Shown here: positions 1-53,565 of the stretch, one piece after another | How the letters are laid out: each line of letters opens with the position of its first letter | Numbering within the stretch: the first letter of the stretch is position 1 | Source: a virus | Strand: one strand, 5' to 3' | IMG/VR virus record: IMGVR_UViG_3300030463_000010 | Length of the DNA: 53,565 nt | Notes under the pieces: model-generated | The model's database searches: none | Told to the model about the DNA's origin: nothing | What the model saw: the letters and a program-made list of their open reading frames with translations, nothing else | Made by a program: the position numbers and the translations under genes

Positions 1-123
1 ATTACTGTTTCCATCTCGTCGGCGGTAAATAGTTTTCTGCTGAGGCTGTCAAGGTAAAATACCCGCAGTTCGTCGCGGCTCTTGTCCTTGTGGTGCAGTT
101 CGTAGTCATCAGCGTATTTGATA
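1..123. repeat. Terminal overlap: 1-123 is an exact copy of 53443-53565 (circular closure; unique length 53442 bp)
   Basis: Read directly: both ends read ATTACTGTTTCCATCTCGTCGG...CAGCGTATTTGATA. A minus-strand ORF stays in frame across the junction. Confidence 0.95.
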
Positions 124-281
124 TGGTGCCCATCGGCAAACACAAGAACGGAATATCCAAAATAGCCGCCAAAGTCCACAAAATAAATCTGGTGTCCTTT
201 AATCTCTGTGACCTCTATTGCCTTTGCTGCGGCCTGCGCTTCTGTCAGCGCTTCAATATCGCGGATCGTGTATTCTTTCAT
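1..281 (-). CDS. N-terminal part of a 250-aa hypothetical protein that continues across the circular junction into 52971-53442
   Basis: ATG at 281 with AGGAGGA 10 nt upstream (291-297 on the plus strand). Reads MKEYTIRDIEALTEAQ...FTADE, then in frame into METVINYQDK... at the other end of the window. Confidence 0.7.
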   Translation of the reverse strand, partial: MKEYTIRDIEALTEAQAAAKAIEVTEIKGHQIYFVDFGGYFGYSVLVFADGHHIKYADDYELHHKDKSRDELRVFYLDSLSRKLFTADEMETV

Positions 282-402
282 TTCTGTTTTCCTCCTTGTC
301 ATGGAGGGCCGCCCGTGGTATAATGGGCGTGCCCTGGTTTGGTGGTACTTGCTGGGGCTTCTCTTTGCCCTGGCCACTGTTGCGAGTAGTGGCCGGGGCT
401 TT

Positions 403-567
403 TTAATAGTCAATATATACGGTGTAATCTGTGGGGCTTGTCTTCCTGATCTTGTGTCCGCTGGCCTTGTCCAGCGCTAACCATGCGTCCCGCTCCTGTT
501 CACTCTGGTATGGCCTTCTACAATTCCATTCTTTGCGGTATTTGTAGATATATTGGATAATGCCCAT
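403..567 (-). CDS. small hypothetical protein (54 aa)
   Basis: ATG at 567 with GGAAGGG upstream. MGIIQYIYKYRKEWNCRRPYQSEQERDAWLALDKASGHKIRKTSPTDYTVYIDY. Below the 60-aa cutoff of the ORF track. Confidence 0.45.
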   Translation of the reverse strand: MGIIQYIYKYRKEWNCRRPYQSEQERDAWLALDKASGHKIRKTSPTDYTVYIDY

Positions 568-663
568 GTTTTTCCCTTCCGGTCTGTGGCCTTGCTTTCC
601 CCTGCCGGTTGTGTTATAGTGGGGGCGACATGTGGCAGGCCATGCCGCCCCGTGTTCTTTGTT

Positions 664-707
664 AGATAGCCGCTTACTTGTTCAGGGTAGGGCGGCTATC
701 TTTTTTT
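664..707 (+). terminator. intrinsic-terminator-like hairpin (15-bp stem, then T7) oriented for the plus strand
   Basis: AGATAGCCGCTTAC (664-677) pairs with GTAGGGCGGCTATCT (687-701), followed by TTTTTTT. It sits between two minus-strand genes. Confidence 0.5.
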
Positions 708-837
708 ACTGCTTGGGAATGGCTTCCCGGATAATGCGGGCCGCGTCCTGCGGGTCTTTGGCCGTGGCCTCTACCAGCTTCGCCAGGGTTTCAAGGTAAG
801 ATGCTAATTCGGTCTGGGTCATGCTATCAGTCTCCAT
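706..837 (-). CDS. small hypothetical protein (43 aa)
   Basis: ATG at 837 preceded by GGAGGTAAC. METDSMTQTELASYLETLAKLVEATAKDPQDAARIIREAIPKQ. First gene after the minus-strand promoter. Confidence 0.45.
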   Translation of the reverse strand: METDSMTQTELASYLETLAKLVEATAKDPQDAARIIREAIPKQ

Positions 838-889
838 TTCGTTACCTCCTGCCCGGTAGATTCAGCGCGGTTTCCCTTGCTGTGATTAT

Positions 890-918
890 ATAATAGCATA
901 CTTGCATTTACCTGTCAA
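890..918 (-). promoter_or_regulatory. sigma70-type promoter TTGACA-17-TATTAT driving the minus-strand island operon
   Basis: -35 at 918..913 and -10 at 895..890 on the minus strand, read directly. Confidence 0.55.
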
Positions 919-1095
919 TAAGTTAATACAAAATAATTTCAAGATTTTTTACAATTACAGGGGCGGAGGTGGGCCGGGGCCGGGGCGATGGTTAGCCAGT
1001 CAAGGCACACCGGAGGGGGATATTCGCCGGAATAATGTAGGTAGGTCAGTCCTGTCAGCACCGAAAATAGAAAAAAGGCTTGTTGCAAAAACATA

Positions 1096-1124
1096 TTGAC
1101 ATTTGCAAAAACAAATGATACAAT
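1096..1124 (+). promoter_or_regulatory. sigma70-type promoter TTGACA-17-TACAAT upstream of the recombinase/terL genes
   Basis: -35 at 1096-1101 and -10 at 1119-1124. The -35 is flanked by two TTGCAAAAACA direct repeats (1083-1093, 1103-1113). Confidence 0.6.
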
Positions 1125-1151
1125 AAGTGCAACAAGTAAGGGGTGAAAGAT

Positions 1152-1916
1152 ATGATGGAGTTCAAAAACGCCATTGGGTATATTCGGGTAAGCACGGAGG
1201 CTCAGGCCGCAGATGATAAATATGGCATTGAGGCGCAGAAGGAAAAGATACTGGCTTATGCGAACGATAATGGGTACAACATCGTCAAGTGGTTTTGCGA
1301 TGAAGAAAGCGGAACGAGTGACGAGAGGCCGGAGCTAAACAAAATACTGTATGACGAGGACATTTCTAATCCTCCGTTTGAGGCCGTGATTGCGTTCAAG
1401 AGCGACCGAGTGGCGAGGGACACCAAACTGTACTTCTACTATCTGTATGTCCTCGAAAAGCGGAACATTAAGTTGCTGAGTACGCAAGAGGTGTTCCCGG
1501 AAGGGGATTTTGCAAATATCTACCGTGCATTGATGCTATTCGTGGCGGAGCAGGAGAGAAAGAACATTGCACTCCGCACGGGAAACGGAAGGAAGATTAA
1601 GGCGGCTGCTGGAGGATATAGTGGCGGTCGTACTGCTTATGGGTATAAGGTTGATAATGGGCGGCTTGTTATCAACGAAGAAGAGCGCCCCATTGTGGAG
1701 TTTGTGTTTGCGGAACATAGGAAAGGCACACCGATGCTGACGATTGCCGACAAGCTGAATGACCTTGGCTATCGGACACGAAAGGGGACGAAGTTCCAGA
1801 ACACGAGCGTTCGGAGCATTATCAAGAATGAGCCGCTTTACCGTGGGATGTATAAGTATGGAGATATGAATTGGGTTAAGGGTGTGCATGAGCCTATTCT
1901 AAAGGAGGACGAATAA
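1152..1916 (+). CDS. serine recombinase with a truncated large-serine-recombinase layout (resolvase catalytic domain plus recombinase domain, no zinc-ribbon/coiled-coil)
   Basis: IGYIRVSTEAQ catalytic-serine motif and SDRVARD. Then GGRTAYGYKV...EERPIVEFVF...LNDLGYRTRKG...SVRSIIKNEPLYRG, ending right after GVHEPIL. ATG at 1152 is better spaced from AAGGGG than the GTG at 1143. Confidence 0.85.
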   Translation: MMEFKNAIGYIRVSTEAQAADDKYGIEAQKEKILAYANDNGYNIVKWFCDEESGTSDERPELNKILYDEDISNPPFEAVIAFKSDRVARDTKLYFYYLYVLEKRNIKLLSTQEVFPEGDFANIYRALMLFVAEQERKNIALRTGNGRKIKAAAGGYSGGRTAYGYKVDNGRLVINEEERPIVEFVFAEHRKGTPMLTIADKLNDLGYRTRKGTKFQNTSVRSIIKNEPLYRGMYKYGDMNWVKGVHEPILKEDE

Positions 1917-1992
1917 ATGACATACGGTGAGATTTTAGAAAATGCCACAGAAGAAGAACGGAGCCGGTGGTATGTAGCGGAGGCATTTAGAA

Positions 1993-3627
1993 ATGGAGAT
2001 AAAAACACTGGTAGTGAGGGCATTTCAGAGAGATTTGTCCGACCCATCTGCGCTATCTGATGCGTTTGATTCGATCAGGTTGTTGGAGCCGGAAGATTTT
2101 TCGCTGGCACACGAGCGGAACAAGGAGGTGCGGAGGATGTCTGCAAAATTTGCCGCAGAACAAAAAAGCCTCCGCATGTTCGAGCTAAACAAGCGGAGTC
2201 TGCTGTTTGATGCCCCGTATGATTTTGATGCTCATTGCAGGTACATAGAATGGAATAGGCCGAACGATAAGAGGTTTTATATTCCAAGAAGAAAGCAATT
2301 GCTTCGTGTAGCAAAATCCCTTCAAAAGCTGGCGGACGGAGATCTGGATCTGTTGGCTATCAGTTTGCCTCCTGGAGTTGGGAAAACTACATTAGCTCTG
2401 TTTTTCTTGACTTGGCTTGCTGGACGAAGCCCGGAAAAACCGATTCTTGGAGGTTCACACTCTAACGCATTTCTTCGGGGAGTATACGATGAATGTCTGC
2501 GAATTCTTGATCCGCAGGGAGAATATTTGTGGCATGATGTGTTCCCGACGGTACAGGTAGTAAAAACCAATGCACAAGATATGATGATTGACCTTGGAAC
2601 CGATAAGAAACGAGGAAAGAGGTTCGCGACACTGGAATTTAGCTCTATTGGATCTGGAAATGCTGGTAAGGTTCGAGCAGAGAACTTGCTTTATTGTGAT
2701 GACCTTGTTGACGGCCTGGAGTCTGCTCTCTCCAAGGAACGCATGGACAAGTTGTGGAATCTGTACGCAACCGATCTTAGACAGCGAAAGATTGGAGATG
2801 CCAGAGAACTCCATATTGCAACGAGGTGGTCTGTCCATGATGTTATTGGACGATTAGAGCAGATGTATGGGGAGAATGATAGAGCAGAATTTATCGTTGT
2901 ACCGGCGCTGGACGAAAACGATGAAAGCAATTTTGACTATGGAAACCATGCCGGATTTACCACAGCGTTTTACCATGAGCAACGGGATGTTATGGATGAT
3001 GCTTCTTGGCGAGCGTTATTCATGAATCAACCAATCGAGCGTGAAGGACAGCTCTACAATGAGGATGAGCTGCGCAGGTACTTTGAACTTCCTGACGGAA
3101 AACCAGATGCAGTTCTGTTTGTGTGCGATACGAAGGACAAGGGCACTGATTACTGCGTCATGCCGATTTGTTATCAGTACGGGAATGACTTTTATTGTGA
3201 AGACGTAGTATGTGACAACAGCAATCCAGAGGTTGTAGAGGCGCGGCTGGTGTCAAAACTACTTCAGCACAAGGCTCAGATGGGCCAGTTTGAAAGTAAC
3301 AGCGCTGGTGGTAAAGTAGCAGAAAAAGTTCAAAAAGAAGTGAAGGAAGCTGGCGGAATCGCAAAAATCACAACAAAATACACAACACAGGGGAAAGAGA
3401 CAAAGATCATAGTAAATTCCCCGTGGGTAAAAGAACGGGTTTTATTTAAGGACAATTCTATCATAAAGAAAGATAAGGAGTATCGCCGGATGCTAAACTT
3501 CCTATGCGGCTATACGATGGCTGGGAAAAATAAACATGACGATGTTCCTGATGCTTGGGCAATGTTTGCTGAGTATGTCCAGCAACTAGAAGGGAACAGG
3601 GTGGAGGTGTTCCGGCGCCCATTCTAA
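1993..3627 (+). CDS. terL: terminase large subunit
   Basis: 544 aa. Walker A-like LPPGVGKTT, Walker B-like LLYCDDLVD, C-terminal nuclease-type region. GGAGG 9 nt upstream. Confidence 0.9.
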   Translation: MEIKTLVVRAFQRDLSDPSALSDAFDSIRLLEPEDFSLAHERNKEVRRMSAKFAAEQKSLRMFELNKRSLLFDAPYDFDAHCRYIEWNRPNDKRFYIPRRKQLLRVAKSLQKLADGDLDLLAISLPPGVGKTTLALFFLTWLAGRSPEKPILGGSHSNAFLRGVYDECLRILDPQGEYLWHDVFPTVQVVKTNAQDMMIDLGTDKKRGKRFATLEFSSIGSGNAGKVRAENLLYCDDLVDGLESALSKERMDKLWNLYATDLRQRKIGDARELHIATRWSVHDVIGRLEQMYGENDRAEFIVVPALDENDESNFDYGNHAGFTTAFYHEQRDVMDDASWRALFMNQPIEREGQLYNEDELRRYFELPDGKPDAVLFVCDTKDKGTDYCVMPICYQYGNDFYCEDVVCDNSNPEVVEARLVSKLLQHKAQMGQFESNSAGGKVAEKVQKEVKEAGGIAKITTKYTTQGKETKIIVNSPWVKERVLFKDNSIIKKDKEYRRMLNFLCGYTMAGKNKHDDVPDAWAMFAEYVQQLEGNRVEVFRRPF

Positions 3628-3654
3628 AAACACAAAATATTGTATATAAATATA

Positions 3655-3682
3655 TTGATTTATCTATATATTGTGGTATAAT
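3655..3682 (+). promoter_or_regulatory. strong extended -10 promoter TTGATT-16-TGgTATAAT facing the non-coding RNA locus
   Basis: Read directly in the AT-rich spacer just after the terL stop (3625-3627). Confidence 0.65.
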
Positions 3683-3788
3683 ATATATGGAATAGGGTAC
3701 TTGCACTATACAATCTTGTCTTTCACCTCCTTCACACAACATATGGGGTGGTGGCGAAAACCACTGCCCCTGCTGTGTGGAACTCTAT

Positions 3789-3866
3789 GCCCTTGTAGCT
3801 CAGTAGGTAGAGCGGCCCAGGAATATGGGTGATTGAAGCGTCGCCGGTTCGAGTCCGGCCGGGGGC
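3789..3866 (+). tRNA. tRNA-like element with a non-canonical anticodon arm (6-nt loop GGAATA, 12-nt variable region)
   Basis: Acceptor GCCCTTG/CGGGGGC, D arm GCTC-AGTAGGTA-GAGC and T arm GCCGG-TTCGAGT-CCGGC are canonical. The anticodon stem GCCCA/TGGGT leaves only 6 loop nt. Confidence 0.5.
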
Positions 3867-4277
3867 TTGGCAACCCGCACCTTTCGCGGAGCCAATTTAA
3901 GCCGCCTCCTTGTGATGCCTCCCCACAATCCGGGGACAGGTAGTAACCTGGGGCAAACCGCAGGAATGCCTTTCGAGGCTGGCCCTGCAAAGCAGACCGC
4001 TCCAAAGGCCACGGAGCTGACACCCCGGAAAGACGGGGGCATGCGGAACATAGGCACCCCAAAAACGGGGAGGTCACAGCAAGCGAAGGGCACGCTGCTC
4101 TAAGTGCTAAAGCGGGGCAGGGCCGCGATGTTCCACCAGAGGCCGGGTCGCTCCCGGATGATCTGAGCGTAGCGCAATTCCTCAGAGAGAATGACAATGC
4201 CCGCTGAAAACTGCGCCAGAGTTCCGCAATCGGGGCCGATATACGGCGTGTGACAATTAAGCGGGAAGCGCACATAT

Positions 4278-4347
4278 ACGGGTGTAGCTCAATGGAGAGC
4301 GCCGGTCTCCAAAACCGGAGGTTGGGGGAACAGAGCCTTCCACCCGT
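4278..4347 (+). tRNA. tRNA-Trp(CCA)-like element with an aberrant T arm
   Basis: Acceptor ACGGGTG/CACCCGT is perfect, with D arm GCTC-AATGGA-GAGC and anticodon arm CCGGT-CTCCAAA-ACCGG. The T arm GGGGG-AACAGAG-CCTTC lacks the TTC motif. Confidence 0.55.
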
Positions 4348-4710
4348 GCCAGTGCCCTGCATGACAATGGTCTTGGTCCATATCACCTGAAAAGGCGATG
4401 GCGGCTTGCAACGCAGCGGGGCAATGATATGCCTCTCCTCGCCGCATGAGGCGGGCGGTGGCACCACGGCCCTCCCGTTTAGGGCGAAACGATATGCAGA
4501 TTGCGACGGCCTTATGGGCGAGGCGTTAATCACTGGAACGGCTTCCAGTGTCGCAAAAGCCGAAAACCATTGAGCGGTGGCGGAAAATGTAGACGCTTAC
4601 CGAGTAAGGCCATACTGGCGCCTGCGCCAGTCTCGACTGATTAGGCCATGTTAGGTGAAAATCCTCACCCGCTCAAATATGCCGCCCCGCAGTTGCGCGA
4701 GACGGGGACG

Positions 4711-4748
4711 GGAAAAGAACAGCCTGCCTTATAAAATAAAGCAGACTG
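4711..4748 (-). terminator. intrinsic terminator of the minus-strand 65-aa gene (weaker in the plus orientation)
   Basis: On the minus strand, CAGUCUGCUUU-AUUUUAU-AAGGCAGGCUG (11 bp including 2 G-U) is followed by UUCUUUUCC. Confidence 0.6.
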
Positions 4749-4763
4749 ATCTATTGTTGTTAT

Positions 4764-4961
4764 TTAAATTTCGATTTCGAGACGTTGCGCAATCTCTTCA
4801 ACGCTATACTTTTTAGATGCTTCCTCAAGAATTAACTGGATTTTTGCGGGTTTCAAAAGTGCTTCCTTTTCTGCTTGTAGTTTTTGAATTTGCGCATCAA
4901 TAGATTTTATTTTAGCCTCCGGGGAGCGGCTTCTCTTTTTAGTCACTTTGTTTTCGTCCAT
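4764..4961 (-). CDS. small coiled-coil protein (65 aa), hypothetical
   Basis: ATG with AAAGGAGGTG upstream. MDENKVTKKRSRSPEAKIKSIDAQIQKLQAEKEALL... Has its own promoter and terminator. Confidence 0.6.
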   Translation of the reverse strand: MDENKVTKKRSRSPEAKIKSIDAQIQKLQAEKEALLKPAKIQLILEEASKKYSVEEIAQRLEIEI

Positions 4962-4986
4962 AAAATCACCTCCTTTTATGTAAATT

Positions 4987-5015
4987 ATTATATTGCACTA
5001 ATAGCATAAATACAA
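4987..5015 (-). promoter_or_regulatory. sigma70-type promoter TTGTAT-17-TATAAT for the 65-aa gene
   Basis: -35 at 5015..5010 and -10 at 4992..4987 on the minus strand. Confidence 0.5.
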
Positions 5016-5042
5016 GGGGGGCTAGATGTCGATAATGGGGGT

Positions 5043-5219
5043 ATGTCAAAAGTGAAAGTGGATGTCTACTGTCCTATCTGTGCTGCTGCTGGTATCAATC
5101 ATGGCAAAGGGCGGCTTTTGATGCAGGTGGATAGCAAAACAACGGGTATAGTTTATCCATACTGCAAGGCTTGCAAGAAAAACATCAAGATTGATTTAAA
5201 TGGCGATAAAAGCGCCTGA
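5043..5219 (+). CDS. zinc-ribbon protein (58 aa), Com/cysteine-rich-KTR-like
   Basis: MSKVKVDVYCPICAAAG...GRLLMQV...YPYCKACKKNIKIDL has two CxxC pairs. GGGGG RBS. Below the ORF-track cutoff. Confidence 0.6.
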   Translation: MSKVKVDVYCPICAAAGINHGKGRLLMQVDSKTTGIVYPYCKACKKNIKIDLNGDKSA

Positions 5220-5231
5220 GAATTATAGTTT

Positions 5232-5279
5232 AGTGCCAAGTGCCAGGCCACTAGCTGGCCTCTAAGAGTGCCAAGTGCC
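5232..5279 (+). repeat. AGTGCC heptad array, site 1: AGTGCCAAGTGCC, a 6-bp hairpin, then AGTGCCAAGTGCC
   Basis: Copies at 5232-5244 and 5267-5279 flank the hairpin AGGCCA-CTAGC-TGGCCT. Lies 63 nt upstream of the portal start. Confidence 0.85.
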
Positions 5280-5341
5280 GATCAGTTACCGAGGAACCCT
5301 CGGTAGTTGGTCGGCATTTTTGCTGTTCTGGAGGTGATAAG

Positions 5342-6808
5342 GTGACGGAAAACGATACTGTTCGGGCTATATCCGAGTGGCCGGTCAATGGGCTGACTGG
5401 GCGTAGAAAAATTTACACCGCCAAAAAGCGAGTCACCCCGGAAAATGTGGTGGATGTGCTGGGAAAGGCTCTGGCTGTGCATCGAATTAACAGGGCAGAA
5501 ATGTCCTATTTGTATGACTATTACAGAGGCAAGCAGGACATCCGCCTGAAAGACAAAATCGTTCGACCGGAGATCAACAACAAGGTGATGATTAACCGGG
5601 CGAACGAAATCGTGGTATTCAAGTCTGCTTACCTTCTGGATGGCCCAATCCGTTATGTGTCCAACGGCGGAGAAGATGATATTTCTTCTAATGTGAATAC
5701 ATTGAATGAATATATGCGAGCCGAGAGCAAAGACACTCTCGACAAAGAGCTGGCCGACTGGATGCACATCTGCGGTGTTGCGGTCCGCATGGTCCTCACT
5801 GACGAAGTCGGAGAGGAAGACGGGTCCCCGGCATCCATATATACCCTTGACCCAAGAGCGGCGTTCTGCATCTACCATAGTGGTGTGGGGCAGAAAAAGG
5901 TCGCCGGGGTGCTGGAACAGGTGGACGAGGAGGGACAGCCCTACTTCTGTGTGTACACCCCTGAATGGTATTTCGAGGTGCAGAACGGCCAGATCACAAA
6001 GCAGGAAGCCCGTACAATTCCATATATTCCGATTGTTGAGTATGTGAACAACGATGCCCGCATGGGTGCGTTTGAGCCGGTCATCCCCATCCTGAACGCA
6101 ATCAACATGATTGAGTCAAATAGATTGGACAGCATTCAGGATTTCGTCAACGCTTTTGATGTGTTCCAAAACTGCGAGCTAGAGGACGGCCAATATAAGG
6201 AACTGGCAAAGGGCGGAATGGCAATTACGATCAAGAGCGTTCAGCCCGGCATGGAGGCTAAGGTCTACCGCATTGCCTCTGAGCTGAACCAGACCAACAC
6301 ACAGACCATTGTGGACGACCTAGAGGACGCATACCTGACCATCTGCGGGATGCCGAACCGGAACGGTGGTTCATCCACCAGCGATACCGGACAGGCGGTC
6401 ATTTACCGAGACGGCTGGTCCGCCGCTGAGAGCCGGGCCAAGGACACGGAAAAGACATGGGAACGGTCGGAGCGGGAGTTCCTGCGGCTGGTGCTGTATA
6501 TCTGCCGGGAGACTGGCGATTTAGGCTTGCAGCTATCCGACATTAAGCCGGAGTTCACTCGGAAGAACCTGTCCAACATCCAGTCCAAGGCGCAAGTGCT
6601 GGCGGAAATGCTGAATAACAGCAAGATTCACCCGAAGCTGGCGTTCCAGTACAGCGGGCTATTTAGCGACCCAGAGGACGCATACAGGATCAGTATGGAA
6701 TATGCAGAAGAACAGCAACGCAAGATGGAGCGGAGTTTGAGAGATGAACTGGCGGTGGAACGGGCCAACGGGAATAATCCGCAGGACGGCGGCGGTGATG
6801 CTGAATGA
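5342..6808 (+). CDS. portal protein (SPP1 gp6-like)
   Basis: 488 aa. GTG start with GGAGGTGA RBS. Size, position and sequence are typical of SPP1-type portals. Confidence 0.85.
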   Translation: MTENDTVRAISEWPVNGLTGRRKIYTAKKRVTPENVVDVLGKALAVHRINRAEMSYLYDYYRGKQDIRLKDKIVRPEINNKVMINRANEIVVFKSAYLLDGPIRYVSNGGEDDISSNVNTLNEYMRAESKDTLDKELADWMHICGVAVRMVLTDEVGEEDGSPASIYTLDPRAAFCIYHSGVGQKKVAGVLEQVDEEGQPYFCVYTPEWYFEVQNGQITKQEARTIPYIPIVEYVNNDARMGAFEPVIPILNAINMIESNRLDSIQDFVNAFDVFQNCELEDGQYKELAKGGMAITIKSVQPGMEAKVYRIASELNQTNTQTIVDDLEDAYLTICGMPNRNGGSSTSDTGQAVIYRDGWSAAESRAKDTEKTWERSEREFLRLVLYICRETGDLGLQLSDIKPEFTRKNLSNIQSKAQVLAEMLNNSKIHPKLAFQYSGLFSDPEDAYRISMEYAEEQQRKMERSLRDELAVERANGNNPQDGGGDAE

Positions 6809-7410
6809 GCGGGTTTTATGACCTAACCGACAAAGCCATCGACCTTTTGAACAGGAGGGCGGTCAAGCGGTTTGAGGATGCCAAAGATGAAGCGGCAAGA
6901 CATGGCTTCGATGAACTCAATGTTCTGGAAGTCACCCGGACACTGTATGACCAGTTGCGTAAGGACAACCAAGATGTCTTTCTTGAACTGGCGCAAGAGC
7001 GGTATCAGGAGGCCGAACCGCACGGAGAGAAACCGCCTGATTTAGTGTGGCTGCTGGCTCTGCTGGCGGCGTACAACGCTGTTACGAAAGTCATTTATGA
7101 CAACGATGTTGACCGCAAGAGGCAGTACACCGCTGAGGGCATCAATTCCAGCACGGCCAAGGTGACAGAGTTCCGGCGGGGGCTACATTACTGGGCTGAT
7201 TTGACGGCTACATACGGGGATATCGTGACCGATGAATCAACTCTGAAAGCCTATCGAGATGCCGGGGTAAAAAAGGTCAAGTGGCACACTGTACTGGATG
7301 GGAAAGAATGCGAAACCTGCAAGGAGCGGGACGGAAAGATATATCCGATTAACGCCGTTCCACCAAAGACGCATAAGAGGTGCAGGTGTTGGCTGGAGGC
7401 CGTGAAATAG
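6805..7410 (+). CDS. minor head / head morphogenesis protein (Mu F / SPP1 gp7-like)
   Basis: 201 aa. ATGA overlap with portal. VKWHTVLDGKECETCKERDGKIYPI...CRCW motif. Confidence 0.8.
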   Translation: MSGFYDLTDKAIDLLNRRAVKRFEDAKDEAARHGFDELNVLEVTRTLYDQLRKDNQDVFLELAQERYQEAEPHGEKPPDLVWLLALLAAYNAVTKVIYDNDVDRKRQYTAEGINSSTAKVTEFRRGLHYWADLTATYGDIVTDESTLKAYRDAGVKKVKWHTVLDGKECETCKERDGKIYPINAVPPKTHKRCRCWLEAVK

Positions 7411-7419
7411 GAGGGAAAT

Positions 7420-7662
7420 ATGGCGAGCCTTGATGGAACTTTGACAATTACAAACTCAGAATATCGGCCTTGCGTTGTGGATGGGAAAAAGGCAATGTTT
7501 CACAGATGGGAAAGCCTTTTAGAGCATGAAATAAAACAAACAGCTGCAATTATAGAATACGAAGACGGAACCGTAGATGAAGTTCTTCCATATAAAATCA
7601 GATTTCTTGATAGCAAAGGTTTATTTGCCCAATACCCATTTGAAAATTCAAACGGAGAATAA
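7420..7662 (+). CDS. hypothetical protein (80 aa)
   Basis: ATG with GGAGGGAAA RBS, co-oriented in the head module. Confidence 0.6.
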   Translation: MASLDGTLTITNSEYRPCVVDGKKAMFHRWESLLEHEIKQTAAIIEYEDGTVDEVLPYKIRFLDSKGLFAQYPFENSNGE

Positions 7663-7710
7663 CCGTTGAATATGGCCCCAGAGAAGGGGCGGTATAAATC
7701 TCCCAACAGC

Positions 7711-7766
7711 GAGAGAACGCTTAATAACCCAAAAACATAGTGAGAGAACACTTACAAAACCCAAAA
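7711..7766 (+). repeat. imperfect 25-nt direct repeat (period 31 bp) in the scaffold-gene leader
   Basis: GAGAGAACGCTTAATAACCCAAAA (7711-7735) and GAGAGAACACTTACAAAACCCAAAA (7742-7766). Confidence 0.8.
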
Positions 7767-7777
7767 GGAGAATTTAC

Positions 7778-8347
7778 ATGAAGATTTCCACCGACAGCAT
7801 CCAGGGGTTCGCTGAAATGAGCGATGCCGACAAGGTTACTGCCCTGCTGGGGCTTGATGTGCCTGACCCAGTAGACTTGAACGGCTATGTGAAGAAAGAA
7901 GTTTTCGATGCCAAGGCTACCGAGGCGGCCAACCTGTCCAAGCAGCTCAAATCCAAGATGACCGATGACGAGGCTGCAAAGGCGCAGGCTGACGCGGACC
8001 GCAAGGCGCTGGAGGAAAAGTACACTGAACTGCTGCGCAAGTCCACAATCGCCGAGCATACCGCCCGTTATATTGCCATGCCGGGTTATGACGAGAAGTT
8101 GGCCCGTGAGACAGCAGAGGCGTTGTTTGACGGCGATATGGAGCGGGTCTTTGCCAACCAGCAGAAGGCCAACGCCGCATATGAGAAGAAGCTGCGGGCT
8201 GATCTGGTAAAGCAAGACCCAAAGCCTGCTGGTGCTGGTGGTGGGAACGAGGAGAAAGACGAGGCCGTGGAGTTTGCCAAGAAGCTGGGCAAACAGCGAG
8301 CCGACGCCCTCAAAAATGCAAACGAAGGTTTGAAACACTACTTTTGA
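7778..8347 (+). CDS. capsid scaffolding protein
   Basis: 189 aa, charged and alpha-helical (KQLKSKMTDDEAAKAQADADRKALEEKYTELL). Position immediately before the decoration and capsid genes. Confidence 0.7.
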   Translation: MKISTDSIQGFAEMSDADKVTALLGLDVPDPVDLNGYVKKEVFDAKATEAANLSKQLKSKMTDDEAAKAQADADRKALEEKYTELLRKSTIAEHTARYIAMPGYDEKLARETAEALFDGDMERVFANQQKANAAYEKKLRADLVKQDPKPAGAGGGNEEKDEAVEFAKKLGKQRADALKNANEGLKHYF

Positions 8348-8366
8348 TTGAAAAGGAGAAAAACAG

Positions 8367-8699
8367 ATGAAGTTTACCAAGACTTCTGTTGGTGGCACCG
8401 TTGAAATTCTGGCCGCTGACGATTTTGTGGCGATCCCCATTTGTGTCACGGAAGCCGCTGCTGTCCCTGCCGGTATGCCCATGACCGCTGCGGGCAAAAA
8501 AGTAGCGACCACCTCTTATGCTACCGCTGTTGGTATGCTGCTGTATGATGTGGACCCGACCAAGAACCCCAATGGCGCTTTGTTGGTGCAAGGGGTGGTG
8601 GACAAAAAGAAGGTTGAGTCTCACGCAAGCATTACGCTGGACGATACTTTTGCTGTGCCAGGAATTATCCTGCGTGACAACATTGGCGTGAACGAGTAA
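8367..8699 (+). CDS. head decoration protein (gpD/DUF2190-like), putative
   Basis: 110 aa. AVGMLLYDVDPTKNPNGALLVQGVV pattern. Directly upstream of a gpE-like major capsid gene. Confidence 0.55.
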   Translation: MKFTKTSVGGTVEILAADDFVAIPICVTEAAAVPAGMPMTAAGKKVATTSYATAVGMLLYDVDPTKNPNGALLVQGVVDKKKVESHASITLDDTFAVPGIILRDNIGVNE

Positions 8700-8712
8700 G
8701 GAGGCGTACATA

Positions 8713-9783
8713 ATGGATTTGAGAGAAGTTTTTACCCCTGCTGCGATTGCGGCCAACTGGACTGAAGTTGCCTCCAATCAGATTCCTTACCTGGGTGCTA
8801 CCCTGTTCCCTGCCCGCAAGAAGGCCGGTCTCGACTTATCCTGGCTAAAAGGTTCCCGTGGTCTGCCTGTGTCCCTGATGCCCTCCGCTTTTGATGCAAA
8901 GGCAACCTTCCGGGACCGCATTGGGTTTGAAAAGTTGGAAACCGAAATGCCGTTTTTCCGGGAGGGTTACAAAATCAAGGAGAAGGACCGGCAGGAGATG
9001 CTTCGCGTGCAGGAGTCCAGCGACCCCTATGCCGCCGAGGTAATCGCCCGCGTGTTCGATGACACCCGTGATCTGATCGACGGTGCGAATGTTGTTCCTG
9101 AGCGGATGATCATGCAACTGCTTTTCCCTGAGAGCGGCAATGTGGGCATTGCGATTAAAGCAAACGGGATGAACTACACCTACAATTATGATACGGACGG
9201 TTCCTGGAAGACCTCTAACTACACCGCACTGACTAATACAGCCACTTGGGACAAGCCCTCTACGGCTGACCCCTTTGCAGCGTTCAAGACGGTTAAGGAC
9301 GCTATCCGATCCAAGACTGGTACTGAGCTGACGGTTGCTATTATGAATTCCTACACCTTCAATCTGCTGGCCAAGACGGATGCAGTGAAGAACCGTTACC
9401 TGACTACCAACGGCTTGTCTCTGGGCTACCTGACTGATACTGAGGTAAAGGCGATTGTGGAGTCTACTTCCGGCCTGCGTATTGCCATTTACGACAAGCA
9501 GTATCGGGATGAGAGCAAAGTTGCACATCCGTTTGTGCCCAATGGCTATGTGTGTCTGATTCCTGACGGTGCGCTCGGTGGCACATGGTATGGCACTACG
9601 CCCGAGGAGGCTGATCTGCGCGGAGCTTCCAGCGCAGAGGTTTCCATCGTGAATACAGGTGTTGCGATTACCCGTATTCTCCAGGAGCATCCCGTGAACA
9701 TCAACACCTTTGCGTCTGAAATCGTCCTGCCCTCCTTCGAGCGCATGGACGAGGTGGCTGTGCTCAACGTCCTGGGGGAATAA
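8713..9783 (+). CDS. major capsid protein (lambda gpE-like family)
   Basis: 356 aa. N-terminus MDLREVFTPAAIAANW...YLGATLFPARKK..LDLSWLKG is typical of the family. Confidence 0.85.
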   Translation: MDLREVFTPAAIAANWTEVASNQIPYLGATLFPARKKAGLDLSWLKGSRGLPVSLMPSAFDAKATFRDRIGFEKLETEMPFFREGYKIKEKDRQEMLRVQESSDPYAAEVIARVFDDTRDLIDGANVVPERMIMQLLFPESGNVGIAIKANGMNYTYNYDTDGSWKTSNYTALTNTATWDKPSTADPFAAFKTVKDAIRSKTGTELTVAIMNSYTFNLLAKTDAVKNRYLTTNGLSLGYLTDTEVKAIVESTSGLRIAIYDKQYRDESKVAHPFVPNGYVCLIPDGALGGTWYGTTPEEADLRGASSAEVSIVNTGVAITRILQEHPVNINTFASEIVLPSFERMDEVAVLNVLGE

Positions 9784-9785
9784 TT

Positions 9786-9825
9786 GGGTCTGACACCTTA
9801 ACGCTTTTCCCCGCGAGTCAGACCC
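9786..9825 (+). other. 9-bp stem hairpin after the capsid gene (no U tract): possible mRNA-stabilising or attenuating structure
   Basis: GGGTCTGAC (9786-9794) pairs with GTCAGACCC (9817-9825). Confidence 0.5.
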
Positions 9826-9866
9826 TATTGGGGAAACAAGTGTCCGAACTGGTAGGCGATGATTTG

Positions 9867-10151
9867 ATGGTCAAGGCGGATGGTTCCGTTACTGGTACAT
9901 TTCATCATGTGACAGGATATACCGAGTTCAGTTCCGAGCCGGACGAACAGGAAGGTTATTACTTTCCCTTCCACCTGACTAAGACTGGGAGCAAAATGAC
10001 CTTCAAGAAAAACGGCTCTCCTACCAAGCAGAACATTGCATTTGACCCGGACATTATTTTCCGGGTAACCAAGAACGATACTTTTGAAGTCTTGGTAGAC
10101 AACCAGAGCGTTGTGACGTTTAACTTCTCTGGAGCTACATTTGAAGGTTAA
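9867..10151 (+). CDS. hypothetical head-associated protein (start uncertain; the TTG at 9828 lies inside or just after the hairpin)
   Basis: 94 aa from the ATG at 9867. Beta-rich sequence with a weak RBS. Confidence 0.5.
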   Translation: MVKADGSVTGTFHHVTGYTEFSSEPDEQEGYYFPFHLTKTGSKMTFKKNGSPTKQNIAFDPDIIFRVTKNDTFEVLVDNQSVVTFNFSGATFEG

Positions 10152-10168
10152 GAAAAGCGGGAGGCAGC

Positions 10169-10384
10169 ATGAAGTTTATTCCAAATTACCGCGTGTGCTA
10201 TGGAGGACGGTTTTATGAAGCTGGAAATCCATTCTCTATCAAAGCCGAAGACGCGGATATGATGAAACGGCACGGGGCGGTGTTGGATGAACCGACGCCA
10301 CCTCCCGCCGCACCGAAAAAGCCAGGAAGACCGAGGAGGGCGGACAATGGACAATCTGGCGAGGCTGAAGCTCAGAACGAATGA
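10169..10384 (+). CDS. hypothetical protein (71 aa)
   Basis: ATG with GGGAGG RBS. Pro/Arg-rich C-terminus. Confidence 0.55.
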   Translation: MKFIPNYRVCYGGRFYEAGNPFSIKAEDADMMKRHGAVLDEPTPPPAAPKKPGRPRRADNGQSGEAEAQNE

Positions 10385-10652
10385 GCCAGACGAGGCCATT
10401 TTACGGGATTGCCTTGAAAGCGCGAAGGCGGCAATTATGGCAAGACGCTATCCATTTCAAGAATGGCCCTATGAGTTAGAGCGTAGATATCTGGATTTGC
10501 AGTTCAGGTGTGCGATGGACATCTACGCGAAAATCGGCGCAGAAGGAGAAATTTCCCACAACGAAAATGGCGTAAACCGTGGATATGAGTCCTCTTGGAT
10601 TTCTGAATCGCTCTTGCAGGAAGTGACGCCGCTGGCCGGGAGGGTGACGTGA
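10347..10652 (+). CDS. head-tail connector (gp6-like DNA-packaging/adaptor protein)
   Basis: 101 aa from the ATG at 10347 (GAGGAGGG RBS). MDNLARLKLRTNEPDEAILRDCLESAKAAIMARRY pattern. Confidence 0.65.
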   Translation: MDNLARLKLRTNEPDEAILRDCLESAKAAIMARRYPFQEWPYELERRYLDLQFRCAMDIYAKIGAEGEISHNENGVNRGYESSWISESLLQEVTPLAGRVT

Positions 10653-11152
10653 TGCGCAGCCTACTCCGAAATCAACAGCCGGTTTTTTACAAGCTGTATG
10701 AGGGCCAAGAGGAAATCATTGATGAATATGGGAATCCGACCGGAAGCTATCTCCCAATTTACAGCTCATTGAAATCCGCTATGCTCTGCGTCTCCCCTAA
10801 CAAAGGAAACTCTGAAGTGGAACAGTTTGGCTCTCTGGAAGATTATGACCGGACGGCAACCACTGCAGACACGACCTGCCAAATTGACGAGGATTCCGTT
10901 TTGTGGGTAGACGGTGCTGACACCAGCGGCCCATATAACTACATTGTGAAGCGGAAAGCTCCATGGAAGAATAGTGTCCAGTACGCTATCAAACGAGTCA
11001 AGGTCTCCGAGTACGAAGCGGAACAAAAACTGTTTGCTAGAAAGGCAGAAATTGAGGCGGCGATGCAAAGTGCCAAAAATCAAACTGAAGCTGAACATGG
11101 ACTCGATCAACCAAGCGTTGAAGGAAGTCAAGGCGTACCAGAAGAAGGTTAA
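10649..11152 (+). CDS. head-tail joining protein, putative
   Basis: 167 aa. GTGA/ATGA-type overlap with the upstream gene. Call rests on position. Confidence 0.5.
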   Translation: MMRSLLRNQQPVFYKLYEGQEEIIDEYGNPTGSYLPIYSSLKSAMLCVSPNKGNSEVEQFGSLEDYDRTATTADTTCQIDEDSVLWVDGADTSGPYNYIVKRKAPWKNSVQYAIKRVKVSEYEAEQKLFARKAEIEAAMQSAKNQTEAEHGLDQPSVEGSQGVPEEG

Positions 11153-11552
11153 AAAAGCCGCTGACGATTTAACGCGAAAGCTGACCGAACAGGGAGTATC
11201 TTTAGCCCAACTCAATGCATCCTATATGAATATCTACGACACTGGAGAACTGATGCGTGGCATTGAAAGCCAGTACAAAGGAAAGGTTGGATTTGTAGTT
11301 TCCACAGCAACACACTCCATCTTCTGTGAGTTCGGAACTGGCATCGTAGGGGCACGGAATCCACATCCAGAGGTAGCGATTGCCGGATGGAGATACGATG
11401 TGAATGAGCATGGGGAACTAGGCTGGTGGTACATTGGAAGAGACGGAAAAGCTCACTGGACAAAGGGTATGCCGAGCCGACCGTATATGTATGATACCGC
11501 TAAAATGCTGCGGGACATGGTGGTGCCGCTAGCAAAGGAGGTCATGCGTTGA
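11097..11552 (+). CDS. HK97 gp10-like tail-attachment protein
   Basis: 151 aa from the ATG at 11097. MDSINQALKEVKAYQKKVKKAADDLTRKL...FCEFGTG motif. Confidence 0.6.
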   Translation: MDSINQALKEVKAYQKKVKKAADDLTRKLTEQGVSLAQLNASYMNIYDTGELMRGIESQYKGKVGFVVSTATHSIFCEFGTGIVGARNPHPEVAIAGWRYDVNEHGELGWWYIGRDGKAHWTKGMPSRPYMYDTAKMLRDMVVPLAKEVMR

Positions 11553-11956
11553 TAGACATTGAATCGTTCCTTTTCAGCCGAATTGCAGGAGTGCTTCGAG
11601 CCTCCTATGAAGGGATTTTTGTGTCGGGTGAATATGTAGATAGCCCTGCGAAATTCCCAGCTGTCACCATCGTTGAAAGCGACAACAGTGTGCTTCAAAA
11701 AATGAGAACGGCAGCGCCAAATCTGGAAAACGCCGTATCGCTGATGTATGAAGTAAACATTTATACAAATACCGAGGGATTTAAAAAATCCGAGGCGAAG
11801 GATATCTTGGAAACGGTAGACAGCGAATTTTCCAAGCTGGGTTTTACCCGGACTATGAGTAATCCAATATCTAATTTGCAGGACGCCAAAATTTTCCGCA
11901 TTGTTGTCCGGTATGAGGGCGTAGCGGACAAGGATTTTAGAATCTACACAAATTAA
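11549..11956 (+). CDS. tail completion/terminator protein, putative
   Basis: 135 aa. TTG start with AAAGGAGG RBS. Position before the major tail gene. Confidence 0.5.
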   Translation: MIDIESFLFSRIAGVLRASYEGIFVSGEYVDSPAKFPAVTIVESDNSVLQKMRTAAPNLENAVSLMYEVNIYTNTEGFKKSEAKDILETVDSEFSKLGFTRTMSNPISNLQDAKIFRIVVRYEGVADKDFRIYTN

Positions 11957-11966
11957 AAGGGCTGAC

Positions 11967-11993
11967 AGTGCCAAGTGCCTCGTGCCAAGTGCC
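11967..11993 (+). repeat. AGTGCC heptad array, site 2: AGTGCCAAGTGCC-TC-GTGCCAAGTGCC
   Basis: Read directly. Ends 31 nt upstream of the major tail ATG, followed by the hairpin CCTAAAA-C-TTTTAGG that includes the RBS. Confidence 0.85.
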
Positions 11994-12023
11994 TCCCTAA
12001 AAACTTTTAGGAGGTACTATTTT

Positions 12024-12518
12024 ATGGCAGGAATCCAACTTAGCACAGCGGGCGTTACTCTCTGGTATGCTGCAGAAGCTACCGCTGGAACGCGCCCTAC
12101 AACGGGATATGAAAAGATTTCCGAGATCAAGAGCATTCCGGAGCTGAACCCGGAACCCGACAACTTAGAGACCACCACGCTGGAAGAGACGGAGTGGAAA
12201 ACCTATATCCCCGGTTTGAAGGACATCGGCGGTGCGCTTTCCTTTACCGCGAACCTGACCGAAGTTTCTATGACTGAGTGGGAGGGCGTTGTGGATGCTT
12301 ACGACACAGCAGCAGCGGACAATAAAGCCACCTGGTTTTGCATCGTAATTCCCGGCCTAACAAAGGCGCTATATTTTACCGGGCAGCCCTCTCCGATGGG
12401 TATGCCGGCCATGGAGGTCTCCGCTGTTCTGGAGACGACTCTTTACATCACCCCGACCGGAGCTCCCCAGTGGGCAGCCAAGCCTACTGATCTGGAAAGC
12501 ATGAGTCTTGATGTTTAA
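12024..12518 (+). CDS. major tail (tube) protein
   Basis: 164 aa from the ATG at 12024 (AGGAGG RBS). The track start at 11982 lies inside the repeat array. Sequence is typical of siphovirus tube proteins. Confidence 0.8.
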   Translation: MAGIQLSTAGVTLWYAAEATAGTRPTTGYEKISEIKSIPELNPEPDNLETTTLEETEWKTYIPGLKDIGGALSFTANLTEVSMTEWEGVVDAYDTAAADNKATWFCIVIPGLTKALYFTGQPSPMGMPAMEVSAVLETTLYITPTGAPQWAAKPTDLESMSLDV

Positions 12519-12534
12519 TAGGAGGCTATAACAT

Positions 12535-12906
12535 ATGAGCGATAATATCATCAATATTCAGGACCGGGTGCAGCCTGTTCGTGTCAATGACAACAAAACT
12601 GGCATGGCGTATGAGCTGGACTTTAGCAGAGAAAGCGTTAAGTTTGCAGAGAATCGAGGCTTTAAGGTAGACGAGCTGACAGTGTTCCCGGTGACTAGAA
12701 TCCCGGAGCTGTTCTACTATGCTTTCCGAAAAAATCACAAGAATGTAGCTCGGTCTCAGACTGATGCCCTGCTGGATGGTATGGGCGGCATGACGAGCGC
12801 ATTTCTGGAGCGGTTGATGCAGCTTTATAATCAGGCTGCGCTTACTCACTTGATCTCTACTGACGAGGACTCCGCAAAAAACGCGGAGGTGACTGTGGAG
12901 CTATAA
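12535..12906 (+). CDS. tail assembly chaperone (gpG-like, short product)
   Basis: 123 aa. Position between the tube and tape-measure modules. Contains a slippery heptamer near its 3' end. Confidence 0.75.
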   Translation: MSDNIINIQDRVQPVRVNDNKTGMAYELDFSRESVKFAENRGFKVDELTVFPVTRIPELFYYAFRKNHKNVARSQTDALLDGMGGMTSAFLERLMQLYNQAALTHLISTDEDSAKNAEVTVEL

Positions 12907-13340
12907 AAGGCCCACAGTCGTACACAGAACTTTTTGAGGCGGATTGCCCCTACTATCTGTCCATCGGCATGACCTGGGAACAGTATTGGTATGGCGATGT
13001 ATGGATGGTAGAGGCGGCCCGCAAGGCAAATAAACTCTGGATGCAGCGTGAAAATTCAAAGGCACATCTGCTTGGGATGTACATTTATGAAGCGTTGTGC
13101 GATGTGTCTCCTGTGCTGCAAGCATTTGCGAAAAAGGGGACAAAGCCAATTCCGTATCGGACAAGGCCATACGACATAGGAAATGAATCAAAGCCGCAAG
13201 CCGAGAAAGATCAAGAGGCCGAGAATGAAAGATTAAAAGCACAACTATTTTTCAGGAACTGGGCGCGAGCAACAAAGAAGCACTTTCAAGCATCCAAGTC
13301 CGGAAATAATAAGACGGCACCCGAAACAGGCACCGTCTGA
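12535..13340 (+). CDS. tail assembly chaperone, frameshifted long product (gpGT-like; join 12535..12882, 12882..13340)
   Basis: The -1 frame upstream of the annotated ATG (12969) reads ...YTELFEADCPYYLSIGMTWEQYWYGD. It is protein-like and has no RBS of its own. Confidence 0.65.
12876..12882 (+). promoter_or_regulatory. -1 programmed ribosomal frameshift slippery site A-AAA-AAC
   Basis: In the zero frame the codons are GCA AAA AAC. The -1 frame is open from 12864 through 13340. Confidence 0.7.
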
Positions 13341-13348
13341 GGCATTCA

Positions 13349-13750
13349 TTACTGAGCTTTTTTCAATTCTTCAATTTGCCGGGTATGTATAGCCACCGTC
13401 TTTTCAAGATCATCCACGCGATCTTCCTTGACACTCCCCACAGCTAAAGCAAGGGGTTTTACGCCACACATAATAATGTCCATAGCTTCTTGCGGGATCA
13501 ACTTCTTTTCAATATCGTCAAGGCGTTCTGAAAGAGCTTGGAATTTGGGGTCAAAGTAAGATTCCATCATGACCATCATGCGCCGTTCGGATTCTCTAAC
13601 CTTAGAATCCATGGTGGTTATCATGCGTTGTTCGGAGTCTTTGATTTTAGAATCCACGACAACGCCGACCTCGCTGATAATATCTTCCTTTTGCTGAGAC
13701 ATCAATCTTGCAAGCATTTCAATGTCCTGTTCATCTAACATCCCGCTCAC
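13349..13750 (-). CDS. coiled-coil hypothetical protein (133 aa), moron
   Basis: Opposite strand inside the tail module. Internal repeat DSKIKDSEQRM / DSKVRESERRM. Consensus promoter upstream. Confidence 0.7.
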   Translation of the reverse strand: MSGMLDEQDIEMLARLMSQQKEDIISEVGVVVDSKIKDSEQRMITTMDSKVRESERRMMVMMESYFDPKFQALSERLDDIEKKLIPQEAMDIIMCGVKPLALAVGSVKEDRVDDLEKTVAIHTRQIEELKKAQ

Positions 13751-13762
13751 CTCTTGGTAGCT

Positions 13763-13791
13763 ATTATACGGGATGACCGGATAGCTGTCAA
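13763..13791 (-). promoter_or_regulatory. perfect consensus sigma70 promoter TTGACA-17-TATAAT
   Basis: -35 at 13791..13786 and -10 at 13768..13763 on the minus strand. Confidence 0.7.
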
Positions 13792-13924
13792 GAAACTGTA
13801 CCTTGAAAACTTAATAGAGATAGCGGAGATTTTGATTGAAAATCTACCATTTGAGAGGTTACGCATGGCGGGATATACCCCCGCCGCCTCTCAAAGATAA
13901 ACTAAAAGTAGATTCAAAAATCAT

Positions 13925-14599
13925 ATGAAATCAACAGAAAGGATTGATAGAATGTTAGTGGAAATTGCGAAATTCGGAAAAGAAGAACGTGCTGTTTGCA
14001 CAAGTCTCGATATTGCCGAAACATTTGGCAAGGAACACAAAAATGTTCTGCGCGATGTCGAAAATCTGGGGTGTTCCGAAGAGTTTAATCGGCTCAATTT
14101 TGAGCCGATCTCCTACACCGATTCTATGAACCGAATGCAGAAAGCCTATACTATGACACGAGATGGATTTACTCTTCTTGTTATGGGATATACTGGAGAC
14201 CTGGCTATGAAGTTCAAAGAAGCTTATATTAAGCAATTCAACGCTATGGAAGCCGCCCTGCAAGGAAAGCGAATTGAGCGTGAGAAGGGAATTGCTGTTC
14301 GCCAGGCGTTGACAAAAGCTTTGCAGCAATCCAGTGAAAATGATCGGATGCACGGACACGCCTATTCCAATTACACCAACTGTATTTATAAAGTCCTGTT
14401 TGGGAAAAACGCCGCGCAGCTTCGATCTGATTTTGGAATTGGTAAAACAGACAATTTACGAGACTGTTTCAGCAAAGAGGAGTTGAGAGAGGTTCAGTCC
14501 ATGGAGTGTTTAGTAAGCGGACTCGTTGATTGCGGCTGGGGTTATGAAAAAGTTAAATCCTTTATTGCGCAGACGAATGTAAAGATGTTGTCAGCGTAA
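13925..14599 (+). CDS. Rha-family regulator / antirepressor (Rha N-domain plus ORF6C-like C-domain)
   Basis: 224 aa. TSLDIAETFGKEHKNVLRDVENL...YTMTRDGFTLLVMGYTG (Rha), then C-terminal HGHAYSNYTNCIYKVLFG... Confidence 0.75.
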   Translation: MKSTERIDRMLVEIAKFGKEERAVCTSLDIAETFGKEHKNVLRDVENLGCSEEFNRLNFEPISYTDSMNRMQKAYTMTRDGFTLLVMGYTGDLAMKFKEAYIKQFNAMEAALQGKRIEREKGIAVRQALTKALQQSSENDRMHGHAYSNYTNCIYKVLFGKNAAQLRSDFGIGKTDNLRDCFSKEELREVQSMECLVSGLVDCGWGYEKVKSFIAQTNVKMLSA

Positions 14600-14667
14600 A
14601 TAACAAGGTATTTCCTCCTTGCCTCCTCCCTCAGATTGTGGTAATATTTGGGGGAGGAGGGCTGAAA

Positions 14668-15546
14668 ATGAAGAAGCTAATTTCGTTTATTTTGGCTGGA
14701 TTTATGATGGCTAGGGTGGTTGGCTGTGAAGACGGAAACGCAAAAACCACCCAAAACGATGACTTAACTCAAGAAATCCAACACCCGTCTTCTTCTGATG
14801 TAGAATATGAATTTTTGCACAACGGAATTTTTCGAATCAATGTTGATTCTATTGATACCACGGAGGATGGATATGATTTAACGATTTCGTTTGTTGGAGA
14901 GGAAGAAAGGCAGGCAGACCCCAATATATGTGCATCTGATATTGATAGGCTACTTGGAACTATTCTCGAAGGCAATCAATCGGTATATGATAGTCTTGAA
15001 AATGTTATTTTTAATTGCCCGTCTGATGGAAAGAACTATCAAGCGTCTCTTTCAATTCAATCGTACCAGAGTGGCCATGACATATCTTTTTTGGAAACGA
15101 TTGGTGGCTCATCTGATGTAATTGTCGTTACGGCGGCCGATATTGAGGCAACTTTAGCTGAGGCACAACAGGAATTAGATGAGTTATTAGAACACCCGAA
15201 AGAATTAACCATAGGAAGAACGTTATACGACGACGATAAAATATCTATCGTGTATAAGGGGACAACTGAATATGAAATTATACATGCCCCCGACAACTTA
15301 GATGTACCAAAAGCTGCGATTATTTTTTCTGTTATTAACAAGACAGGAAAAAGCTTGACATTAACATTTTCAGATTTTCGTGTGAATGGTATTAACAGCG
15401 GATATGTTACAAGTCATTCCATATCATCGAATGAAAACAATTCTGTTGAAGTAAGGTTTGATGATTTGCCGAAACTTTTGGAGAATATACACTCTAGTGG
15501 GTCGATCATGTTTGATGATTATTCCACCTTTGATCTTAAATTCTAA
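14668..15546 (+). CDS. lipoprotein (292 aa), possible superinfection-exclusion/moron product
   Basis: MKKLISFILAGFMMARVVGC has a signal peptide plus lipobox. GGGGAGGAGG RBS. AT-richer than the flanks. Confidence 0.75.
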   Translation: MKKLISFILAGFMMARVVGCEDGNAKTTQNDDLTQEIQHPSSSDVEYEFLHNGIFRINVDSIDTTEDGYDLTISFVGEEERQADPNICASDIDRLLGTILEGNQSVYDSLENVIFNCPSDGKNYQASLSIQSYQSGHDISFLETIGGSSDVIVVTAADIEATLAEAQQELDELLEHPKELTIGRTLYDDDKISIVYKGTTEYEIIHAPDNLDVPKAAIIFSVINKTGKSLTLTFSDFRVNGINSGYVTSHSISSNENNSVEVRFDDLPKLLENIHSSGSIMFDDYSTFDLKF

Positions 15547-15560
15547 GGCTATATTAACCA

Positions 15561-15597
15561 ACCCTCCGCTCACTTTTGAGCGGAGGGTAAATTTTTT
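15561..15597 (+). terminator. intrinsic terminator
   Basis: ACCCTCCGCTC-ACTTTT-GAGCGGAGGGT followed by AAATTTTTT. Confidence 0.8.
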
Positions 15598-15790
15598 ATG
15601 GAAACCTCTTGACTTTTTGTGTACATAAAAATAGGCTGCAACGCCAACGAGCTGAAAAGCGAGGAATACGGAGCGAGATTTAACGACAAAGCGAAAAGCA
15701 GTAACAAAGAGGTTCAGAGTTTTCGATACTTTGAAAGTGCGATTCCTGTCATTCGAGATATCCTGAATCAACATACTGTATAAAGCAGAG

Positions 15791-15830
15791 TCCCCGCTAT
15801 CTCTATTAAGTAGGTAGCGGGGAATTTTTA
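15791..15830 (+). terminator. intrinsic-terminator-like hairpin
   Basis: TCCCCGCTA (15791-15799) pairs with TAGCGGGGA (15815-15823), then ATTTTTA. Confidence 0.5.
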
Positions 15831-15847
15831 TTGGTGGAGGCAAAACA

Positions 15848-16084
15848 ATGGCAACAATTGAAATTAAAACAAAAGGGCCAAGTGGGAAAATATTTATTAA
15901 TGGTAAAGAAGTGCCAGATGTGCGTGGATATTTGATTTCACATAAGGCTGGGAGACTTCCGGTATTTAGGATGGACATCATTGCATCTGATATAACGTTT
16001 AATGGAAGTGAATTTTTGCCAGAGCTGCCGGAAGTGTTCAAAGATTTCTATGAACAGAAAAAATCGAAACGTAAAGATTTTTAG
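15848..16084 (+). CDS. hypothetical protein (78 aa); paralogue-like to 38995-39159
   Basis: GGTGGAGG RBS. ...KIFINGKEVPDVRGYLISHKAGRLPVFRMDIIASDITFNG. Confidence 0.6.
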   Translation: MATIEIKTKGPSGKIFINGKEVPDVRGYLISHKAGRLPVFRMDIIASDITFNGSEFLPELPEVFKDFYEQKKSKRKDF

Positions 16085-16095
16085 CGAATAAGTAT

Positions 16096-16123
16096 AGTGC
16101 CAAGTGCCACAGTGCCGAGTGCC
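16096..16123 (+). repeat. AGTGCC heptad array, site 3: AGTGCCAAGTGCC-AC-AGTGCCGAGTGCC
   Basis: Read directly. Ends 24 nt upstream of the tape-measure ATG. Confidence 0.85.
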
Positions 16124-16146
16124 GAACATTGAAAGGTGGTGGCAAC

Positions 16147-19100
16147 ATGGCCGTTAATATCGACAGCCTGCAAATTGAAATTGAAGCAACATCGAGCGAA
16201 GCTGCGAAACGAGTGCAAGATTTGGCGGATGCTCTGACCAACTTGAAAGCAGCGGCTAAAGGCGGAGCCGGACTAACAACCGTATCAAAGCAGCTTCAAG
16301 CACTTGCGTCTGCCGCAGCCAGTTTGAACAACACAGGAATTGGAAAGCTGAAAAAGATTGCCCCAGCATTAAATGCCTTATCCGGTGTTCAGAAATCAAG
16401 TGGACTGACCTCAACGGTAAATGCGATCTCCAAATTATCTACAGTTAGCAAATCACTAAAAGGGGATGCCATAAAAGAGTTTGCGACACAAATGAACCAA
16501 GTAGCCGCAGCTATTCGCCCACTTGCCACAGAGATGCAGAAAGTAGCTAATGGTTTTTCAGCTTTCCCGATAAGGATTCAGAAGATCATCCAAAGTAATG
16601 CGGGGTTGGCTGCTTCTAATAATAGAGCGGCAAAGAGTTTTGGCGTGCTTGGCAGCGGAATCAGAAGCGTACAGGCGAAGTTCGGAATTTATTCAGTAGT
16701 TTTTCAACAGATCGCGAAGATAGCGTCCAGTTGGGTCAAAGAGAGCAACGATTATGTTGAAAACTTGAATCTATTTACGGTAGCGATGGGTGATGCAGCT
16801 GAAAGTGCCCTTGAGTACGCTGAAACAGTAAGAGATGCCGTTGGCATTGACCCCTCTGAGTGGATTAGAAATCAGGGCGTATTTAAGCAAATTACAAGTG
16901 GGTTTGGCGTGATGGAGGAAAAGGCAAACCTCATGTCACAAAACCTGACACAACTCGGGTATGATATTTCTTCTTTCTATAACATCTCTATTGAAGAGGC
17001 TATGGAAAAACTGCAATCTGGTATAGCCGGAGAGATTGAACCGCTTCGACGTTTGGGATATGCAATCGATGTTGCGACACTTCAACAGGTTGCGTATGAA
17101 CACGGGATTCAGCAAAGCGTTAATACCATGAACCAGGCCCAAAAGTCTCAGCTCCGCTATATTGCGATCATGGAGCAGAGCGGGAACGCTATGCAGGACC
17201 TTGCTCGTACTTCCATGACGCCTTCAAATGCTTTGCGCATCTTGAATCAGCAGATCACTCAGCTATCTCGTGCGCTTGGCAATCTTCTGATTCCGTTGCT
17301 CCAGAAAATTATTCCGTGGGTACAAGCATTTGTAGAGGTTATCACAGATGCCATTCAGGCACTAGCAGTTTTCTTCGGCTTTGAGTTGCCAACCATTGAC
17401 TACTCTGGGATGGACGGAATTGCGTCAGGTGCAAACGATGTGGAGGACGCTATTTCCGGAGCCACCGGTGCGGCAAAAGAGATGAAGAAGGCCCTTCTTG
17501 GAATCGACGAACTGACCATTTTAGAACCAACCAAAACAGGAGGAGCAGGCGGTGCTGGTGGAATTGGAAACGGTGATCTTGGGCTGGAACTTCCGGAGTA
17601 TGACTTCCTTGCAGGCTTAAAAGAACAGACAGATGATCTAAAAACCAGAATGAAAGACCTTCTGGAGAATTATATCATTCCGATTGGTGCCGGTTTAGAA
17701 GCCTGGAGAATTGCAAAGACCCTGATACCAGACCTGAGACTTCTGCAAGGTATTTTGGGAGCAGGTTTAATTGCCATCGGAGTTTCGCTTTTGATTGACA
17801 GCATCCAAGATATCATTATTAGCGGGAAATTGACATGGAAAAACATTCTGACCGGTGCCGCTGGAGGCGCGGCTGTTGGCGGCGGGCTTGGATTCATGCT
17901 GGCAAAAAAACTTGGACTTACCTGGGCGCAAGGAATGCTTACAGGAGCTGTTATTGGAGTCGGTTTGTTTTTGTTAATTGCCGGTATCACTGCGCAGATA
18001 TTGGAAGGACTTAATATCAAAAACGTTCTTATTACGGCAGTGGGCGGAGCATTGGCCGGAGCCACCCTTGGGCGTTATTTAGCGTTCAAGAAAAACTTAA
18101 ATCCCGCGAGTGGGTTAATCGGCGGATTGGTTGCCGGTGTAGGTTTGTCTCTTCTGATTTCTTCAATAGTTTCGATTGTTAAAGATGGTCTGAATGTTGG
18201 AAACGGTATTATGGGAGCTATTGGCGGAGCATTGGCTGGTTTTGGAATCGGCGCGATAGTAAGAGGTGGTGCCGGCGCGGCATTCGGACTGATTATTGGC
18301 TTAGGTGTGTCTCTCGTAATTGAAGGAATCACAGCGCAAATCAGCTCTGGTGCAGCGAGCCTCAGTGGAGGACTTATGACCATTCTTGGCTCTGCCCTGG
18401 CAGGAGCAGGGATTGGAGCCACGATGGGACCTATCGGAACCGCTGCCGGTGCTGTTCTCGGATTTACCGTTGGTGTCATTCTTGAAATTGTCGGAATCAA
18501 GGAAGCGGGAAAGGCTGCTTATGAAGCAACAGAAGATTTTAAGGTTATGGAAAACATCCTGGATAGGTGTGCCGATGCTTCTGGAAGAGCTGATGCCGCG
18601 ATGGACAACCTAAAATCTGGTATTGAAAATCTGGAGTCTGTGTCTCTTGATTATGCGCTTGCAAGCACACTTGTAGACGAAATTTATGCTATCAATGATA
18701 ATGCTAACGCCACCAATTATGAACTGGAACTTATGGCGGCAAAGGTCGATGTTCTAAACGGACTGAATATTGATGGCCTATCTCTTTCCATTGATGAAAC
18801 AACGGGGCGCGTCATTGAGACCAGAGAAGAGGTAGAAAGTCTTATTTCGTCGCTTGAACAGGAAGCCAAAATGGAAGCTATGCGCGATATTTTGGTTCAA
18901 AGCTATAAAGATCAGTACCAAGCCATAGTCGATGCAGAGAGGGCGACACGAGATTATACCGCAGCAACGCAAGCACTTGATGATGCAAATAGAGAACTCT
19001 ACAATACACCTTTACTTGATCTGACAAAGCGAGCTGAGATTAAAGCGGCAATAGATAAAGAAACAGAGGCCGTAAATGCTTCCAGAGATGCCTACAACGA

Positions 19101-20010
19101 CGCGAAAACAACACTTAATGAACTAGACGGAACCATTGACACATTCTTGGGTCAACTCGTCAATCTTCAAACAGGCCAGGGAGACCTTAAAGACAGCACC
19201 TATGATTGGGCCGATACGCAAAAGACTCTGCTCCAAGATGCTGGCATTGATATTCAGGCATACAGTGCGATTGTAGATGAGTCTTTTGGAGACTTGCCAG
19301 AACGCATGCGAGACTATGGTGGAAGTTCGATTACGGAATTTCAAAGCGCTATAGATGCAAATACACCTGCGCTGAAAAACACCATGAAAGATTTGGGTGT
19401 TGATGTATCAAATGAGTTGGTGTCTGGAGCAAACTCTGTTGATATTGCAACAAAGGGCGTTGGAATTGGCGTTGCATTAGGTGATGGTGTTGCGTCAGGA
19501 ATTGAAATCAGCACGTCTAAGGTAGCAAAAGCGGCTGAAAAAATGATTAGTACTGCAAACTATCGTGCCAAGAACGCTGCAAAGATTCATTCTCCTTCAA
19601 GACTCTTCAGAGACGAGGTTGGCTTAAACATTGGACTTGGCGTAGCGGTTGGACTGGAAGATAGCAAATATGCCATCCTTTCTGAAATGTCCAGCATTAA
19701 TCGCGAAATGGAAAATTTGTTTACATCGGGTGCGTTTAACCAAATGCCGACGACATTCTCTGTTAAACAAACGAGCAGCATCAACCAAGAACTCGCAAAC
19801 ACGGTGATGCTGAAAAACGGAAGGGAAAGCCAGCAAGAGGACAACATAAATCTGGTAAACACGCTTTATGCGGTTACACAGCAGATCATTTCCGCCATCG
19901 AGGAAAACAGCGGAGATGTCTACATGGACGGCGACAAGGTTGGAGAACGGGTAACGGCCTATCAGAACAGACAAAACCGGATGTACGGAAAGACGCTCCA
20001 ACGCGTATAA
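16147..20010 (+). CDS. tail tape measure protein
   Basis: 1287 aa. Helical N- and C-terminal regions, central Gly-rich multi-TM block, C-terminal KIHSPSRLF motif. Confidence 0.9.
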   Translation: MAVNIDSLQIEIEATSSEAAKRVQDLADALTNLKAAAKGGAGLTTVSKQLQALASAAASLNNTGIGKLKKIAPALNALSGVQKSSGLTSTVNAISKLSTVSKSLKGDAIKEFATQMNQVAAAIRPLATEMQKVANGFSAFPIRIQKIIQSNAGLAASNNRAAKSFGVLGSGIRSVQAKFGIYSVVFQQIAKIASSWVKESNDYVENLNLFTVAMGDAAESALEYAETVRDAVGIDPSEWIRNQGVFKQITSGFGVMEEKANLMSQNLTQLGYDISSFYNISIEEAMEKLQSGIAGEIEPLRRLGYAIDVATLQQVAYEHGIQQSVNTMNQAQKSQLRYIAIMEQSGNAMQDLARTSMTPSNALRILNQQITQLSRALGNLLIPLLQKIIPWVQAFVEVITDAIQALAVFFGFELPTIDYSGMDGIASGANDVEDAISGATGAAKEMKKALLGIDELTILEPTKTGGAGGAGGIGNGDLGLELPEYDFLAGLKEQTDDLKTRMKDLLENYIIPIGAGLEAWRIAKTLIPDLRLLQGILGAGLIAIGVSLLIDSIQDIIISGKLTWKNILTGAAGGAAVGGGLGFMLAKKLGLTWAQGMLTGAVIGVGLFLLIAGITAQILEGLNIKNVLITAVGGALAGATLGRYLAFKKNLNPASGLIGGLVAGVGLSLLISSIVSIVKDGLNVGNGIMGAIGGALAGFGIGAIVRGGAGAAFGLIIGLGVSLVIEGITAQISSGAASLSGGLMTILGSALAGAGIGATMGPIGTAAGAVLGFTVGVILEIVGIKEAGKAAYEATEDFKVMENILDRCADASGRADAAMDNLKSGIENLESVSLDYALASTLVDEIYAINDNANATNYELELMAAKVDVLNGLNIDGLSLSIDETTGRVIETREEVESLISSLEQEAKMEAMRDILVQSYKDQYQAIVDAERATRDYTAATQALDDANRELYNTPLLDLTKRAEIKAAIDKETEAVNASRDAYNDAKTTLNELDGTIDTFLGQLVNLQTGQGDLKDSTYDWADTQKTLLQDAGIDIQAYSAIVDESFGDLPERMRDYGGSSITEFQSAIDANTPALKNTMKDLGVDVSNELVSGANSVDIATKGVGIGVALGDGVASGIEISTSKVAKAAEKMISTANYRAKNAAKIHSPSRLFRDEVGLNIGLGVAVGLEDSKYAILSEMSSINREMENLFTSGAFNQMPTTFSVKQTSSINQELANTVMLKNGRESQQEDNINLVNTLYAVTQQIISAIEENSGDVYMDGDKVGERVTAYQNRQNRMYGKTLQRV

Positions 20011-20022
20011 GGAGGCAAATGG

Positions 20023-20388
20023 ATGGTATTGAAAATTGACGGAACCGACATTGCTCCTTATATCGCGTATGGAGGGTTGAAGTGGCAAAGATCAGATGTA
20101 GACGGGGAAGGCGCGGGCCGCATGCTGGACGGAACTTTGGAACGGAACCGCATGGCAACGAAGATTCGACTGGATGTGACCTGCCGCCCCCTCAAAGCGG
20201 CTGAGGCAAGTATTGTACTTTCCGCTATTATGCCGGAATGGGTTTCGGTTACATATTACGACCCGCAAATGGGGAGTACGGTTACAAAAACCATGTATGC
20301 AAACAATAACCCGGCATCCTACCTTATCAAGCATCCGGACGGAACAGAGTGGTGGAGCGGGATTACATTTCCGCTGATTGAGAAGTGA
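20023..20388 (+). CDS. tail tip/distal tail component, putative
   Basis: 121 aa. AAGGAGG RBS. Immediately after the tape measure. Confidence 0.5.
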   Translation: MVLKIDGTDIAPYIAYGGLKWQRSDVDGEGAGRMLDGTLERNRMATKIRLDVTCRPLKAAEASIVLSAIMPEWVSVTYYDPQMGSTVTKTMYANNNPASYLIKHPDGTEWWSGITFPLIEK

Positions 20389-20391
20389 GCT

Positions 20392-21006
20392 ATGCGATAT
20401 AAAGTTGTCATTGACAATACGGAATACACAGATGCGGACATCCGATCTGCCAATATAGAGCGACCGCTGTTTGATCAGCTTGGCATCGGAAACGCATGTG
20501 AAGCTACTTTGAAAATTGTGTTCCGGCAGAAAACAGTTATTCCGACGATGGCAAAGATGATTCCTTATGCACTGGTCAATAACCAATGGGAGCAGCTTGG
20601 CGTATTTTACCTGGATGAACGGTCAATAAAGCCGACCGGAATCATGACAGTGGTTGCCTATGACTCTATGCTGAAAGCGGACAAAATATGGGTTCCAGAT
20701 CAGTCTTTGGAGTTCCCCATGCCGATGCCGGATGCCGTTGGTGTAATTGCCGACCTTATGGGCATCCAGGTTGATAGCAGGACTGTGTTGAATCCGGCCT
20801 ATACGATTGATTATCCGGCAAATGACTATACGCTGCGGGATGTTTTGAAGTTTATTGCCGTTGCGCATGGCGGAAACTGGACGATCACTCGCGAGGATAA
20901 ACTACTCCTTGTGCCGCTGGTCGGAAGCATGCCTCCAGAAACAAACTATTTGGTGACGGAAGACGGGGACGCTATCACCTTTGGAGGTGACAGAATCTTA
21001 GTATGA
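20392..21006 (+). CDS. tail tip/distal tail component, putative
   Basis: 204 aa. Call rests on position only. Confidence 0.5.
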   Translation: MRYKVVIDNTEYTDADIRSANIERPLFDQLGIGNACEATLKIVFRQKTVIPTMAKMIPYALVNNQWEQLGVFYLDERSIKPTGIMTVVAYDSMLKADKIWVPDQSLEFPMPMPDAVGVIADLMGIQVDSRTVLNPAYTIDYPANDYTLRDVLKFIAVAHGGNWTITREDKLLLVPLVGSMPPETNYLVTEDGDAITFGGDRILV

Positions 21007-22361
21007 ATGGCAAGCATTACATAGGGGCGAAAGCCTTGTCTCTTACAAAGTATGAGACCGCTCCGCCGATCAGTAAGATCATCCTCCTGCTAGATGACAA
21101 CAATTACTACGAAGCAGGAGACGACACTGGAACTGTAATTGAAGAACCATGCCCTTATGCTACACAAGAAGTGGCGAACACGCTTCTGGCTGCGCTGAAA
21201 GATTACGAGTATCAACCCGTGGATGCGGATGGGGCGAAGTTGACACCACTTGCTGAACTTGGAGACGGCATAACAGTTGGCGGGTTATATAGTCAGCTGG
21301 CTTATCAGAATATCCGGTTTAGCACAGGGGAGGTCATGGACGTTTCCGCGCCTGGAAGCACAGAAACGCGGCACGAATATAAAACGGAAGGCGAGACTAC
21401 CAGGACCTTTGACCGCAAGATTGCAGAGACCCGTTCCACGATCACAAAAACGGCGGAAGAAATCCGTCTGGAAGTGGAAAACGAAATTGAAGGTCTGTCG
21501 TCCAGCATTTCCGTTCAGTTGGACAGCATTACATCCACAGTGCAGGGGTTGAATGGACAGGTTTCCACGATTTCGCAAAAGGTGAACAACATCACACTCA
21601 CAGTGCAGAACGGCACGGACCGCTCGTATATTGATCTCTCTGTGGGCGGCGTTACGGTTGCCTCGCAGGTCATTCGATTTACTGGGGATGTGGTGTTTGA
21701 GTCCAGCCTGACCGACGGCTCCACCATGATTTCCGGAGACAACATTTTGACTGGCGAGGTCTCCGCAGAATATATCCGGCTGGGCGGAGAAATGGCAGTC
21801 TATGAGAGCCTTAGTTCCAGGGCTGACCTGGGCGGCTATATCGGGTATGTGACCAGCTACGATTACAACGGCTCCCGCACCTATGGGATGGGTATGATTG
21901 AAGCTGTCAGTGAAAATCAGGTAGTTGCTACTAGCGGCGGCGTTCGTATGACCACCGATAATGGCGAGGTCGTTGTGGCAACCAATATTACACTGGACAC
22001 CCGAAATGCCGTCAATGTGTACGCAAACCGCTTTACATCAGATGTGGAGCTGAATGTGACTTCTGACCGAAACGCAAAGGATGACATTCGGTATGATGTT
22101 GCTGAAAAATATATCTCCCTGTTTGACCGGCTGAACCCAGTGAGCTTTCTCTATAAAGGGAAAGAAGCCAAGCGCCACCTGGGCTTTATCGCACAGGATG
22201 TGGAGGATATTTTAAATGAAATCGGGATGCCGCTGGATGATTTCGCGGCCTTGTCCGTAGATGACGAGGGGCGGTATGGCCTTTCTTATGGAGAGTTTGT
22301 CGCGGTGCTGACGGCGAAAATTCAGCAGCTGGAACAACGATTGAAAGCTTTGGAGGGCTGA
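21003..22361 (+). CDS. tail spike/fibre protein with a C-terminal intramolecular-chaperone (peptidase S74) domain
   Basis: 452 aa. C-terminus SDRNAKDDI...NPVSFLYK...HLGFIAQDVEDIL...YGLSYGEFVAVLTAKIQQLEQRL. Confidence 0.8.
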   Translation: MNGKHYIGAKALSLTKYETAPPISKIILLLDDNNYYEAGDDTGTVIEEPCPYATQEVANTLLAALKDYEYQPVDADGAKLTPLAELGDGITVGGLYSQLAYQNIRFSTGEVMDVSAPGSTETRHEYKTEGETTRTFDRKIAETRSTITKTAEEIRLEVENEIEGLSSSISVQLDSITSTVQGLNGQVSTISQKVNNITLTVQNGTDRSYIDLSVGGVTVASQVIRFTGDVVFESSLTDGSTMISGDNILTGEVSAEYIRLGGEMAVYESLSSRADLGGYIGYVTSYDYNGSRTYGMGMIEAVSENQVVATSGGVRMTTDNGEVVVATNITLDTRNAVNVYANRFTSDVELNVTSDRNAKDDIRYDVAEKYISLFDRLNPVSFLYKGKEAKRHLGFIAQDVEDILNEIGMPLDDFAALSVDDEGRYGLSYGEFVAVLTAKIQQLEQRLKALEG

Positions 22362-22362
22362 T

Positions 22363-22512
22363 ATGGAAGAGACAAAGAAATTGATTGATGATGCGATTGC
22401 CATTCTTTCAACGCTTTCTGTGAATGGAGACGCGGTAGAAGTGATGGCAGCAGCCAAGAGCAAGCTGCGGAAAGCATCCGCAAATCTCAAGGAGGAACCC
22501 GATGGCCGATAA
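22363..22512 (+). CDS. small hypothetical protein (49 aa)
   Basis: ATG 1 nt after the upstream stop. MEETKKLIDDAIAILSTLSVNGDAVEVMAAAKSKL... Confidence 0.45.
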   Translation: MEETKKLIDDAIAILSTLSVNGDAVEVMAAAKSKLRKASANLKEEPDGR

Positions 22513-23116
22513 GAATATCAGCACACTCCCGGCAGTGGAGAGCATCGACAATGACTCCCTCTTTGTTGCGGAGCAGCAGGGAGTGGCTTCCAAAGTGACG
22601 GGCGCGCAGGTTGCGTCATTTGCCAAGGAAGCAGCTAACGCCAATGTACAAGCGGCTGTGGACGCGGCGAAAAAAGCGCAAGAGGCCGCAGAGACCGCAG
22701 AAGCGGCGGCGCGGGTAACAGCCCACCCGCCCCAGGTGAACGAGGAGACGGGCTTCTGGCAGGTATGGAACAGCGGAACCGGGGCCTATGAAGATACTAC
22801 CATTCAGGCGGAGGGTCCTGTCGGCCCGCAGGGAACGTCTGTAAAGAGCATTACGCGCACCAGCGGTACCGGAGCGGCGGGAACCACAGACACCTACACG
22901 ATGTACGATTCGGACGATGAAGCGATTGGAACATTTACCGTGTACAATGGCGCGGACGGCATCGGCTCCGGCGACATGCTGAAAAGCGTATACGACACGA
23001 AGAATAAGAACATGGATATTTTTACTTACACGGACGGGATTCTGGACTCCGCGAAAAGCTACACAGATACCTCTATTCAGGCGGCGATTCTGGACAGTTG
23101 GGAGGCGAGCTATTGA
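22502..23116 (+). CDS. tail fibre protein
   Basis: 204 aa. N-terminus MADKNISTLPAVESIDNDSLFVAEQ..., Ala-rich coiled coil, PVGPQGTS segment. Confidence 0.6.
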   Translation: MADKNISTLPAVESIDNDSLFVAEQQGVASKVTGAQVASFAKEAANANVQAAVDAAKKAQEAAETAEAAARVTAHPPQVNEETGFWQVWNSGTGAYEDTTIQAEGPVGPQGTSVKSITRTSGTGAAGTTDTYTMYDSDDEAIGTFTVYNGADGIGSGDMLKSVYDTKNKNMDIFTYTDGILDSAKSYTDTSIQAAILDSWEASY

Positions 23117-23880
23117 GCACTCAGGGGGACAAGCTGAAAGCGATTGCGGACGCTATTAGAGCGAAAGAAGGCAGCTCTGACCCTATTGCTGCCAATGATT
23201 TCCCGGCGAGAATCGCGGCGATTGAGACGGGGACGCAGCTTCCAACATTGACAAATCCCGGCACGGCGGCAGATATGGCACAGGGGAAGCAGCTGATTGA
23301 CCAGAATGGCGAGATTGTGACGGGGACATTAAGAGAAAGTACCGCAGGTTCCGGTTATACGGTGATAGATACGACCCCAACACTAAACAGTACCAATCTT
23401 CAGCTGGACTACACATTTGAAATGGACAGAATCATGCGAAAAGATTCGATACTTAATATGATGTGTCCAATTAGCAACTTCGGCAACGCCACTGCCGCAG
23501 ACGTAGCCGCAGGAAAGACCTTTACCAGTGAGGCGGGAGTAAAGGTGAGTGGTACAGGACAATTATCACAGTTTTTCACAGGCACCCTTCGTGTTAGAAG
23601 CGCGACGGATATTGTTGAGTTTGTATCACCCGCAGGACTTATACAAAGATATAATCAAGTTGTTAATGATGTCATATCGGTTTATGTTCCTGGTACTGTT
23701 ATTTTTGTTAACATTATGGACTCAAACAACAATCAGTTTCGCCCTAAAGTTATTGAAGGCTTTGATAATACATACTGGGTAGACACTACTAAGGACGTTT
23801 CTGGATATAGAATTTCCTACGGAGCCTTTATCGCAAAACCTGGCTACAGTGTGTATAACATTGAATTCGACATATTTTAA
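23113..23880 (+). CDS. tail fibre-associated protein with an AT-rich C-terminal cassette
   Basis: 255 aa from the TTG at 23113 (GGGAGG RBS). DKLKAIADAIRAKEG motif. Composition changes after about 23560. Confidence 0.55.
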   Translation: MSTQGDKLKAIADAIRAKEGSSDPIAANDFPARIAAIETGTQLPTLTNPGTAADMAQGKQLIDQNGEIVTGTLRESTAGSGYTVIDTTPTLNSTNLQLDYTFEMDRIMRKDSILNMMCPISNFGNATAADVAAGKTFTSEAGVKVSGTGQLSQFFTGTLRVRSATDIVEFVSPAGLIQRYNQVVNDVISVYVPGTVIFVNIMDSNNNQFRPKVIEGFDNTYWVDTTKDVSGYRISYGAFIAKPGYSVYNIEFDIF

Positions 23881-23943
23881 TTGCCTTTGTGCGGAGTTAT
23901 TCCAGTAATTTATTCCTAATTCAGCGTCCGAAAGAGGTGCATC

Positions 23944-24621
23944 ATGTTCCATCTACAAGCCAACAAAATATATTTGGAAGTCTGCGCAAAAGAGGGCGTG
24001 ACCAGTGGTTCCGTTAATGTCTACACGGTTCGATTTTCCTTCAACTCGGATTGGGATGGCCTGGACAGGACGGCGGTATTCCACGCGGGCGACGATCAAA
24101 TTTCCGTGGTGTTGGACGACTCCAGCGAGTGCCAAATCCCGTGGGAGGTATTGGAGAATCCGGGGCGAAACCTGTCGGTTGGCGTATATGGAACAAAGGG
24201 CGGCACAGTCGTTCTCCCCACCATCTGGGCGCAGCTGGGAGAAATCCGGGAGGGCGTGTCGCTGGGCAGCAACGCGCAGCCTCCCACACCAGATGTGTAC
24301 AGTCAGATTTTAGAAGCCGCCAAACAGGCGGAAAAGATTGCGCAGAGTGTACGGGATGACGCGGACGCCGGAAAGTTTGACGGAGAACCCGGCCCGGAGG
24401 GGCCACAGGGACCGCCCGGAGATGGAGTGCCGGAGATTACCCCAGAGGACGAAGGAAAGTTTCTGGGTGTTCTGGACGGCGCTGCGGAGTGGGTTTTGGG
24501 AGGCTCCGGTTCCGGCAATGTATCATCTCCGGAGATATCAGTGATCCGTGTGATGGACAGGCAGGAATATGAGGAGCTTCCCACAAAGAGCCCCACCACG
24601 CTCTATCTGATTCGGGGGTAG
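23944..24621 (+). CDS. tail fibre protein with a short collagen-like segment
   Basis: 225 aa. GEPGPEGPQGPPGDG. Confidence 0.55.
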   Translation: MFHLQANKIYLEVCAKEGVTSGSVNVYTVRFSFNSDWDGLDRTAVFHAGDDQISVVLDDSSECQIPWEVLENPGRNLSVGVYGTKGGTVVLPTIWAQLGEIREGVSLGSNAQPPTPDVYSQILEAAKQAEKIAQSVRDDADAGKFDGEPGPEGPQGPPGDGVPEITPEDEGKFLGVLDGAAEWVLGGSGSGNVSSPEISVIRVMDRQEYEELPTKSPTTLYLIRG

Positions 24622-24625
24622 CAAA

Positions 24626-24769
24626 ATGATTTATGCAGGAACAGAGACCATAGAGACCTTGATGCTGGGAGAGATGGGGATTAAAACCATCATGGCTGGC
24701 AGCGAGAATGTTTATGAAAGGCCAGGGGCCTATGTATATATCCAACTTGACACAAAGGAGAGTCAGTAA
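24626..24769 (+). CDS. small hypothetical protein (47 aa)
   Basis: ATG at 24626, stop at 24767-24769, abutting the next start. Confidence 0.4.
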   Translation: MIYAGTETIETLMLGEMGIKTIMAGSENVYERPGAYVYIQLDTKESQ

Positions 24770-25432
24770 ATGGCAAGCTATTTTAACCTAACTCTTGATA
24801 CCACCGCACCGTCTGGCCTGACACTGCAAATCAATGATGGGGCACTGTATGCGACCAGTACAGCGGTAAAGCTGACCATTGGAGTCAGCGACGAGCAGAC
24901 CACCGGCTACCAGATGAAAATCTGGGGAATTAATGGTGTTGCGGAGGAAGAGTCCGCCAGCTGGGAGACCTTTGCCACCAGCAAGAGCGTCAACCTGACT
25001 TCTGGGGATGGCCTGAAGACTGTACATATCAAGGTCCGTGACGATGTGGGCAACGAGAGCGCCGAGGTGACGGATGATATCACTCTCAACACTACGGTTC
25101 CCGTGGTCACAGTCACCGGCCCGGACAAGAGCAAGATTTCCAAGATTGCGGGATTCAATCAGTCTGTTATCAACTTTACTTCCGATGTGGAGTTTGACGA
25201 GTACAAGGTTTGCGTGGTTCCTGCCAATTCCAGCGAGCAGGATGCGGGCACCCTGATCCCCACCACTGGCGGCTCCATCAACACCAGCGGAAACGAGGGC
25301 AATTATCCCGCCACCACTAATATCCAGGTTACGATTAACGGAACCGATTTGGAGAGCGCGTCTACCGGAGACGGCGTGAAGATTGTCAAGGTCTTCGTCA
25401 AGACTGCCGCAGGCATTTGGAGTGTGGCATAA
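24770..25432 (+). CDS. tail-associated beta-rich (Ig-like) protein
   Basis: 220 aa. AAGGAGAG RBS. T/V/S-rich repeats. Confidence 0.5.
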   Translation: MASYFNLTLDTTAPSGLTLQINDGALYATSTAVKLTIGVSDEQTTGYQMKIWGINGVAEEESASWETFATSKSVNLTSGDGLKTVHIKVRDDVGNESAEVTDDITLNTTVPVVTVTGPDKSKISKIAGFNQSVINFTSDVEFDEYKVCVVPANSSEQDAGTLIPTTGGSINTSGNEGNYPATTNIQVTINGTDLESASTGDGVKIVKVFVKTAAGIWSVA

Positions 25433-25806
25433 TGGCGGCCCCAAAGCTGACATTCTCTATTTCTGGAGAAAAGGTCTCCGCCGTGTCTGGCTTTGATTAT
25501 ATCATTGTGGCGTTTCAGTCAGATATTCCCTATCAGGCGTTTGAGTGCCGCGCTACGAAGGCTGGGGAGGAGTACGGCGTGGGGAAGGGGGCGCTGATCG
25601 CGTCCTTCTCCACCACCCCGGCGAACACACAGCGGAGTTTCGAGGTGTATGACGATTACCTTGTTCATGGAGACGGGAACTATCGAATTTCCCTCTTTGC
25701 ACAGGGGGAAGACGGAAGCTGGAACGACAACTACTATTATATTCCTGTTGGCAGCACAGCCTACATTACCGCCGATGGGGAGCCATATCTCTGCATGAGG
25801 GAGTGA
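25432..25806 (+). CDS. hypothetical tail-associated protein
   Basis: 124 aa from the ATG at 25432 (overlaps the upstream stop). Confidence 0.5.
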   Translation: MAAPKLTFSISGEKVSAVSGFDYIIVAFQSDIPYQAFECRATKAGEEYGVGKGALIASFSTTPANTQRSFEVYDDYLVHGDGNYRISLFAQGEDGSWNDNYYYIPVGSTAYITADGEPYLCMRE

Positions 25807-25810
25807 TCAT

Positions 25811-26509
25811 ATGCCGACAACAGATGGATATAACGGGGCCTACACGGGACCGGAAATTGACAAGGGAATCGCAAGAGCGAATCAGGCCGTTACGGTTCCC
25901 GGAAGCGGAACGGCTTCTATGTCCGAAACCCTCGGCTCCGGCCCATACACGATTGAGTTTACGGAGGAGGCGGACCCGCAAGATGTAAGCGCCTCCAAGA
26001 TCGCCTATGACAACACGGAGTCCGGTATGACCGCTACCAACGTACAGAACGCCATTACAGAGCTGAGCACAGCGCCAAAAGGAGGCGCCAGCGTTCCGGT
26101 AGGGTCTGTATTCTGGCTGGCGACACAGACAGCGCCGGAGGGGTACTTAATTTGCGATGGAAGCGCGGTAAGTCGTACAGAATACGCAGACCTGTTTGCG
26201 GCGATTGGAACCACGTTTGGGACTGGCGATGGAAGCACGACCTTTGCCCTTCCAAACTTGCAGGCGGCGTTTATTCGTGGCGCCGGGTCTCAGAACGGAT
26301 ATAGTGCTACGTTTGGGCAGAAACAGGAAGCGACCCAAATTGCTAATCGAGATCAATATATGAGTAATATAATAGTTAGTAATGTTGATAAATTCAGCAA
26401 GATTAACCTCGCGAATACTGCCAGCCAAAATGCTACAGCAACTGTTGAGACATCACATTGTTCAGTCCGCCCCTATAATATCGCCCTAACCCCCATCATC
26501 AAGTATTAG
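25811..26509 (+). CDS. tail fibre protein with a phage tail-collar domain
   Basis: 232 aa. GSVFWLATQTAPEGYLICDGSAVSRTEYADLFAAIGTTFGTGDGSTTFALPNL. Confidence 0.8.
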   Translation: MPTTDGYNGAYTGPEIDKGIARANQAVTVPGSGTASMSETLGSGPYTIEFTEEADPQDVSASKIAYDNTESGMTATNVQNAITELSTAPKGGASVPVGSVFWLATQTAPEGYLICDGSAVSRTEYADLFAAIGTTFGTGDGSTTFALPNLQAAFIRGAGSQNGYSATFGQKQEATQIANRDQYMSNIIVSNVDKFSKINLANTASQNATATVETSHCSVRPYNIALTPIIKY

Positions 26510-26518
26510 GAGGTCTCT

Positions 26519-26911
26519 ATGGCACTCTACGTAAACGGAAAAAAAGTGGCCGGGATTGGACTTCCCGGCAAATCAGCTTATCAGTATGCGGTTGATGGGG
26601 GATATACGGGGACGGAGGAAGAATTTCAGGAAGTACTCGCCAATGCGGGCGGAAAGCCGATGGTCCATGGTGTGACGCTTCTCGCGTCTGCATGGGCTGG
26701 AAATTCTCAGACAATCACTGTTCCAGGAGTACTTGCAGACGAGACAAAGCAGCTGATTCAGCCTGTGCCTGCTATCGCCTCGCAAGCCGCTTACCTCGCC
26801 GCAGGAGTCCTCTGCACGAAACAAGCTGCCAATAATCTGACCTTCACCTGCCAGACGGTTCCGGAAGCGGATTTGACGGTGTATGTGGTAATAACTGATG
26901 TTAAAAGCTAA
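26519..26911 (+). CDS. tail fibre-associated protein
   Basis: 130 aa. GKSAYQYAVDGGYTGTEEEF motif common in fibre proteins. Confidence 0.5.
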   Translation: MALYVNGKKVAGIGLPGKSAYQYAVDGGYTGTEEEFQEVLANAGGKPMVHGVTLLASAWAGNSQTITVPGVLADETKQLIQPVPAIASQAAYLAAGVLCTKQAANNLTFTCQTVPEADLTVYVVITDVKS

Positions 26912-26920
26912 GGAGGACAC

Positions 26921-27289
26921 ATGATTGCAAATCAAGTGAATGTGACAAGCAAGACTGAAATAGCTAACTCCAACAAAATTGTTAAGGGAGAAGATGATAT
27001 GATTTATGATTTTAGTGAGTGGACCCACGTATATTCAGGGAATTTCCAAACCTCATATATTGAATTACCAGATACGGCAAACGCTAAAGTGATAGCCATT
27101 ATGGCTGCAAATAACAGTACATCATTTGTACCTGTCGACGTAATCAACTTAATACAAGGAAATGGCGTAACAGTTCTTCAATATCCCCCAAATTCTATAA
27201 ATGTATTTATTTTCTCTCATAACAATAACTTAGGTATTAAAATTAGTAGCAACTCCTCGTTATCTTTTCATATTTTTATAAAAAAATGA
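26921..27289 (+). CDS. hypothetical protein (122 aa), AT-rich; possible fibre tip/assembly factor
   Basis: AAGGAGGA RBS. N/S/I-rich. Marked composition shift. Confidence 0.5.
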   Translation: MIANQVNVTSKTEIANSNKIVKGEDDMIYDFSEWTHVYSGNFQTSYIELPDTANAKVIAIMAANNSTSFVPVDVINLIQGNGVTVLQYPPNSINVFIFSHNNNLGIKISSNSSLSFHIFIKK

Positions 27290-27302
27290 GGGTTTATGGC
27301 AT

Positions 27303-27494
27303 CTAATTTAGCGGCTTCCCGGTTTTCCAGTCCCGACCTGGTTCGTGGGCAACCCATGAAGTTTCCCCGCAAAAGGAACAGGGATGATGCCAGTCCCAAG
27401 AACCCCATATATTGGAACCATCTGGCAGAGTGAAAGGGGCCATTCGTCCACACTTTGAGCAGATCACGGTAACTTTATACAAATCCATATCCAT
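27303..27494 (-). CDS. zinc-ribbon protein (63 aa), moron
   Basis: CSKCG...CSFCG. GAGGTGA RBS. TGgTATAAT extended -10 upstream on the minus strand. Confidence 0.6.
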   Translation of the reverse strand: MDMDLYKVTVICSKCGRMAPFTLPDGSNIWGSWDWHHPCSFCGETSWVAHEPGRDWKTGKPLN

Positions 27495-27539
27495 ATCATC
27501 ACCTCAAAAAGATTATACCACAGATAGGCGGTGCTGCCC

Positions 27540-27881
27540 ATGAGTAATGAAAAATGTATCATAGACCCACAGCGGGATTGTTTGGGCCTGCAAAAAGCGG
27601 ATATGCTGGAAAAGCAGATAACGGAACTCCGAGAATCCGCGCGAGGGACTCATAAAGAGATGTTTGACCGCATTCGGGAGCTTGAAAAGGTAGAAGCCGC
27701 CCGGAACGAACAGTATAACAACATCATGAAAAAACTGGACAAGCTGATCGAGTGGCAGGAGACAGAACAGCAAAAGCCTGGAAGACAATGGAGCGATATT
27801 AAAAGCAAAGTGGTTGTTGCGGTGCTTTCCTCCATTTTGACAGCAGCGGCGCTTGCGGTTCTAAGCTTGATTGTTCCCTAA
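27540..27881 (+). CDS. XhlA-like lysis-associated membrane protein
   Basis: Coiled coil (HKEMFDRIRELEKVEAARNEQYNNIMKKLDKLIEW) plus a C-terminal TM (VVVAVLSSILTAAALAVLSLIV). Start is ATG 27540 or GTG 27531. Confidence 0.55.
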   Translation: MSNEKCIIDPQRDCLGLQKADMLEKQITELRESARGTHKEMFDRIRELEKVEAARNEQYNNIMKKLDKLIEWQETEQQKPGRQWSDIKSKVVVAVLSSILTAAALAVLSLIVP

Positions 27882-27936
27882 TCAACAGTTTGTTATCAAC
27901 CGGCACAGCCGGAAATTTAGAAAGGAAGTACATATT

Positions 27937-28527
27937 ATGAACAAGACTATCAACGAGATCATTAACAATTACACCAGTGGCAAGACTCCCGTGGAGGACA
28001 CCAACAAGGCACTGAAAGAGGCCGGTGCTGGATTTTCCTTTCAGCCTGGAAAGAATGCCCTGACAGCTGAGGAGATCGCGGCTACTCATGTGGGTCCCCG
28101 ACCCAACGACGCCACAGGCTACGGCCTGATGTCCAGCGGCACCGGTACGATGGACAAGGTGCATGTCGTAAAGGGAAAGCTGCAGGGTGGAGCCGTCAAC
28201 ACCGTCGGCTCCGATGGTATGCCTAACGAGTGCGATATTGTCTATATTGGCGGTCAGGTGTGGCAGGTGTACGGTGACGAACTGGGCAATCTTGCACCTG
28301 AAAAGGCTCCCTGGTGGGCCTCCATGCACACCTTCACCGGCGCTGTCGCGTGGCAGGAGGAGATCGACAAGTACATCCCCGAACAGGATATGGTGTACAA
28401 CCGGCCCAAGTATCACGGCCAGGAAGTGGTGAAGGGCGCTCTGCGGTACATCTACGCTGAGGACGGGTCCTGCAAGTATCAGCCCAAGTCTATGGCGGAT
28501 TACGACAAGGACCACGGGAGGGTTTAA
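27937..28527 (+). CDS. hypothetical protein (196 aa) inside the lysis cassette
   Basis: ATG at 27937 with AAAGGAAG RBS. No recognised motif. Confidence 0.6.
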   Translation: MNKTINEIINNYTSGKTPVEDTNKALKEAGAGFSFQPGKNALTAEEIAATHVGPRPNDATGYGLMSSGTGTMDKVHVVKGKLQGGAVNTVGSDGMPNECDIVYIGGQVWQVYGDELGNLAPEKAPWWASMHTFTGAVAWQEEIDKYIPEQDMVYNRPKYHGQEVVKGALRYIYAEDGSCKYQPKSMADYDKDHGRV

Positions 28528-28530
28528 TCT

Positions 28531-28809
28531 ATGGATGTTTCTTCTCTCGGCATCACCGGTGTGGCGGCAATCACCGTCATTTGCCTGCTGATCGGGCAAG
28601 GCGTGAAGGCATCCGGGCTTGACAACAAGTGGATTCCCATTGTCTGCGGAGTGTTCGGCGGCGTTCTGGGTGTTGCGGGCATGTTCATTATGCCGGAATT
28701 CCCCGCCACGGATTACATCACCGCTGCGGCTGTCGGCATCGTGTCTGGCCTGGCGGCTACCGGTGCAAATCAGGTTTTCAAGCAGCTGGGGAGTGGTGGA
28801 AATGCCTGA
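28531..28809 (+). CDS. holin
   Basis: 92 aa, three hydrophobic segments. Overlaps the endolysin start by 8 nt. Confidence 0.8.
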   Translation: MDVSSLGITGVAAITVICLLIGQGVKASGLDNKWIPIVCGVFGGVLGVAGMFIMPEFPATDYITAAAVGIVSGLAATGANQVFKQLGSGGNA

Positions 28810-30136
28810 CCATCTGGCGGTAACAATCCCCCTGAAAGATATCCAGCGCATCCAGCTCTGCATCAACACCGCTCGCCGGTCTCTCTCTCAAATTCAGAGG
28901 GAGACCGGGGCGGATTACATCCTCAACGGCACGCTCTACAACATGAGCACGTTTGTACCTAATTGCCACTTGAAAGCAGATGGGAAGGTACTCTGCAAAC
29001 CGGATTACACAGTCTCCGGCTACTCCTGGAATGATGGGCCGGACATTTCTATGAACACGCTGCCAGACGCCTCTCAGCGCAATTATATCACTTGCACACC
29101 GCTGATTGTTTCCGGAAAGCCACTCTCCAAATTGATCTATGACGAGGGGCAGGGCGGCAAACGGGGACGCTCTGCCATTGGCGTCAAGGGCGGCTCTCTG
29201 GCCCTGTACTGTACGAGGGACGGAGGGAGTATAACCCGGACGCCGGAATCGCTCAGGGACGATCTGACAGCGGCAGGATGGGATTCCGCAGTCATGCTGG
29301 ATGCCGGCGGCTCTAGCCAGTGTTATTTCAATGGAGCGGTCATCCAGAGCAGCAGGAACGTGCATGATTTGATTCTGGTCTATCTCAAGAAAGGGGAGAC
29401 AACTGTGGAAAAGAAAAAGGTGGTCCTGGACCCAGGCCATGATGCGGGAAACCTCGCCAACAAAAGCCCGGACGGAACCTATTATGAGCATGAGTTTGCC
29501 CTGGACATGGGGAAACGCATTCAGAGCATCCTGGAGCGGCATAGCGTTGCTGTCACCATGACCAGGACTGGCGGCGGGGAAGTCAGCCTTGCGCAGCGGT
29601 GTACGATTGCAAACGCCATCAAAGACCTGGATTTGTTCGTGAGCCTGCACAGCAACGCCGCTGGAGATGGAGGCTGGTCCTCTGCCTCCGGATGGAGCGC
29701 ATATGTCTACAAGACCAGCGGGAGCGGCTATAAGGCGGCAAAGGATATCCTGGAGGCCGTCAAAGACGCCGGAATTACTGTCAGGTCTACACCGATTGTG
29801 GCGGACCCGTCGCTGTATGTCTTGAAAGGCACCGTGGCTCCGGCTGTTCTGATCGAGCATGGCTTCCACACCAATCAAACAGACACCGCAAATCTCAAAA
29901 ATTCCGCATACCGGCAGAAACTGGCGGAAGCGGAAGCAAAGGGCGTCCTGAACTATTTGGGGATTGCCTGGAAGGAGGAAACTGTGGACAATCCTTCTGA
30001 AAGTGATCTGGCGGTCCAGTGGGTGCAGGAGAACGGCATTATGCTGGGCAACACGAACGGCGACATGATGCTGGACCAGCCCGTTACCCGCAGACAGTTT
30101 GCCGTGATGCTGTACAGGTATCACAATTTGAAGTAA
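28802..30136 (+). CDS. endolysin: phosphodiester-glycosidase-like (DUF2233) domain, N-acetylmuramoyl-L-alanine amidase, then an SLH-like C-terminus
   Basis: 444 aa from the ATG at 28802. Motifs: RSAIGVKGGSLALYCTRDG, MLDAGGSSQ; VVLDPGHDAGN...LFVSLHSNAAG...IEHGFHTN; C-terminal PVTRRQFAVMLYRY. Confidence 0.85.
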   Translation: MPDHLAVTIPLKDIQRIQLCINTARRSLSQIQRETGADYILNGTLYNMSTFVPNCHLKADGKVLCKPDYTVSGYSWNDGPDISMNTLPDASQRNYITCTPLIVSGKPLSKLIYDEGQGGKRGRSAIGVKGGSLALYCTRDGGSITRTPESLRDDLTAAGWDSAVMLDAGGSSQCYFNGAVIQSSRNVHDLILVYLKKGETTVEKKKVVLDPGHDAGNLANKSPDGTYYEHEFALDMGKRIQSILERHSVAVTMTRTGGGEVSLAQRCTIANAIKDLDLFVSLHSNAAGDGGWSSASGWSAYVYKTSGSGYKAAKDILEAVKDAGITVRSTPIVADPSLYVLKGTVAPAVLIEHGFHTNQTDTANLKNSAYRQKLAEAEAKGVLNYLGIAWKEETVDNPSESDLAVQWVQENGIMLGNTNGDMMLDQPVTRRQFAVMLYRYHNLK

Positions 30137-30150
30137 AAGGACGTGAACCA

Positions 30151-30396
30151 ATGAGCGCAAGAGTGAAATTACCACCACCGCTAGATAAACTCTTGCGCTC
30201 TCAAATGGAGACGGCTATTCGGGAAGCTAACCTGGGAAACGATGACACGGACATTGCTAAACGCTACTTGATTGATCAAATCCCGCAGATTGAGATTGCC
30301 GCGGAGTTTGGATGGGAGCGCTCTACGATCAGCCGCAGGATTTCAAGAATCCTTCTAAAAGTAGAAAACGCCGCAGATAAATTAAAATATTTTTGA
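30151..30396 (+). CDS. small sigma-70 region-4-like HTH protein (81 aa), candidate transcription regulator
   Basis: IAKRYLIDQIPQIEIAAEFGWERSTISRRISRILLKV. Confidence 0.6.
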   Translation: MSARVKLPPPLDKLLRSQMETAIREANLGNDDTDIAKRYLIDQIPQIEIAAEFGWERSTISRRISRILLKVENAADKLKYF

Positions 30397-30401
30397 AGAG
30401 G

Positions 30402-30435
30402 TCCGTGGAATCTTAAGATTCCACGGATTTTCTTT
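30402..30435 (+). terminator. intrinsic terminator
   Basis: TCCGTGGAATC-TTAA-GATTCCACGGA followed by TTTTCTTT. Confidence 0.85.
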
Positions 30436-30525
30436 GGCGAATAGAATACAATATTGCATAGTAGCGTATACTTTTTTATAAAGCCCAAAGGTACACAAAT
30501 ACTAGGGAAAATTTACAGTTTGATG

Positions 30526-30554
30526 TTGCATTTAATATTGGGAGATGATATGAT
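30526..30554 (+). promoter_or_regulatory. candidate promoter TTGCAT-17-TATGAT for the toxin-antitoxin pair
   Basis: Read directly; moderate match to consensus. Confidence 0.4.
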
Positions 30555-30604
30555 TGGCACAGGAGGAAGCCAGTATAATTAAAAGGAGGAAAGGGGGCAT
30601 TCAA

Positions 30605-30808
30605 ATGGCACTGTTGGCAGCACCTATTAAAACGGCCTTTCGAATTGATGCAAAAGACGCTAAAATACTAACACAAAAAACGGATGCTGTTCTGAACGCC
30701 TTTCGAAAGGTGAGGAAAGCAGAAGCTGAAAGCGGAGATACCGTGCGACTGGAACAGCTGGATGCGCAAATTCGCATATTACAAGAGGAATGTGATTCTG
30801 GCAAATGA
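30605..30808 (+). CDS. putative antitoxin (67 aa) of a GNAT-type toxin-antitoxin pair
   Basis: AAAGGAGGAAAGGGGG RBS. Its stop overlaps the downstream ATG (ATGA). Confidence 0.5.
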   Translation: MALLAAPIKTAFRIDAKDAKILTQKTDAVLNAFRKVRKAEAESGDTVRLEQLDAQIRILQEECDSGK

Positions 30809-31314
30809 TTTGTCTATCTGCGACATCAGATGACATCAGAGGGGTTTCCTTCAAATGTGGTCACAAAGAAATTGATAAGTATTTTGAAGAGAATTTGCTC
30901 ACAGATAGTGACGCTGTTTCCTATTGCTTCTGGGCGGATGCCGATAAGAAAGAGCTTATAGGGATAGCGTCATTATCATGCAGCGGTATTATAGTTCATT
31001 CCCGGACAAGGTTTAATATTACTCCAGCTATTGAAGTTAAGATTTTTGCTATAGATGAGAGGTATCAACACCAGGTTTTCTTAACAGATGAATCCGGAGA
31101 ACAACACTGGAGTGACTTGTGTCTATGCTATTTGATAATGGAGATATATAAAATTTCTGAGTCTGTATGCGGAGCAAGCCATGTTGTTTTATATTCTGTG
31201 CCAGAAGCTGTTTCATTTTACCAGCGAAACGGCTTTAATAAGTTTATAGGAGATATGGAGATGCCATCCAATATGTTTGTTGAAGGATGTACGCCCATGT
31301 TTCTGAATTTGTAG
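30805..31314 (+). CDS. GNAT-fold acetyltransferase, putative toxin (TacT/AtaT-like arrangement)
   Basis: 169 aa. FKCGHKEIDKYFEENL, IFAIDERYQ, AVSFYQRNGFNKF. The CoA-binding loop is divergent. Confidence 0.6.
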   Translation: MICLSATSDDIRGVSFKCGHKEIDKYFEENLLTDSDAVSYCFWADADKKELIGIASLSCSGIIVHSRTRFNITPAIEVKIFAIDERYQHQVFLTDESGEQHWSDLCLCYLIMEIYKISESVCGASHVVLYSVPEAVSFYQRNGFNKFIGDMEMPSNMFVEGCTPMFLNL

Positions 31315-31423
31315 ATTTCAAGTTAACTATCACATAACCTATATAGCCTTATCAGAAAAGGGAAGTGAGCCGTTTGTCACAACCAGACAGCTCATTATTC
31401 TTTTCACATAACTTCACACAACT

Positions 31424-31456
31424 CCCGCATGGATGCCACCCATGCGGGGATTTTTT
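31424..31456 (+). terminator. intrinsic terminator
   Basis: CCCGCATGG-ATGCCAC-CCATGCGGG followed by GATTTTTT. Confidence 0.8.
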
Positions 31457-31472
31457 ATGCGACAATAGAGAC

Positions 31473-31730
31473 ATGGAGGACGTGAGGATTCAAGGGCTGT
31501 ACACGTCGCAGTCCTCCTCACGGACTCCTTATTTTTGTTGCAAAGGACGTGTTATTTTGCTTGTGAATGGGTCTGAGCTTGTCAAGCGGCTGGTAGCCTG
31601 CGGATGGACCATATCCAACGCCGCTGACACCTGTTTTCAGTATGCGGCAGAGGGGAAATTTTCAGAATTGGAGGCGTTCATCCGGCAGCAGGAATTGTTG
31701 TTCGATGACCGGCGTGAATATGCGGTTTGA
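31473..31730 (+). CDS. hypothetical protein (85 aa; start uncertain)
   Basis: The track ORF 31365-31730 spans the terminator. The first ATG after it is 31473, with a weak RBS. Confidence 0.35.
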   Translation: MEDVRIQGLYTSQSSSRTPYFCCKGRVILLVNGSELVKRLVACGWTISNAADTCFQYAAEGKFSELEAFIRQQELLFDDRREYAV

Positions 31731-32085
31731 ATTTTACAACGAAAACCCAGCCGGACGTAATGTTGGGGATTGCACAGTCAGAGCGATTTCTAAAGCCCTG
31801 GGCCAAAGCTGGGACGCTACCTATTGGAATCTCTGTATTGAAGGAAACCTGCTCAAAGATATGCCGTCAAGCAACGCTGTTTGGGGAGCCTATCTGCGCA
31901 GGCAGGGCTTCGAGAGGGACATTGTCAGAGATGATATGTCTGTAGCGGATTTCGCAGCAGAGAACCCACATGGGACCTATATTCTTGCTCTGTCTGGCCA
32001 TGTGGTCTGTATCCAGGATTCTATTATATATGACACCTGGGACAGCGGGAATGAGATCGTTTTGTATTATTGGCAGAAGGAGTGA
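31720..32085 (+). CDS. putative papain-like cysteine peptidase/amidase fold protein (121 aa)
   Basis: NVGDCTVRAISKAL (candidate Cys) and LSGHVVCI (candidate His). Confidence 0.45.
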   Translation: MRFEFYNENPAGRNVGDCTVRAISKALGQSWDATYWNLCIEGNLLKDMPSSNAVWGAYLRRQGFERDIVRDDMSVADFAAENPHGTYILALSGHVVCIQDSIIYDTWDSGNEIVLYYWQKE

Positions 32086-32091
32086 CGTGAT

Positions 32092-32565
32092 ATGGCCTAT
32101 TATCCGCAGTATTACCCTCAGCAGCCCTATCCCTACCAGCCACCCATGATGGATAACCTTGCCCAGCTCCGGGCGGGGCAGTATCAGCAGCCGGTTCCCC
32201 CGCAGACGCCGCAGCCTATGCCGCAGCAGAGCGGTCAGAGCATGGTGTGGGTCAGCGGACAGGCGGAGGCTATGTCCTATCTGGTGGCTCCCAACAGTGC
32301 TGTTGCTTTATGGGACAGCAATGCGCCCACCATCTATCTCAAACAAGCGGACGCATCTGGTAAGCCCAGCATCAAAATTTATGATCTGGTGGAGCGCGGA
32401 AATACTGCGCAGACGGTCCAGGCGGCCCCTCAGACGCCCCACGTGCGCTATGCCACACAGGATGACTTGGAGGCACTTGCGGCCCGTGTAGACGCTCTGA
32501 GCGCGAAGGAGATGACTCAGGCGAGACCGACCAACAAAAAGCCTGCAAAGGAGGATGCTGAATGA
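32092..32565 (+). CDS. Tyr/Pro/Gln-rich N-terminus protein (157 aa), hypothetical
   Basis: MAYYPQYYPQQPYPYQPP..., then VWVSGQAEAMSYLVAPNSAVALWDSNAPTIYLKQADASGKPSIKIYDL. Confidence 0.65.
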   Translation: MAYYPQYYPQQPYPYQPPMMDNLAQLRAGQYQQPVPPQTPQPMPQQSGQSMVWVSGQAEAMSYLVAPNSAVALWDSNAPTIYLKQADASGKPSIKIYDLVERGNTAQTVQAAPQTPHVRYATQDDLEALAARVDALSAKEMTQARPTNKKPAKEDAE

Positions 32566-32783
32566 ATCCGTTTTTCAACGCTATGGGCGGAAATAAACAG
32601 CCCAACATGATGCAGCAGTTTCAGCAGTTTATGAACCAGATGAAGGGCAAAGACCCAAATGCAGTGATTCAGGACATGATGCAGTCCGGGAAAATCACCC
32701 AGGACCAATACAACCAGGCCCGCCAGCAGGCACAGCAGATGCAGGGCATGTTTGAGGGGATGCGGGGAATGTTCGGAAAGTAA
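32562..32783 (+). CDS. Met/Gln-rich small protein (73 aa), hypothetical
   Basis: ATGA overlap. NMMQQFQQFMNQMKGKDPNAVIQDMMQSGKITQDQYNQARQQAQQMQGMFEGMRGMF. Confidence 0.6.
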   Translation: MNPFFNAMGGNKQPNMMQQFQQFMNQMKGKDPNAVIQDMMQSGKITQDQYNQARQQAQQMQGMFEGMRGMFGK

Positions 32784-32822
32784 CCATTTCCAAACCAATT
32801 ATTAAACCAATTCAAACCATTT
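32782..32822 (+). repeat. four phased AACCA(A/T)TT repeats (about 10-12 bp period)
   Basis: Copies at 32782, 32793, 32805 and 32815, followed by the palindromic hairpin AAAATCCGTGGCCACGGTTTT (32827-32847). Confidence 0.7.
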
Positions 32823-32875
32823 AATCAAAATCCGTGGCCACGGTTTTGAAATAAATCTACAAAGGAGATTACATC

Positions 32876-33673
32876 ATGAGTCTTTCTTCTGACGGCGGCA
32901 CTGTTATGACAATGCCGGTTACTCCCGCTTATCAGGGCGGCGGTTATGGTGGCAATGGCTCCATGTGGGGTGGAGACTGGTCTGCCTGGATTATTTTGTT
33001 CCTCATTTGGGGAGCCTTTGGGGGCGGCTGGGGCAATGGCTTCGGCGGAGGTTTTGGCGGAGCAAACGGGCCTGGCTTCCAGGGTTATGCCACACGCTCC
33101 GACATTAACGAGGGCTTTGCTCTGAACAACCTCCAGAGCGGCATCAATTCCATCCAGAACGGAATCTGTGATAGTACCTACAGCCTGACCAACGCCATCA
33201 ACAATGGATTCCACGGTGTGGACACCGCCATGTGCAATCTGGGCACCCAGCTCCAGCAGTGCTGCTGCGACAACGCCCGGGCTATTGACGGCGTAAACTA
33301 CAACCTGGCAACCCAGACCAACGGCATTCAGACTGCCATTCAGGGCGTTCGGTATGATATGGCTACTCAGGCTTGCGACACCCGCAACACCATTCAGAAC
33401 AGCACGCGGGACATTATTGACAACGCCAACGCCAACAGCAGAGCCATTCTGGACTTCCTGACTCAGGACAAGATCGCCACGCTGACTGCTGAGAACCAGT
33501 CCCTGAAATTCCAGGCTTCTCAGGCGGCTCAGAATGCGTTCATTACTGCCAACCAGGAGGCGCAGACCGCCGAGCTGATTCGCCGCATCAATCCTATGCC
33601 CGTTCCGGCCTATCAGGTTCCGAACCCCTATGCCGGTTGTGGGTGCTATAGCTCCTGCGGTTGCGGCTGCTAA
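32876..33673 (+). CDS. Gly-rich, single-TM, N/Q-rich helical protein with a Cys-rich C-terminus (265 aa), hypothetical
   Basis: GGGYGGNGSMWGGDWSAWIILFLIWGAFGGGWGNGFGGGFGG (YjcZ-like composition), internal CCC, C-terminal GCGCYSSCGCGC. Confidence 0.7.
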   Translation: MSLSSDGGTVMTMPVTPAYQGGGYGGNGSMWGGDWSAWIILFLIWGAFGGGWGNGFGGGFGGANGPGFQGYATRSDINEGFALNNLQSGINSIQNGICDSTYSLTNAINNGFHGVDTAMCNLGTQLQQCCCDNARAIDGVNYNLATQTNGIQTAIQGVRYDMATQACDTRNTIQNSTRDIIDNANANSRAILDFLTQDKIATLTAENQSLKFQASQAAQNAFITANQEAQTAELIRRINPMPVPAYQVPNPYAGCGCYSSCGCGC

Positions 33674-33737
33674 AATCACATACATCAGCTTTCCGGCATG
33701 ATCGGAATGTTCGGCCCCGTGCCGATACTACAACAAC

Positions 33738-33770
33738 GCGGCGGGGCAATGGCTCCGCCGTATTCTTTTA
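33738..33770 (+). terminator. terminator-like hairpin
   Basis: CGGCGG (33739-33744) pairs with CCGCCG (33755-33760), followed by TATTCTTTT. Confidence 0.4.
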
Positions 33771-33788
33771 TGAGAAAGGATTGATTTT

Positions 33789-34211
33789 ATGGCTGAATTT
33801 ACAAATGTATTTGTTCAGCAGATCGCGGCTAATGGGAATGCAGTTTTCAGCGAAACGCCCGTTTCCGGCTCTAATTGTATTGTTCATCGGGATGGTTCTG
33901 GCATCATCACTCTGCGGGGGATGACGAATCAGTGCCGTGCCCGTTACAAGGTGGTATTTGGCGGGAATATTGCCATCCCGACTGGTGGGGCAGTGGGCCC
34001 CATCTCCGTCGCTATCGCCGTGGAGGGCGAGGCCCTTGGAAGTGCGACAGCTGTTGTGACGCCTGCGGCAGTCGAGGACTTTTTCAATGTATTCGCTGCC
34101 GCATTTATTGAGGTTCCCCGGGGCTGCTGTGTGACAGTGGCTGTCAAAAACACCTCCACTGAGACGATCGAGCTGGAAAATGCCAACGTGATCGTTGAGC
34201 GTGTATGCTGA
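33789..34211 (+). CDS. beta-rich, 5-Cys protein (140 aa); BclA-C-terminal/Ena-like jelly-roll suspected
   Basis: Alternating beta pattern ...IITLRG...YKVVFGGNIAI...ISVAIAVEGEAL...CCVTVAVKN...IVERVC. Similarity is judged by eye only. Confidence 0.6.
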   Translation: MAEFTNVFVQQIAANGNAVFSETPVSGSNCIVHRDGSGIITLRGMTNQCRARYKVVFGGNIAIPTGGAVGPISVAIAVEGEALGSATAVVTPAAVEDFFNVFAAAFIEVPRGCCVTVAVKNTSTETIELENANVIVERVC

Positions 34212-34225
34212 AAGGAGATAACAAA

Positions 34226-34645
34226 ATGAAAGCACTGTATGAGCTGAAAGAGAAGTTTGAGATGGAGCTGGAGGAACTAGCTCGGAAGGGAGAGTTGGGC
34301 GCCGGCGATTTGGAGCTGGCACACAAGCTCACCGACACCATCAAGAACATTGACAAAATCTGTGCTCTGGAGGAAGATGGTGGTTACTCCGAGGCAGGAG
34401 ACTGGGAAGGGCGCGGGTCTTACAATCGCGGTTCCAGCTATGCCAATCGCGGCAAGCACTACGTTCGGGGCCATTACTCCCGAGATGGTTACAGCAATCG
34501 CGGCTACAGCCGTGAAAGCGGTTACAGCCGACATGACGCAAAAGAGCAGATGATGGTCCAGTTGGAGGATATGATGGGCTCTGTGTCGAATGAGCGGGAG
34601 CGTGAGGCTATCCGCCGCTGCATGGAACAGCTGGACCGTGAGTAA
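34226..34645 (+). CDS. hypothetical protein with a central Arg/Gly/Tyr/Ser-rich disordered region (139 aa)
   Basis: AAAGGAGA RBS. ...GSYNRGSSYANRGKHYVRGHYSRDGYSNRGYSRESGYSRHD... Confidence 0.65.
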   Translation: MKALYELKEKFEMELEELARKGELGAGDLELAHKLTDTIKNIDKICALEEDGGYSEAGDWEGRGSYNRGSSYANRGKHYVRGHYSRDGYSNRGYSRESGYSRHDAKEQMMVQLEDMMGSVSNEREREAIRRCMEQLDRE

Positions 34646-34657
34646 GGGGGTGCCGCC

Positions 34658-35140
34658 ATGAATGGCACCAACGAAGCGCGGGAGGGCTCCCGAGAATGGC
34701 TCCTTTTAAAAATTGCGGAATGCATGGTTGAACCAATGAGCGAACGGACGGCAGAACGTTTAAGTACTTACAGCGGAGCGTACAACGCTATCTGCCAATG
34801 GGAAAACGGAAAACCTCCCGATTCCAATTCAGCTAAACCGTTCACCCAGGAAGAGGCGAAAGAGTGGACCAGCGCAATGCAGAATGTAGACGGCACTACC
34901 GGTCCACACTGGACGTTGGAACAAACCAACCAGATCATGACGCAGAGGGGAATCAACTGCGACCCATATCAATGGTGGGTAGCTATGAACATGGTCTATT
35001 CCGATTACAGTAAGGTTGCTAAGAAGCTCAATGTCAGCAACATCGACTTCTATGCCGAAATTGCGAAAGCGTTTCTGGATGATCAGGACGCCGCTCCCGA
35101 CAAGCTTGCTCGGTACTATGAGTTTGTCGTGAAGCACTGA
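34658..35140 (+). CDS. hypothetical protein (160 aa)
   Basis: AAGGGGG RBS. ...DGTTGPHWTLEQTNQIM...WWVAMNMVYSDY... Confidence 0.65.
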   Translation: MNGTNEAREGSREWLLLKIAECMVEPMSERTAERLSTYSGAYNAICQWENGKPPDSNSAKPFTQEEAKEWTSAMQNVDGTTGPHWTLEQTNQIMTQRGINCDPYQWWVAMNMVYSDYSKVAKKLNVSNIDFYAEIAKAFLDDQDAAPDKLARYYEFVVKH

Positions 35141-35177
35141 TGATAGTCCCCGCTCTCTCATGAGGGCGGGGATTATA

Positions 35178-35221
35178 TTACATAATATTACTGCAACTAC
35201 AGAGGAAGTAATATTAAGTAA
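35178..35221. other. candidate attP: 15-bp imperfect inverted arms around a 14-bp core
   Basis: TTACATAATATTACT-GCAACTACAGAGGA-AGTAATATTAAGTAA (1 mismatch between arms). Lies directly beside the 3' end of the integrase gene. Confidence 0.4.
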
Positions 35222-35241
35222 TAAACTTTTGGAAATTTTTT

Positions 35242-36582
35242 TCACACATTTAAGGAATATTCTATGTGCCTATCAGGGTATATTTTGATTTCTTTGACAA
35301 TAATTCTCCAAAATTCTCGTTTTTCTTCGCGGTTGAGTCCGTCGTAAGATTCTTTCCAGTTTTCGGTTAACACCCTATCAATACTCTCGAAGTCTTGCTT
35401 TTGCTCAGGGAGTGCTGCTTTCTCCAAATCACTGATTTTTGCAAGCAATGCTTCACGGTCTGTCTTTAATTCTTCTAGTGTGATGATATCATTCAAATAT
35501 AAATCCTTCAGTTTGTTTAACTTTGACTTTGCAGCAGAGATTTCCGCACGTGACCTTTTGTTGATTTCCGCATTTTTGAGAGCGGAAAAGTTGGCCTTGT
35601 ATTCGTGAAATTTGTTGGCTACTGTCGCAAGAAGATACTCTTCAATTTTCCTTTCACCAAGATTAACGCGATTTTGGCATCCATTCTGCTTTGTATAGTG
35701 TCCGTTGCAATTGTAGAACACATACGTCTGCTTTGTGTTAATACGAGCACCCATCCTGTTGCCGCACTCCGGGCAAACCACTAATCCGGAAAACAGATAG
35801 GTACGATTATTCTTTGCCTTTCGGACAACCTTCCTCCGCATAGCTTGAATTTGTTCATGATCTTCTTTAGTGATATAGGCAGGACACATTCCGTCCATAT
35901 TGTAATATTTCCCATAATATGTAGTGCTGCGCAGCATCTTATCAATAAGATGGTATCTCATTAAAACACCATATTTTTCTCTGATAAATTCGGAAGTTTT
36001 AGAAATGGAACCGGAGGCTAAATACTTCTTAAAGAAATCGTTAACAAGAGCCTCTTTGGATTCGTCTTTTTTGAATGATTTTCCTTCAATTTTATAACCA
36101 AAAGGTATATTCCCGGTAAGAGGCTCCAACCGCGCCCGCTTTCCCTCAAAAACGAATTTGATACGCTCACTGGTCCGGTCTGCTTCATCTTGGGCAACGG
36201 ACAACATGATATTTACTTTCAGCCGCCCGGATGCGGTTGTCGTCTCATAATCCTCTTGTGTCGCCTGCCAAGATACACCATATTGATCTAGGATTTCCTG
36301 AACAGCATAGTAGTTCCCCACATTTCTAAACCATCGGTCCAGTTTTATAAACAATATCAGATCAATTTTTCCAACCCTGCAATCATCCAGAAGTTTTAGG
36401 AGTGCAGGGCGTTTCTTATATGGTTTTCTGGCGGAGATGCCAGCATCTTCATAGATGCCGACAATCTTCATTCCATGGGATTTTGAAAATTGGGTCAGAC
36501 TATTTTTTTGGTCTTCCAGAGACAAGCCATGCCGGGCTTGTTCTTCTGTACTAACCCTTATATATAATGCAGCTCGTTGCAT
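35242..36582 (-). CDS. int: large serine recombinase (integrase)
   Basis: 446 aa from the ATG at 36582 (AGGAGGTGGAG RBS). AALYIRVSTEEQ..., recombinase domain, zinc ribbon CPECGNRM...YNCNGHY, coiled coil. Confidence 0.9.
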   Translation of the reverse strand: MQRAALYIRVSTEEQARHGLSLEDQKNSLTQFSKSHGMKIVGIYEDAGISARKPYKKRPALLKLLDDCRVGKIDLILFIKLDRWFRNVGNYYAVQEILDQYGVSWQATQEDYETTTASGRLKVNIMLSVAQDEADRTSERIKFVFEGKRARLEPLTGNIPFGYKIEGKSFKKDESKEALVNDFFKKYLASGSISKTSEFIREKYGVLMRYHLIDKMLRSTTYYGKYYNMDGMCPAYITKEDHEQIQAMRRKVVRKAKNNRTYLFSGLVVCPECGNRMGARINTKQTYVFYNCNGHYTKQNGCQNRVNLGERKIEEYLLATVANKFHEYKANFSALKNAEINKRSRAEISAAKSKLNKLKDLYLNDIITLEELKTDREALLAKISDLEKAALPEQKQDFESIDRVLTENWKESYDGLNREEKREFWRIIVKEIKIYPDRHIEYSLNV

Positions 36583-36824
36583 AGCTCCACCTCCTAAGAT
36601 CACGCCGCCAGGTGATTCCTGACGGCGGCTTTTCACTAGAATGAAAACCTATCGTAAAAAGTAAAATTGTGGTATAAAAATAAAGACCACTAGATATAGG
36701 TCAATACAAAATATAAATGGAAAAAATTGTGAAAATCTGCTGATTGCCTTATATTATCCTCGGTGCTATGATATTATCAAATCACTAGAACAAATGTTCT
36801 TGAACGAGGAGGGGCAACTGGAAT

Positions 36825-36974
36825 ATGGATGAACGAGATATGACCTGCGGTGAATTGCTCTGTAGTGAGGACTACAACGAACGAGAGTTATTAATTAACA
36901 TGATATTAAATCTTAGCGAAGAAGAAATAAAACGAGTTATTGGTCTCTCTGGTCAATTACTTGTTCCACAATGA
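36825..36974 (+). CDS. small hypothetical ORF (49 aa) convergent with, and overlapping, the repressor 3' end
   Basis: GAGGAGGGG upstream but 11-nt spacing; overlap of 38 nt. Confidence 0.3.
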   Translation: MDERDMTCGELLCSEDYNERELLINMILNLSEEEIKRVIGLSGQLLVPQ

Positions 36975-37284
36975 TTCTGAGTTTATGAACATTTTCATCT
37001 GACATCTTATAAATGCAGCTTATAAGATATTTTTTCTCATCAGAAAGCCCGCTTCCAGATTTGGTGGCGGGTATTTCACTTTCATCATCCCATCCCATTA
37101 AATATATTGGAGATGTGCCAAGAGCTGATGCAAGTTTTGAAATAGTAGACCTTTTTAAATTTACAACAATATCAGTTTCATATTTGTTAATTGCAGCCTT
37201 TTTAACGCCAATCATTTTTCCAAGTTCCTCTTGAGACAATCCTTTGTTGATTCTTAAATTTTTTATTCTTTGCCCCGTTGTCAC
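36937..37284 (-). CDS. CI-like repressor (XRE-family HTH)
   Basis: 115 aa. TGQRIKNLRINKGLSQEELGKMIGVKKAAINKYE. Divergent from the cro-like gene. Confidence 0.85.
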   Translation of the reverse strand: MTTGQRIKNLRINKGLSQEELGKMIGVKKAAINKYETDIVVNLKRSTISKLASALGTSPIYLMGWDDESEIPATKSGSGLSDEKKYLISCIYKMSDENVHKLRIIVEQVIDQRDQ

Positions 37285-37314
37285 ATATTCACCCCCCTCA
37301 CAAACTGTATCTAA

Positions 37315-37342
37315 ATATTATCACATTTTTCAAAAAAATCAA
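37315..37342 (-). promoter_or_regulatory. candidate repressor promoter TTGATT-16-TAATAT
   Basis: -35 at 37342..37337 and -10 at 37320..37315 on the minus strand. Confidence 0.4.
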
Positions 37343-37347
37343 GAAAA

Positions 37348-37364
37348 ATATCTTGACAAGAAAC
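37348..37364. promoter_or_regulatory. degenerate operator dyad ATATCT-N5-AGAAAC overlapping the -35
   Basis: Two mismatches relative to GTATCT-N5-AGATAC. Confidence 0.4.
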
Positions 37365-37380
37365 CGGAATGTGCTATAAT
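37353..37380 (+). promoter_or_regulatory. early rightward promoter TTGACA-16-TGcTATAAT
   Basis: Read directly. Overlapped and flanked by operator-like dyads. Confidence 0.7.
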
Positions 37381-37384
37381 CGAA

Positions 37385-37401
37385 GTATCTTAAACAGATA
37401 C
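37385..37401. promoter_or_regulatory. operator dyad GTATCT-TAAAC-AGATAC
   Basis: Perfect 6-bp inverted half-sites between the -10 and the cro-like RBS. Confidence 0.65.
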
Positions 37402-37413
37402 GGAGGTGAACAA

Positions 37414-37632
37414 ATGAACAAATTGCTCTTGAAGTCGCACATGGCAAAGAAGGGGGAGACACAAGCGGTTCTTGCGGAAGCTATGGGCCTTAGTTTGTCT
37501 CGTTTAAACGCAAAAATTAACGGAACAGGGGGCGCAGAGTTTACACAAACTGAAATTGCGTTCATCTCTGAACGGTATAAACTTTCTGGCAGCGAAACCA
37601 TGCGTATTTTTTTTAGCGAAAAAGTATCTTAA
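37414..37632 (+). CDS. Cro-like HTH regulator
   Basis: 72 aa from the ATG at 37414 (GGAGGTG RBS). GETQAVLAEAMGLSLSRLNAKING. Confidence 0.75.
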   Translation: MNKLLLKSHMAKKGETQAVLAEAMGLSLSRLNAKINGTGGAEFTQTEIAFISERYKLSGSETMRIFFSEKVS

Positions 37633-37640
37633 ATAGATAC
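37624..37640. promoter_or_regulatory. operator dyad GTATCT-TAAAT-AGATAC
   Basis: Perfect second copy overlapping the cro-like stop codon. Confidence 0.6.
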
Positions 37641-37661
37641 AATTGAGGAGGAGGTGAACAC

Positions 37662-37799
37662 ATGCCAAACACTTGCTTAACCGCAGAAATCGACATTTCC
37701 AATATCGATGAGGCAACAGAAAAAGTGAACCGATTACTGGAGCTTTTGAAAGAGGTGACCAGTATTATCAGTTCACTTTCTGAGGGAATAAAAAATTAG
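37662..37799 (+). CDS. small hypothetical protein (45 aa); paralogue-like to 38838-39002
   Basis: GAGGAGGAGGTG RBS. ...IDISNIDEATEKVNRLLELLKEV... Confidence 0.5.
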   Translation: MPNTCLTAEIDISNIDEATEKVNRLLELLKEVTSIISSLSEGIKN

Positions 37800-38122
37800 A
37801 GCCCTAATTTCCGGGCGGCATATTCTTTTACGGCGGTATGCAACATTTCTTCCCATGTTTTGAATCGTGTTGTAGCCGCAATATGGCGGTCAAATGGTTC
37901 GTTTGGAATATTCCTAAAATCTTCCTGCGAACCAACATGAAATCCACCATTATCCAATAGCTCAGACATGGAAGAAAACTTTGTGTATTTACACATGAAG
38001 TCAGAAGGAAACAGTTCAGAAAAAGAAACGGAGTGCTTTCCATCCAACTCTTTTAATCCCTTTTGCGTCTGTTCCAACTTCCTCTGAGCTTCGTCCAAAC
38101 CTTTAATTTTGATTTTTGCCAT
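37796..38122 (-). CDS. hypothetical protein (108 aa)
   Basis: Minus strand inside the early region. MAKIKIKGLDEAQRKLEQTQKGLKELDGK... Confidence 0.6.
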   Translation of the reverse strand: MAKIKIKGLDEAQRKLEQTQKGLKELDGKHSVSFSELFPSDFMCKYTKFSSMSELLDNGGFHVGSQEDFRNIPNEPFDRHIAATTRFKTWEEMLHTAVKEYAARKLGL

Positions 38123-38251
38123 TGATTATACCCCGATTCGTTTTTCTTAAATATAACATATTTCTTTTCAAAAATCAACAATCCGAAATAAACGCTTGAC
38201 AACTTCAGCGTAACCGTAGACGAGCTTCTTTCAGAAGACCAGGGTGCATGA

Positions 38252-38260
38252 GGGGGGGGG
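38252..38260 (+). repeat. G9 homopolymer tract
   Basis: Read directly: A then GGGGGGGGG then TG. Confidence 0.9.
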
Positions 38261-38268
38261 TGAAAGGG

Positions 38269-38403
38269 ATGGAAGTCATTTTGAAAGGCGAACCGAAAGA
38301 GATCGCCGCTCTTGTGGTGGAGTTACAAGAGCGGCGGGAGTTGATTATTAATCCTGATCGTCTTGCCAAAGCCATTTGTGGTACAGACCCAAAAGCTCAA
38401 TAG
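38269..38403 (+). CDS. small hypothetical protein (44 aa, or 51 aa if started at the ATG at 38248, which would place the G9 tract in-frame)
   Basis: MEVILKGEPKEIAALVVELQERRELIINPD... The G-tract plus GAAAGGG acts as the RBS. Confidence 0.4.
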   Translation: MEVILKGEPKEIAALVVELQERRELIINPDRLAKAICGTDPKAQ

Positions 38404-38563
38404 CAATTGTGTAGCTTAATGCTCCAATTTGATTTCCGAAATAGTCTGGGCTTCCGGGAGTTGTCACGCTTCTTATTTCTGCAACTTTCAAAGAAGCGTC
38501 TTCCATGATCGCAGCAGCATCTTCTTTAGAAATCGAAGATATAAAGTCATTAAAATTTTTCAA
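38348..38563 (-). CDS. hypothetical protein (71 aa from TTG 38563)
   Basis: GGAAAGGAGGG RBS 8 nt before the TTG. MKNFNDFISSISKEDAAAIMEDASLKVAEIR... Confidence 0.5.
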   Translation of the reverse strand: MKNFNDFISSISKEDAAAIMEDASLKVAEIRSVTTPGSPDYFGNQIGALSYTIAIELLGLYHKWLWQDDQD

Positions 38564-38672
38564 AACACTCACCCTCCTTTCCCTGCCAGTATAGCACGGC
38601 ATAGCAGGGAGGACAACCCAATAAAGATGCCCCGCCGCACTGCCAGCATGACGGGAGCGACAGGAGATTGAA

Positions 38673-38825
38673 ATGGCGGTTTTTAAAACGATTGTGTTTA
38701 TGATCTATATTTTATGTGCAGCAGCCGCCACCTATTTTAAATATGAGAAAGAGAATGACGAGGCATTATGGTGGCTTGGGTGGGCTATCATTTTTTACAT
38801 GACATTCGTTTCTTATGGATGGTGA
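38673..38825 (+). CDS. small membrane protein (50 aa, two hydrophobic segments)
   Basis: MAVFKTIVFMIYILCAAAATYF...WWLGWAIIFYMTFVSYGW. Confidence 0.45.
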   Translation: MAVFKTIVFMIYILCAAAATYFKYEKENDEALWWLGWAIIFYMTFVSYGW

Positions 38826-38837
38826 GGAGGTGAAAGG

Positions 38838-39002
38838 ATGGCCGATGTAAAACTCAATGTTACGCTGAACGGAGTAGATGAAGCTCAGCGTAAAGCAGAG
38901 CTGCTTGAGAACACAATAAAAAGGGCCATGTCGTTGGCGGGCGACCTGGCTGGATTACTCAAGGATTTATCAGTTGAAGTTAGAGGTAAAACCGATGAAT
39001 AG
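38838..39002 (+). CDS. small hypothetical protein (54 aa)
   Basis: GAGGAGGTGAAAGG RBS. MADVKLNVTLNGVDEAQRKAELLENTIKRAMSL... Confidence 0.5.
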   Translation: MADVKLNVTLNGVDEAQRKAELLENTIKRAMSLAGDLAGLLKDLSVEVRGKTDE

Positions 39003-39159
39003 CTTTAAAGTAACAAAAGATCACCGTATTTTACTGAATGACGTGGAGATTGATCATGTTCTTGGCTTTGATTTTCACATTGAAGCAGGAGAAGACCCGG
39101 AAGTTGTTCTGCGATTCTTGGCGTCAAACATTGATATTGATGATTACAGAGACTACTGA
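38995..39159 (+). CDS. small hypothetical protein (54 aa)
   Basis: The ATG at 38995 overlaps the upstream stop. ...ILLNDVEIDHVLGFDFHIEAGEDPEVVLRFLASNIDID. Confidence 0.5.
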   Translation: MNSFKVTKDHRILLNDVEIDHVLGFDFHIEAGEDPEVVLRFLASNIDIDDYRDY

Positions 39160-39311
39160 TACAAGAGCTAGGCGAAAGGAACAATAAAAAGCGGGCTGCC
39201 TCTGGCGGTAACAGAGGACAGCCCATGACACCACGTGAAAGGGCCACGAGGTATCGGAGACAGTATAACACATCCTCCGGCCTCTGGCAAGAATAGGAGG
39301 ATATTTTTAAC

Positions 39312-39578
39312 ATGAAAAAGGAACCGACAACAATTCAGGAATTAAGAGGTATGGCCCGGTACGTGAACCGCGAGTTTGATAATCTCTGCCGCGATTGGAA
39401 GGGCCAGACATGGGAGGAGGCACATATGAATTATTCGTTTGAAGATTATCGCAGGGCACTAGAGGGAGCTGGCCCCAAGTTGAAGGAACTGATTCTTGAT
39501 CGAGCGGCACAGGACCCTGGCATTCATTTGATGGAACTGAAGGAGCTGGTGTCCAGTGCATACCCGGAGGATGCCTAA
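39312..39578 (+). CDS. hypothetical protein (88 aa)
   Basis: AGGAGGA RBS. Confidence 0.6.
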   Translation: MKKEPTTIQELRGMARYVNREFDNLCRDWKGQTWEEAHMNYSFEDYRRALEGAGPKLKELILDRAAQDPGIHLMELKELVSSAYPEDA

Positions 39579-39724
39579 AAAATCCCCCGCCGTGTTCGCA
39601 GCACGACGAGGGTAAGGATTGAGGCACCACACGACAATCCCTTTTACACTATATCACTTCCGAAGGGATTGGACAAGATGCAATCACATAAAATTTACCA
39701 AGTTCTTGAGGAGGTTAGTTTGCT

Positions 39725-39847
39725 ATGGAAGAAAATCTGGATTGCTTTCAGAAAGCGCTGATTTACTTAAAGACAAAGCGTTTGGAGCAGCTAGGCGTTA
39801 CAGCAGAAATTACTGTTACAAAGGTTGAGAAAGATGACAACGATTGA
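39725..39847 (+). CDS. small hypothetical protein (40 aa)
   Basis: GAGGAGG 10 nt upstream. Confidence 0.35.
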   Translation: MEENLDCFQKALIYLKTKRLEQLGVTAEITVTKVEKDDND

Positions 39848-39929
39848 ACTGGTTTTCGTTTTGATTGGAATAGGGACAGCCACAAGCTGGCTGTTCCGCC
39901 CAGTGGACAAGCTGGAGGGGCGGGCATGA
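39834..39929 (+). CDS. small hydrophobic peptide (31 aa)
   Basis: MTTIELVFVLIGIGTATSWLF... ATGA overlap with the next gene. Confidence 0.3.
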   Translation: MTTIELVFVLIGIGTATSWLFRPVDKLEGRA

Positions 39930-40441
39930 AGCGACGACAGATTCTTACATATCTTTGCTTCGTCGGGCTTCTGGCAATCTGGTTAATTGGATTCCTGGCG
40001 CTGAATGTGGATGCCAAGCCTCCGCGCCCGGAACACACAAAAGCCGCCATGCCGGAGATCACGTTGGACGAGCTGGAGGCCGCAGAGAATGAGCTTATTG
40101 AGGCCGCGCTGTTGGCCCGCTCAACCAAGCTGGAGGACGTGACCATCACCTTCTACTGCTGCGAAGAACGGCCCCACATCTGCGGGACAGGCTCCGGCAT
40201 CACTGCCAGCGGACGGCGTGTGACTCCGTATGTGAGCTGTGCTGTAGACCCTGCCGTGATTTCGCTGGGCAGCACCATCATGATCGAGCACAATGGCGAA
40301 ATGCTGTATCTGCGGGCGGACGATACCGGCCCTGCTATCCGGGGAAACAGGCTGGACATTGCGGTACAAGGTCATCAGGAGGCTTTATCTTTGGGCGTGA
40401 AAACGGCTGATATTTGGTGGTGCGAGGAAGGGGTGTCCTGA
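39926..40441 (+). CDS. membrane-anchored 3D-domain (RlpA/MltA-like) cell-wall-binding protein
   Basis: 171 aa. N-terminal TM. TFYCCEE...CGTGSGITASGRRVTP..VSCAVDPAVISLGSTIMIE...LRADDTGPAIRGNRLDIAV. Confidence 0.75.
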   Translation: MKRRQILTYLCFVGLLAIWLIGFLALNVDAKPPRPEHTKAAMPEITLDELEAAENELIEAALLARSTKLEDVTITFYCCEERPHICGTGSGITASGRRVTPYVSCAVDPAVISLGSTIMIEHNGEMLYLRADDTGPAIRGNRLDIAVQGHQEALSLGVKTADIWWCEEGVS

Positions 40442-40442
40442 A

Positions 40443-40679
40443 ATGAGCATGGAAAAGCTGATTCAGGACTCCGTTGATTGTAGGAAAGACCACAAGACAT
40501 ACGGGAAATGGAAGCCAGATCATCCTGGAGACCCACCGCCAAGAAAAGGACATCCATCAATTGGAACCCGGTACTGTGAGGTGTGCGGCGCAGTTCTTCG
40601 CCCCCGTCAGCACCACTTTTGCAGTGCGGATTGCCGGGACGTCGCAACTAAACGAAATAAGCGAAAGAAACCAACTTGA
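40443..40679 (+). CDS. zinc-ribbon/basic protein (78 aa)
   Basis: CEVCG...FCSADC. Lys/Arg-rich tail. Confidence 0.55.
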   Translation: MSMEKLIQDSVDCRKDHKTYGKWKPDHPGDPPPRKGHPSIGTRYCEVCGAVLRPRQHHFCSADCRDVATKRNKRKKPT

Positions 40680-40693
40680 GGGGGAGATAAAAC

Positions 40694-40855
40694 ATGTACC
40701 GCTGCATGATCTGCGGGCTTGAATTCGATCATCCGCTTCTGGTCATACGTGATGAAATTGTGGATAGCGATGGAAACCGGGAGCGGCAAATCAAGGCTGT
40801 GTGCCCCTCCTGTTGGATGGGAGAACAATATTTTGAAAATACGGAGGAATCTTAA
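40694..40855 (+). CDS. zinc-ribbon protein (53 aa)
   Basis: CMICG...CPSC. GGGGAG RBS. Confidence 0.5.
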   Translation: MYRCMICGLEFDHPLLVIRDEIVDSDGNRERQIKAVCPSCWMGEQYFENTEES

Positions 40856-40858
40856 AAT

Positions 40859-41803
40859 ATGGCAGTCAAGAAACCAGCTGAATTGGATTTCAGCAACAAG
40901 AAATTTATGATGATTATCAGCGGCCAACCCGGCCTGGGAAAGACTACGCTGGCGCTGTCAGCCCCCAAACCGTTCCTGTTTGATACAGATAACGGAATTG
41001 CCCGCGTCAAAGCGGAACACCGCTGTGTAACTTCCACCACGGCATCCTATGAAGAGCTGTTGGAGGACATGAGCAGCGAAGAATACAAAGCTGCTGAGAC
41101 CATCATCATTGATACCGGCGGCACCCTTGTTCAGCTGATGAAGTCGTGGGCCAGAAAACAGGACGCTAAAGCGGCAAAGGACGGCAGGGCTATGTACGGC
41201 GTGATCAAGACGGAGTTTGACCGGCTGTGCTGGCAAATCCGCAATCAGGATAAAAAACATTTGGTAGTCGTTTTCCATACTACTGAGCAGGCAAAAGGAG
41301 AATCCGTTCAAACCCGCATTTCCTGCGAGGGGTCCACAAAGGATATTGTCTGGACGCCAGCCGATTTTGGGGGCCATATGTTCATGATGGGCAGCAAGCG
41401 TGTCATTGGATTTACGCCTACAGAAGAATATTTTGCGAAAGGGTGCTTCGGTGTCTCCGGCGTCATGGAGGTTCCTATTCTGAAAGACGGACAGGCCAAT
41501 ACTTTTTTGACAGACCTTTTCAAATCCGCACAGGCAAGCATTGATTTGGAAATGGAGCGGTACAGTGAAGAAAAGGCGGCGTATGCGGCGGCGATGGAAA
41601 CTGGCTTTGCCGCAATTGCCGCTGTGGAAGACCCGGAAAGTGCTAAAACGGCCCAGGACGCGATTGAAGGAATTGCCCACGCGCTGACCAGCCAGGCGGA
41701 ACTCCGCGCCGCGTTTAGGCGCCGCTTGAAAGAGGCCGGTTTGAAATGGGACAAGGAGGCAGGCGCCTATGTCGTATTGGCTGACACAAAGTCTGCTAAG
41801 TAG
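40859..41803 (+). CDS. Sak4-like RecA-fold ATPase (AAA_24 recombination protein)
   Basis: 314 aa. Walker A GQPGLGKTT and Walker B TIIIDT. Confidence 0.8.
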   Translation: MAVKKPAELDFSNKKFMMIISGQPGLGKTTLALSAPKPFLFDTDNGIARVKAEHRCVTSTTASYEELLEDMSSEEYKAAETIIIDTGGTLVQLMKSWARKQDAKAAKDGRAMYGVIKTEFDRLCWQIRNQDKKHLVVVFHTTEQAKGESVQTRISCEGSTKDIVWTPADFGGHMFMMGSKRVIGFTPTEEYFAKGCFGVSGVMEVPILKDGQANTFLTDLFKSAQASIDLEMERYSEEKAAYAAAMETGFAAIAAVEDPESAKTAQDAIEGIAHALTSQAELRAAFRRRLKEAGLKWDKEAGAYVVLADTKSAK

Positions 41804-42401
41804 CTGGCGGTACTGGATGGAGGCGGGGGACGCTCAGGCGGACCAGGCCAGAGAGGCGTTTTGCTCTTCACTTCGCCGGGAAAAGCAGCCCAAAACGGAC
41901 GCCATGCTGCGGGGCATCCGGTTTGAGGATGCGATCAACCGTGTGGTGGCCGGGAAGACTGCAGAACTGTCGGATGAGTACACGGAAAAAGCCGTCAGGC
42001 GGTTTTCACGCCTTTGCATGGGCGGACAGCCGCAGGTACCTATATCCGGAAACCTGTTTGTCAGCGGGCTTGATTTAACACTTTATGGCGTCTGCGACTA
42101 CGTGAAGGCTGGAATCATCTATGACATCAAGCGTGTTTCCCGCTACGAATACGGAAAGTATCAGACAAGCCCACAGCATCCCCTGTATTTACATCTGCTT
42201 CCCAAAGCTACACGGTTTGATTACCTGATCTTTGACGGAAGATTCTGCTATCGGGAGACATACCGTCGGGGAGACTTCCCGCCGATTGAAACGACGGTGG
42301 ATAGATTCATCCAGTCCTTGCGGGAAGCGAATCTGCTGGACGATTATAAGACGTATTGGAATATGAACGAAACAAGGGAGGAATTGATTCATGGCCTTTA
42401 G
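41769..42401 (+). CDS. PD-(D/E)XK-type nuclease, putative
   Basis: 210 aa. GVCDYVKAGIIYDIK motif. Sits between Sak4 and SSB, as in known modules. Confidence 0.55.
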   Translation: MSYWLTQSLLSSWRYWMEAGDAQADQAREAFCSSLRREKQPKTDAMLRGIRFEDAINRVVAGKTAELSDEYTEKAVRRFSRLCMGGQPQVPISGNLFVSGLDLTLYGVCDYVKAGIIYDIKRVSRYEYGKYQTSPQHPLYLHLLPKATRFDYLIFDGRFCYRETYRRGDFPPIETTVDRFIQSLREANLLDDYKTYWNMNETREELIHGL

Positions 42402-42855
42402 AAGTGTAGAAAACGACAACGAGCTGATGAAAGAAGGAGAATACGAGGTTTATGTGAAAGACTGCTGCCGAAGCGAAACGCAAAGCCACATCCCAGTCAT
42501 CAAATTTGAGTTTGTCGTCCGGGCGGATTCCGGTATTGAGCAGGCATATAAAAACAAGCATGTGTTTAAGAACTTTTTTCCGGATGAAGAGACCGGTAAC
42601 TTCCCGGAGGAAAAGATCGGAAAGTATGCTAATGCGCTTGGCATTCCAAAGGGTCAGGAATTTGAGCTGGATGATCTGATTGGAAGAAACTGTGTGATCG
42701 TCATTAAACATTATACCAATGAAAAGACCGGTGAGAAAAAGGACTGTATCTTTTATACAAAGACCAGCAAAGCGGAGCCGTACATGAACACAACGCCAGT
42801 TGGAGGACAGGATTTCGCAGATATTTCAGAGGAAGATGGCGAGCTGCCGTTTTAA
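42391..42855 (+). CDS. single-stranded DNA-binding protein (DUF669-like)
   Basis: 154 aa. Acidic C-terminal tail EEDGELPF. Confidence 0.65.
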   Translation: MAFRSVENDNELMKEGEYEVYVKDCCRSETQSHIPVIKFEFVVRADSGIEQAYKNKHVFKNFFPDEETGNFPEEKIGKYANALGIPKGQEFELDDLIGRNCVIVIKHYTNEKTGEKKDCIFYTKTSKAEPYMNTTPVGGQDFADISEEDGELPF

Positions 42856-42867
42856 GGCGGTGGGCAT

Positions 42868-43476
42868 GTGAGACGTGAACAATTTACTTTTTACCGCAGT
42901 TACTATGAGGCATTGAAGAACCTGCCAAAAAGAGACCAGACAGCGGTGTTGATGGCGGTCATTGGCTATGCTCTTGACGAAACAGAACCAGCCCTGTCCG
43001 GAGTTCCTCTTTCCGTTTTTACGTTGATTCGCCCAACGCTGGACAGTGGAAGGAACAAAGCAAAAAACCGCATGAACAAACGAGGAACAAACGAAGGCCA
43101 AAGCGAGAACAAACAGGAAACAAATCAGGAACAAACACGTAAAGAGGGAGAGAAAGAGAAGGAGAAAGAGGGGGAGAGTGAGATAGAGGTAGAGGGAGAG
43201 AACGATAGTTCTCTCCCCCCACCCCCCCTCTCCGGGGGGAGATCGAAACGGTTTGTCCCTCCCACCGTGGAGGAAGTTCAAACATACTGCCGGGAACGAA
43301 ACAACGGAATAGATGCCGCTGCCTTCATAGACTTCTATGCTGCCAGGGGGTGGAAGTATGGGCAAGGCCGACCGATGGTGGACTGGAAAGCGGCTGTCCG
43401 AACTTGGGAGTCCCGAGAGAAAAAGCAGGAAAATGGCGGAAATATCTTCCTGAAAATGTTGGAGGAACAGGAATGA
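42868..43476 (+). CDS. replisome organiser-like protein
   Basis: 202 aa. N-terminus FTFYRSYYEALKNLPKRDQ, C-terminus VEEVQTYCRERNNGIDAAAFIDFYAARGW. Contains the iteron array. Confidence 0.65.
   Translation: MRREQFTFYRSYYEALKNLPKRDQTAVLMAVIGYALDETEPALSGVPLSVFTLIRPTLDSGRNKAKNRMNKRGTNEGQSENKQETNQEQTRKEGEKEKEKEGESEIEVEGENDSSLPPPPLSGGRSKRFVPPTVEEVQTYCRERNNGIDAAAFIDFYAARGWKYGQGRPMVDWKAAVRTWESREKKQENGGNIFLKMLEEQE
43053..43136 (+). repeat. iteron-like array: GAACAAAC x4 plus 2 variants at 10-22 bp spacing (candidate origin)
   Basis: Exact copies at 43074, 43085, 43107 and 43129; variants at 43053 and 43117. Followed by a GA-rich tract and the palindrome TCTCCCCCC (43212-43220) / GGGGGGAGA (43234-43242). 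Confidence 0.6.
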
Positions 43477-44012
43477 ATCAAACAGAAACCTTGCAGATTA
43501 TGGCCGTTCTCCGCGGTGCATATCCGGCATTTTACCGGGATATGGTGCGAAAAGATGCAGAAAGTGTAGTCGCTCTATGGACGGAGATGTTTGCGGAGGA
43601 AGATGTTGCGATTGTGGCCGCTGCGGTTAAAGCGTTGATTGCAACGGATGATAAGGGTTTCCCTCCGCACATCGGGGCTGTCAAAGCTAAGGTCCGGCAG
43701 ATCACACAGCCAGCCGGGATGACGGCGCAAGAAGCCTGGAACCTTGTGGCAAGGGCCATTCGTAACAGCGGCTATGAGAGCCGGAAGGAGTACGACAATC
43801 TTCCGCCAGACATCCAGAGACTAGTTGGTTCCCCTGAACAGCTCCGGGACTGGGCTATGATGGACAGCAGCACGGTGCATAGCGTGGTTGCATCTAATTT
43901 CCAACGAGCTTTTACAGCGAGGCAAAAGGCAGACCATGATTACAAGGCACTGCCCAGGGATGTGCAGGAACTTGTCGGAACTATGGCAGAGAGGATGGCG
44001 CTGCATGACTAA
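43473..44012 (+). CDS. G39P-like helicase-loader family protein
   Basis: 179 aa. MNQTETLQIMAVLRGAYPAFYRDM...VALWTEMFAEEDVAIVAAAVKALI. Confidence 0.6.
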   Translation: MNQTETLQIMAVLRGAYPAFYRDMVRKDAESVVALWTEMFAEEDVAIVAAAVKALIATDDKGFPPHIGAVKAKVRQITQPAGMTAQEAWNLVARAIRNSGYESRKEYDNLPPDIQRLVGSPEQLRDWAMMDSSTVHSVVASNFQRAFTARQKADHDYKALPRDVQELVGTMAERMALHD

Positions 44013-44349
44013 AACGATCAACAGCAAGCGCAAGGGAAAAGAGGGAGAGCTGCGTCTGGTCCACTTCCTGCGAGAGCAGGGCTATGAGTGCCGCAGAACA
44101 GCGCAGTACTGCGGAAAAACCGGAGAGGCAGCGGACGTGATCGGGCTTCCGGGCCTCCATATCGAGTGCAAGGCCGTTGAACGGCTGAATGTTCGGGAGG
44201 CATTGAAGCAAGCTGTCAGGGACGCGGTTGCCTCTTTGATTCCCGTGGTATTTCACAGGCACAGCCGGGAGGAGTGGCTTGTAACGCTCCGGGCAGAGGA
44301 TTTCATGACCATTTACCGGGAGTGGGAGGCTGGACGACATGAAAAGTAA
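44005..44349 (+). CDS. Holliday-junction-resolvase-like PD-(D/E)XK nuclease
   Basis: 114 aa. RKGKEGELRLVHFLREQGY...ADVIGLPGLHIECK. Confidence 0.6.
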   Translation: MTKTINSKRKGKEGELRLVHFLREQGYECRRTAQYCGKTGEAADVIGLPGLHIECKAVERLNVREALKQAVRDAVASLIPVVFHRHSREEWLVTLRAEDFMTIYREWEAGRHEK

Positions 44350-44668
44350 AACGCTTCTGCGCGTGGTGGAAATGGCGCGGAGCGGATGCACAGACAGAGA
44401 GATCGGGAAAGCGGTGGGCGCTGCCCCATCGACGGTCAGCTACCACAGGAAGAAAGCCGGAATCGAGAGGGCCCGCGGTCAAACATACCACACTCTGTAC
44501 ACGCTCTATGACCGGGATGGGCAGTACCTGTTTGAAGGCAGCGTGAAGGAATGCGCAAATTTCCTGGAAATTCAGGAGCACACGGTCCGGGAATATCTGT
44601 CCAGATTCCGCGCCGGAAGGAAAACGCCTGTTGAGATTTACGCAGAGCCAGTCAGGAGGATGAGATGA
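44339..44668 (+). CDS. HTH DNA-binding protein (109 aa)
   Basis: GCTDREIGKAVGAAPSTVSYHRKK. Confidence 0.6.
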   Translation: MKSKTLLRVVEMARSGCTDREIGKAVGAAPSTVSYHRKKAGIERARGQTYHTLYTLYDRDGQYLFEGSVKECANFLEIQEHTVREYLSRFRAGRKTPVEIYAEPVRRMR

Positions 44669-44949
44669 CAGACGAAAGGCGCGCCCTGCTGGGCGACCGC
44701 GAGGCAAGTAAAAGACTGAGCGAGGCGGGGGTGCTGGTACCATGCCCGTTCTGCAAAGGCGAGGTACGCAGAGTAATTGGCTTTGGTGGGCTGAATTTTT
44801 TCAAGTGCAGGAAATGCGGGGCGGTGGTGAGCTTTGACAACGACTATTTCAATGAGCACCCGAATGAAGCCCGCCTCGCCTGGAACACCAAAGCCCAGGT
44901 TCTGAGCTCTGAGGAGATGGAGAAAATCTATGGAAAAGAAAATTCTTGA
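44665..44949 (+). CDS. Lar-family restriction alleviation protein
   Basis: 94 aa. CPFCKGE...CRKCGA...ARLAWNT. Confidence 0.7.
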   Translation: MTDERRALLGDREASKRLSEAGVLVPCPFCKGEVRRVIGFGGLNFFKCRKCGAVVSFDNDYFNEHPNEARLAWNTKAQVLSSEEMEKIYGKENS

Positions 44950-45439
44950 TGTGACCTGTGGAGCAAGGTCTATCTGGTTTGACAAGCACCATCCGGCGAC
45001 GGTCTACTGTGATAAGCGTCGGGAGCAGTACCATCATCTTTGGAAGAACGCCAGTAACTGTATGCTGGACATCAATCCTGATGTGGTATGTGATTTTACA
45101 AACCTGCCGTTCACAGATAACTCATTCCATCTGGTGGTATTTGACCCGCCCCATCTGACCGGGGCGAAAGAGACGGCTTGGCTCGTCAAGAAATATGGAA
45201 AACTGGACGAGAGCTGGCCGAAGATGCTCCATGACGGTTTCAGGGAGTGTATGCGAGTGCTTAAACCGGATGGGGTGCTTATCTTTAAGTGGTCTGAGTA
45301 TGACATTCCGGCGGCGGATGTTTGGAAAGCCATTGGGCAAAAACCTCTATTTGGGCATCACAGCGGGAAGCAAAGCCGTACTTTCTGGGCGTGCTTTATG
45401 AAGTTGGAGGAGATGGAGATGCTGGAGGGGATGGAATGA
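44930..45439 (+). CDS. SAM-dependent DNA methyltransferase (DPPH motif), putative
   Basis: 169 aa. ILDVTCGARS (motif I-like) and VVFDPPHL (motif IV). Confidence 0.7.
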   Translation: MEKKILDVTCGARSIWFDKHHPATVYCDKRREQYHHLWKNASNCMLDINPDVVCDFTNLPFTDNSFHLVVFDPPHLTGAKETAWLVKKYGKLDESWPKMLHDGFRECMRVLKPDGVLIFKWSEYDIPAADVWKAIGQKPLFGHHSGKQSRTFWACFMKLEEMEMLEGME

Positions 45440-45687
45440 AGAACCCAGGAGAATATGTTGACATTGGGGACCCAGCCTTGCAAGTCAGAACAGACGAGGA
45501 TGGAAACACTGTAGCCTCTGCAACGATACAGGCGGTTGTCCTCTGGAAAGAAGATATCAAAAACCACATCATGGACGAGATCATCAAGATGTGCAAGGAG
45601 CACGGAATTACGGACCTGTATGTGCTGAACCGGGATTTCATCCTGTCGGCTATCAAGGAGAAGATGGAAAAGGAGGCCCACCAATGA
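45436..45687 (+). CDS. hypothetical protein (83 aa)
   Basis: ATGA-type overlap with the upstream gene. Confidence 0.55.
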   Translation: MKNPGEYVDIGDPALQVRTDEDGNTVASATIQAVVLWKEDIKNHIMDEIIKMCKEHGITDLYVLNRDFILSAIKEKMEKEAHQ

Positions 45688-46010
45688 CGCGGGAAGAAGC
45701 GATTAAGGTCTTGAACAATTTTCCGATAGATTTTCGGAACTCTGGAGGCTTTGAAGCGATGGAAGCCTTGAAAATTGCTATCTTAGCCCTCCGCCCCGTC
45801 AGCCGGGAGAAGGTGAAAAAGGCCGAGTGGATATGGAGCACAGGAGACGTATATAGTTGCTCATCCTGCGGCGAGAAAACGCATGTAGACGAGTGCATGG
45901 AAAGCCCGATATATAACTTTTGCCCGTTTTGCATGGCTCCCATGACGGACGAGGCAGTGGAGATGGTGATGGAGAGATTGGAGGCGCTGAAAGATGGCAA
46001 GGGCGATTGA
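45684..46010 (+). CDS. hypothetical zinc-binding protein (108 aa)
   Basis: CSSCG...CPFC. Confidence 0.55.
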   Translation: MTREEAIKVLNNFPIDFRNSGGFEAMEALKIAILALRPVSREKVKKAEWIWSTGDVYSCSSCGEKTHVDECMESPIYNFCPFCMAPMTDEAVEMVMERLEALKDGKGD

Positions 46011-46284
46011 TGTTGTGCAGGTCAAAGCAGAGATAGCAGCTGAAAAACTGGCTGTCATTATTGAAAATGGGAGCGTTTTGCTAAAAGATATGCAAAGCGG
46101 CGAGGCGGTTAAAATTGCCACCCTCACCCCGCCGAACGAGCCGCTGATATGCGATGGGTGTCTATGGGCGGAAATGGGGGCACTTGAGAAATGCTCGTCT
46201 TGTATGAGAGACAAAAAAGATAATTACTATCGCCGCCTGCCAGAGGGAGAGGAGAACCCTGATGGACTACGAAAAGCTGATTGA
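45994..46284 (+). CDS. hypothetical protein (96 aa)
   Basis: Co-oriented, overlapping starts and stops. Confidence 0.5.
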   Translation: MARAIDVVQVKAEIAAEKLAVIIENGSVLLKDMQSGEAVKIATLTPPNEPLICDGCLWAEMGALEKCSSCMRDKKDNYYRRLPEGEENPDGLRKAD

Positions 46285-46891
46285 GCAATTAAAACAAAAA
46301 GACGGGCTGTGGTGTTCTGTGCCTACAGGAGAAAAACTTGTCACTGACGCTGCCGACGCCCTCACCGCCCTGCTGGCCGAAAACGAGAGGCTGAAAAACA
46401 AATTGTCCGAACTGGCACACCTGCCATTTGATAATCCTGGGGTCGGAGAGCGGACAAGGCTGATGGCTGAAAACGCCCAACTGCGGGACGAACTAGAGCA
46501 GGCCAAGACAGAGATCACCCGCCTGAAGCACTACGAGGACAAATGCCATGACTGTCCCATCGTCTGTGCCAAAACGGAAATCATCAAGGCGCACGAGGAG
46601 TTGGAAGCGGTACAAGCCGAACTGGAGCAGGTGAAGCGGGAACTACAGGCATATAAGGACACGGGCTTGGAGCCGGAGGACTTCAAACGGGCATTTCATG
46701 AGGATGCTGTTTTGAAACTGGCCGGACAAGCCCTTGGCATAGCACCTGACCGCCTGCGCGAACTGGCCCAGGCGCACAAGGAAAATCGGGTATTGCCCGA
46801 GGGAAGTGGCTGGTTTGTTACATGTAGCGGGAAGAAGTTGACGGTTGTCATGGACATTGAGGCCGCACTACGGAGGGAGCAGGATGGCTGA
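46262..46891 (+). CDS. coiled-coil hypothetical protein (209 aa)
   Basis: Long heptad-like segments. Confidence 0.6.
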   Translation: MDYEKLIEQLKQKDGLWCSVPTGEKLVTDAADALTALLAENERLKNKLSELAHLPFDNPGVGERTRLMAENAQLRDELEQAKTEITRLKHYEDKCHDCPIVCAKTEIIKAHEELEAVQAELEQVKRELQAYKDTGLEPEDFKRAFHEDAVLKLAGQALGIAPDRLRELAQAHKENRVLPEGSGWFVTCSGKKLTVVMDIEAALRREQDG

Positions 46892-47246
46892 ATACATCGC
46901 AAAAGAGAAAGCCGTGGAAATTATTGAGCAACGGCAAAAAGAACTCTGCCCAGTTGGCAGATATGGCCGGAACTATGTGTATGGGTCTGACCGGGAAAAA
47001 TATGATGCCTGGGAAGAAATCATAGACGAGATTGAAAATATGGACGCCGCCGACGTTGCGGAGGTGAGGCACGGGTGGTGGGAAATAAAAGTGCTCGCCT
47101 TTTCTCGCTGCAAAAAAATAAGCTGTAGCATTTGCGGCTACAGCGAAAATAGAGGGCCTGCATGGGATGAGGGATACGGGTTGGCTAATTACTGCCTCAA
47201 CTGCGGCGCTCGCATGGACGAGGAGGACGAGCATGAGGCTGATTGA
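46884..47246 (+). CDS. hypothetical zinc-binding protein (120 aa)
   Basis: ATG at 46884. CSICG...CLNCG. Confidence 0.55.
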   Translation: MAEYIAKEKAVEIIEQRQKELCPVGRYGRNYVYGSDREKYDAWEEIIDEIENMDAADVAEVRHGWWEIKVLAFSRCKKISCSICGYSENRGPAWDEGYGLANYCLNCGARMDEEDEHEAD

Positions 47247-47676
47247 AGGGCGGTCATTCTATAAAGAGCCGTGGTACGGCAGCTATCATGCCATGATGGA
47301 CAGATGCTATCGAGAGAAAGCAAAGAACTATCCGATGTATGGCGGTAGAGGTATTAGCGTCTGCGAAGAATGGCATGACATTGAAGCCTTCGAGAAGTGG
47401 GCGGAGCAATCTGGATTCCAAAGCGGTCTTACCTTGGAGCGTAAAAATGTCAATGGAGACTATTGCCCGGAAAACTGCAAATGGGCAACGAAAAAAGAAC
47501 AAGCCAACAACCGAAGAAACACGGTGTATTTGGAATTTGATGGAGAATGTCACACTGTTAGCGAGTGGGCAAATATTCTCGGTATTAACAGAAGTACATT
47601 GAATAACCGTGTCCATAGAGGATGGCCTGTTGAAAAGGCGCTTGGAAGGGGGAATTATCGTGTCTCGGCTGATTGA
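47233..47676 (+). CDS. DNA-binding protein (HNH/AP2-like module plus C-terminal HTH)
   Basis: 147 aa from the ATG at 47233 (AGGAGGA RBS). LERKNVNGDYCPENCKWATKKEQANNRR; TVSEWANILGINRSTLNNRVHRGW. Confidence 0.55.
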   Translation: MRLIEGRSFYKEPWYGSYHAMMDRCYREKAKNYPMYGGRGISVCEEWHDIEAFEKWAEQSGFQSGLTLERKNVNGDYCPENCKWATKKEQANNRRNTVYLEFDGECHTVSEWANILGINRSTLNNRVHRGWPVEKALGRGNYRVSAD

Positions 47677-47974
47677 TGCTGATAATTTAGATTTCACATT
47701 TGATAGGCGTTGTTTTTCGGAGGGTGATACCCAGTATGTGCGCGGAGTGGACGATGCCATTGGGGTGGTAAACAACGCCCCCACCATCGACGCCGTGCCT
47801 GTGGTCAGATGCCGGGAGTGCAAGTTTTACCGGGAGTTCCGCACCAAACGGCACCACCAGATTATGCGGATGTGCTACCGGATGGGCAAGCATGATATGG
47901 AATACCCGGTCAAGCCAGACAATTTCTGTTCCTACGGCCAGCGAAAGGAGGCCAACCATGAAGTTTCGGAGTAA
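47660..47974 (+). CDS. hypothetical protein (104 aa)
   Basis: GTG at 47660 with GGAAGGGGGA RBS. CRECKF motif. Confidence 0.5.
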   Translation: MSRLIDADNLDFTFDRRCFSEGDTQYVRGVDDAIGVVNNAPTIDAVPVVRCRECKFYREFRTKRHHQIMRMCYRMGKHDMEYPVKPDNFCSYGQRKEANHEVSE

Positions 47975-48956
47975 GACGGGGGAAGTGCTTGAAACTCATT
48001 GCGAAATCTGCGGAGCTGGGAGCTCTCCCTGCAAATTAGAGTACCTTGGAGCACCATGTGGGATGCTTAGGGGCAAATCAGCATACTTTGTTGCCCGCCT
48101 GATGGGGTACGAGGTGTTGGAGGACGAGGCGGAATACTATAAGTTTGAAATCCGTCTTTGTGATACCAAGATTGATAGAGATTTTGAGAAGTTTACACTT
48201 CCGTGTTTGCGTAAACTGTCTGAAATGTTTGTCGGTAAAAACGGTTTTGTAGGCCAAGACAGTATTGCAAAAATTCTTTCCACAGTAGTCCTTAAAGGGA
48301 AAGACGGCGAGTGGTTTATCAAGGCCAATGCGTCCATCAAGAATATCCCGGAAAATTTCAAGGTCATCGAGGAAATCAAGAGCGGAAAAAAGAAAGAAGT
48401 CAGCATTGGATGCTCAGTAGCAACAAGAACTTGTTCTATTTGCGGAGATAGTACCGGGAGTTGCAATCATAAACCCGGAGAATATTACAACGGGAAACAA
48501 TGTTTTATGGAATTGAACGATCCAACAGATGTCTTTGAATGGTCGTTTGTTGCGACACCGGTTAAGGAGGAGGCCAACATGGACAAGCCGCTGAAGGACT
48601 GGACGTTTTCTGAGGTACAGAAATATTGTAAAAAACAGAGGAACACTCCTGAATTGTGCAGCGCGTGCAAAATTAAAAAATTCTGCGACAAATACCTCGG
48701 AGGAAAAGGAGAATCCGCAAGCCCCAAATATTGGGACCTGTCTGAACCGTCCCGCTGGACGGAGCAGGAGGTGGAGAGGGCGAAGGCGATCAAACTTATT
48801 TATCCAAATGCTGAAAAACTGGAATTAATACCATGTGCTATTCGTGTTTACACGGATATTGGGGCAATAGCCTATCTGCATACTGACCTATTTCCAAGCA
48901 TGAAAAATGGACAAATTTCCACCCTTGACGAGATCATCGGAGGTGAAACGAAGTGA
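47958..48956 (+). CDS. hypothetical Cys-rich protein (332 aa)
   Basis: ATG at 47958 with AAAGGAGG RBS. Several CxxC pairs. Confidence 0.6.
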   Translation: MKFRSKTGEVLETHCEICGAGSSPCKLEYLGAPCGMLRGKSAYFVARLMGYEVLEDEAEYYKFEIRLCDTKIDRDFEKFTLPCLRKLSEMFVGKNGFVGQDSIAKILSTVVLKGKDGEWFIKANASIKNIPENFKVIEEIKSGKKKEVSIGCSVATRTCSICGDSTGSCNHKPGEYYNGKQCFMELNDPTDVFEWSFVATPVKEEANMDKPLKDWTFSEVQKYCKKQRNTPELCSACKIKKFCDKYLGGKGESASPKYWDLSEPSRWTEQEVERAKAIKLIYPNAEKLELIPCAIRVYTDIGAIAYLHTDLFPSMKNGQISTLDEIIGGETK

Positions 48957-49261
48957 CTAAAGAAGAATACGAAAAGAAAATTGCGGCATTGGAACCACTG
49001 GACGATGAGAAGCGGAAAAGCGTGACCTGTGCGCTCCTTGGGCATAGCCATATTACCACAGGTTTCTTCGGGTATGTCTACTGTGCACGGTGTGGAGAAC
49101 AAATTGGGGATGTTCTGGGCGGCTGTTTTTATGACCCACTGGAAGTCCGTGTAGGTCATAACTGCCCGATATGCAGAGCCAACTATGAGAAATTGGGATG
49201 GGAGGACAAAATCCTGACCCCTGACCCGTTTGCGGATGAGAACGGCGGAGGTGCCCAATGA
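48953..49261 (+). CDS. hypothetical zinc-binding protein (102 aa)
   Basis: CARCG...CPIC. Confidence 0.55.
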   Translation: MTKEEYEKKIAALEPLDDEKRKSVTCALLGHSHITTGFFGYVYCARCGEQIGDVLGGCFYDPLEVRVGHNCPICRANYEKLGWEDKILTPDPFADENGGGAQ

Positions 49262-49578
49262 GCGAAGTCATCATTACCAAAACATGGGGACATGAAGATG
49301 ACCAGCAGGCAAAAGCCGACGCGGGGAAGCCTCGCCCCACGCTGGTCCCTGTCTCCCTGATCGAGGCTGTGACGGCGGTCCGAATGTACGGGAACGAAAA
49401 GTACCACGACCCGGAGAATTGGCGGCAGGTGGAGCCGCAGCGATATCAGGATGCTTTGTACCGGCACTGGCTGTCCTATCTCAAGGGGGAGCAATGCGAT
49501 CCGGAAAGCGGCCTGCCTCACCTGTGGCATCTGGCTTGTAATGCGGCATTTTTGATTGAGATGGAGGGCAAAGAATGA
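49258..49578 (+). CDS. dATP/dGTP pyrophosphohydrolase-like (DUF5664/MazG-like) protein
   Basis: 106 aa. KADAGKPRPTLVP...YGNEKYHDPENW...RHWLSY...DPESGLPHLWHLACNAAF. Confidence 0.65.
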   Translation: MSEVIITKTWGHEDDQQAKADAGKPRPTLVPVSLIEAVTAVRMYGNEKYHDPENWRQVEPQRYQDALYRHWLSYLKGEQCDPESGLPHLWHLACNAAFLIEMEGKE

Positions 49579-50054
49579 GAGATATCCTTTTCAAAGCCAA
49601 GCGGCTGAGTGATGGCGAATGGGTAGAAGGATTCCCGTACTGGGGAGAATACAGTGTGGCATTTATCCTTCAAAACAAGGCTTACAGACGTAGGAACGCA
49701 CGAACAGGTGAAATTTCAATGGGTGATGATATCGTACCGATTGAGGTTGACCCCTCCACGGTCTGCCAGTACACCAACATCGACACACGGCGGGAAGCGT
49801 GGCCGTCATCCGAAGTACACAAAATTTTTACTGGCGACTACCTCGGAGAATGGGGAACGGATGAGGATGGTAACGAGTGTGTTTGCATCCTCGGCGTTGT
49901 GACCTATTGGGAGAGCGAAGGACGCTATGTGCTGACAGATGAAAATGGCCTGTGTAACGACTGGACGCTGGAGGACGAGGCGAAACCGGAAAACTGGCCG
50001 AACCTGATTCACTGCGGCTCCATCCACGACGGGGAGGGCGGACAGTGTGAGTGA
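49575..50054 (+). CDS. YopX-family protein
   Basis: 159 aa. MRDILFKAKRLSDGEWVEGFPYW. Confidence 0.7.
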   Translation: MRDILFKAKRLSDGEWVEGFPYWGEYSVAFILQNKAYRRRNARTGEISMGDDIVPIEVDPSTVCQYTNIDTRREAWPSSEVHKIFTGDYLGEWGTDEDGNECVCILGVVTYWESEGRYVLTDENGLCNDWTLEDEAKPENWPNLIHCGSIHDGEGGQCE

Positions 50055-50265
50055 GTGGATCAGCGTCAAGGAGAGGCTGCCAGAAGTTGCCGGAGAATAT
50101 CTTGTCGTCTACCATCCCTGCTACTGGGACGATGTGAAAGAAGATCTGCGCGTTGGTATTGATTCGTTTCGGGGAAAAACGGCATGGGCAAAGAAAAAAT
50201 ATCAGCGTGTCACCCACTGGATGCCCCTCCCCGAACCACCAAAGGAGAATCAGCAGCATGAGTAA
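50047..50265 (+). CDS. DUF551-like protein
   Basis: 72 aa. WISVKERLPE...VTHWMPLPEPP. Confidence 0.65.
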   Translation: MSEWISVKERLPEVAGEYLVVYHPCYWDDVKEDLRVGIDSFRGKTAWAKKKYQRVTHWMPLPEPPKENQQHE

Positions 50266-50539
50266 AAAAGTCAACCCCCGCAGACAGCCGGCGTCAAAGG
50301 CAGATGTAAAACGGGCTGAGCTTCGTGGGCGGGATGATGGCATCAAATTCGCAAGCGCTCTATTTTTGATGGCCCTGCGCGATAAGGAGGGCTTTGATCT
50401 GGAAGCTCTGCAAAAGGTCTGGAAAGAGGTTGGAGACTTGGCGGATAGCATTGCGGAAGGCTATTGCAACATCGAGGATTTACATACCGTCCTGGAGTCT
50501 GAAGTAGGCGCCAGAATTGTGGGAGGGATAGCCACATGA
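50258..50539 (+). CDS. hypothetical protein (93 aa)
   Basis: ATG at 50258, AAAGGAGAA RBS. Confidence 0.5.
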   Translation: MSKKVNPRRQPASKADVKRAELRGRDDGIKFASALFLMALRDKEGFDLEALQKVWKEVGDLADSIAEGYCNIEDLHTVLESEVGARIVGGIAT

Positions 50540-50673
50540 CCGAATGGTGTCTTGCCCATCCGTGGATGACCTTTTTCTTGCTAACATTTGCTCTGCTCGT
50601 CATCGACGAAATAGTATGCACGATTGCGAATGCCCTTGCAAACAAGAGCAGAGACAAACATGAGGAGGGATAG
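50536..50673 (+). CDS. small membrane protein (45 aa)
   Basis: ATGA overlap. WMTFFLLTFALLVIDEIV. Confidence 0.4.
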   Translation: MTEWCLAHPWMTFFLLTFALLVIDEIVCTIANALANKSRDKHEEG

Positions 50674-50712
50674 CCCTTGAATGAGTTCCCGGATAGGCTG
50701 AGGAGGTGAATT

Positions 50713-50931
50713 ATGCAGTACAATGAAATCTATCCTTTGCTAAAACATGCGATTAAGTGGCTTCAGGAAAACTATCCGCACGACACGTATTTTGTCATCA
50801 ACTCAAACAGCGCGACGATGTATCACAAAATGGGCATTTTTGCAATGAATGGAGTTGAGTCAGACAACGGAACAAACAAATATACGGCAGAACAGATATT
50901 GGAAATAACAAAGAAAGCATTTGAGGCTTGA
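50713..50931 (+). CDS. hypothetical protein (72 aa)
   Basis: GAGGAGGTG RBS. Confidence 0.6.
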   Translation: MQYNEIYPLLKHAIKWLQENYPHDTYFVINSNSATMYHKMGIFAMNGVESDNGTNKYTAEQILEITKKAFEA

Positions 50932-50956
50932 CAGGTTGGAAGTTCTATTGTATGAT
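50928..50956 (+). promoter_or_regulatory. sigma70-type promoter TTGACA-17-TATGAT upstream of the terS region
   Basis: Read directly. Confidence 0.55.
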
Positions 50957-51120
50957 ATAAAAGGGGATATATAAGAAAAAATGAGATATAGTAATCCTGC
51001 ATGGGAGCCTTACTTCAAAAACATCTCTCCTATCCTATCAAAACTCTACTTTCTGACCAACTCAGGGACTATCAGATACATTGTTGCGACTATGATCTTC
51101 AAGAAGAAGTTCTTTCTCGA

Positions 51121-51435
51121 ATGGAGGAACGAACATTGGACTTAACAAAATATGAAATGGAAACTATCTACAACTACAATCAGGAAGATCCTCTTGCCTC
51201 CTGCTACACGATGGACCGTGCCCTGATCCGCCGCTTAGATGTACTTGCCGAAAAACACAAAGAAATTACTTTACTTAGAAGTGGTGAAGGAATGAGGGAA
51301 TATACTTTCCCCAAGAAGTGGATTAAAGTCCGCGCTCCAAAGGAACTATCGGAAGAACAGCGGGAAAACATGGCAAAGAGAGCAAGAGAGAGGTTTGGGT
51401 TTGCGAAGGAAGGTGACAACTCTGAACAAGAATGA
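51121..51435 (+). CDS. hypothetical protein (104 aa) immediately upstream of terS (the usual position of late activators)
   Basis: First ATG with plausible context in the track ORF 51001-51435. No HTH recognised. Confidence 0.5.
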   Translation: MEERTLDLTKYEMETIYNYNQEDPLASCYTMDRALIRRLDVLAEKHKEITLLRSGEGMREYTFPKKWIKVRAPKELSEEQRENMAKRARERFGFAKEGDNSEQE

Positions 51436-51442
51436 TGCGACT

Positions 51443-51982
51443 ATGGAGCAGGGGAAGGAACTCGTTAAGCGGAAGATGAAACCCCGTGGTGGGAACTCTC
51501 CTGTGATTGGAGATAACGGCGTACATACCAAACCGGGTGACAACTCCAAGATTGCCGGGTTCCTTATGGAAGTCGGAAAGTGGGGCCCTGTTGATAAGTC
51601 CGATGTTCAGGCTATGGAAAAGCGATTTTGGGACTATGTTTCACTCTGCTTTGAAAGGGATGTTCGTGTCACAAACCAGGTAGCTTACTTTGCTATGGGT
51701 ATCACCCGCGATGATGTTTACGACTGGGAAAATGGACGTTCACGCAGTCCAGAACATTCCGCCCTCATTAAAAAAGTGAAGATTTTTTGTGGTTCTTACC
51801 GTGAAATGTTAGGGGCTGATGGCAAGCTCAACCCTGTTACTCTGGTCTGGTGGCAAAAGAACTATGACGGCCTTGTGGACAAGTCCGAAGTGGTGCTCAC
51901 GCCCAACAACCCGTTAGGGACTATTGCTGACCAAAAGCAGCTTGAAGAGCGGATCGCCGGCTCTGTGGTGGTGGAGGAGTAA
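51443..51982 (+). CDS. terS: terminase small subunit
   Basis: 179 aa. ...VAYFAMGITRDDVYDWENG... (HTH-like) and NPVTLVWWQKNYDGLVDK, typical of TerS. Start is uncertain (TTG 51395 is the alternative). Confidence 0.7.
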   Translation: MEQGKELVKRKMKPRGGNSPVIGDNGVHTKPGDNSKIAGFLMEVGKWGPVDKSDVQAMEKRFWDYVSLCFERDVRVTNQVAYFAMGITRDDVYDWENGRSRSPEHSALIKKVKIFCGSYREMLGADGKLNPVTLVWWQKNYDGLVDKSEVVLTPNNPLGTIADQKQLEERIAGSVVVEE

Positions 51983-51983
51983 A

Positions 51984-52088
51984 CGACTATTAGCGACTAT
52001 TTCAGGAACTTTCTGGAAGTCAAACAACTATAAAACGACTTTTTGGAGGCTACGACTATGGATGAAACTCTGGAAGACCAGCGACTAT
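51984..52088 (+). repeat. CGACTAT repeat cluster (4 exact plus 2 near copies): candidate pac/TerS recognition region
   Basis: Exact copies at 51984, 51994, 52053 and 52082. Variants are CAACTAT at 52025 and CGACTTT at 52036. Confidence 0.55.
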
Positions 52089-52246
52089 GCCCGTTAATGG
52101 ATTTGGCCCGTGTGGTGGCTCTGGGCGCTTCCTGCGGGCGGGCCTCCGTCGAGTTGGAGGCCATCCAATGCAAAGGCGGCTCCTGCGCCTGGTGGGACGC
52201 TGACAAAAACTGTTGCGCCGTCCTCTCCCTGGCCCGGAACAAATGA
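52058..52246 (+). CDS. small Cys-rich protein (62 aa)
   Basis: GGAGG RBS. CPLMD...C...CKGGSCAWWD...CCAV. Confidence 0.55.
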   Translation: MDETLEDQRLCPLMDLARVVALGASCGRASVELEAIQCKGGSCAWWDADKNCCAVLSLARNK

Positions 52247-52251
52247 CAATG

Positions 52252-52290
52252 CCCCGGCTTGCTCCTGACGGAGTGGGCCGGGGTTGCTTT
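52252..52290 (+). terminator. terminator-like hairpin
   Basis: CCCCGGC (52252-52258) pairs with GCCGGGG (52277-52283), then TTGCTTT. Confidence 0.4.
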
Positions 52291-52382
52291 ATGCCTTGTG
52301 TGGCGCTGCGCGGGCCTCTGTACGGCGTTTTGTGGCGTGAGAATATAGGGACACTGCTAGAAGAAAAAATGCCGTGTAGAGC

Positions 52383-52415
52383 CTGTAAATGCTCTTTACA
52401 GCGGTTTTTCTTTTT
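52383..52415 (+). terminator. intrinsic terminator
   Basis: CTGTAAA-TGCTC-TTTACAG, then CGG and TTTTTCTTTTT. Confidence 0.55.
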
Positions 52416-52523
52416 GGGGCTTGTTCCGCTCTGCTGAACATGGGCGCAAAAATGACGCCTGCGGGCCACTGGAGGGCCTACAAGCGGCGGGGCGATGGCG
52501 TGGAGTATATAGGAGGCATGGGC

Positions 52524-52557
52524 AAGAGAAAACCCGCCCCAGAAAGCCCAGGACGGG
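52524..52557 (-). terminator. terminator of the minus-strand island operon
   Basis: On the minus strand, CCCGUCC...GGGCGGG (including G-U) is followed by UUUUCUCU. Confidence 0.45.
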
Positions 52558-52569
52558 CACTGGCGGTAT

Positions 52570-52635
52570 TCAAGATTTTTTCGCCGTCTCCCAGATAATC
52601 ATAATCGGGAGCAGCAGGATAAACAGAATAATCAA
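52570..52635 (-). CDS. 21-aa hydrophobic peptide (LIILFILLLPIMIIWETAKKS), speculative
   Basis: TTG start 8 nt after GGAGGTG. Last ORF before the minus-strand terminator. Confidence 0.3.
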   Translation of the reverse strand: MIILFILLLPIMIIWETAKKS

Positions 52636-52667
52636 GCGGGGGTCACCTCCATTCTCCGGCGGGCGGG

Positions 52668-52955
52668 TCAAAAGCGGGTGATTTCCTGCCCCTCGCTGGC
52701 CACGCAGGGAAGAAATGTTCCCAGGCGGGCCGGGTCTGTAAACAGGTTATAGCCGTCAATGCCCACGAACTGGGCAATTTCCACGACGTCCCCGTGTGCG
52801 TCCTTGTTGATGTAGCGGCGCAGGGTGTAGGCTCTGCCCTCGTAGATGTACCGCCCGCCGTCCTGATAGTAGGCGTTGGCCTCGTCCAGCGTGGCGGCGG
52901 CGATCTCGTCAACGGTCATTGTCAGCCGCCCGGCGGCGTCTCTGTATCGTTTCAT
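52668..52955 (-). CDS. hypothetical protein (95 aa)
   Basis: ATG with GGAGGG-like RBS. Co-oriented with the junction-spanning gene. Confidence 0.65.
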   Translation of the reverse strand: MKRYRDAAGRLTMTVDEIAAATLDEANAYYQDGGRYIYEGRAYTLRRYINKDAHGDVVEIAQFVGIDGYNLFTDPARLGTFLPCVASEGQEITRF

Positions 52956-52970
52956 CGTGCGGCCCTCCGT

Positions 52971-53565
52971 TTAGTAAAGTTCGGCGCTCTGCTTGCTATA
53001 TTCGCGCCGCGCGGCCATGTATGCGGCCCGCTGCACGTCGCTAAAGTTGCAGGCATCGAAAAACGCGTTGAGATCGTCGATATTTGCCACGCCGGAGCAG
53101 TTGCCGAAGCAAGAACACACGTCAAAATCGGCTTGCCAGTTTATACCGTATTCGTGATTAAACATCTCACGGAGAAATGCGTCTTTCCAGTATTCCGCAT
53201 GATCCTTTTCGGGCTCGGCTTTTTCAAGCGTGGAAAGAAGGCTTTCCCCGATTTTCACAAAATCAGCGTCCTTTTGGTCGTAGTACGCCATAAATACGGG
53301 GCTGAAAATCATAGTTTTGATTTTCTTTTTCAGTTTTTCCCGCTCCTGATCTGGGCCGCAGAAAAACATGGAAATGTGGTCCCGGCGCAGTCCGTAGTAA
53401 TTGCGGATGTAGTATTCTTTCGTTTGCTTGTCCTGGTAGTTGATTACTGTTTCCATCTCGTCGGCGGTAAATAGTTTTCTGCTGAGGCTGTCAAGGTAAA
53501 ATACCCGCAGTTCGTCGCGGCTCTTGTCCTTGTGGTGCAGTTCGTAGTCATCAGCGTATTTGATA
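52971..53565 (-). CDS. C-terminal part of the 250-aa junction-spanning hypothetical protein (same gene as 1-281)
   Basis: The frame is open to the window end and in phase with 1-281 through the 123-bp overlap. Confidence 0.7.
   Translation of the reverse strand, partial: IKYADDYELHHKDKSRDELRVFYLDSLSRKLFTADEMETVINYQDKQTKEYYIRNYYGLRRDHISMFFCGPDQEREKLKKKIKTMIFSPVFMAYYDQKDADFVKIGESLLSTLEKAEPEKDHAEYWKDAFLREMFNHEYGINWQADFDVCSCFGNCSGVANIDDLNAFFDACNFSDVQRAAYMAARREYSKQSAELY
53443..53565. repeat. Second copy of the 123-bp terminal overlap
   Basis: Identical to 1-123. Confidence 0.95.

What the first reader, a model, noticed from the sequence alone, without database searches (positions are those of the whole stretch)
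31473..35140. Cargo operon of Cys-, Gly-, Tyr/Pro/Gln- and Arg/Gly/Tyr-rich proteins beside attP: possible cross-linked surface or spore-associated assemblage
Seen in sequence: seven co-oriented genes fill the classical lysogenic-conversion slot between lysis/TA and attP-int. From 31720 onward their products are:
- a 121-aa protein with papain-like Cys/His candidates (GDCTVRA, SGHVV);
- a 157-aa protein opening with YYPQYYPQQPYPYQPP;
- a 73-aa Met/Gln-rich protein;
- a 265-aa protein with a Gly-rich block plus a single hydrophobic helix (GGGYGGNG...WSAWIILFLIWGAFGGGWGNGFGGGFGG), an internal CCC and the C-terminus GCGCYSSCGCGC;
- a 140-aa beta-rich protein with five cysteines, including the C-terminal residue;
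- a 139-aa protein with a GSYNRGSSYANRGKHYVRGHYSRDGYSNRGYSRESGYSR tract;
- a 160-aa protein.

Four phased AACCA(A/T)TT repeats (32782-32822) and internal terminator-like hairpins subdivide the cluster.

Established knowledge: Gly-rich plus hydrophobic peptides of this composition resemble YjcZ-family sporulation proteins. Tyr-rich and Cys-rich proteins are typical of cross-linked spore coats. BclA C-terminal and Ena (DUF3992) subunits are small jelly-roll proteins, and Ena fibres are disulfide-linked.

Inference (speculative, from by-eye resemblance only): the phage may deliver a self-assembling, covalently cross-linked extracellular or spore-surface structure. I know of no described phage system like this.
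Basis: partly seen in the sequence, partly recalled or inferred. Interest (0 to 1): 0.75.

Follow-up and report, generated by a model that had tools for sequence, protein, structure and literature searches.

The report
Lysis-linked phage cassette with BclA-like protein
The seven odd-composition genes are real and form a very common, uncharacterised cassette of gut Clostridia phages that always follows the lysis genes, starts with an orphan structured RNA (RAGATH-31) and includes a BclA/TNF-fold protein, but it is not tied to spores.

Summary

Homologues occur in thousands of gut-metagenome phages. The order is fixed: holin, endolysin, small sigma-70-region-4-like HTH, terminator, RAGATH-31 RNA, small ORF u, then A-B-C-D-E-F(-G).

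**Supported**
- E (33789-34211) is a stand-alone BclA-C/TNF/C1q jelly roll.
- A has an invariant Cys/His/Asp set on a compact fold that resembles papain only weakly.
- The cassette lies about 60 nt from the serine-integrase attP.

**Not supported**
- YjcZ, Ena/DUF3992 or exosporium-leader membership.
- Any link to spores. Butyrivibrio phage Ceridwen has been seen only in the lytic cycle, and it infects a host that to my knowledge does not form spores. It carries the same genes after its lysin.

**New**
- A second conserved three-hairpin RNA sits between D and E.
- The GNAT pair is an insertion at a hot spot.
- The E slot is swapped for an unrelated Cys-rich protein in a sister cassette, where the F-type tract and DUF7841 (G) are fused in one protein.

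**Best reading (low confidence)**
This is a separately regulated, lysis-coupled operon that builds a D-centred multiprotein complex with an exchangeable head. Function remains untested.

The parts
30151..30396 (+). x81: an 81-aa sigma-70-region-4/KorA-like HTH protein. It is the conserved first gene of the cassette, directly after the endolysin.
   Evidence: It is present after the lysin in most of the 80 related loci. Pfam matches to Sigma70_r4 and KORA fall below their cut-offs. It matches PHROG 'sigma factor' phrog_3512 at 8.5e-6. In the L061 clade it is replaced by a 107-aa protein that passes Pfam Sigma70_r4 (33.1 bits, cut-off 24.1).
30554..31314 (+). An 84-aa ORF plus a 169-aa GNAT-like ORF. 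This is an insertion at a hot spot, not part of the conserved cassette.
   Evidence: Among the 80 related IMG/VR loci it is present only in L008. Most relatives have x81 and the RNA about 280-325 nt apart, and others carry different inserts there, such as a SocA_Panacea pair. G+C is 0.435-0.45 against 0.52-0.55 for the cassette. It matches PHROG acetyltransferase at 8e-11.
31423..31449 (+). Intrinsic terminator that insulates the cassette from upstream transcription.
   Evidence: The stem has 10 pairs and is followed by a T-run. The stem varies with compensatory changes among relatives (alignment).
31475..31537 (+). RAGATH-31 RNA hairpin (31475-31528), followed by the U-tract UUAUUUUU.
   Evidence: Rfam RF03101 scores 71.5 bits against a gathering score of 71.8, E 6e-15, over the full model 1-54. 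12 of the 13 related IMG/VR and metagenome loci scanned pass gathering at 76-84 bits. The motif is present in 76 of 89 loci, 156-192 nt upstream of A with one exception at 1786 nt, where there is an insertion. The fold has a z-score of -5.4.
31557..31730 (+). Small ORF u, about 57 aa. The TTG start is uncertain. It overlaps the start of A by 11 nt.
   Evidence: The conserved core, LVxRLVACG...YAAEGxFxxLE, is seen in 63 loci. An AAAGGA ribosome-binding site lies upstream.
31720..32085 (+). A: a 121-aa compact Cys/His/Asp protein that weakly resembles a papain or C39 fold.
   Evidence: The AF2 model has pLDDT 95.7. Cys18 sits at a helix N-terminus, His94 and Asp105 on adjacent strands, and all three are invariant in 50 sequences. 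The best Foldseek matches are Josephin, staphopain and the ComA C39 domain, with E 0.09-0.3. It matches phrog_3754 at 1e-31. Homologues stand alone in Bacillus Tsamsa-like phages and in Geobacillus phage GBK2, and matches also occur in Lak megaphages.
32092..32565 (+). B: 157 aa, with a Pro/Gln/Tyr-rich N-terminus, a conserved domain of about 50 aa, a short coiled coil, and a charged tail.
   Evidence: It matches phrog_21718 at 3.7e-38. The conserved core is W53...D75 S76...Y82 K84 D87 G90 P92. There is no Pfam or PDB relative.
32562..32783 (+). C: a 73-aa Met/Gln-rich helical protein.
   Evidence: It matches phrog_22984 at 5e-35. Composition is given. One public record names it DUF2680, but it has no Pfam hit above threshold.
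32782..32848 (+). Four AACCAWTT repeats (32782-32822), followed by a conserved palindromic hairpin, CAAAAUCCGUGGCCACGGUUUUG (32826-32848), just before the ribosome-binding site of D.
   Evidence: The repeats are shown and are restricted to one lineage. The palindrome is conserved in nearly all loci and covaries, CCGTGG/CCACGG against CCCGG/CCGGG.
32876..33673 (+). D: 265 aa. It has an N-terminal MSLSxD..MPVxPAY motif, a Gly/Trp-rich hydrophobic segment, an Asn/Gln/Thr-rich helical rod of about 190 aa with an invariant CCC, a PxPAY motif, and a Cys-rich tail.
   Evidence: It matches phrog_16490 at 4.8e-81. The alignment shows invariant CCC, P242/P244/A245/Y246 and block indels of 11-30 residues. 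In the sample seeded on the RAGATH-31 core, a D homologue follows the RNA in nearly every locus that extends far enough. There is no significant PDB relative.
33674..33771 (+). Conserved three-hairpin RNA between D and E: P1 33691-33707, P2 33711-33725, and terminator P3 33738-33761 with a U-run.
   Evidence: All 6 pairs of P1 show compensatory changes in 14 distinct sequences, and 97.9% of cells are paired against 30-48% for slid controls. P2 is invariant. There is no Rfam match. The fold has a z-score of -3.2.
33789..34211 (+). E: a 140-aa stand-alone BclA-C/TNF/C1q-type jelly roll.
   Evidence: The AF2 model has pLDDT 82.7 and is all-beta. Foldseek against the PDB finds 4-1BBL, EDA, the F-BclA C-terminal domain 9h38 and ExsF 9h3d. 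Against BFVD it finds stand-alone phage proteins at TMq 0.77-0.86. The family has 648 clusters at 50% identity, nearly all 135-150 aa. 4 of 48 members hit BclA_C. Alleles are shuffled relative to D.
34226..34645 (+). F: 139 aa, made of a helical N-terminus, an Arg/Gly/Tyr/Ser low-complexity tract, and a helical C-terminus.
   Evidence: It is conserved in 76 loci. It matches phrog_28802 at 1.9e-11. In the sister cassette an R/Y/D/G-rich tract is fused to DUF7841 in one 264-aa protein.
34658..35140 (+). G: 160 aa, with a DUF7841 domain.
   Evidence: Pfam PF25223 scores 2.5e-35. It is present in about a quarter of relatives. Many others, for example L061, L086-L088 and Ceridwen, carry a 108-113-aa protein after F instead.
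35148..35171 (+). Terminal hairpin, CCCCGC...GCGGGG, that closes the cassette.
   Evidence: The sequence is shown. It is conserved in the integrated prophage copy L003.
35178..35225 (.). attP region, an imperfect inverted repeat ACATAATATTACT / AGTAATATTAAGT. Identity with the integrated prophage ends at about 35200-35206.
   Evidence: This comes from an alignment of the window, the integrated prophage L003 and the circular relative L009. The serine integrase lies at 35242-36636 on the minus strand.

Best explanation
The region is the main body of a conserved, self-contained accessory operon that travels welded to the holin-endolysin genes of phages of gut and rumen Clostridia.

**Shown**
- The order is fixed: sigma-r4-like HTH, terminator, RAGATH-31 hairpin with U-tract, u, A, B, C, palindromic hairpin, D, three-hairpin attenuator-like RNA, E, F, G.
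- The unit is inherited as a block across phages with different integrases, lysins and virion types.
- No product has an N-terminal signal-peptide-like hydrophobic start.
- E has a BclA-C/TNF fold.
- The position after D is exchangeable, taking different E alleles or the unrelated Cys-rich protein E'.
- In the sister cassette, an F-type low-complexity tract and DUF7841 occur as one fused protein.

**Inferred**
- The HTH protein and the two terminator-bearing RNAs gate and grade transcription, so that u-A-B-C-D and E-F-G are made in set ratios.
- D forms a rod, probably trimeric. It would be held by its Gly/Trp-rich hydrophobic N-terminus and knotted by its Cys-rich tail.
- The E trimer docks on D as a variable binding head, possibly on the duplicated MPVxPAY/PxPAY peptides, as ExsF binds exosporium leader peptides.
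- B, C and F supply low-complexity partners.
- A, where present, trims or cross-links them.
- Nothing can be exported by the Sec pathway, and the operon sits behind the lysis genes even in a phage known only as lytic. The complex is therefore made inside the productively infected or induced cell and reaches the outside only through phage lysis. It is not a spore structure.
For: - Synteny is the same in 80 IMG/VR loci, 9 metagenome, genome and annotated-phage loci, and Ceridwen, at 28-100% protein identity.
- D and E always co-occur where the contig allows it.
- Starting from the RNA, a D homologue follows RAGATH-31 in nearly every locus that extends far enough.
- The RNAs are supported by Rfam scores and by covariation.
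- A regulator sits at the head of the cassette in both arrangements.
- The fold of E is supported.
- E alleles are mosaic. D at 66-69% identity pairs with E at 46%, 59%, 85% or 90% (L043, L049, L029, L053).
- E is replaced by a non-homologous E'. F and G are linked by a fusion protein.
- N-termini and hydropathy show no signal-peptide-like starts.
- Ceridwen is lytic, and it has the HTH, u and A-F but no integrase next to the cassette (PMC7372960).
- A phage with a P22-type portal carries the cassette.
- G+C content matches the late genes.
- ExsF is known to bind peptides at its trimer clefts (PMC12357932).
Against: - There are no expression, localisation or interaction data.
- The upstream terminator and the closing hairpin give the unit a moron-like, insulated architecture. 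This would equally fit expression from the prophage.
- 29 of 52 testable relatives have an integrase right behind it. Ceridwen could be a virulent derivative of a temperate phage, since it keeps XRE and antirepressor genes.
- No consensus sigma-70 promoter was found inside the unit.
- A occurs alone in early regions of unrelated phages and is missing from the sister cassette. It may therefore not belong to the same machine.
- The hydrophobic segment of D is too weak to call a transmembrane helix.
- Trimer formation and D-E docking are untested.
- In strict anaerobes the Cys clusters may bind metal rather than form disulfides.
Confidence: 0.33

Rival explanations
1. This is lysogenic-conversion cargo expressed from the prophage, in the mother cell. 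It builds a covalently cross-linked spore-coat, exosporium or appendage-like layer. E would act like ExsF or the BclA head, and the Cys-, Tyr- and Gly-rich proteins would form the matrix.
For: - E has the BclA-C/TNF fold, and ExsF is among its matches.
- The lack of signal peptides also fits mother-cell assembly.
- The unit is insulated by terminators and lies beside attP.
- Most carriers are temperate.
- Composition resembles coat proteins, with Cys clusters and Tyr/Gly/Gln-rich tracts.
Against: - There are no YjcZ, DUF3992 or exosporium-leader matches.
- The cassette is present in a lytic phage of Butyrivibrio fibrisolvens (PMC7372960). That host does not sporulate (my knowledge).
- By eye I saw no match to sporulation-sigma promoter consensus sequences upstream of A, D or E (sequences). 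No formal scan was run.
- TNF/C1q domains are also common in phage fibres.
- The resemblance in composition is not homology.
Confidence: 0.1
2. These are virion accessory parts. D would be a fibre shaft and E, or E', an exchangeable receptor-binding tip or decoration. B, C, F and G would be assembly factors, encoded outside the main tail module.
For: - In viral structure libraries the TNF/C1q fold sits at the tips of tail fibres and spikes.
- Allelic shuffling and replacement at the E slot is typical of host-range determinants.
- D is rod-like, with block indels.
- The cassette is retained in a lytic phage.
Against: - It has its own regulator, an upstream terminator and an internal terminator. 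These are unusual for structural genes that must be co-expressed with the late operon.
- The same cassette occurs in sipho-like and P22-portal genomes with unrelated tail modules.
- The hydrophobic Gly-rich N-terminus, Cys clusters and low-complexity proteins are untypical of fibres.
- The phages already carry ordinary distal tail genes.
Confidence: 0.15
3. This is superinfection exclusion or receptor masking. D and E would be made in the lysogen, or early in infection, at the membrane or envelope. There they would block entry of related phages, or coat receptors on debris.
For: - It lies next to attP-int, where exclusion genes often sit.
- D has a hydrophobic N-terminus.
- The E slot is diversifying.
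- The TNF-fold superfamily includes lectins (PMC12914763, abstract).
Against: - Eight to nine conserved genes is far more than known exclusion systems need.
- E has no export signal.
- There are no matches in PADLOC.
- No promoter evidence was found.
Confidence: 0.12
4. There is no joint machine. The unit is a string of independent small accessory genes, for host takeover or anti-defence, kept in order only by linkage and shared regulation.
For: - A homologues occur alone among early genes of GBK2 and Tsamsa-like phages.
- A is absent from the sister cassette.
- G is optional.
- The weak fold neighbours of A include deubiquitinase-type proteases.
Against: - The order u-A-B-C-D-E-F is preserved down to 28-46% identity in Ceridwen.
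- B, C and D homologues, or look-alikes, recur together in the sister cassette.
- The F-G fusion and strict D-E co-occurrence argue for functional coupling.
Confidence: 0.15

Closest known systems
ExsFA/BxpB and the BclA / F-BclA C-terminal domains of the Bacillus cereus-group exosporium (Pfam BclA_C, TNF/C1q superfamily)
   Same: E has the same jelly-roll fold (TMq 0.61-0.67 to 9h38 and 9h3d). Like ExsF, it is a stand-alone protein of about 140 aa with no signal peptide. Some family members hit BclA_C.
   Different: - The window protein itself has no Pfam hit.
- There is no collagen-like stalk and no exosporium leader.
- It is encoded by phages, including one of a host that to my knowledge does not sporulate.
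- Sequence identity to the solved proteins is only 10-17%.
Sigma-factor plus holin-dependent release loci of Clostridia: C. difficile PaLoc (tcdR, tcdE) and C. perfringens uviAB-bcn. This comparison is from my own knowledge and was not tested here.
   Same: A small sigma-type regulator and phage-type lysis genes sit beside genes for proteins that lack signal peptides and can leave the cell only through holin or lysis.
   Different: - The regulator here has only a region-4-like HTH of 81-107 aa, not a full TcdR-family sigma factor.
- The products are small structural or low-complexity proteins, not toxins.
- The locus is inside functional phages.
Phage morons or lysogenic-conversion cassettes between the lysis genes and attP
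   Same: The position is the same, the unit is flanked by terminators, and it lies next to the integrase.
   Different: - G+C content matches the phage late genes.
- It is conserved as an 8-9-gene block across many phage lineages and in a lytic phage.
- The true moron here is the GNAT pair, inserted inside the cassette.
C1q/TNF-like distal domains of phage tail fibres and spikes, and the Sf6 tail-needle knob on a coiled-coil needle. The Sf6 example is from my own knowledge.
   Same: A TNF-type head next to a gene for a long helical rod, with an exchangeable head.
   Different: - Head and rod are separate polypeptides.
- The rod has a hydrophobic Gly/Trp N-terminus and Cys clusters.
- The genes lie outside the tail module and have their own regulation.
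RAGATH RNA motifs (Rfam RF03101, RAGATH-31)
   Same: The leader hairpin matches the full 54-nt model.
   Different: The function of RAGATH-31 is unknown. Of the RAGATH set, only three ribozyme classes and RAGATH-18 (a TnpB guide scaffold) have been explained (PMC11061315). Here it looks like a terminator-type leader of one specific operon. To my knowledge that association has not been described.

Membership tests
BclA_C / TNF-C1q superfamily (protein E) | Match to Pfam PF18573 (BclA_C) | tested here: inconclusive
   The window protein has no hit at E<=1. 4 of 48 diverse family members hit BclA_C, best E 7.3e-7. A profile of the family finds no PDB sequence.
BclA_C / TNF-C1q superfamily (protein E) | Ten-strand jelly-roll fold superposable on solved TNF or BclA-C domains | tested here: met
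   The model has pLDDT 82.7. 45 PDB matches have E<=1e-3, nearly all TNF-family ligands, the F-BclA C-terminal domain, ExsF or C1q-like proteins, and the best of these have TMq 0.5-0.73.
BclA_C / TNF-C1q superfamily (protein E) | Homotrimer | not testable with these tools
   No multimer prediction is available.
BclA proper (collagen-like exosporium glycoprotein) | N-terminal exosporium leader and a collagen-like GXX stalk before the head | tested here: not met
   E is 140 aa and all head. The best 150 family representatives are 70-205 aa. There is no TIGR03720 or other NCBIfam hit.
Ena endospore appendage subunits (DUF3992) | Pfam DUF3992 match, or Ena1 fold with an N-terminal Cys connector | tested here: not met
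   E and 48 relatives have no DUF3992 hit. No Ena structure is among the top 50 PDB fold matches. E', the Cys-rich substitute in the sister cassette, has no Pfam hit either. Its fold could not be tested.
YjcZ-family sporulation proteins (N-terminus of D) | Match to the NCBIfam or Pfam model | tested here: not met
   There is no hit for full-length D at E<=1, nor for five N-terminal fragments at E<=10. HMMER's composition filter may hide weak matches.
Papain-like (clan CA) cysteine peptidase or transglutaminase fold (protein A) | Cys at a helix N-terminus with His and Asp/Asn on following strands, all conserved | tested here: met
   Cys18 lies at the start of helix 18-27, His94 before strand 95-99, and Asp105 at the end of strand 102-105. 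All three are invariant in 50 sequences. Inter-residue distances were not measured.
Papain-like (clan CA) cysteine peptidase or transglutaminase fold (protein A) | Significant sequence or fold match to a known family | tested here: inconclusive
   There is no Pfam, NCBIfam or PDB-sequence hit. The best Foldseek E-value is 0.088. Josephin, staphopain and ComA-C39 score TMq 0.40-0.49.
RAGATH-31 RNA (RF03101) | Covariance-model score at or above the gathering score | tested here: inconclusive
   The window copy scores 71.5 against 71.8 bits over the full model. Copies at the same position in 12 of the 13 related IMG/VR and metagenome loci scanned score 76-84 bits, so the window copy is the same element.
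Moron or lysogenic-conversion cassette | Own promoter and terminator, deviating base composition, restricted to temperate phages | tested here: inconclusive
   Terminators are present. No consensus promoter was found. G+C is 0.52-0.55, like the late genes. The cassette is also present in lytic Ceridwen.
Spanin or class-I fusion-protein-like membrane fusogen (protein D) | Transmembrane or fusion peptide plus coiled coil, with detectable homology | tested here: not met
   Only non-significant profile matches to influenza HA2 were found, E 0.8-2.5. Hydropathy is marginal. The known hosts are, to my knowledge, monoderm.
Known anti-phage defence systems | Match to a PADLOC model | tested here: not met
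   None of 10 proteins has a hit at E<=0.1.

The most novel reading that the evidence does not exclude
Thousands of phages of gut and rumen Clostridia carry a dedicated operon, gated by the orphan RNA RAGATH-31 and a second unnamed attenuator RNA. It would build a lysis-released, or envelope-attached, fibrous structure: a Cys-knotted coiled-coil stalk (D) carrying an exchangeable head (the BclA/TNF-fold E, or the unrelated E'), embedded in prion-like Q/P/Y-, M/Q- and R/G/Y-rich proteins. In effect this would be a phage-made analogue of the exosporium nap, working outside sporulation, for example to stick progeny, debris or cells together or to gut glycans.
Probability: 0.15. Interest if true: 0.8.

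Novelty: new variant of a known kind. Interest (0 to 1): 0.6.

Why it matters
- **Abundance.** The exact E protein is on at least 1000 public contigs, and the D and E families each have thousands of 90%-identity clusters. Yet every protein-coding part is filed as function unknown.
- **A defined unit for experiments.** The work gives boundaries, a regulator, two RNA elements, an insertion hot spot and an exchangeable slot. It also identifies a cultured system, Butyrivibrio phage Ceridwen, in which deletions and virion or lysate proteomics are feasible.
- **Context for RAGATH-31.** It gives the first concrete genetic context for RAGATH-31, one of the RAGATH motifs whose function is unknown.
- **BclA-C/TNF fold outside spores.** It shows that stand-alone BclA-C/TNF-fold proteins are widespread in phages of Clostridia, and that one of them sits in a phage of a host that to my knowledge does not form spores. 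This cautions against reading such domains as spore markers.
- **If the proteins do form a released or surface structure.** It would be a new way for gut phages to shape aggregation, adhesion or persistence.

Tried and rejected
**Searches with no usable result**
- Pfam, NCBIfam, PHROG and PADLOC scans of all cassette proteins. Only DUF7841 (G) and function-unknown PHROGs were found.
- YjcZ and exosporium-leader searches, including fragments of D: nothing.
- PDB sequence and profile searches for A, B, D, E, G and E': nothing significant. The HA2-like match of D (E about 1) is treated as compositional resemblance only.
- Foldseek of the A model: no significant match.
- The genome-contig scan with E as a single sequence returned one unnamed MAG, so it gave no host taxonomy. 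The host name comes instead from a cluster member of B.
- Megablast of the structural half of the window against deposited phages found only tRNA-sized matches.
- Sigma-70 promoter scan: no more sites than in shuffles, and none convincing inside the cassette.
- Literature: nothing on DUF7841 or RAGATH-31. The paper I expected to describe the RAGATH motifs, and the supplements of a related 2017 survey, were not available. Whether Hydrogeniiclostridium sporulates could not be settled.

**Ideas considered and dropped**
- Spanin-like lysis function for D. The hosts are, to my knowledge, monoderm, and five genes and an RNA separate D from the lysin.
- Disulfide cross-linking as a given. The hosts are strict anaerobes.
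- A as a dedicated component of the cassette. It occurs alone elsewhere and is missing from the sister cassette.
- E' as a diverged E. hhalign probability is 0.9%.

Full report
**1. Observation**

The seven + strand ORFs are present exactly as described.
- A is at 31720-32085, B at 32092-32565 and C at 32562-32783.
- D is at 32876-33673 and E at 33789-34211.
- F is at 34226-34645 and G at 34658-35140.

The quoted motifs, cysteine counts and compositions all check out.

All but A have good ribosome-binding sites. A overlaps a small upstream ORF by 11 nt.

A-F each match a PHROG family of unknown function (F only weakly), and G matches Pfam DUF7841 at 2.5e-35.

The genes are real. A has 2143 homologous 90%-identity clusters, D at least 8000 and E 6412. 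All come from gut-type metagenomes and none has a functional name. The exact E sequence occurs on at least 1000 contigs.

The four AACCAWTT repeats start at 32782, 32793, 32805 and 32815. Terminator-like hairpins lie at 31423-31449, 33738-33761 and 35148-35171.

**2. Setting**

The window is a whole temperate phage genome. It contains a terminase, portal, a 1293-aa tape measure, a holin, a NAGPA+Amidase_3 endolysin, a serine integrase at 35242-36636 on the minus strand, and a repressor region.

I compared the window with an integrated copy whose cassette abuts host RNase Y (L003). Identity ends at about 35200-35206, inside an imperfect inverted repeat. attP is therefore about 60 nt beyond the stop codon of G.

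A 90%-identity cluster mate of B is annotated in Hydrogeniiclostridium mannosilyticum, family Acutalibacteraceae.

**3. The unit is larger and more structured than the finding**

I examined 80 IMG/VR loci found with D, plus 9 metagenome, genome and annotated-phage loci.

The order there is always lysin, an HTH protein of about 81 aa (window 30151-30396), small ORF u, then A-B-C-D-E-F. G is present in about a quarter.

The HTH protein is sigma-70-region-4/KorA-like, below Pfam cut-offs but with a PHROG 'sigma factor' match at 8.5e-6. In a clade that lacks it, a 107-aa protein that passes Pfam Sigma70_r4 sits in the same place.

The window's 84-aa ORF and GNAT-like ORF (30554-31314) are absent from most relatives. 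There the HTH gene and the RNA are only about 280-325 nt apart. Other relatives carry different inserts at this spot, so it is an insertion hot spot. The low G+C of the insert (0.435-0.45) contrasts with the cassette (0.52-0.55). The cassette matches the phage late genes.

**4. RNA elements**

- It matches Rfam RF03101 (RAGATH-31) over the whole 54-nt model, at 71.5 bits against a gathering score of 71.8, E 6e-15.
- Copies at the same position in 12 of the 13 related IMG/VR and metagenome loci scanned score 76-84 bits.
- The hairpin sits 156-192 nt upstream of A in 75 of the 76 loci (of 89) that carry it. In the other locus an insertion moves it to 1786 nt.
- It follows a canonical, covarying terminator and is itself followed by UUAUUUUU and the ribosome-binding site of u.
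- Most RAGATH motifs, including this one, have no known function (PMC11061315).

*Search from the RNA side.* Searching IMG/VR for the RNA core returned 125 loci. A D homologue follows the RNA in nearly every locus that extends far enough.

*D-E element.* A second element fills the D-E spacer (33674-33771).
- Hairpin P1 shows compensatory changes at all six pairs in 14 distinct sequences. Overall, 97.9% of cells are paired against 30-48% in slid controls.
- P2 (UCGGCCCCGUGCCGA) is invariant.
- P3 is a terminator.
- There is no Rfam match.
- GCCCCG in P2 is complementary to CGGGGC in the 5' arm of P3. An antiterminator alternative is therefore possible. This is inference.

*C-D palindrome.* A conserved, covarying palindrome precedes D at 32826-32848. 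The AACCAWTT repeats occur only in one sub-lineage.

**5. Proteins**

*E.*
- The AF2 model (pLDDT 82.7, pTM 0.79) is an all-beta jelly roll.
- Its solved neighbours are TNF-family ligands, the F-BclA C-terminal domain of B. thuringiensis (9h38, TMq 0.61-0.67, E about 1e-5), ExsF (9h3d) and C1q-like domains.
- In the viral library the best matches are stand-alone phage proteins of about 135 aa (TMq 0.77-0.86). Beyond those come the C-terminal tips of much longer proteins, several annotated as C1q-domain, collagen-like or tail-fibre proteins.
- The family has 648 clusters at 50% identity, nearly all 135-150 aa and with no collagen stalk.
- 4 of 48 diverse members hit Pfam BclA_C, best E 7.3e-7, although the window protein does not.
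- There is no DUF3992/Ena signal.

*A.*
- The model is very confident (pLDDT 95.7).
- Invariant Cys18 lies at a helix N-terminus, and His94 and Asp105 lie on adjacent strands.
- Fold matches are not significant (best E 0.088). The better ones are papain-like enzymes: Josephin, staphopain, ComA-C39, MCF and TssM.
- A homologues occur alone among early genes of Geobacillus phage GBK2 and Bacillus Tsamsa-like phages, and matches also occur in Lak megaphages.

*D.*
- It has a conserved N-terminal MSLSxD..MPVxPAY motif.
- A Gly/Trp-rich hydrophobic segment follows. Its Kyte-Doolittle score of 1.26 is marginal for a membrane helix.
- Next comes an Asn/Gln/Thr-rich helical region with an invariant CCC and block indels.
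- It ends with a second PxPAY motif and a Cys-rich tail.
- It has no YjcZ match, even as fragments, and no significant solved relative.

*B, C and F.* These are low-complexity proteins with no relatives of known function.

*Signal peptides and defence models.* No product has a signal-peptide-like N-terminus. None matches a defence-system model.

**6. Variation that constrains function**

- E and F alleles are shuffled against D. D at 66-69% identity to the window pairs with E at 46%, 59%, 85% or 90%.
- A sister cassette behind the same RNA has this order: u, a B homologue (phrog_21718, 3e-5), a Met/Gln-rich C-like protein, D (phrog_16490), an unrelated Cys-rich 142-aa protein E', and a single 264-aa protein that joins an R/Y/D/G-rich tract to DUF7841.
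- E' aligns to the E family with hhalign probability 0.9%.
- That cassette has no A.
- So D is the constant core, the following slot is exchangeable, the F-type tract and DUF7841 are functionally linked, and A is dispensable.

**7. Lifestyle and host**

- Integrases of several tyrosine types, or serine type, lie 0.5-0.9 kb beyond F in 29 of 52 loci that have enough downstream sequence. Many other contigs end just after the cassette, or run into host genes as in L003, L086 and L088, as expected for a prophage end.
- The cassette also occurs in a genome with a P22-type portal. There it is followed by a 1637-aa LPD3 protein and no integrase.
- It also occurs in Butyrivibrio virus Ceridwen. The order there is lysin, holin-like ORF, HTH, terminator, u, A, B, C, D, E, an inserted 264-aa gene, F and a 108-aa gene. 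Identity to the window proteins is 28-46%.
- Ceridwen was isolated on B. fibrisolvens DSM 3071, was seen only in the lytic cycle, and its authors judged it virulent (PMC7372960).
- Butyrivibrio does not form spores (my knowledge).
- Ceridwen lacks RAGATH-31.

**8. Interpretation**

Solid results:
- This is a conserved, separately regulated operon attached to the lysis genes of Clostridia phages.
- It contains a BclA-C/TNF-fold protein and is headed by RAGATH-31.

My preferred mechanism, at about one-third confidence:
- The products assemble around D, with E or E' as a variable head and B, C and F as low-complexity partners.
- They are made in the productively infected or induced cell.
- They become external only through lysis, because none can be exported and the operon is kept even by a phage known only as lytic.

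Alternatives that remain open:
- a virion-fibre model;
- an exclusion or receptor-masking model;
- a model in which the genes are independent of one another.

**9. Novelty and limits**

Every component family is either a known superfamily (TNF/C1q, sigma-r4 HTH, RAGATH-31, and more tentatively papain-like for A) or an unnamed PHROG.

What is new is the definition of the cassette, its RNA elements, the exchangeable slot, and the association between the RNA and the operon. I found no description of these in the searchable literature.

Limits:
- No expression, localisation, interaction or activity data exist.

Noticed in passing
window 31475-31537 (+): Rfam motif RAGATH-31 (function unknown), followed by a U-tract. 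It forms the leader of the cassette. In the related loci examined, a D homologue follows it in nearly every locus that extends far enough. To my knowledge this RNA-operon association is undescribed.
   Followed up: yes
window 33674-33771 (+): Conserved three-hairpin RNA between D and E, with no Rfam match. P1 has compensatory changes at all 6 pairs, P2 is invariant, and P3 is a terminator. The P2 sequence GCCCCG could pair with the 5' arm of P3, giving a possible antiterminator.
   Followed up: partly
window 32826-32848 (+): Palindromic hairpin CAAAAUCCGUGGCCACGGUUUUG, directly before the ribosome-binding site of D. It is conserved and covaries in nearly all relatives. It could be an operator or a bidirectional terminator-like element.
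   Followed up: partly
window 30554-31314 (+): An 84-aa ORF plus a GNAT-like 169-aa ORF with low G+C. The pair is an insertion between the HTH gene and RAGATH-31. Relatives carry other inserts at the same spot, for example a SocA_Panacea pair on the opposite strand, so this is a hot spot for morons or toxin-antitoxin-like genes.
   Followed up: partly
L129 7678-8106 and 8119-8913 (sister cassette): An unrelated Cys-rich 142-aa protein (phrog_31654) occupies the E position. A single 264-aa protein fuses an Arg/Tyr/Asp/Gly-rich tract to DUF7841. This links the window's F and G functionally. The fold of E' is unknown.
   Followed up: partly
window 3789-3867 and 4278-4348 (+): Two tRNA genes sit between the terminase and portal genes. 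ARAGORN calls only the first, with an undetermined anticodon. The second resembles phage tRNA-Trp genes.
   Followed up: no
window 35178-35225: attP of the serine integrase. It is an imperfect inverted repeat, ACATAATATTACT / AGTAATATTAAGT. Identity with an integrated copy ends at about 35200-35206. In that copy the prophage end is followed by an Amidase_3+SH3_3 gene and then host RNase Y.
   Followed up: partly
window 30136-30151, 31540-31557 and 31475-31488: The string (A/G)GGACGUG recurs three times: upstream of the HTH gene, upstream of ORF u, and as the 5' arm of RAGATH-31. The hairpin loop carries the complementary CACGUC. This may be a shared recognition or pairing element.
   Followed up: no
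L090 7518-8312 (Butyrivibrio virus Ceridwen): A 264-aa gene with a weak C-terminal HTH_17 match is inserted between E and F of the Ceridwen cassette. This shows a second insertion-tolerant point.
   Followed up: no
L091 (Geobacillus phage GBK2) 4992-5381; L092 (Bacillus phage Tsamsa) 3980-4375: Homologues of A (37-39% identity, with the same NPNP...DC..RA and H..(T/C)...D.WD motifs) stand alone among small early-region genes. This suggests a general phage function for this small Cys/His/Asp protein family.
   Followed up: partly
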